Assembly (NCBI RefSeq): GCF_018343615.1
Contig: NZ_JAGYPI010000002.1
Location: 57,562-81,561 of the forward strand
Direction: 5' to 3'
Source: Bacillus sp. FJAT-49736
Lineage (GTDB): Bacteria > Bacillota > Bacilli > Bacillales > Bacillaceae_C
Length of the DNA: 24,000 bases
Below the pieces are notes generated by a model, which was not told the DNA's origin, did no database searches, and saw only the letters and a program-made list of their open reading frames with translations. Position 1 is the first letter of the stretch, and each line of letters starts with the position of its first letter. A program made the translations under genes and the position numbers. Shown piece after piece: positions 1-24,000 of the stretch.

Positions 1-22
1 TTTTCCCCCTTCGACGACATTT

Positions 23-40
23 TGAATGAATACTCATTCA
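23..40. promoter_or_regulatory. FadR-type operator (TGAATGA-ATAC-TCATTCA)
   Basis: Near-perfect 18-bp palindrome TGAATGAATACTCATTCA matching the Bacillus FadR (YsiA) box as I recall it. An SD-like AAGGGGG on the minus strand at about 4-12 suggests a gene starting just left of the window, consistent with the B. subtilis fadNAE-yusM-yusN neighbourhood. Confidence 0.7.
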
Positions 41-455
41 TTTTGCTGCCAAAAAAATATCTCACGAATGAGTTTTACTACTTCTAATATATATGAATAT
101 TCAAATTCCATCAATAATTTATTTTCAAAAAATTTTATAAGTTTTTTGAAAAAGCCCTCTTTTCTTATACTTTGTAGCATTTGGTGACGTTACCCTTATA
201 ACAATCCTTACTTTAGTTTAGAATCCGTAATCATATTAAAAACAGTTTCTCAGAACCAAGTCTATTTTAGTACCTGCAATATATGAAAAAGCAACATTAT
301 TGGATTATTTAAATCATATCCCCCATATCTATTTTCATATTAGGCACCTCTCTCCTATTCCACTGAAAAAGATAGCTATCCAAATTGCCTATTAGCTCAT
401 ATTAAATTACTTAATGGGGAATCTAAAGTTAGAATCTGTCCGGGAGGTGATCAAA

Positions 456-590
456 ATGGCAAGAATGAAAAAAAATCCATCTAAAGCAGGTGTGAGTGCA
501 GCAAGCGTAAAAGGCAATGCTGGCCCTACGGTTGAAGGGGATGGTGGTGGAAAGGTAAACAGTCAAAATAACCAGTTTAAAAAACGTTAA
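456..590 (+). CDS. YuzL-like small protein (44 aa), probable sporulation-associated mini-protein
   Basis: ATG after a strong SD (GGGAGGTGATC). Translates to MARMKKNPSKAGVSAASVKGNAGPTVEGDGGGKVNSQNNQFKKR. Located directly upstream of the yusN-like gene. Not in the supplied ORF track. Confidence 0.65.
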   Translation: MARMKKNPSKAGVSAASVKGNAGPTVEGDGGGKVNSQNNQFKKR

Positions 591-625
591 ACGATACTAT
601 AGATGGAATGATAGGAGGCTTTTAC

Positions 626-934
626 ATGCAGCAACAAAATCAGCAGCAGAATCAGCAAATGGCAATGAATCAACCGCCAAGTATCATCTCAACGAAGGAT
701 TTATCCTATATTGATGATATGCTGGCATGGAATTTACTTGCCATGAAAAAGGCACATTTCGCAGCTGAGCACTGCCAAGATCAAGAAGTGAAGGCAGCCT
801 GTGAAAAATGTGGTGAAATGCATCAACGTCATTATAGTCAAATTCTCGGTCACTTACAGCACCACCTACAAAGTCAGCAAAATCAACCATTTCAGCAAAA
901 TCAACAGTACCAACAAAATCAGCAAATGATGTAA
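626..934 (+). CDS. yusN: YusN-like spore coat-associated protein, Gln-rich termini
   Basis: ORF 608..934; the ATG at 626 is better placed after AGGAGG than the ORF-track start. Contains PPSIISTKDLSYIDDMLAWNLLAMKKAHFAAEHCQD, typical of the YusN/coat-F-like family. Confidence 0.7.
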   Translation: MQQQNQQQNQQMAMNQPPSIISTKDLSYIDDMLAWNLLAMKKAHFAAEHCQDQEVKAACEKCGEMHQRHYSQILGHLQHHLQSQQNQPFQQNQQYQQNQQMM

Positions 935-953
935 GGAAAAAGGAGGTCCACTC

Positions 954-1289
954 TTGCAAAATCAACAAGGTATTCAAAATTCGCAAACACAGGTGCCAAA
1001 AACATCCCGTATGAATGATCGTGATTTTGCGAACGATCTACTCTCTATGGAGAAGTATATGACTGCTTCTTACAATAATGCTTTAAATGAAGCGAGTCAC
1101 CAAGGTCTATATCAGGACCTATTATCCATTTTTAACGAAACACAAAATGAACAGCGCGAAATGTATAATCTTATGTTTCGAAAAGGCTGGTACAAGCTTG
1201 AAGAAGCAGACCAGCAAAAAATGCAGCAATCCTACCAGAAGCATCAGGAATATTCATCACAGTTTCCATATGGAAATCAAATGCATTGA
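954..1289 (+). CDS. CotF-family spore coat protein
   Basis: TTG start after AGGAGG. Contains MNDRDFANDLLSMEKYMTASYNNALNEASHQGLYQDLLSIFNETQNEQREMYNLMFRKGWY, the coat F domain pattern. Confidence 0.8.
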   Translation: MQNQQGIQNSQTQVPKTSRMNDRDFANDLLSMEKYMTASYNNALNEASHQGLYQDLLSIFNETQNEQREMYNLMFRKGWYKLEEADQQKMQQSYQKHQEYSSQFPYGNQMH

Positions 1290-1342
1290 TTTATTTAGGG
1301 GATTTTATCCTTCTAAATGGATTGCAGGTTTCCCTTTATATT

Positions 1343-1371
1343 GTCCTTCATTATTTGTATGAAGGACTTTT
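1343..1371 (+). terminator. Rho-independent terminator 1
   Basis: GTCCTTCAT-TATTTGT-ATGAAGGAC followed by TTTT, downstream of the CotF-family gene. Confidence 0.65.
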
Positions 1372-1398
1372 CTAATTGTAGAGTGTTTCATTTTGTCT

Positions 1399-1424
1399 TC
1401 CTTCACTTCTATGAAGGACTTTTT
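1399..1424 (+). terminator. Rho-independent terminator 2, near-duplicate of the first
   Basis: TCCTTCA-CTTCTA-TGAAGGA followed by CTTTTT. Confidence 0.5.
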
Positions 1425-1661
1425 CATTTATGGAATTTTTGTTTTGTCTTACATAGTCTCTAAAAAATTTTTTAGCCGTTGCTATCTTTCATCTCCCCCT
1501 TTAATGAACTCTTTTTATATCAGAAAGTATTCTCCACTTATCCTGGTTCTCTTCACTTCTTTTACATATTACACCTATTATTGGCAAAGACTAAGAATGA
1601 TAATAATTGGATTTTCCCTCTGATGACGGGCCATATAACTATTTAATACGGGGGAACGGAT

Positions 1662-3173
1662 ATGGACTTTTTTAAAAAAAGAAGAAAAAAGAAGGAATCG
1701 AGCAATAACAATCAACAAGAGCAACAAAATACACAGGATAACCAACCGAAATCCTCTGATGTAAAAGAGGCTAAATATTTCAACCATCGGACAAATTTGC
1801 ATTTTTCGATAAGATTTGTCGCTACCTTAGTAGATGAAGAAATTCTGCAAAGAAGTGTACTGCCGTATTTACAAGAGGAATGGTTTGAAAAAATTGAAGA
1901 TATCTATAATATTCTTCCTATTGCAGATTTCGAAATAAGTACAGATATCACTCAAATAGAGCAAAAATTATATAATGGATATATTTTACTTCGAACAGAG
2001 CTAGAGAGAGACAGCAAATTTGCTTTTATTTCGGCTCAAAAAGAAATTACCCGTACGGTCAGTGCTCCTGAAATTGAGTTCAGTGTAATTGGTCCAAAGG
2101 AAGCTTTCATTGAATCGCTTGATCAAAACTTAAATTTAATTAGAAAGAGATTGCCCATTAAAGAACTCATAATCGAAGAATTTAAGGTTGGCTCTCTTTC
2201 TAAAACAAAAGTTGCGGTACTTTATATTAATGGAACAACTAACATGGATAATGTTCAAACTGTACGCCAAAGATTAAATGATATTGATTTTGATACCGTT
2301 AGTGATAGTTCTTTTATCGAACAGATTTTATCAGATAATCACTCATCACCCTTTCCTGCCTTTCTGGATACGGAAAGACCTGACCGGGCAGCAGGTGTTT
2401 TAAGTCAAGGGAAAGTGGTACTTCTGGTAGATGGCTCACCTCATGCATTAATTGGCCCGACGACTCTTGTGGAGTTTTTTGTATCCTTTGAGGATTATTA
2501 TATTAACTGGGGCCTTGCTACTTTCTTTAGGTTATTACGGATATTTTCCGTTCTATTTTCCATCTTGGTTACCCCCTTATATGTGGCGGCATTAACCTAT
2601 CATTATCATTTAATACCGACCAATCTAATGGCAACACTGATCAGTTCACGACAAGGGGTGCCATTTCCTCCAATTCTGGAGGCGCTCGTGCTGGAGCTTA
2701 CGATTGAGCTTTTACGGGAGGCCGGCGCTAGGCTGCCTACGAAAATCGGACAGACAATTGGTATCGTGGGTGGTATCGTTATCGGAACCGCATCAGTGGA
2801 TGCTGGTTTTACTAGTAACGTACTTCTCATTTTAATCGCATTGGCAGCACTAGCATCCTTTACGACGCCTGTTTATAAGATTGGTAATACGATTCGTACA
2901 ATTCGTTTCCCATTCCTACTATTTGCTCAGTTATGGGGATTGCTTGGAATTGTGTTTTGCTTTTGTATTCTGTTAACCCATTTAATTCGTTTAACATCTC
3001 TTGGTAGGCCATATTTAGAACCATTATATCCATTACGCTTTCCTGATTTAAAAGATACGATTATACGTTTAGGTTTTAATAAACAGGCATTTCGACCACT
3101 TTATTTACAAACAAAAGATACTTTACGTTTTCCACCAAAGGATGGGAAACGTAAAAAGGATATTGATGAGTAG
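1662..3173 (+). CDS. Spore germination protein, GerAA/GerKA family (A subunit)
   Basis: 503 aa. N-terminal charged/Gln-rich region, then FNHRTNLHFSIRF...DRAAGVLSQGKVVLLVDGSPHALIGPTTLVEFF...EDYYINW and ELLREAGARLPTKIGQTIGIVGGIVIG, hallmarks of GerA-type A subunits. Confidence 0.92.
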   Translation: MDFFKKRRKKKESSNNNQQEQQNTQDNQPKSSDVKEAKYFNHRTNLHFSIRFVATLVDEEILQRSVLPYLQEEWFEKIEDIYNILPIADFEISTDITQIEQKLYNGYILLRTELERDSKFAFISAQKEITRTVSAPEIEFSVIGPKEAFIESLDQNLNLIRKRLPIKELIIEEFKVGSLSKTKVAVLYINGTTNMDNVQTVRQRLNDIDFDTVSDSSFIEQILSDNHSSPFPAFLDTERPDRAAGVLSQGKVVLLVDGSPHALIGPTTLVEFFVSFEDYYINWGLATFFRLLRIFSVLFSILVTPLYVAALTYHYHLIPTNLMATLISSRQGVPFPPILEALVLELTIELLREAGARLPTKIGQTIGIVGGIVIGTASVDAGFTSNVLLILIALAALASFTTPVYKIGNTIRTIRFPFLLFAQLWGLLGIVFCFCILLTHLIRLTSLGRPYLEPLYPLRFPDLKDTIIRLGFNKQAFRPLYLQTKDTLRFPPKDGKRKKDIDE

Positions 3174-3211
3174 CTTAATTAGACTTGCCGCAAAGAAGGT
3201 GAAAGTACGCC

Positions 3212-4279
3212 ATGAAAAAAATCCTCATACTCAGTTCCGTTCTAATTTTTATTTTAAGCGGCTGTGTTCAGCAGGAAATCATTGATAAGCAAAATATTGA
3301 AACAGCGGTTGGTTTTGATTTGGCGGATGGAAGAATCGAAGGAACGGTCCTCTATCCTACCTATAATACCGACAAAAGTGTTACGAACAATATTCTTGTA
3401 ACAGAAGCGAAAGTCAGTCGTGACATATTAGAAAAACTTGAAAAAAAATCGGATCAGCCATTAGTCACGGGCAGTCTCCAGGTTGTTTTATTTGGAAAAG
3501 GTCTTGCGAGACGCGGTTTCTTTCATTTGATCGATTCTTTGCAGAGAGATCCTAACATTGGGTCCAGAATTCACCTTGCAGTTGTAGATGGAAGTACCTC
3601 CTCTTTACTTATGGGGAAATACGGAAGTACTGGAAATGGTGTCTATATAAAAGATCTTCTGGACCATAATATGAAGTATCTTGATGTTCCAAGGCAAAAC
3701 TTGCATTTATTTGGTGCCTACTTATTTGAAAAGGGTAGGACCACTTATTTACCTATTATAAAACAAGTAAACAATAGCGAACTTGAAATTAGCGGAATAG
3801 CCTTATTTAACACCAAAAGGATGGTAATGGAAATCCCGCCAAGTAAAATGTTTAATTTTAAACTATTAGTAGACCGTCATACTGCGGGAAACCAAACAGT
3901 TAATTTAAATAAGCAGCAGGTAGTTATACGAAGCATTAACTCAAGTAATAGCATTAAGGTGAATAAAAAAAAGAAACCTTACGAAATCGTGGTTCATATT
4001 AACATTGAAGGAATAATTCGTGAGTACACTGGTGAAAAAATAGATAATAAAATTATGGATAAATTTGAAAAGGCATTCAATAAAAAAATAAAAAGAGAAA
4101 CAACAGCTTTATTAAAGGATTTTCAAAAAAGAAATATCGACCCAGTTGGAATTGGAGAACGTGTTGAGAACGTATCCAGACATTTCGATTGGGACAAATG
4201 GTGGAATTCTGAATATAAAAATGTAACTTTTAAGGTAAAACCAAAGGTTTCAATCGTAGAGAGCGGTACAGTAGAATAA
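3212..4279 (+). CDS. Ger(x)C family germination lipoprotein (C subunit)
   Basis: 355 aa. Lipobox LSGC, ETAVGFDLADG near the N-terminus, C-terminal helix-rich GerAC domain (FQKRNIDPVGIGERV...W). Confidence 0.88.
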   Translation: MKKILILSSVLIFILSGCVQQEIIDKQNIETAVGFDLADGRIEGTVLYPTYNTDKSVTNNILVTEAKVSRDILEKLEKKSDQPLVTGSLQVVLFGKGLARRGFFHLIDSLQRDPNIGSRIHLAVVDGSTSSLLMGKYGSTGNGVYIKDLLDHNMKYLDVPRQNLHLFGAYLFEKGRTTYLPIIKQVNNSELEISGIALFNTKRMVMEIPPSKMFNFKLLVDRHTAGNQTVNLNKQQVVIRSINSSNSIKVNKKKKPYEIVVHINIEGIIREYTGEKIDNKIMDKFEKAFNKKIKRETTALLKDFQKRNIDPVGIGERVENVSRHFDWDKWWNSEYKNVTFKVKPKVSIVESGTVE

Positions 4280-4310
4280 GAAAAGCGGAAGCGCCTTTCT
4301 CCTTAACATG

Positions 4311-4347
4311 AAAAAGCCTGTTGATTGTTCTTATCAACAGGCTTTTT
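4311..4347. terminator. Bidirectional terminator between gerC-like and SEDS gene
   Basis: Perfect 15-bp inverted repeat AAAAAGCCTGTTGAT / ATCAACAGGCTTTTT with a 7-nt loop and A/T tracts on both sides. Confidence 0.9.
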
Positions 4348-4364
4348 CAGTTAAAGCTTTATAT

Positions 4365-5537
4365 TTACACTTCAGTAGAGAACATATATTTTTTGTGATG
4401 ATATCTCATAGAAAAAACCAGCCCAATTGCCAGCATATTCCCCATAAGCGAGCTTCCTCCATAGCTTATAAAAGGCAGAGGAATTCCGGTGATAGGTAAA
4501 ATACCAATAGTCATTCCGATATTTTGGAATACGTGGAAGGTAATCATAGCAATAATACCGGAACAAACATAGGAATAATAATCGTTCTTCGTTTCAAGAC
4601 TTACTTTTGTAATATGGTAAATTAGCATAAAAAATAAACTGACGACAATACTTGCCCCGATAAAGCCATATTGCTCCCCGATCACACTGAAAATAAAGTC
4701 GGTTTGACTCTCTGGCAAATAGACCTCTCTATGGTTCAGGCCTTTCCCTAATGTTTCTCCAGAACCGATTGCCAATAAAGACTTAATTAATTGATAGCCG
4801 GAATCACTTTGGTAATTATAAGGGTCTAGCCATGAATAAATACGTCCGAATTGATATGGTTGGACATGCAAATATTTACTTAAAATCTGTGGAGCCCAAA
4901 TAACAAAATAAAGCAAAGTGCCAGCAATAGCAGAAAAGCCTCCGAATATCGGTAACAATAGCTTCCATGTAATTCCAGAGGTAAAAATAACCCCAAGCAT
5001 TATTGCCAGATAAACTAAAACGGTACCAAGGTCCGGCTCTAGCATAATTAATGCGCACGGAATAATGGTTACGATTCCTAATTTCACTAAAAGCCAAAAA
5101 TCAGTTTTCACCGTTTTGATGATAAACTTTTGATGATGATCTAAGACACATCGTGATAATGCCAGAATGAAAAATACCTTTGTTATTTCAGAAGGCTGAA
5201 AAGTTCCAAGAAACGGAACTTTGAACCAGTTTTTTGCTCCTTTAATTTCAGGAGCGATGGATGCTGGAGCAATTACAAGCAGGAATAATAATAAAATTCC
5301 AAATCCATAAGAATACCAGGACAATTTTTTTAATTGATCAGAATCCAGCCGAATACTAAACACAATTATCCCTGTACCGACTATATACCAAATTGCTTGT
5401 TTCAATACAAAGTTATCGGAATACTGCCCCGATTTTTGAGCGCTATATACAGATACTAGACTTGCTAGACACATTAGCATTAACGTTAAAACAAGTCCGT
5501 AATCTATTTTCGATGTTTTTGTTGTCTGAGAAGTCAT
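4365..5537 (-). CDS. SEDS family protein (RodA/FtsW/SpoVE), paralogue 1
   Basis: 390 aa, polytopic. Contains GAKNWFKVPFLGTFQPSEITKV, EPDLGTVLVYL, PESQTDFIFSVIGEQYGFIGA, GIPLPFISYGGSS. Confidence 0.9.
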   Translation of the reverse strand: MTSQTTKTSKIDYGLVLTLMLMCLASLVSVYSAQKSGQYSDNFVLKQAIWYIVGTGIIVFSIRLDSDQLKKLSWYSYGFGILLLFLLVIAPASIAPEIKGAKNWFKVPFLGTFQPSEITKVFFILALSRCVLDHHQKFIIKTVKTDFWLLVKLGIVTIIPCALIMLEPDLGTVLVYLAIMLGVIFTSGITWKLLLPIFGGFSAIAGTLLYFVIWAPQILSKYLHVQPYQFGRIYSWLDPYNYQSDSGYQLIKSLLAIGSGETLGKGLNHREVYLPESQTDFIFSVIGEQYGFIGASIVVSLFFMLIYHITKVSLETKNDYYSYVCSGIIAMITFHVFQNIGMTIGILPITGIPLPFISYGGSSLMGNMLAIGLVFSMRYHHKKYMFSTEV

Positions 5538-5710
5538 ACTGTCTCGTCTCCTACTAAGTCTTAAACTACTTGTTCAATCGGTCTTTTCTTAAATAAAAAT
5601 ATACGAAAAGCAACAATTTTTTTTAAAAGCAGCCTTCCGTTTTCAACAAGTATAGTCATAATAACATTATACAGGGTGTTGTCAACGATACAAAGTCACA
5701 AATTGTGGCA

Positions 5711-5740
5711 TTGTGATGACCAAAAAATAATGTATATAAT
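5711..5740 (+). promoter_or_regulatory. Candidate housekeeping promoter for the thioredoxin-like gene
   Basis: TTGTGA-N18-TATAAT, about 100 nt upstream of the TTG start. Confidence 0.45.
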
Positions 5741-5841
5741 ACATCAACGCAAAACAAATAAATTGAATGAAAAGAAGAGAACTTATACAATACTAATGAA
5801 ATGCACAGTAAAATTTTGTTTTTGAGGAAGGAGGATCTATT

Positions 5842-6156
5842 TTGGAAGAAATTAAAGATCTTGAAACATTCGAACAGATAATATCCAGTGATAAACCTGT
5901 CATCATGAAGTTTTTTGCCGGCTGGTGTCCGGATTGTACAAGGATGAATATGTTTATTGATGATATCATTAAAGATTACAGCCAATATAAATGGTTTGAA
6001 ATTAATCGTGATCAATTTCCTGAGCTTGCTGAAAAATATTCCGTAATGGGAATTCCTAGTTTGCTTTTGTTCCAAAACGGAGAAAAGCTTGCACATTTGC
6101 ACTCTGCTAATGCAAAATCTCCTGAACAAGTGCGAGAATTTCTGGACGCTCAATAA
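5842..6156 (+). CDS. Thioredoxin family protein (WCPDC active site)
   Basis: 104 aa. KPVIMKFFAGWCPDCTRMN...FEINRDQFPELAEKYSVMGIPSLLLFQNGEK with cis-Pro. TTG start after AAGGAGG. Confidence 0.88.
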   Translation: MEEIKDLETFEQIISSDKPVIMKFFAGWCPDCTRMNMFIDDIIKDYSQYKWFEINRDQFPELAEKYSVMGIPSLLLFQNGEKLAHLHSANAKSPEQVREFLDAQ

Positions 6157-6165
6157 TTGTTGTAA

Positions 6166-6197
6166 AAAAACGACGAGTCATATGACTGGTCGTTTTT
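6166..6197. terminator. Bidirectional terminator
   Basis: AAAAACGAC-g-AGTCA-TA-TGACT-g-GTCGTTTTT, a long near-perfect inverted repeat between the converging genes. Confidence 0.8.
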
Positions 6198-7389
6198 ACT
6201 TTGTCTCAAACATATATTTCCCATACATTTTGTGTATAGATAGAGCAATACCAAACAGCAGCATATTGGAAAATAAGGAACTTCCACCATAAGTTAAAAA
6301 TGGTAGGGAAATCCCCTTAACAGGCATTATTCCAACCATCATACCTATGTTTTGAAAGATTTGCAGAGATAACTCAGCAACCACCCCTATGCAAAAATAT
6401 GTACCAAAAGGAGTTTTCGTTTTGACTCCAATACTAGTCAGTCGATATATAAGTAAGAAAAACAAACAGATTACTAGGGAAGCACCAACAAATCCCCCTT
6501 CTTCCGCCACTGTCGCAAAAATAAAATCGGTATGCTTTTCAGGAATATATACATCTCCATGTCCAATACCTTTTCCGTATAATTCTCCACTACCTACCGC
6601 TAAAATAGCCTTTTTCGTTTGATAACCCTGATTTGGATTTTGATCTGGTTCCAACCACCCAATAACACGCTCTTGTTGATGTGGTTTTAACATCGGAATC
6701 AAATCCTTATATAAAATATCAGGATGTATGAAATATATATATACTAAACCGGACACTAGCAGGGATGGGATGATAATTAACCCTACAATCAGCTTTTTAT
6801 TAATCCCAGAAAGAAAAATAATGCTTGAAATGCTTGCAAGATATAAAAACACCATTCCAGTATCAGGTTGCTGATATACAAATATGGATGGTGGGATTGT
6901 AACCAAAAAGATTTTTCCAATCAACCACAAATCTGAATGCATTGTCCGTTGCTCATAAACTTCATTATGATTCATCGCTATATTTGCCGTTACAATTAAC
7001 AATGGAATTTTAAAAAATTCGGAGGGCTGTATCGATCCAAGCAATGGAATCTGATACCATCTTTTTGCACCAAGGATTGGGTGTGCAATAGTATCCGGTA
7101 AAGGCAGTGCCAAAATAATAATGGAGGAAAATCCAATAATATATAAAATCCAGCCTAATCTTTGAATTTGATCCGGATCTAAATATGCCATGAAAAATAG
7201 TAAGGTGAACCCAATTAGATAGTTAATCCCTTGCTTTAGAGCAAAATTATCATGACCATATTGTCCGGTTTGCTGGCTGCTATGGATAAATACAATACTT
7301 AGCAGGGCTAGCATAATAATAATAAATACAATAGTTGGGTCCAATCTTTTCAAAAAATCATTTTCTGTCTTCATATAATACTCCTGCAA
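6196..7389 (-). CDS. SEDS family protein (RodA/FtsW/SpoVE), paralogue 2
   Basis: 397 aa. GAKRWYQIPLLGSIQPSEFFKI, QPDTGMVFLYL, YIPEKHTDFIFATVAEEGGFVGA, GISLPFLTYGGSS. Confidence 0.9.
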   Translation of the reverse strand: MQEYYMKTENDFLKRLDPTIVFIIIMLALLSIVFIHSSQQTGQYGHDNFALKQGINYLIGFTLLFFMAYLDPDQIQRLGWILYIIGFSSIIILALPLPDTIAHPILGAKRWYQIPLLGSIQPSEFFKIPLLIVTANIAMNHNEVYEQRTMHSDLWLIGKIFLVTIPPSIFVYQQPDTGMVFLYLASISSIIFLSGINKKLIVGLIIIPSLLVSGLVYIYFIHPDILYKDLIPMLKPHQQERVIGWLEPDQNPNQGYQTKKAILAVGSGELYGKGIGHGDVYIPEKHTDFIFATVAEEGGFVGASLVICLFFLLIYRLTSIGVKTKTPFGTYFCIGVVAELSLQIFQNIGMMVGIMPVKGISLPFLTYGGSSLFSNMLLFGIALSIHKMYGKYMFETK

Positions 7390-7409
7390 ATATGGTGCTC
7401 ACATCCACA

Positions 7410-8357
7410 TTATAGATGTTCGTTTGTTTGTAAAAATTCCATCAACGACTGTTTGTTTTTCTCAACATCAATATTTAATACGTCCCCGACATCCACCCGT
7501 TCATTCTTAAAGGAATCTTTTACTGGTAATCTTAAAGTTTCTGTTTTTTGAGATTTACCAATTATTAAGCCCTTCCCGATTGCCAGAATGGTCGGGGTAT
7601 CGAGGTTTGTATCAATGTAAGGGTCTGCAATACCTAATATCTTAGGAAGATTCACTAAACTGTGTACAGAAGCTGCTTGCTCCTTTAGTTTTCCAATGAC
7701 TTCTTGTTGCCGCTCCACACGTCCAAAATCGCTTAAACGGTCATGACGAAAACGTACATATCCCAAGAGTTGTTTTCCTTGTAGCACTTGTTTCCCTGGA
7801 TGAAGTGTCATCCCAATTCCATAGGACATTTCATATGGGATGTCCACTTCAATTCCTTTCGGCGCAATAATATCCACAATCTTCGAAAATCCTTCGAAAT
7901 CAACAACTGCATAATAATTAATATCCAAATCAAATTCTTCTTTAACTGTTTTCCTTAATAATTCCGGTCCTCCATATGCAAAGGCTGCATTCAATTTTTG
8001 CTTTCCATGATCTGGAACATCTACATACATATCTCTCATCAACGATACAATTTTTAAGCCTTTTGTATTTTGATTATAATGAGCAATCATTATCGTATCG
8101 GATCTAGAATGCTTTTCTCCTCGAGAATCACTTCCAATTAATAAGATATTTATTTCTCCAAATTGCGGTTCTGCCCCTTGAAATGGTGTAAAGGATTGCC
8201 CATCCTTTTTGTATTTACCATCTGCTGCTTCCGATAAGCCCTTGTTATATTGGTAAATACAATAAACAGCCACTGCAATTATGACTAAGATAAATAATAA
8301 TAGGAGGTTTCGTATCCACTTCCGCAGTCCTGGCTTCTTTTTCTTTCTTTGTTCCAT
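7410..8357 (-). CDS. LytR-CpsA-Psr (LCP) family transferase
   Basis: 315 aa. N-terminal TM, then INILLIGSDSRGEKHSRSDTIMIAHYN, KIVSLMRDMYVDVPDHGKQKLNAAFAYGG, LLGYVRFRHDRLSDFGRVERQQEV. Confidence 0.92.
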   Translation of the reverse strand: MEQRKKKKPGLRKWIRNLLLLFILVIIAVAVYCIYQYNKGLSEAADGKYKKDGQSFTPFQGAEPQFGEINILLIGSDSRGEKHSRSDTIMIAHYNQNTKGLKIVSLMRDMYVDVPDHGKQKLNAAFAYGGPELLRKTVKEEFDLDINYYAVVDFEGFSKIVDIIAPKGIEVDIPYEMSYGIGMTLHPGKQVLQGKQLLGYVRFRHDRLSDFGRVERQQEVIGKLKEQAASVHSLVNLPKILGIADPYIDTNLDTPTILAIGKGLIIGKSQKTETLRLPVKDSFKNERVDVGDVLNIDVEKNKQSLMEFLQTNEHL

Positions 8358-8611
8358 CTAAAATTCCCCTAACAAAAAATAAACTGTTATTTTTACTAAT
8401 AGCTGTATTCGTATATTTTGTTACTTTTTTTGTTCTCAACGCTAATAAAAATCGGTTCGGGACATCTTTTGTTAAAACGATTAAAGGATTGTTTTTTAGG
8501 TTATCATCACTAAAGGCAACAAAGTGTAAGAAAATAGCCAAACTAATAGACGCAAACTATGTTCTTATTTTCTGTTAATTAATCTATTAATCTTCTTAAA
8601 AATGTCCTATA

Positions 8612-9259
8612 TTAGTCTTTCATTAATAATAGTCCCATTACTATCTGCACAGCTGTTGCATCATCTAAATAGCCTATAGGAAAAATATAATCGGGAATAA
8701 CATCTACCGGTAGAATAAAATAAATTAAGGCACTCCCTATTAAGATAAGCTCTTTAGGGGTTCCATTACTTAAACGAAATTTTTCATACATCGCTTTCAA
8801 CTGATTAATAAACGGACCAATGCTGCCAACCTTCTGAAGTTTCTCTTCGAACCCTTCCAGAATAGTTTCTTTGCCTTCTTCCGTTTGTGAGTATTGCTCA
8901 TACTTTACTAATTGTTTTTCGATATTTTCTATTGAAAAATTTTTATCATATACATCAGAGGATTCTAATAAGCTTTGTATGTTATTAACGGATACATGGA
9001 TATCGGAAAGCTGCCGATCGTTCCAATCTTCAATTGGATAGCCTGCCGCTTCTAAAAATTTTGTCAATGGCATATCTAGGCACTCTGCAAATTTTCGTAG
9101 GTGTACAGGTGTTGCTTTTCGTTTTCCATTAACAATCCTCGAAATGGTTGCAGTATCAATTCCCGTAAGCTCGCTAAATTTCCTCATTGATAGTGATCGT
9201 TCCTTAAGCAATTCTTTTAAGAGAATACCTACCTGATCATTTTTTCCCTCTATCGTCAT
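8612..9259 (-). CDS. XRE-family HTH protein with C-terminal DUF1232 (YkvA-like) domain, paralogue 1
   Basis: 215 aa. HTH LSMRKFSELTGIDTATISRIVNGKRKATPVHLRKFAECLDM; C-terminal YFILPVDVIPDYIFPIGYLDDATAVQIVM. Confidence 0.85.
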   Translation of the reverse strand: MTIEGKNDQVGILLKELLKERSLSMRKFSELTGIDTATISRIVNGKRKATPVHLRKFAECLDMPLTKFLEAAGYPIEDWNDRQLSDIHVSVNNIQSLLESSDVYDKNFSIENIEKQLVKYEQYSQTEEGKETILEGFEEKLQKVGSIGPFINQLKAMYEKFRLSNGTPKELILIGSALIYFILPVDVIPDYIFPIGYLDDATAVQIVMGLLLMKD

Positions 9260-9558
9260 TTTTGATTTTTTCCTTTCTCCTTCTATAAGATTGGATATAG
9301 GTGTCGAAAACTTTCGTACATTTCTTCTTTTAACTACAGATTATTTATTTATCTATTAAATAATTCTACTAAGTTACCATACTTTTTTATTGACATTTTG
9401 TCAACATTCAACGGATTTTGAAAATAAACAGCAAAAAGCCTAACAAATCGATGCGCCCTATTTATAGGACAAGCATTGAATCTTGTAATAATATTTTATT
9501 GTCATACAGAACTTGTTAATATCGTAAAATATAAAGACGGAAATTCTACCAGACTTAT

Positions 9559-10191
9559 TTAGAAAAAGGCTGTGAATGCAATGATTAAAATAATCACTCC
9601 ACTTACAATTGCTCCAAATTGGCCCACTGTAAAGGAACCAATCCGAATATCTGCCACTCTGCTTCCTAGCTTCACCCCTGCCCAAACACTTAAAAAGCTT
9701 CCTATTGCCGCAGTTATGGAAATAGCTAAAGGGGACAAACCAAGCAATCCTGCACCCAGGCCATTCGTGAGGGCATTGGCGGAAAGTGCTACTCCAAGAA
9801 AAGAAGCTTCTATCCAATTAATTTCTCCAGAATGGTCCATATCAGCAACCTCTGGATTTTTTAGAATACCCTTCAGACTCTTAGACTGTCTTTCTTGCAT
9901 TTTGTCTGTTTGAGAGGCACCATTTCTCCGTGGAACGGCTAATAAAATAATCCTTATACCGATGATAAACAAGAGAACTGCTCCAATGACTACTGGAAAC
10001 ACTCCTGGAATCACTTTCGATAGCCACATTCCAAATGTAATGCCTCCCATACTCAAGAGGAAACAAATGAGAGAAATCAGCGTATTTGCCCACAGCCCTA
10101 TTCGTATTTTCCGAATACCGTATGAAATTCCGACACCTAAATTATCTATACTTGATGAAGCCGCAAAGGCTAATATCATAATCCAAATCAA
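9559..10191 (-). CDS. ytaF: Sporulation membrane protein YtaF (MntP/DUF204-like)
   Basis: Likely starts at TTG (complement of 10189-10191) after AAGGAG. Gives MIWIMILAFAASSSIDNLGVGISYGIRKIRI...ADMDHSGEINWIEASFLGVALSANALTNGLGAGLLG. The track ORF extends to 10248 without an SD. Confidence 0.85.
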   Translation of the reverse strand: MIWIMILAFAASSSIDNLGVGISYGIRKIRIGLWANTLISLICFLLSMGGITFGMWLSKVIPGVFPVVIGAVLLFIIGIRIILLAVPRRNGASQTDKMQERQSKSLKGILKNPEVADMDHSGEINWIEASFLGVALSANALTNGLGAGLLGLSPLAISITAAIGSFLSVWAGVKLGSRVADIRIGSFTVGQFGAIVSGVIILIIAFTAFF

Positions 10192-10313
10192 TGTAGAACA
10201 CTCCTTCATTTTTTTACATTGTATTGAGCAAATTGACAGAAAGTGCACGTCTATCCCAATAATGTTGAGAAAATCTCAACACCTTTTAAATAATTACAAA
10301 GGAGTGATTCCAT

Positions 10314-10973
10314 ATGACCGAAAAAAGAAAAGGTGAGAATCAATTTGGAAAGTTATTGAAGGATTTACTAAAGGAGTGCTCTCTTTCTATGAGGAAACTC
10401 AGTCAGCTTACTGGGATCGATACAGCGACTATTTCACGGATTGCTAACCAAAAACAACAGCCCAAGCCTACACATTTACAGCAATTCGCCTTTCATCTAC
10501 AAGTACCGTTATCTACACTTATGAATGCGGCAGGGTACAGTCAAGATCAGCTTGAAGACAGGCAATCCGATTTATTTCGTTCGCTTGAATCGATTCAAGA
10601 TATACTCGTTTCATCCGATTTATTGGAACACCAGTTTACTATAGAAAAAATACATCAGGAATTGGCAAAATATGAGCATTACGCTCTTACTTCCGAAGGA
10701 AAGTCAACGATACTGAAGGAATTCGAACAAAAAGTAGAACAGGTTAAAGGTGCAGGACCTTTTATTGATGAACTGAAGGTTATGTACAAGAACTATTGTG
10801 CTGATACACAATCCATTGAAAGAAGGAGAATTCTTGGGAGTGTTCTATTATATTTTATTCTATCAACGGATATTATACCTGATTATGTGTTTCCATTTGG
10901 ATATGTAGATGATTGTCTAGCGGTTCAAATAGGCTTGGAGAGACTTTCAAAACTAGAGGGAAATAATGTATAA
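10314..10973 (+). CDS. XRE-family HTH protein with C-terminal DUF1232 (YkvA-like) domain, paralogue 2
   Basis: 219 aa. LSMRKLSQLTGIDTATISRIANQKQQPKPTHLQQFAFHLQV...YFILSTDIIPDYVFPFGYVDDCLAVQI, co-linear with 8612..9259. Confidence 0.85.
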   Translation: MTEKRKGENQFGKLLKDLLKECSLSMRKLSQLTGIDTATISRIANQKQQPKPTHLQQFAFHLQVPLSTLMNAAGYSQDQLEDRQSDLFRSLESIQDILVSSDLLEHQFTIEKIHQELAKYEHYALTSEGKSTILKEFEQKVEQVKGAGPFIDELKVMYKNYCADTQSIERRRILGSVLLYFILSTDIIPDYVFPFGYVDDCLAVQIGLERLSKLEGNNV

Positions 10974-10974
10974 T

Positions 10975-11021
10975 CCAATAACCCGCCATCCTTTAATAGC
11001 TCAAAAAAAGGCGGGCATTGG
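10975..11021. terminator. Possible terminator downstream of the HTH-DUF1232 gene
   Basis: CCAATAACCCGCC ... GGCGGGCATTGG imperfect inverted repeat with no strong T tract. Confidence 0.35.
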
Positions 11022-11029
11022 TGTTAGCT

Positions 11030-12373
11030 TTATATATGAAGCAATATTTTGGCCAAGGAAAAGTACAGAATGAGACCTGTTCCATCGACTAAAGTAGTAA
11101 TGAATGGCCCAGAAACGACAGCCGGGTCAATTTTTAATTTGTGCAAAATCATCGGTAGTACAGCCGCAACCATTGATGCCCAGATGACGATGAATAGTGC
11201 TGATATGGCGACAACAGAGCTGATATGAATACTAACCCCAAGGAAAAAGGCACGAATAATTGCAACAATTCCCATTGATATCCCTAAGAAAACACCTGTA
11301 GATACTTCCTTTCGAAATACTCTAAACATGTCCTTGAACTGCACTTCACCGACAGCCAATGCCCGAACTAACGTGGTAACGGTTTGAGATCCTGTATTCC
11401 CACCTGTTCCTATTAGTAATGGTACAAAAAAAGACAATGCAATTTGCTTTGAAAGCGTGTCTTCATAATGTCTTAATACTGTTCCTGTATAAGCTTCTGC
11501 TATAAACAATACTAATAACCAGCCAATTCTTTTTCTATATAGATTCCAAATAGAATTTTTAAAATACGGCTCATCTAGCGGCTGACTTCCTCCTAGCTTT
11601 TGAAAATCCTCCGTTGCCTCCTCATGAATAACATCAATAAGATCATCTACCGTAAGTATTCCAATCATCCTTTGATCTTGTGTTATAACCGGAATAGCTA
11701 CAAGATCGTATTTACTCAGAACCTCTGCCGCTTCCTGCTGATCGGCATGAACCAAAACGGAAATAGTATCACCTTGAATTATTTCTTCTAATCTTGTACC
11801 CGATTTTGCTAAAATGATTTCTTTTAAGGAAACGACTCCAACTAGTTCACCGCGGCTCCCCAGTACATATATATAAGAAACAATTTCAGCCTCCTTGCCC
11901 ACCTTTCTTATATGCTGTAATGTTTGATCAACCGTCCAATTAATTCGGGCAGCAATATAATCTACGGTTGCAAGTCTCCCTGCCGTATTTGATTCATAGC
12001 TCATTAGTATATTTATTTTTGCCCGATAATCATCAGGCAAAAAGTCCATTAATCTCTTAGCCTGATGTGGATGAATGGATAAAAGCAAATTTACGATAGT
12101 ATCACTAGACATTTCATTTAATAATGAGGAAGTGAAATTATCCTTAATATGATGTAAGACCTTATATTGCAGTTCCGGTTCTATATATTCAAGGATTTCA
12201 GCACCTAATTGAATTGGCAATAAGGAAATAAATAATAATTGCTCTTCTTTTTCTAACTCAACCAACATCTCTGCAATATCGAAAGGTTGAAAATGGGATA
12301 CGAAATCATTTATCTGATCCAGATTCTGTTCATTTAGAAGTTGTTTGATTTCTTGAATGTTGTTTTGTTCCAT
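11030..12373 (-). CDS. mgtE: Magnesium transporter MgtE
   Basis: 447 aa. Superhelical N domain (HPHQAKRLMDFLPDDYRAKI), two CBS motifs, C-terminal TM domain PLLIGTGGNTGSQTVTTLVRALAVGEV. Confidence 0.97.
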   Translation of the reverse strand: MEQNNIQEIKQLLNEQNLDQINDFVSHFQPFDIAEMLVELEKEEQLLFISLLPIQLGAEILEYIEPELQYKVLHHIKDNFTSSLLNEMSSDTIVNLLLSIHPHQAKRLMDFLPDDYRAKINILMSYESNTAGRLATVDYIAARINWTVDQTLQHIRKVGKEAEIVSYIYVLGSRGELVGVVSLKEIILAKSGTRLEEIIQGDTISVLVHADQQEAAEVLSKYDLVAIPVITQDQRMIGILTVDDLIDVIHEEATEDFQKLGGSQPLDEPYFKNSIWNLYRKRIGWLLVLFIAEAYTGTVLRHYEDTLSKQIALSFFVPLLIGTGGNTGSQTVTTLVRALAVGEVQFKDMFRVFRKEVSTGVFLGISMGIVAIIRAFFLGVSIHISSVVAISALFIVIWASMVAAVLPMILHKLKIDPAVVSGPFITTLVDGTGLILYFSLAKILLHI

Positions 12374-12383
12374 GACCTTTCCT

Positions 12384-12456
12384 CCTTATGATGCAAGGAA
12401 TAAGGGGTTCTGCAAGCCGTTAGACAAAGACTGATACAACTTTCTTATTCCTGCAT
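12384..12456 (-). promoter_or_regulatory. Putative alternative-helix translational switch at the mgtE ribosome binding site
   Basis: Helix A pairs RNA AUGCAGGAAUAAG (12456-12444) with CUUAUUCCUUGCAU (12404-12391), with one bulge. Helix B pairs CCUUAU (12405-12400) with AUAAGG (12389-12384), masking the SD. They share the CUUAU segment and cannot coexist. Confidence 0.45.
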
Positions 12457-12499
12457 AGTTTGTTTCATAAACATATTTTGTACTCGGGTCCTCGTCCAT
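12386..12499 (-). CDS. Small leader ORF (37 aa) immediately upstream of mgtE
   Basis: ATG preceded by GGAGGTG with good spacing. MDEDPSTKYVYETNYAGIRKLYQSLSNGLQNPLFLAS*. The stop (TAA) abuts the mgtE SD (TAAGGAGGAAAGGTCATGG). Not in the supplied ORF track. Confidence 0.6.
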   Translation of the reverse strand: MDEDPSTKYVYETNYAGIRKLYQSLSNGLQNPLFLAS

Positions 12500-12606
12500 C
12501 GACGTCACCTCCAGATTACGGAATATACATTCGTTATAAAACATCTAAACTAGTAGTACTCTATGTTGAAAGTTGGTTCATTCCTGTACAAAAGACCATA
12601 CTAAAC

Positions 12607-12650
12607 AAAAAAAATAGCCTTTATTTCTCAGACATAAGGAAATAAAGGCT
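12607..12650 (-). terminator. Riboswitch-linked Rho-independent terminator
   Basis: Perfect 12-bp stem AGCCTTTATTTC / GAAATAAAGGCT with an 11-nt loop. On the minus strand it is followed by A then TTTTTTTT. Located between the M-box aptamer and mgtE. Confidence 0.9.
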
Positions 12651-12708
12651 TTGTTCGTAAAACTATTAACCATGACAGACTGCACAAGAAATCAGCTTTA
12701 ACTAGCAC

Positions 12709-12880
12709 ACTCTGTTTCCCTCGCTTGAGCTTTAGCACTGTATAGCATAGGTAAACAATACCAGCTACATTAAGAAAGACCTTATTCCGATCCTTCCTGT
12801 TGACCCATTGGCGTCTCTCGACATTTTTGGGCAGCAGCATATCTCTATACAGGAGCCTCACCTAACAGAATACATAGAGT
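12709..12880 (-). ncRNA. M-box (ykoK leader) magnesium riboswitch aptamer
   Basis: Minus strand reads ...GTTAGGTGAGGCTCCTGTATAGAGATATGCTGCTGCCCAAAAATGTCGAGAGACGCCAATGGGTCAACAGGAAGGATCGG...ACCTATGCTATACAGTGCTAAAGCTC..., the conserved M-box core. Outer ACTCT/AGAGT can close P1. Confidence 0.93.
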
Positions 12881-12969
12881 AATATTAAACTATTTATAAT
12901 ATATTTTTATTTTGACAAATTGTCAACGAAATATAGAGGAGTTAACTGTGTTTTTTAGCTTATAAATAT

Positions 12970-13440
12970 TCAGTATTTCATTAACAAAGCATTCTGAACA
13001 TTTTGCGCATCCTTCTCTAATATTTTTTGTAAATTAAGTGCTGGGTAAAGGCTATTATTATTCATGTATTCAAAAATCCTCGAATGCCAGCTAATAACGA
13101 TATTAAGATGGCGATGAAAAACAGAACGCAATTCCGACGGGGTTGTTTCCGCTATAGCACTTGCATACATTTTAATGGAAGTTTTTGCCGCTCCTAATAA
13201 ATCCCCTGCAAAAAAGTGCGGCTCATTTCTTCGGCGGCTATATTCATTCGGTGTATTTGCAGTATAAGGCAATAAATCCTTTAAATTCTTTTCCACTAAT
13301 TTTATCGAGTAAAGATATAAATCATGGAGTTCATGGTCAATTACTTTTCGGACAGACATTTTTAATTGAATTAAACAGTTTGCCTGGAATGTTAATAATT
13401 CATGGAGCTCCAATGATTCATGCCATGCCAACTGATTCAT
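12970..13440 (-). CDS. Spore coat protein-like (COG5577/CotF-like family)
   Basis: 156 aa. NQLAWHESLELHELLTFQANCLIQLK...FFAGDLLGAAKTSIKMYASAIAETTPSELR...NNNSLYPALNLQKILEKD, as seen in Bacillus coat-like proteins. Confidence 0.7.
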   Translation of the reverse strand: MNQLAWHESLELHELLTFQANCLIQLKMSVRKVIDHELHDLYLYSIKLVEKNLKDLLPYTANTPNEYSRRRNEPHFFAGDLLGAAKTSIKMYASAIAETTPSELRSVFHRHLNIVISWHSRIFEYMNNNSLYPALNLQKILEKDAQNVQNALLMKY

Positions 13441-13625
13441 GCAAGTTACTCCCTTTTAATTTTTTATGTATCATATGCCCATTAAATCTTTTTTGCAGTT
13501 TGTCCAATGAACTTTAGGAGAGTAGTTAGGCAGCTGCCTTTTTGAAGTGGTCCTATTAAACATTCTCCATGTAACGGAATATAAAGAGAGTAGGGAAACA
13601 TGCCCTTTTAATAAACGGACAGCAT

Positions 13626-13651
13626 GTGTAATTTTATATACTTTTGGGTAT
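13626..13651 (+). promoter_or_regulatory. SigB-type promoter
   Basis: GTGTAA-N14-GGGTAT, close to the B. subtilis general stress consensus GTTTAA-N12-15-GGGTAT. Located 31 nt upstream of the small membrane protein start. Confidence 0.65.
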
Positions 13652-13682
13652 TGTAACCATAAAGAGAAAGGAGTTTTGAGAT

Positions 13683-13829
13683 ATGCTTTGGACCATAATA
13701 ATTATATTAATTATTTTATGGGTTCTCGGATTAATAGGTCATATTGCAGGTGGCCTCATTCATCTGCTGCTTATCATTGCGGTAGTTCTCATTATTTTGA
13801 AACTGATAAGAAGAATAGGTAGAAGATAG
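13683..13829 (+). CDS. lmo0937-like small membrane protein (48 aa)
   Basis: AAAGGAG then ATG. MLWTIIIILIILWVLGLIGHIAGGLIHLLLIIAVVLIILKLIRRIGRR. Not in the supplied ORF track. Confidence 0.8.
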   Translation: MLWTIIIILIILWVLGLIGHIAGGLIHLLLIIAVVLIILKLIRRIGRR

Positions 13830-13832
13830 AGG

Positions 13833-13861
13833 AAAAAGCCGTTTCAAGCAAACGGCTTTTT
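13833..13861. terminator. Bidirectional terminator
   Basis: AAAAAGCCGTTT-CAAGC-AAACGGCTTTTT, between converging genes. Confidence 0.9.
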
Positions 13862-13863
13862 CT

Positions 13864-14739
13864 TTATAAAAGTTCAATATCTAAGGCTTTTGCAATTTCT
13901 ATTCTATAGGAGTCCAGCTGCTCGATTGGCTTAAAATTAGCAAGCATTCCTTGAAAAATATACTTTTTTATTTCCTTTTTGTTATTTTCCTCCATTAAAT
14001 AATGGATGACATTCCGAAGTTCTTCTCTCTTCCCTTCAGCAATATCCAAGGACTCAAGCGTATCTTTCATAGCGCTTAAATTTTCTAATACTATTTGGCG
14101 ATTAGTCATTAGGCTTGACGTGTATTTAGTAAACTGACCTTTCGATAGAAGCGGATCTTTTCCACCCTTTTTTAATCCTTCTACAATATCATCAATTCGT
14201 TCCATTATAAAACTAGCCATTCTATCGGGATCCAGTACCACTCCATCAAATACAGTGATTTTCATATATGCATTCCTAATTCCCATACAAATTAGCACTA
14301 AATCACTTATATATGGTCGGAGATCTTCACCATAGGAGTCCATGAGTAGCGCTTCTTCCTTTTCCAGCATCCGAAATGCGTGTTCATTAAGGAGGTTCCG
14401 CAATTCTTCATTAATAGACTGATTTTGTTCCCGAAAATACATCACGATAAAATCCCTATGCTTCATAAAATATTTGAATTGCAGCTGAATTCTATTTTTG
14501 TATTTTTCCCTTGATGTAATACTAAGACTATCAATCTCAAGGATCTTATTGTTTAATTTTTCATGATAATGTTTAAAAATATCAATAAGGAGCTCCTCTT
14601 TAGAGGAAAAATAATTATAAAATGCTCCTTTCGATATTCCATAGCTGCTTACAATATCTTGCACAGATGTGGCTTGAAATCCTTTATCTGCGAATAGCTT
14701 TATCGCTGTTTCTATTAGTTCCTTCCTTTTCTGCTTCAT
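13864..14739 (-). CDS. TetR/AcrR family transcriptional regulator (YerO-like)
   Basis: 291 aa. ETAIKLFADKGFQATSVQDIVSSYGISKGAFYNYFSSKEELLIDIFKHY. Adjacent to a SwrC/YerP-type pump. Confidence 0.88.
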   Translation of the reverse strand: MKQKRKELIETAIKLFADKGFQATSVQDIVSSYGISKGAFYNYFSSKEELLIDIFKHYHEKLNNKILEIDSLSITSREKYKNRIQLQFKYFMKHRDFIVMYFREQNQSINEELRNLLNEHAFRMLEKEEALLMDSYGEDLRPYISDLVLICMGIRNAYMKITVFDGVVLDPDRMASFIMERIDDIVEGLKKGGKDPLLSKGQFTKYTSSLMTNRQIVLENLSAMKDTLESLDIAEGKREELRNVIHYLMEENNKKEIKKYIFQGMLANFKPIEQLDSYRIEIAKALDIELL

Positions 14740-14767
14740 AATGGTCCCCTCTTTTAGTTCCTGCTAA

Positions 14768-15406
14768 TTATAGTGGTAGAAAAATCGAATCCCTAGTTGA
14801 TTCAATGATATTTACCTCATCCCTAATTCCTTTCATCTTTTCATCCAGCATTTTCACACTATCGGCAGCTTCCTTTAATTCATCCTTTAAATACTGGGGA
14901 ATATCACGATTGTATTTATAGAAAATCTTATGCTCGAGACTCGCCCAAAAATCCATCGCTAATGTTCTTAACTGAATTTCCGCGTAAACATGCTCCACCC
15001 TATGTGTAAGCTGAACAGGGATTTGCACAATGAGATGCAAGCTTTGATAGCCATTCGGCTTTGGATTTTTAATATAGTCTTTTACCTCTGTCACCTTTAA
15101 ATCTTTTCTTTTTAAAAATAAGTTATAAATCTCATAAATATCAGAAACAAACGAACAAACAATTCTTACACCAACGATATCAAAAAGATGCTTCTTGGCA
15201 TTTTCTAATGTTTGATCCAGATTCTTACGCTTTAATTTCTCCAGAATGCTTGGTGGTGTTTTTATTCTTGTTTTAATATGCTCTATGGAATTATTTTCCC
15301 CCATTAAAAAGGCTTCTTCGACCATTATATTAATTTTAGTTTTTATTTCATCCAGTCCAAATTTATATGGAAGAATAAATTCCTTCCATTGATTTGTATC
15401 GTACAT
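14768..15406 (-). CDS. Small alarmone synthetase, (p)ppGpp synthetase domain only (YwaC/RelP-like)
   Basis: 212 aa. NSIEHIKTRIKTPPSILEKLKRKN...HLFDIVGVRIVCSFVSDIY...VKDYIKNPKPNGYQSLHLIV...VYAEIQLRTLAMDFWASLEHKIFYKY; no HD hydrolase domain. Confidence 0.92.
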   Translation of the reverse strand: MYDTNQWKEFILPYKFGLDEIKTKINIMVEEAFLMGENNSIEHIKTRIKTPPSILEKLKRKNLDQTLENAKKHLFDIVGVRIVCSFVSDIYEIYNLFLKRKDLKVTEVKDYIKNPKPNGYQSLHLIVQIPVQLTHRVEHVYAEIQLRTLAMDFWASLEHKIFYKYNRDIPQYLKDELKEAADSVKMLDEKMKGIRDEVNIIESTRDSIFLPL

Positions 15407-15470
15407 TTAAATTCTCCTTTATAGTTCATACTGTATATTATAAAAGTTTCCATTTTAACAGAACTTTCAC

Positions 15471-15499
15471 TTGATAATGTATGACCAGTCATTTATATT
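15471..15499 (+). promoter_or_regulatory. Candidate promoter for the RND pump
   Basis: TTGATA-N17-TATATT, with an operator-like TGACCAGTCA inside the spacer. Confidence 0.5.
15482..15491. promoter_or_regulatory. Operator-like box 1 (TGACCAGTCA)
   Basis: Palindromic TGAC-NN-GTCA in the divergent intergenic region. Confidence 0.5.
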
Positions 15500-15510
15500 A
15501 TAATTTGATA

Positions 15511-15520
15511 TGACTAGTCG
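15511..15520. promoter_or_regulatory. Operator-like box 2 (TGACTAGTCG, followed by GTCA)
   Basis: Matches box 1 at TGACNAGTC; centre-to-centre distance 29 bp. Confidence 0.5.
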
Positions 15521-15547
15521 GTCAACCTTATGAAGGAGCGATACAAT

Positions 15548-18500
15548 TTGAATTCAATTATTAATTTTTGCATGAAAAATAAGTTTGCGGTATGGCTCTT
15601 AACTATCATTGTCGTCGCTGCAGGCTTATATTCCGGCGTTAGAATGAAGTTGGAGACCATTCCTAATATTACGGCGCCAGTCATCATGGTTTCCACTGTG
15701 TATCCAGGGGCAACTCCCGATGATATCGCAGAAAAAGTAACGAAACCAATCGAACAAAGAATTAAAAATCTCCCGGGTGTTGATGTTGTCACCTCCACAT
15801 CCTCCCAAAATGTTTCATCCATTCAAGTCCAATATCAATATTCAAAAGACATGGATAAAGCCGAAACAGAAGTAAAAGAAGCAGTTTCAGAGGTGACATT
15901 ACCGGATAAGGTGCAAGCACCAAAAGTATCAAAATTTAATTTTAATGAGTTTCCTATCCTATCTTTAAGTATTACCAATAGCAAGCAGTCACTTGAAGAA
16001 TTGACGAAAACTGTAGAAGAAGATATTGTCCCTTCATTAGAAGGAATTGACGGTGTCGCTCAGGTTCAGGCTTCTGGGCAATATGAGAAGGAAGTTGATA
16101 TTACATTCGATAAGAAAAAGCTTGCTAAATACGGTTTAACAGAAGATACTGTAAAACAGCTTATCCAAGGCTCTGACGTATCTGTTCCACTTGGATTGTT
16201 GACATTCGATAAAAATGAAAAAGCGGTTGTGGTAGATGGTAATATCCATTCTATTAACGATCTGAAGAATCTTAAGATTCCATACACCCCACAAGCATCT
16301 ATTAGTGGTCCATCTTCTATAAGTGGACAAACACAGATTGGAAAAACCTCTATGAATGGACAAATGCCTTCTGGGGCAGGTCAAGCAGCCTCCCAACAAC
16401 CGGGCACTACTAGAGGTACTGCAATTACGATTCCAACTGTAAAGCTGGCAGACATTGCCGATGTAAAGATTGTTGGAAAGCATGAATCTATTTCGAAAAC
16501 AAATGGTGAAAACTCTATCGGTGTACAAATCTCAAAGTCATCAGATGCAAATACAGTAGATGTTGCTGATAAAGTTAACCAAAAAATGGATGAACTGAAG
16601 AAAAATCATGATGGCTTAAAAGTAGTCAAAATGTTTGATCAAGCTACACCAATTAAAGATTCGGTCAACACTATGCTTAACAAAGCAATTATTGGTGCTC
16701 TTTTTGCTGTCATCATTATTTTACTATTTTTAAGAGATTTCCGTTCAACTATTATCTCGGTTATTTCTATACCTTTATCCTTATTAATTGCAATACTGTT
16801 GTTAAAGCAAATGGATATTTCACTTAATATGATGACTTTAGGCGCTATGACCGTTGCAATTGGCCGTGTCGTGGATGATTCGATTGTTGTAATCGAAAAT
16901 ATTTACCGAAGAATGTCCTTATCATCAGAAAAACTAAGAGGCATGGATTTAATTCGAGAAGCAACAAAAGAGATGTTTAAACCAATTATGTCCTCGACGA
17001 TTGTAACAATCGCCGTATTTTTGCCGCTTGGTTTAGTAACTGGCATGGTTGGCGAGCTATTCTTGCCATTTGCCTTAACGATTGTATTTGCCTTACTGGC
17101 ATCTTTACTCGTGGCAATTACAATCGTACCAATGTTCGCAAACTCATTATTTAAAGGCGGACTTAAGAAAAAGCATGAACCAGAAAAAGAGCATGGTAAA
17201 ATTGCTTCTTTCTACAAAAAAATATTAAATTGGTCCCTAAACCATAAACTGATTACCTTTGGACTAGCTATATTAATTTTTATCGGAAGCTTACTATTAA
17301 TCCCTGCCATCGGGGTAAGCTTTATTCCATCCGACGAGCAAAAAATGGTGATGGCAACCTATAAGCCGGATCCAGGACAAACAAAAAGTGATGTAGAAAA
17401 GGTTACCTCTCGAGCTGAGAAATACTTTGAAAATCGTGCCGGTGTTAAAAATATTCAATACTCGGTAGGCGCAGATAATCCGATGAATCCAGGCAATAAT
17501 AATTCAGCATTATTTTATGTCGAATACAATAAAGATGCGAAAAACTTTGATAAGGAACCCGAAAAAGTCATTAAGGATTTACAAGCTATGACTAATAAGG
17601 GCGAATGGAAATCACAGAATTTCGCCTCCTCCGGTGGCAGCAACAATTTAGAACTTCTCGTATACGGAGATAATGTAGAGCAAATTAAGCCGGTTATAGA
17701 CAAAATCGAGAACATCATGAAACAAAATAAATCCTTAAAAAATGTGGACTCAAGTCTATCGAAGTCCTACGAGCAATATACGCTTGTTGCTGATCAAAGC
17801 AAGCTTGCAGGATATGGATTAACCGCGGGACAAATTGGAATGCAATTAAATCGTGTTGGTCAAAATCCTGTTTTAACTACTATTCAAAAAGACGGCAAGG
17901 ATCTAAATGTGTATGTAACGGTAGACCAGAAATCGTACAGAGACATCGATGCTCTCACGAATACAAAAGTTAAATCCTCCCTTGGAACAGAAGTTGCCTT
18001 GAAGGATGTTATGAAAGTACAAACAGGGGAATCTCCTGATACCATATCAAGACGTGATGGAAAGATATATGAAAAAGTAAGTGCGGAAATTAAAGGAAAG
18101 GATGTCTCTAAGGTTTCTGCAAACATAAAGAAAAAAGTTGATAAGATTAAGTTGCCTAGTAATGTGGAAGTTTCCATGGGTGGTGTTACGAAGGATATTA
18201 ATGAATCCTTCTCACAACTCGGAATTGCCATGCTAGCTGCAATTGCAATAGTATATTTAGTTCTTGTCATCACCTTTGGCGGAGCAGTTGCACCATTTGC
18301 TATCCTATTCTCACTGCCGTTTACCGTTATCGGCGGACTTGTGGCATTGCTTATTACTGGAGAGACATTAAGTATCTCCTCCATGATTGGGGCGCTTATG
18401 CTAATTGGTATCGTTGTTACCAATGCCATTGTCTTAATTGACCGCGTCATTCATAAGCAAAATGACGGGCTATCGACTCGAGAAGCATTATTGGAAGCCG

Positions 18501-18724
18501 GAGCAACACGGATTCGTCCGATTCTGATGACAGCACTTGCTACCATCGGTGCGTTATTGCCATTGGCATTCGGCTTTGAAGGCAGCGGCCTTATTTCCAA
18601 GGATCTTGGTGTCACAGTAATTGGTGGACTTACCAGCTCGACATTACTAACATTGATCATTGTGCCAGTAGTGTATGAGTTTTTGATGAAGTTTAAAAAG
18701 AAGAAAAAGGTTGTAGAATCCTAA
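15548..18724 (+). CDS. swrC: RND family efflux transporter, SwrC/YerP (AcrB-like)
   Basis: TTG at 15548 after AAGGAG gives MNSIINFCMKNKFAVWLLTIIVVAAGLYSGVRMKLETIPNI, matching the SwrC N-terminus. The track ATG at 15530 lies on the SD. VVDDSIVVIENIYRR and other RND hallmarks present. Confidence 0.93.
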   Translation: MNSIINFCMKNKFAVWLLTIIVVAAGLYSGVRMKLETIPNITAPVIMVSTVYPGATPDDIAEKVTKPIEQRIKNLPGVDVVTSTSSQNVSSIQVQYQYSKDMDKAETEVKEAVSEVTLPDKVQAPKVSKFNFNEFPILSLSITNSKQSLEELTKTVEEDIVPSLEGIDGVAQVQASGQYEKEVDITFDKKKLAKYGLTEDTVKQLIQGSDVSVPLGLLTFDKNEKAVVVDGNIHSINDLKNLKIPYTPQASISGPSSISGQTQIGKTSMNGQMPSGAGQAASQQPGTTRGTAITIPTVKLADIADVKIVGKHESISKTNGENSIGVQISKSSDANTVDVADKVNQKMDELKKNHDGLKVVKMFDQATPIKDSVNTMLNKAIIGALFAVIIILLFLRDFRSTIISVISIPLSLLIAILLLKQMDISLNMMTLGAMTVAIGRVVDDSIVVIENIYRRMSLSSEKLRGMDLIREATKEMFKPIMSSTIVTIAVFLPLGLVTGMVGELFLPFALTIVFALLASLLVAITIVPMFANSLFKGGLKKKHEPEKEHGKIASFYKKILNWSLNHKLITFGLAILIFIGSLLLIPAIGVSFIPSDEQKMVMATYKPDPGQTKSDVEKVTSRAEKYFENRAGVKNIQYSVGADNPMNPGNNNSALFYVEYNKDAKNFDKEPEKVIKDLQAMTNKGEWKSQNFASSGGSNNLELLVYGDNVEQIKPVIDKIENIMKQNKSLKNVDSSLSKSYEQYTLVADQSKLAGYGLTAGQIGMQLNRVGQNPVLTTIQKDGKDLNVYVTVDQKSYRDIDALTNTKVKSSLGTEVALKDVMKVQTGESPDTISRRDGKIYEKVSAEIKGKDVSKVSANIKKKVDKIKLPSNVEVSMGGVTKDINESFSQLGIAMLAAIAIVYLVLVITFGGAVAPFAILFSLPFTVIGGLVALLITGETLSISSMIGALMLIGIVVTNAIVLIDRVIHKQNDGLSTREALLEAGATRIRPILMTALATIGALLPLAFGFEGSGLISKDLGVTVIGGLTSSTLLTLIIVPVVYEFLMKFKKKKKVVES

Positions 18725-18761
18725 GAACGAAATGGCTGTCCGATAAGTCCTTAAAATAAGT

Positions 18762-18794
18762 AGGTGGAGAAAAGCGAATCGTTTTTCTCCACCT
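18762..18794. terminator. Terminator downstream of swrC
   Basis: AGGTGGAGAAAA / TTTTCTCCACCT 12-bp stem, followed by a T-rich region. Confidence 0.75.
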
Positions 18795-18928
18795 GCTATT
18801 ATATTTTTTCTGTTATTCCCTGAAAGTAGCTGGCGGATTCCTGTTACTTTCAAGTAATGCCGAAAATTCAGTATCCTGTACATTATCCAGTAAAAAACTA
18901 TATCCATCATCCTTTAAGAAATAATAAA

Positions 18929-19050
18929 GGGGCCGTCCAGAAAGTCTGTTTTTGAGGAAAAAGTACATAAAGAAACCCAAGAATGTTGATTTTATACCAT
19001 TCTTGGGTTTTACTATATTATCAAGTTGAAATACCTTTTCAGACAACCTC
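18929..19050. repeat. Possible 122-bp MITE-like element or IS remnant
   Basis: Imperfect terminal inverted repeats GGGGCCGTCCAGAAAG / revcomp GAGGTTGTCTGAAAAG (11/16 matches), with an internal 13-bp hairpin. Confidence 0.3.
18973..19010. terminator. Terminator-like hairpin downstream of the amino-acid ABC genes
   Basis: Perfect 13-bp arms AAACCCAAGAATG / CATTCTTGGGTTT, 12-nt loop. Confidence 0.6.
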
Positions 19051-19053
19051 TAT

Positions 19054-19731
19054 TTATATATCCATTTCATATCTTTTTTCCATAAAATCCTGGAGTAAGG
19101 AAATCAATGTACAAACTCCCCAGTAAATTAAGGCAACTAATATGTACACCGTCATATAATCAAATTCTCTTCCGCCGACTATTTTCGCCTTTTGAAACAT
19201 TTCCGGCACGGTTATCATCGCTGCAAGCGAAGTACCTTTTGTTAAATCTAGAAATACATTAAAAAGCGGTGCAATGGCAATCCTTGTACCCTGCGGAAGG
19301 ATTATTCTTCTCATTGTTTGCCAGTAAGAAAAACCAAGTGACGCAGCAGCTTCCCACTGTCCTTTTTGAACAGAAGAAATGGAAGAACGCCAAATTTCTG
19401 CCATAAATGCTGCACTGTTCAGTGTAAAACCAATAATGGCTGCTGTTACAGCTGAAAATTCTATCCCAACAATCGGTAGACCATAAAATAGTAGAAACAA
19501 TAATACTAAAATTGGAACTCCACGCATAAACGAGATATACAACCGTGCTGGCCATCTTAATAAGCGATTCTTAGATGTTCTTGCCAAGGATAAGAAAAAG
19601 CCAAGGACAAGCCCAAACGCCATACTAACAAAAGATAGCAACATCGTATAGCCAATGCCTTGGAGTATGTAAGGGAAGGACTTAATAGCCAATTTCACAT
19701 TAAAAAAATATTCCCATTGAATACTGTCCAC
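19054..19731 (-). CDS. Amino-acid ABC transporter permease (YckA-like)
   Basis: 225 aa. GIGYTMLLSFVSMAFGLVLGFFLSLAR... SFMRGVPILVLLFLLFYGLP...GQWEAAASLGFSYWQTMRRIILPQGTRIAIAPL (EAA motif). Confidence 0.9.
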   Translation of the reverse strand: MDSIQWEYFFNVKLAIKSFPYILQGIGYTMLLSFVSMAFGLVLGFFLSLARTSKNRLLRWPARLYISFMRGVPILVLLFLLFYGLPIVGIEFSAVTAAIIGFTLNSAAFMAEIWRSSISSVQKGQWEAAASLGFSYWQTMRRIILPQGTRIAIAPLFNVFLDLTKGTSLAAMITVPEMFQKAKIVGGREFDYMTVYILVALIYWGVCTLISLLQDFMEKRYEMDI

Positions 19732-19749
19732 TTATCCTTCCCTCCAATC

Positions 19750-20601
19750 CTATTTTGAAAATTTGATATTCGGCTTTTTCGAGACATCCTCACCGCCGAA
19801 GAATTTCTTCGACAGTTCCGTAATCGTTCCGTCTTCCTTCATTTTTGCAAGAGCGCCATCGATTTTTTTCTTTAATTCCTGATTATCCTTTTTCATGATC
19901 ATTCCCCCATTGCTAGGTGAAAAACGAATGTGAGGCTCTATCATTATATTTAATTTAGAATAATAGGCAATCGCAAGCTTTTGTAGATAATAGTCATTTA
20001 AAATGACATCCGTTCTGCCAGTTGAAACATCTCTTAGGTATTGATCATTCGTTGCGTTGTCATAAATAACTTCTTCGGCACCATGCTTGCGGGCAATCGC
20101 CATATAAGTTGTAGTAGCTTCACCAGCTGCTTTTTTTCCTTTTAAATCTTCTAAAGAATGTATGCCAGAGCTGTCACTTTTTCGAACAATGGCAGAACCA
20201 AAGGAATATTTATATGGAGTAGAAAAGGCAAATTTCTTTTCTCGATCCTTTGTAATGGCAATGTCGTTTGCCGCAAGATCTACTTTTCCGCTATTAACGG
20301 ATGTAAGCATACCATCAAATCCCATTTCTACAAACTTCACTTTCAAGCCAAGTCTTTTCGCTACTTCACGAACTACCTCCACATCATAGCCCGTTAGTTT
20401 ATCAGAATTGGAATCATGAAAAGAAGCAGGATAAAGAGTTCCAGATGTTGCCACGGTAAGTTCACCCTTCTTCTCTATTTTATCCCATGCTGATTGCTTT
20501 TGATTTTCTGCTTTATTGCCTCCACATGCTGCAGTTATCAGCATTACCGCTACAAGAAGCAGTATAATAGGAAGGCGTTTAATAGTATGTACTTTTAACA
20601 T
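19750..20601 (-). CDS. Amino-acid ABC transporter substrate-binding lipoprotein (YckB-like)
   Basis: 283 aa. Lipobox ITAACGG, WDKIEKKGELTVATSGTLYPASFHDSNSDKLTGYDVEVVREVAKRLGLKVKFVEMGFDGMLTSVNSGKVDLAANDI. Confidence 0.92.
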   Translation of the reverse strand: MLKVHTIKRLPIILLLVAVMLITAACGGNKAENQKQSAWDKIEKKGELTVATSGTLYPASFHDSNSDKLTGYDVEVVREVAKRLGLKVKFVEMGFDGMLTSVNSGKVDLAANDIAITKDREKKFAFSTPYKYSFGSAIVRKSDSSGIHSLEDLKGKKAAGEATTTYMAIARKHGAEEVIYDNATNDQYLRDVSTGRTDVILNDYYLQKLAIAYYSKLNIMIEPHIRFSPSNGGMIMKKDNQELKKKIDGALAKMKEDGTITELSKKFFGGEDVSKKPNIKFSK

Positions 20602-20696
20602 GCTATGTCCCCCAATATTATTATTTCAGCTTAAAACATAGCATTGAACTTGGAATTATGCAATGGTAATATTATTAGACAGAATTTTAGAATTAT

Positions 20697-20726
20697 AAAG
20701 GCCAATTCAGCATTGAATTGGCCTTT
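20697..20726. terminator. Terminator downstream of the copA-linked gene
   Basis: AAAGGCCAATTCA / TGAATTGGCCTTT perfect 13-bp stem with a 4-nt loop. Confidence 0.65.
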
Positions 20727-20729
20727 CCT

Positions 20730-21536
20730 TTATTTAATTTCTACAACAAACGGAAAGGTTCGTACTTTCCCATTTTGTTTGAATTCTGTCCAGATTTTAT
20801 ATTTCCCAGGCTTTGCAAATTCTGTTTCAAATACAGGATCCACTTCATTTTTGGGGTGGACATGAATATATTTTTCGCCATCTTCATCCAGAATGACGAC
20901 ATGTCCAACCGCGCCTAAATAAGGTTCAAGCTGACTTCTATCTAGTTCAAATGTTAAAGTTACTGGTTTGGATGCTTGCATTGTATTCAACTTTAATGAC
21001 ACTGTTTGGTGATCTACTGTTTTTGTTAAAGATTTATCAGCAACAAGAGAAGCATGATTATGTGTTCCAGCTTCATGACCAACTTGGAATGAAACAGGTT
21101 CAACATTATAAGCTAAATCCTTCGGCTTAATATCAATGAATGCTTTATAAGTGCCATCTGGCAACGCTTTTTTTATGCTGAATTCCCCATTTTCAAGCTG
21201 CTTCGGATGCAAATGATAAAAGTGCTGCAATGAATTATCCACAATAATTAAATGAAGCAGCTTCTCGTGATTTACCTCTAAATCTCTCCCTGTTTTCCCT
21301 TTTAAATCCTTAATAGATAGGGTCATTAAACCATTCGAATAGTTTAAGGCTGTTTGTACCTCGCTTTTACCATGTGAATCTTCATGCATATGGCTCATAC
21401 CTTCATCCGGATGGTTCATATCAGCTTGAGTTTTATCGGTAAAAAATTGCGCATATGCTGTATAGCCCCCAATAACAATGGCTAAGTATAAAATAGCTGC
21501 AACGGCCCATTTTTTCACGTTCAACACATCCCTCAT
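20730..21536 (-). CDS. Membrane-anchored exported protein of unknown function, His/Met-rich, coupled to copA
   Basis: 268 aa. N-terminal TM, then [85 protein letters not shown]. Overlaps the copA stop by 4 nt. Confidence 0.75.
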
Positions 21537-23974
21537 AGTTTAACTCTCTGTAACCGCAGTGCATTTAAAACAACGGAAACAGAACCAAATGCCATGGCGG
21601 CACCAGCCAACCATGGTGCCAGGAACCCTAATGCTGCAATAGGGATTCCGAGTGTATTATAAGCAAAGGCCCAGAACAGGTTTTGTTTAATATTGCGGAT
21701 TGTTTTTCTGCTCATAATGATAGCTTCAGCAATCGAATTTAAATTACCGCGCATTAGTGTAATATCAGCAGCTTCCATTGCGATGTCTGTACCAGTCCCA
21801 ATGGCCATACCTATATCAGCTGTTGCAAGAGCTGGCGCATCATTTAATCCGTCTCCCACCATGGCAACCACCTTCCCTTGTTCTTGAATTTTCTTCACTT
21901 CAGCGGCTTTACCTTCAGGGAGTACCTCTGCAATGACAGAGTCAATTCCAACCTCCCTTGCAATAGCTTGGGCAGTTCGCTCATTATCTCCTGTAATCAT
22001 GACGACCTCGAGACCAAGATTCTTTAATTGAGTAATTGCTTGTTGGGAGGATTCTTTTACGGTATCTGCTACAGCGACAATTCCAGAGTATGATCCATTA
22101 ATGGCCACCAACATGGCTGTTTTTCCATGCTCCTCCAAATGAACCATAGTTTTTTCATTTGCTTCTCCAATTTGTATATGATGCTTAGCCATTAGTTTGC
22201 GTGTACCGATCATTACAACCTGTTGATTAATGGTTGCTTGGATACCATAGCCAGGTATAGCTTCAAATTCCTCAGCTGGAAGCAAGGTAATATCGCGATC
22301 TCTAATGCCTTGCACAATTGCCTCAGCAAGCGGATGCTCGGATTTTTTTTCTGCAGAGCCAACAAGCTGTAAAAATTCCTCTTCATTCTGATTGCTTTCT
22401 ATAAAAACATTCGTTAAAACTGGCTTCCCATTTGTTACTGTCCCTGTTTTATCCAATAAAACAGTAGTAATTCGATGAGTTTGTTCAAGATGCTCTCCGC
22501 CTTTAAATAAAATCCCCGCCTCTGCTGCACGTCCTGATCCAGCCATGATAGAAGTTGGTGTAGCTAAGCCTAATGCACATGGACATGCTATTACTAATAC
22601 TGCAATTAGCTTTTCTAGTGCAATAGTAAACTCACCGGGGCTGATAAATAGGAACCACACAAGGAACGTAATTGCTGCTAATCCTACAACAATTGGAACA
22701 AAAATACCGGAAATTTGGTCGGCTAGTCTTTGAATTGGCGCTTTGGATCCCTGTGCTTCTTCTACTACTTTGATGATTTGTGCTAAGGCTGTATCTCTTC
22801 CAACCTTTGTTGCCTTCATTTTTATAAATCCATTTTTATTAATGGTTGCTCCAAATACCATATCACCGATCATTTTGTCCACAGGTACACTTTCGCCTGT
22901 TAGCATGGATTCATCAATGGCAGACTGTCCCTCCAGAATCTCCCCATCGACTGGAACTTTTTCACCAGGCTTTATTAGAATGAGGTCACCTTGTATAACT
23001 TCTTCCAGAGGTATTTCTATTTCTTTTCCGTCTCTTAAAACAGTTGCTGTATTCGCTTGCAGTCCCATCAGTTTTTTTATCGCTTCAGAAGAACGTCCTT
23101 TTGCACGAGCTTCAAACAGTTTTCCTAAAATGATTAAGGTAATGAGGATCGCACTAGTTTCAAAATAAAGCTCTGGCATATGACTGTCCGACCAAATAGA
23201 TCGAATGATAGAATACACGCTGTATAAATAAGCCGCTGAAGTTCCTAATGCAACCAACACATCCATATTGGCACTCTTATTTCTCAGTGCCTTATATGCT
23301 CCAACATAAAACTGCTTCCCTATGATGAATTGGATGGGGGTGGCTAAAGCGAACTGAACCCAGGGGTTCATAAATGCATCTGGTAAATAGATGAACGATG
23401 TAAAGGAAAAATGACTAACCATCGCCCATAATAACGGGATGGACAATATAAGCGAAAAAACAAACTTGCCTTTTTGCTTTGTAATTGCCATTTCTCGATA
23501 GTCTAGTGTTTCTTCCTTGTTATCTTCTCTCAGAAAAGCTTGATAGCCAAGCTTCTCTACTTTCTCTATCATATCCTGTAATGTAGCCTGTTCGGAAAGA
23601 TGCTCGACAGTAGCTGTCTCTAATGTTAGGTTAACGGAAGCGTTCGTTACTCCAGAAATCTTTTTCAATCCTTTTTCAATCCTAGTTGCACATGCTGCAC
23701 ACGTCATTCCCACAATGTGAAGTTCTACTTTTTGAGTTGCAATACCATATCCTAATGCCTCAATTTTCTTCTCGACATTTTCCATATTTGTTATATCACT
23801 ATCAAATTTTACGGTAGCCTTTTCAAGGGCAAGATTGACAGTAGCGTTCTCAATACCCTCCAGCTTGTTTAGGCCTCTTTCAATTCTTGTTGCGCAAGCT
23901 GCACAGGTCATACCTGTAATTGGTAATTGAATTTCCTTCAATGTTGCCTGAGTCACTTTATCCACCTTCTTCAT
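21533..23974 (-). CDS. copA: Copper-translocating P1B-type ATPase CopA, two N-terminal HMA domains
   Basis: 813 aa. Two [13 protein letters not shown] motifs, CPC in [23 protein letters not shown] motif (SEHPLAEAI), [16 protein letters not shown] at 23956 after AAGGTGG is a plausible true start. Confidence 0.96.
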
Positions 23975-24000
23975 TTTTACCAGAGGTTATTTTCGCCTCG

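Follow-up and report, generated by a model that had tools for sequence, protein, structure and literature searches.

A conserved leader ORF and a predicted three-helix RNA switch between the M-box riboswitch and mgtE in Bacillaceae

Introduction

What is a short open reading frame (ORF) doing between a magnesium riboswitch and the magnesium channel gene downstream of it? The mgtE gene that raises the question lies in a 24,000-nt stretch of DNA (the window), with all features described here on the minus strand (Table 1), and its product shares 100% identity with the "magnesium transporter" of Bacillus sp. FJAT-49736. The gene follows a full M-box with its terminator, as does a gene of the same family in the B. 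subtilis ykoK/mgtE leader (RF00380), and the studies of B. subtilis mgtE consulted here describe only an attenuator. The module formed around the leader ORF is separate from the M-box and located downstream of its terminator. The first-pass annotation of the window had read the ORF as a leader peptide reminiscent of MgtL and knew of no such arrangement at a Bacillaceae mgtE; our literature search found no prior description either. To our knowledge, Mg2+ sensing through ribosome destabilization on acidic leaders is documented only for the P-type ATPase importers of Enterobacteria (MgtL and MgtQ).

On balance, we favor a cis-acting leader ORF within a three-helix RNA switch that would add translational control of mgtE beyond the M-box, with ribosomes probably giving the MgtE channel a second magnesium checkpoint.

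Table 1. Features of the mgtE leader by position in the window, in the order of transcription.
Feature	Position	Strand	Remarks
Candidate promoter (TTGACA, 17-nt spacer, TATATT)	12898..12926	-	11/12 consensus matches; ~20 nt 5' of M-box
M-box (Mg2+) riboswitch aptamer	12709..12876	-	RF00380, 152.9 bits (gathering score 44), full-length 1-169
M-box intrinsic terminator	~12607..12650	-	hairpin AGCCUUUAUUUC...GAGAAAUAAAGGCU, then U8; visible in computed fold
P1 5' strand (part of leader SD, AUG, codons 2-4)	12487..12515	-	pairs with 12432-12408
Leader-ORF SD, GGAGGUGA	12505..12512	-	8 nt 5' of AUG
Leader ORF, 37 codons + stop, MDEDPSTKYVYETNYAGIRKLYQSLSNGLQNPLFLAS	12386..12499	-	ATG 12499-12497, TAA 12388-12386
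Codons 2-6 (DEDPS), acidic/proline/small-residue motif	12482..12496	-	conserved part of peptide
Helix A 5' arm = anti-anti-SD, AUGCAGGAAUAAG	12444..12456	-	within leader codons 15-19
P1 3' strand, AGUCUUUGUCUAACGGCUUGCAGAA	12408..12432	-	core GUCUUUGUCUA pairs with UGGACGAGGAC
Anti-SD, CUUAUUCCUUGCAU	12391..12404	-	helix A 3' arm, alternatively P2 5' arm
mgtE SD region, UAAGGAGGAAAGG, 3' arm of P2	12376..12388	-	local hairpin, -9.4 kcal/mol
mgtE, Mg2+ channel, 447 aa	11030..12373	-	ATG at 12373; Pfam MgtE_N, CBS, MgtE

Results

The leader ORF and its relatives

Judged by its position only, the candidate promoter may serve the leader transcript. An internal candidate (TTTAGA, 16-nt spacer, TATATT; 12549-12522) was at chance level and absent in leader L001, and we rejected it. 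The terminator hairpin sequence of the M-box is shared by L001-L003, L005, L015 and L017-L019; its stem is AT-rich, which is why a simple terminator scan did not pick it up. That scan found no terminator between the leader ORF and mgtE in the window. An Rfam search of positions 12340-12720 at permissive E-values gave noise only, with no family match to the leader-ORF segment at E <= 10.

The same module recurs in the mgtE leaders of 12 other species, which belong to Heyndrickxia, Peribacillus, Psychrobacillus, Schinkia, Lederbergia and Siminovitchia. Within this MgtE clade, each of the 14 leaders with an M-box directly upstream contains a short SD-preceded ORF starting with MD, ME or (V)E. Two leaders, L019 and L024, retain the module without the M-box aptamer, which suggests that it has an independent function. 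L024 was among 65 matches in a metagenome scan with the M-box terminator hairpin pattern, most of them unrelated palindromic hairpins. A sister variant (L021 and L090) appears to combine a similar ORF with a second intrinsic terminator in place of the SD mask.

The claim of a well-initiated 37-codon ORF was borne out, and the open frame, SD and start are kept across the related Bacillaceae leaders. The SD is the same in 12 of 13 leaders (GGGGGUGA in L022), and its consensus GGAGGUGAU (GGAGGUGAC in the window) matches the 3' end of 16S rRNA. Its spacing to the start codon is fixed at 8-9 nt; the start is AUG or GUG and is retained even when changed, L089 having GUG in place of AUG. In the window, there is a single occurrence of the SD-to-start motif, with 0.00 expected. 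The window keeps this SD although its UCACU pairing partner is missing, and in several species the SD comes directly after the terminator U-tract. Two other starts were considered and rejected: the ATG at 12544, giving a 52-aa version, lacks both an SD and conservation, and an in-frame AUG 6 nt upstream of the start, present in many relatives, stands only 2 nt away from the core of the SD, with UAG following it directly in L018.

Stops, helices and entropy were counted over 12 core leaders. Within the first 29 codons, these contain 0 stops in frame 0, while frames +1 and +2 have 22 and 33, the probability of an open frame 0 in shuffles being 0.12-0.27 for each single sequence. The length of the ORF varies from 29 to 59 codons. 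Two Heyndrickxia genomes list the two longest versions (52 and 59 aa) as hypothetical proteins, and the others are unannotated.

The acidic and proline-containing N-terminus, likened to that of MgtL in the first-pass annotation, turned out to be the conserved part of the peptide. Among the 12 leaders it follows the consensus M-[DE]-[DEG]-[DEG]-[PS]-[SGD], with D or E at 30 of the 36 residues of positions 2-4; L024 (MDEGPN) adds N at position 6. Codons 2-6 vary mainly in the third position (entropy 0.36, 0.53 and 1.41 bits at codon positions 1, 2 and 3; permutation p = 0.0024), D and E interchange freely, and proline is encoded by CCG, CCA, CCC and CCU. The motifs MADGPG in L015 and MEEGSS in L002 have only two D/E/P residues each in positions 2-7, and the related variants L021, L088 and L090 begin with MDSS or MDSY and are barely acidic. 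The motif resembles EPDP of MgtL and the EttA-dependent NKDEPD; the latter contains DEPD, which is present in L022, and L019 has the similar EEPD. Taken together, the pattern of conservation makes it likely that this is a cis-regulatory leader ORF and that it is translated. That its acidic N-terminus works as a Mg2+-dependent pause or destabilizer of ribosomes is a tentative assignment.

Three competing helices

Where the first-pass annotation described two competing helices, we found three. The one that it missed, P1, covers the initiation region of the leader ORF. Its duplex has an energy of -25.2 kcal/mol in the window and of -23.8 to -37.7 among the leaders, and an unbiased duplex search recovered an equivalent in 11 of the 12. 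On the MAFFT alignment, 86.6% of the P1 cells are paired, against 34-56% with the partner slid. There are two compensatory changes, from A-U to C-G in L015 and, in L089, from AUG to GUG together with U to C. The covariation score of 0.238 is barely above the 0.213 of shuffled data and was reached by 38 of 500 shuffles, because both strands are conserved; the case for P1 comes mostly from conserved complementarity, and we do not claim strong covariation. The block forming its 3' strand is read in two different reading frames among the relatives, which indicates that it is conserved as RNA, and some of the nucleotide conservation at the N-terminus could be owed to pairing in P1. In the models, P1 is the most stable element and sterically incompatible with the second helix, helix A.

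Helix A was recovered as originally proposed, with 12456-12444 pairing with 12404-12391 in 13 canonical pairs and one bulged U. In the window, it scores -12.5 kcal/mol when folded into a closed hairpin and -16.4 kcal/mol when computed as a duplex (z = -4.0; none of 300 shuffles was as good). The equivalent arm is found in 12/12 leaders, its 5' strand lying within leader codons ~9-23, and the sequences differ by species (AUGCAGGAAUAAG/CUUAUUCCUUGCAU, GGAAAGGAAU/AUUCCUUUCC, UGAGGGUAA/UUACCCUCA). As helix A is unalignable across genera, we compared duplex energies with shuffles species by species instead of using column statistics. The values were <=0.05 in 8 of the 12 leaders, with a Fisher combined p = 2e-10 that overstates independence because the sequences are phylogenetically related.

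The third helix masks the mgtE SD (AAGGAGG, 12387-12381). The 6-bp helix B originally suggested for this role (12405-12400 with 12389-12384) does exist, with six canonical pairs, but is the weaker register at -3.8 kcal/mol: the same anti-SD pairs more strongly (-9.4) through CCUU/AAGG and UUCCUUG/UAAGGAG, 12405-12394 with 12388-12376, and covers the SD more fully. We call this masking helix, which includes helix B, P2. It is present in most unconstrained minimum-energy folds and absent in those of L002 and L005. The anti-SD segment shared by helix A and P2 is 13 nt long in the window and 6-21 nt in the relatives, and the proposed competition of a long helix with an SD-masking one holds in every relative examined. 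With energies of -13.4 to -23.6 kcal/mol against -8.6 to -15.8, helix A is the stronger of the two in 12/12; in L017 and L018, another anti-SD lies further inside, and this one is left in place by helix A. These complementarities, as read from sequences and folding models, make it probable that the leader ORF acts through the competition of helix A and P2 at the mgtE SD. The three complementarities are conserved along with the ORF, its SD, its start codon and the N-terminal motif.

A proposed switch

The leader can be divided, from 5' to 3', into (a) the leader SD, AUG and codons 2-4; (b) the purine-rich anti-anti-SD, in codons ~13-21; (c) a pyrimidine-rich block; (d) the anti-SD; and (e) the mgtE SD, with the possible pairings a:c (P1), b:d (helix A) and d:e (P2). 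With no ribosome present, P1 and P2 would be the most stable combination and both initiation regions would be closed. A ribosome on (a) would block P1; helix A, whose energy exceeds that of P2 throughout the species compared, would then capture the anti-SD and free the mgtE SD. A ribosome elongating through (b) would melt helix A and let P2 re-form. The N-terminus, rich in acidic residues, proline and small residues, is of the type that makes ribosomes pause or lose stability in the first steps of elongation, especially when Mg2+ is low. We propose that, when Mg2+ is scarce, the motif would prolong the occupancy of (a) and cut the traffic over (b), and MgtE would be produced only when the M-box RNA and the ribosome both report low Mg2+.

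According to the first-pass annotation, it is the abortion of translation that lets helix A form and frees the SD. The direction matches the logic established by experiment for MgtQ and MgtL. However, a ribosome that aborts and leaves should restore P1 and P2, the off state, and the occupancy of the 5' end is therefore likelier to be decisive than abortion itself.

With the leader initiation region blocked in the models, the minimum-energy fold flipped to helix A in 9/12 leaders, and exposure of the mgtE SD rose modestly in 8/12; in several of the constrained folds, including those of L001, L015, L017 and L089, the mgtE SD was still largely masked. Partition-function modeling with a ribosome placed over the start or the stop of the leader ORF gave changes in the expected direction, too weak and heterogeneous to fix the sign. 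In most species, a terminating ribosome would stand on or beside the anti-SD, so full translation could also open the mgtE SD, which would give the presumed control the opposite sign.

Alternative explanations

This last possibility leads to plain positive translational coupling, in which ribosomes reaching the end of the ORF unwind P2 and the acidic N-terminus is no sensor. In the window, the TAA overlaps the mgtE SD (UAAGGAGG); the closeness of the two had been reported by the first-pass annotation, but it is specific to this genome, and across the relatives the stop moves from 54 nt before the mgtE AUG to 47 nt after it. In favor of coupling, the ORF ends in or past the anti-SD in 9/12 leaders, and the remaining three have their stop (CAC-UGA) 5-10 nt before it, within the ribosome footprint. 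The ORF overlaps the mgtE start in L001 and L002 and is fused in frame to mgtE in L016, and a modeled terminating ribosome slightly raises the accessibility of the SD. On the other hand, a stop-to-AUG distance of -54 to +47 nt means that close-range reinitiation is not conserved, which argues against coupling. Nor does coupling explain the conserved acidic/Pro N-terminus, or a helix A that is formed by differing sequences in 12/12 leaders and is stronger than P2, and it would lower MgtE when it is needed if the N-terminus destabilizes ribosomes at low Mg2+. We consider coupling unlikely.

Alternatively, the ORF could stabilize the mRNA, its strong SD and a slow, parked ribosome shielding the mgtE mRNA from RNase J1, which degrades it in the 5'-to-3' direction. 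Bacillus offers precedents in the stalled ribosome on the ermC leader and in STAB-SD elements. The near-complete complementarity of the SD to the 16S 3' end, its place next to the terminator U-tract in several species and the likeness of the N-terminus to known pause motifs all fit such a role. A stabilizer, however, needs neither at least 29 open codons nor the competition of helix A and P2, and the sequestration of the leader SD by P1 would defeat a constitutive one. As the explanation of the module it is improbable; as a role, it is compatible with the leader-ORF switch and not exclusive of it.

Slightly less probable still is an element of RNA only, a second structured sensor (of Mg2+, temperature or a protein) in which the SD-like sequence would serve only as an anti-anti-SD and the ORF would be a by-product. 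In favor of this reading, the structures of P1 and helix A are conserved, block (c) is conserved as RNA, and an SD-like anti-anti-SD is known from the M-box of M. tuberculosis (PMC12810186). Against this stand the absence of stops from frame 0 alone, the third-position variation, D/E exchange and use of all four proline codons in codons 2-6, the AUG or GUG kept 8-9 nt from a conserved SD, the persistence of the window SD without its UCACU partner and the lack of an Rfam match for the segment at E <= 10.

Beyond residue 8, the peptides show no conservation among the leaders; MgtE of the window and of L001 are 90% identical and their leader peptides are unalignable past the N-terminus. The variable remainder, the use of two frames, the length of 29-59 codons and the L016 fusion thus fit a cis-acting leader and not a functional protein, and a small protein gene with a product acting in trans, for instance on MgtE, is highly improbable despite the annotated 52- and 59-aa versions in Heyndrickxia and the precedent of the small regulatory peptides MgtR and MgtU in Salmonella Mg2+ operons, as the same conserved nucleotides are read in two frames.

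Discussion

The leader-ORF switch preferred here has several likenesses among known systems. MgtQ is an 8-codon ORF before mgtB in the Salmonella mgtCBRU operon; a ribosome on region 1 allows stem 2:3 to sequester the anti-RBS and thereby frees the mgtB RBS, for which Asp2 and Glu5 are needed (Choi et al., mBio 2021, PMC8092293). In common with MgtQ, the ORF described here lies directly 5' of a Mg2+ importer gene whose RBS is in an inhibitory stem-loop, and an exclusive alternative stem overlapping the ORF, here the predicted helix A, takes the anti-RBS. The Asp/Glu codons of MgtQ are required and ribosome destabilizing; in the present ORF, such codons are abundant at positions 2-4. There is no sequence homology between the two, and the ORFs have 29-59 codons here and 8 in MgtQ. 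The target is the MgtE channel in Bacillaceae as opposed to a P-type ATPase in Enterobacteria, the ORF follows an M-box riboswitch whereas MgtQ lies between two genes, and the switch has an additional helix, P1, that would tie up the SD and AUG of the leader ORF itself.

MgtL (MEPDPT) aborts within six residues, more so at low Mg2+, and abortion is promoted by D, E and P together with small residues near the N-terminus (bioRxiv 10.1101/2021.02.02.429294). With MgtL, which precedes mgtA in E. coli and Salmonella, the present ORF has in common an acidic/proline N-terminus after Met (MEPDP there, MDEDP here), the location of a short ORF within the leader of a gene for a Mg2+ importer, and alternative RNA structures overlapping the ORF; the ribosome as Mg2+ sensor is a feature of MgtL and a proposal here. 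The resemblance is one of composition over five residues and not homology. The output of MgtL is Rho-dependent transcription termination, while here it would be the masking of an SD, with no terminator 3' of the ORF in the core group, and MgtL operates together with PhoPQ and the leader RNA of mgtA where the present system has the M-box.

Translational attenuation at ermC- and cat-type leaders of Gram-positive bacteria follows a similar principle, a ribosome held early in the leader re-pairing RNA segments and exposing the SD of the regulated gene. There, stalling is triggered by antibiotics via specific nascent peptides, in contrast to the acidic/proline motif and Mg2+ channel gene considered here.

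The M-box of M. tuberculosis pe20 carries uORF1 and uORF2 and a platform of anti-anti-SD, anti-SD and SD (D'Halluin et al., RNA 2026, PMC12810186). Short upstream ORFs after the M-box and three-part masking of the SD are common to both, and in pe20 it is an SD-like sequence that serves as the anti-anti-SD. Unlike here, it is the pe20 aptamer itself that controls the translational platform, and transcription is ended by Rho; uORF2 encodes a conserved peptide that has a trans homologue and no acidic N-terminus; and the genes controlled are pe/ppe genes instead of mgtE.

Slightly more tentative than the role of the N-terminus itself is the wider picture, in which Bacillaceae may have independently evolved a ribosome-based Mg2+ sensor for MgtE that exists as an AND gate stacked on the M-box, with Mg2+ sensed by the RNA at the level of transcription and by the ribosome at that of translation, as a self-sufficient module retained by two lineages that would have lost the M-box aptamer, and as a terminator-coupled sister variant. 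The module flags a class of unannotated regulatory ORFs overlooked by gene callers. If the proposed switch is true, the textbook M-box/mgtE arrangement would not always be a single-layer attenuator, as riboswitch and leader peptide would be stacked in this clade, and Gram-positive bacilli would have a nonhomologous MgtE counterpart of the enterobacterial sensors, which would make the principle a general one with more than a single origin.

Short ORFs in the leaders of mgtE

We gathered mgtE (Mg2+ channel) loci from a MgtE scan of species-representative genomes, exact-protein look-ups of MgtE homologues and one metagenome contig; L-numbers denote loci of relatives, each with its own coordinates. 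The 13 core leaders are those of the window, whose MgtE is 100% identical to the Bacillus sp. FJAT-49736 protein, of Heyndrickxia (L001, L002), Bacillus sp. MUM 116 (L003), Peribacillus loiseleuriae (two copies, L005 and L016), Psychrobacillus (L018), a Schinkia-like bacterium (L019), Lederbergia (L022), Siminovitchia (L089) and uncultured bacteria (L015, L017), and that of the metagenome contig (L024).

Every leader with an M-box, the Mg2+ riboswitch, directly upstream of this MgtE clade contained a short ORF preceded by a Shine–Dalgarno sequence (SD). The 37-codon ORF proposed by the first-pass annotation between the M-box terminator and mgtE has an SD-preceded counterpart throughout the core set. 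The leader SD was present in 13/13 (GGAGGUGA, except GGGGGUGA in L022), the spacer was always 8–9 nt, the start codon was AUG (GUG in L089), and the N-terminal consensus M-[DE]-[DEG]-[DEG]-[PS]-[SGDN] was common to all. The TAA of the window ORF overlaps the mgtE SD AAGGAGG.

Features of the mgtE region in the window
Feature	Position	Strand	Details
Promoter-like site	12926-12898	minus	TTGACA / 17 nt spacer / TATATT
M-box, full	12876-12709	minus	RF00380, 152.9 bits
M-box terminator	~12650-12607	minus	AT-rich hairpin + U8 tract
Second promoter candidate (rejected)	12522-12549	minus	TTTAGA / 16 nt / TATATT, 9/12
Leader ORF SD	12512-12505	minus	GGAGGUGA, ~95 nt past terminator
Leader ORF	ATG at 12499, TAA 12388-12386	minus	37 codons, MDEDPSTKYVYETNYAGIRKLYQSLSNGLQNPLFLAS; 8 nt between SD and ATG
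Helix A	12456-12444 with 12404-12391		13 canonical pairs, one bulge
Helix B	12405-12400 with 12389-12384		6 canonical pairs
mgtE start	ATG at 12373	minus	
MntP-like membrane protein gene	9559-10248	minus	named by resemblance to relatives' neighbors
HTH/DUF1232-like gene	10314-10973	plus	named by resemblance to relatives' neighbors

The second promoter candidate, between the M-box terminator and the leader ORF, scored at chance level and was not kept in L001. On the downstream side of mgtE, the Mntp and HTH_3 + DUF1232 Pfam neighbors recur around mgtE in L015 and L021, and the HTH_3/DUF1232 gene in L022. A weaker second M-box match (58.4 bits) lies ~1.4 kb upstream of the main one in P. loiseleuriae (L005:420-585), and the Brevibacillus massiliensis locus ends with a truncated Bacillaceae-1 sRNA match (RF01690, 40.6 bits; L012:6274-6326).

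Competing helices

Minimum-energy folds gave a common layout across the leaders. The helix P1 joins the leader ORF initiation region (SD, AUG and codons 2–4) with a conserved pyrimidine block ~60–70 nt downstream, through the pairings GGA/UCC, GGUGA/UCACU and GAUGGACGAAGG/CUUCGUCUAUC. When positions -16..+17 were searched without bias for duplexes with any downstream sequence, P1 came up in 11/12 leaders (-23.8 to -37.7 kcal/mol). Compared with shuffles, the duplex ranked at or below 0.04 in 10/12 (Fisher combined p = 1e-11), and in the MAFFT alignment the paired fraction of cells was 86.6%, compared with 34–56% with the partner slid. Covariation was modest (0.238, reached by 38 of 500 shuffles, vs 0.213 shuffled). 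Compensation was clearest in L015, where an A-U pair has become C-G, and in L089, where the AUG-to-GUG change is matched by U to C. In H. sporothermodurans (L002:2380-2500), the sequence right before mgtE, AAUGAAGAUGAAUGGAGGAA, resembles the leader ORF start region, GUGAUGAAGAUGGAGGAAGG, and, judged by eye, either of them could serve as partner for the P1 3' block.

In the helix P2, found in all 12 leaders at -8.6 to -15.8 kcal/mol, a pyrimidine-rich anti-SD pairs with the mgtE SD. P2 contains the helix B that had been proposed to mask the SD; the six pairs exist (-3.8 kcal/mol), but the anti-SD can cover more of the SD in another, stronger register (-9.4 kcal/mol). The long helix A was present as described. 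The ORF of each species contains, at codons ~9–23, a purine-rich stretch complementary to P2's anti-SD; the resulting helix (-13.4 to -23.6 kcal/mol) uses 6–21 nt of the anti-SD also used by P2 and is stronger than P2 in 12/12 leaders. Its sequence differs between lineages; comparison with shuffles gave significance for 8/12 leaders (Fisher combined p = 2e-10), and the outer pair changed from A-U to G-C between the window and L001/L024. From these comparisons, the window helix is the local version of a conserved element. Helix A pairs bases of the P1 loop with bases 3' of P1, at a spacing of only 4–10 nt, and this pseudoknot geometry implies that P1 and helix A could hardly coexist; the leader would therefore adopt two states, P1+P2 with both initiation regions closed, or helix A with both open.

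A proposed model of ribosome occupancy

Blocking the leader initiation region to mimic a ribosome switched the minimum-energy fold to helix A in 9/12 leaders, and modeled mgtE SD accessibility rose, modestly, in 8/12, some leaders keeping an inner anti-SD. The modeling supports the exclusivity of P1 and helix A and leaves the output unsettled. The logic is most likely that demonstrated by experiment for MgtQ, the leader ORF before the Mg2+ importer gene mgtB in Salmonella, where a ribosome at the ORF start lets an alternative stem take the anti-RBS and free the transporter RBS, dependent on Asp and Glu codons that destabilize the ribosome (PMC8092293). Intrinsic destabilization needs D/E/P directly after Met, favored by small neighbors and opposed by bulky ones, and on MgtL (MEPDPT), before mgtA, abortion occurs within six residues and more strongly at low Mg2+ (bioRxiv 10.1101/2021.02.02.429294); the EttA-dependent pause motif is NKDEPD (PMC11282234). 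Residues 2–7 of 12 leaders hold two to five D/E/P, the remainder mostly G, S, T or A, with DEPD verbatim in L022 and EEPD in L019; the N-terminal motif fits these published determinants.

At low Mg2+, longer ribosome dwell at codons 2–6 and less traffic over the helix A 5' arm would hold the switch open; at adequate Mg2+, smooth elongation would melt helix A, and P2, then P1, would re-form. The first-pass annotation had ribosome abortion lead to helix A. The freeing of the SD by helix A is in line with MgtQ, but a ribosome that aborts and leaves would let P1+P2 return, so it is probably occupancy that counts. Overall, the observation was confirmed and its interpretation partly supported. The occupancy model expects the frame to stay open across both the helix A arm and the P1 3' strand; with a premature stop, the switch would become constitutive.

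The ORFs stop at CAC-UGA (29 codons), at CUA-UAG (30–35 codons), just before the mgtE SD (window) or past the mgtE AUG (L001, L002). These positions agree with plain positive coupling, in which the terminating ribosome opens P2; coupling leaves helix A and the N terminus unexplained, however, and combined with a destabilizing N terminus would have the wrong physiological sign. A parked ribosome may, in an added role, stabilize the mRNA. In L016:1369-1503, the second P. loiseleuriae copy, the ORF (MEEEPSLAEI...) runs without a stop in frame into the mgtE ATG, predicting an N-terminally extended MgtE or else a sequencing error.

In its proposed working the leader ORF resembles MgtQ and MgtL; lacking homology to either and belonging to another transporter class and phylum, it is a member of neither family, and the Rho-dependent output of MgtL is absent. 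In Mycobacterium tuberculosis, an M-box is followed by uORFs with an anti-anti-SD/anti-SD/SD platform (PMC12810186); unlike the window, that system has no acidic leader, uses Rho and controls pe/ppe genes. The B. subtilis mgtE work consulted treats the leader as an M-box attenuator only. The full-text literature searched contained no description of a leader peptide for Bacillaceae mgtE, an absence that is no proof, many subscription papers lying outside its coverage.

Maintenance of the reading frame

Within the first 29 codons of 12 leaders, frame 0 contained no stops, frame +1 22 and frame +2 33. After shuffling codons 7–29, the probability of a stop-free frame was 0.12–0.27 per sequence; the product, 2e-10, overstates the independence of the sequences, and six independent lineages would still give ~1e-5. 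Across codons 2–6, entropy at positions 1/2/3 was 0.36/0.53/1.41 bits (permutation p = 0.0024), D and E exchange freely and all four Pro codons are in use: the variation is a coding pattern. The window keeps its leader SD with the usual pairing partner UCACU missing, which argues for retention for ribosome binding. Four lines of support thus indicate that the leader ORF is maintained as an ORF, and the frame statistics and codon pattern speak against an element acting as RNA only.

Peptide conservation ends after residue 8, and the leaders read through the conserved nucleotide block CUUCGUCUAUCGAUUCACUGAAAA in either of two frames; with the shifting stops, such a pattern is that of a cis-acting leader ORF, not a small protein, and so little peptide conservation argues against a trans-acting peptide. 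Gene annotation had picked up just the 52- and 59-aa forms, listed as hypothetical proteins.

Distribution of the module

Two lineages (L019:1260-1500, L024:2480-3040) keep the leader-ORF switch and the terminator hairpin and have no M-box aptamer, which suggests that the module serves a function apart from the M-box. The terminator hairpin of L024 directly follows the promoter, with a ~200-nt insertion ahead of the leader ORF; the module of L019 is placed after an FtsW-like gene. More distant leaders (65–70% MgtE identity; L021:130-407, L090:1100-1500, L088:100-264) combine an M-box and a terminator with a short ORF, which starts MDSSPSS, MDSYRSS or MDSSSS. L021 and L090 have a second intrinsic terminator ahead of mgtE, which may represent a transcription-attenuation version of the same idea.

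Leader ORFs were absent where an FtsW/RodA-like gene sits between M-box and mgtE, L019 being the exception. In Neobacillus and relatives (L004, L006, L007, L009, L010, L013), the M-box (~1017-1183) is followed by an FtsW/RodA/SpoVE-family gene and then mgtE (2501), with no leader ORF, an arrangement that would bring a cell-wall polymerase-like gene under the control of the Mg2+ riboswitch.
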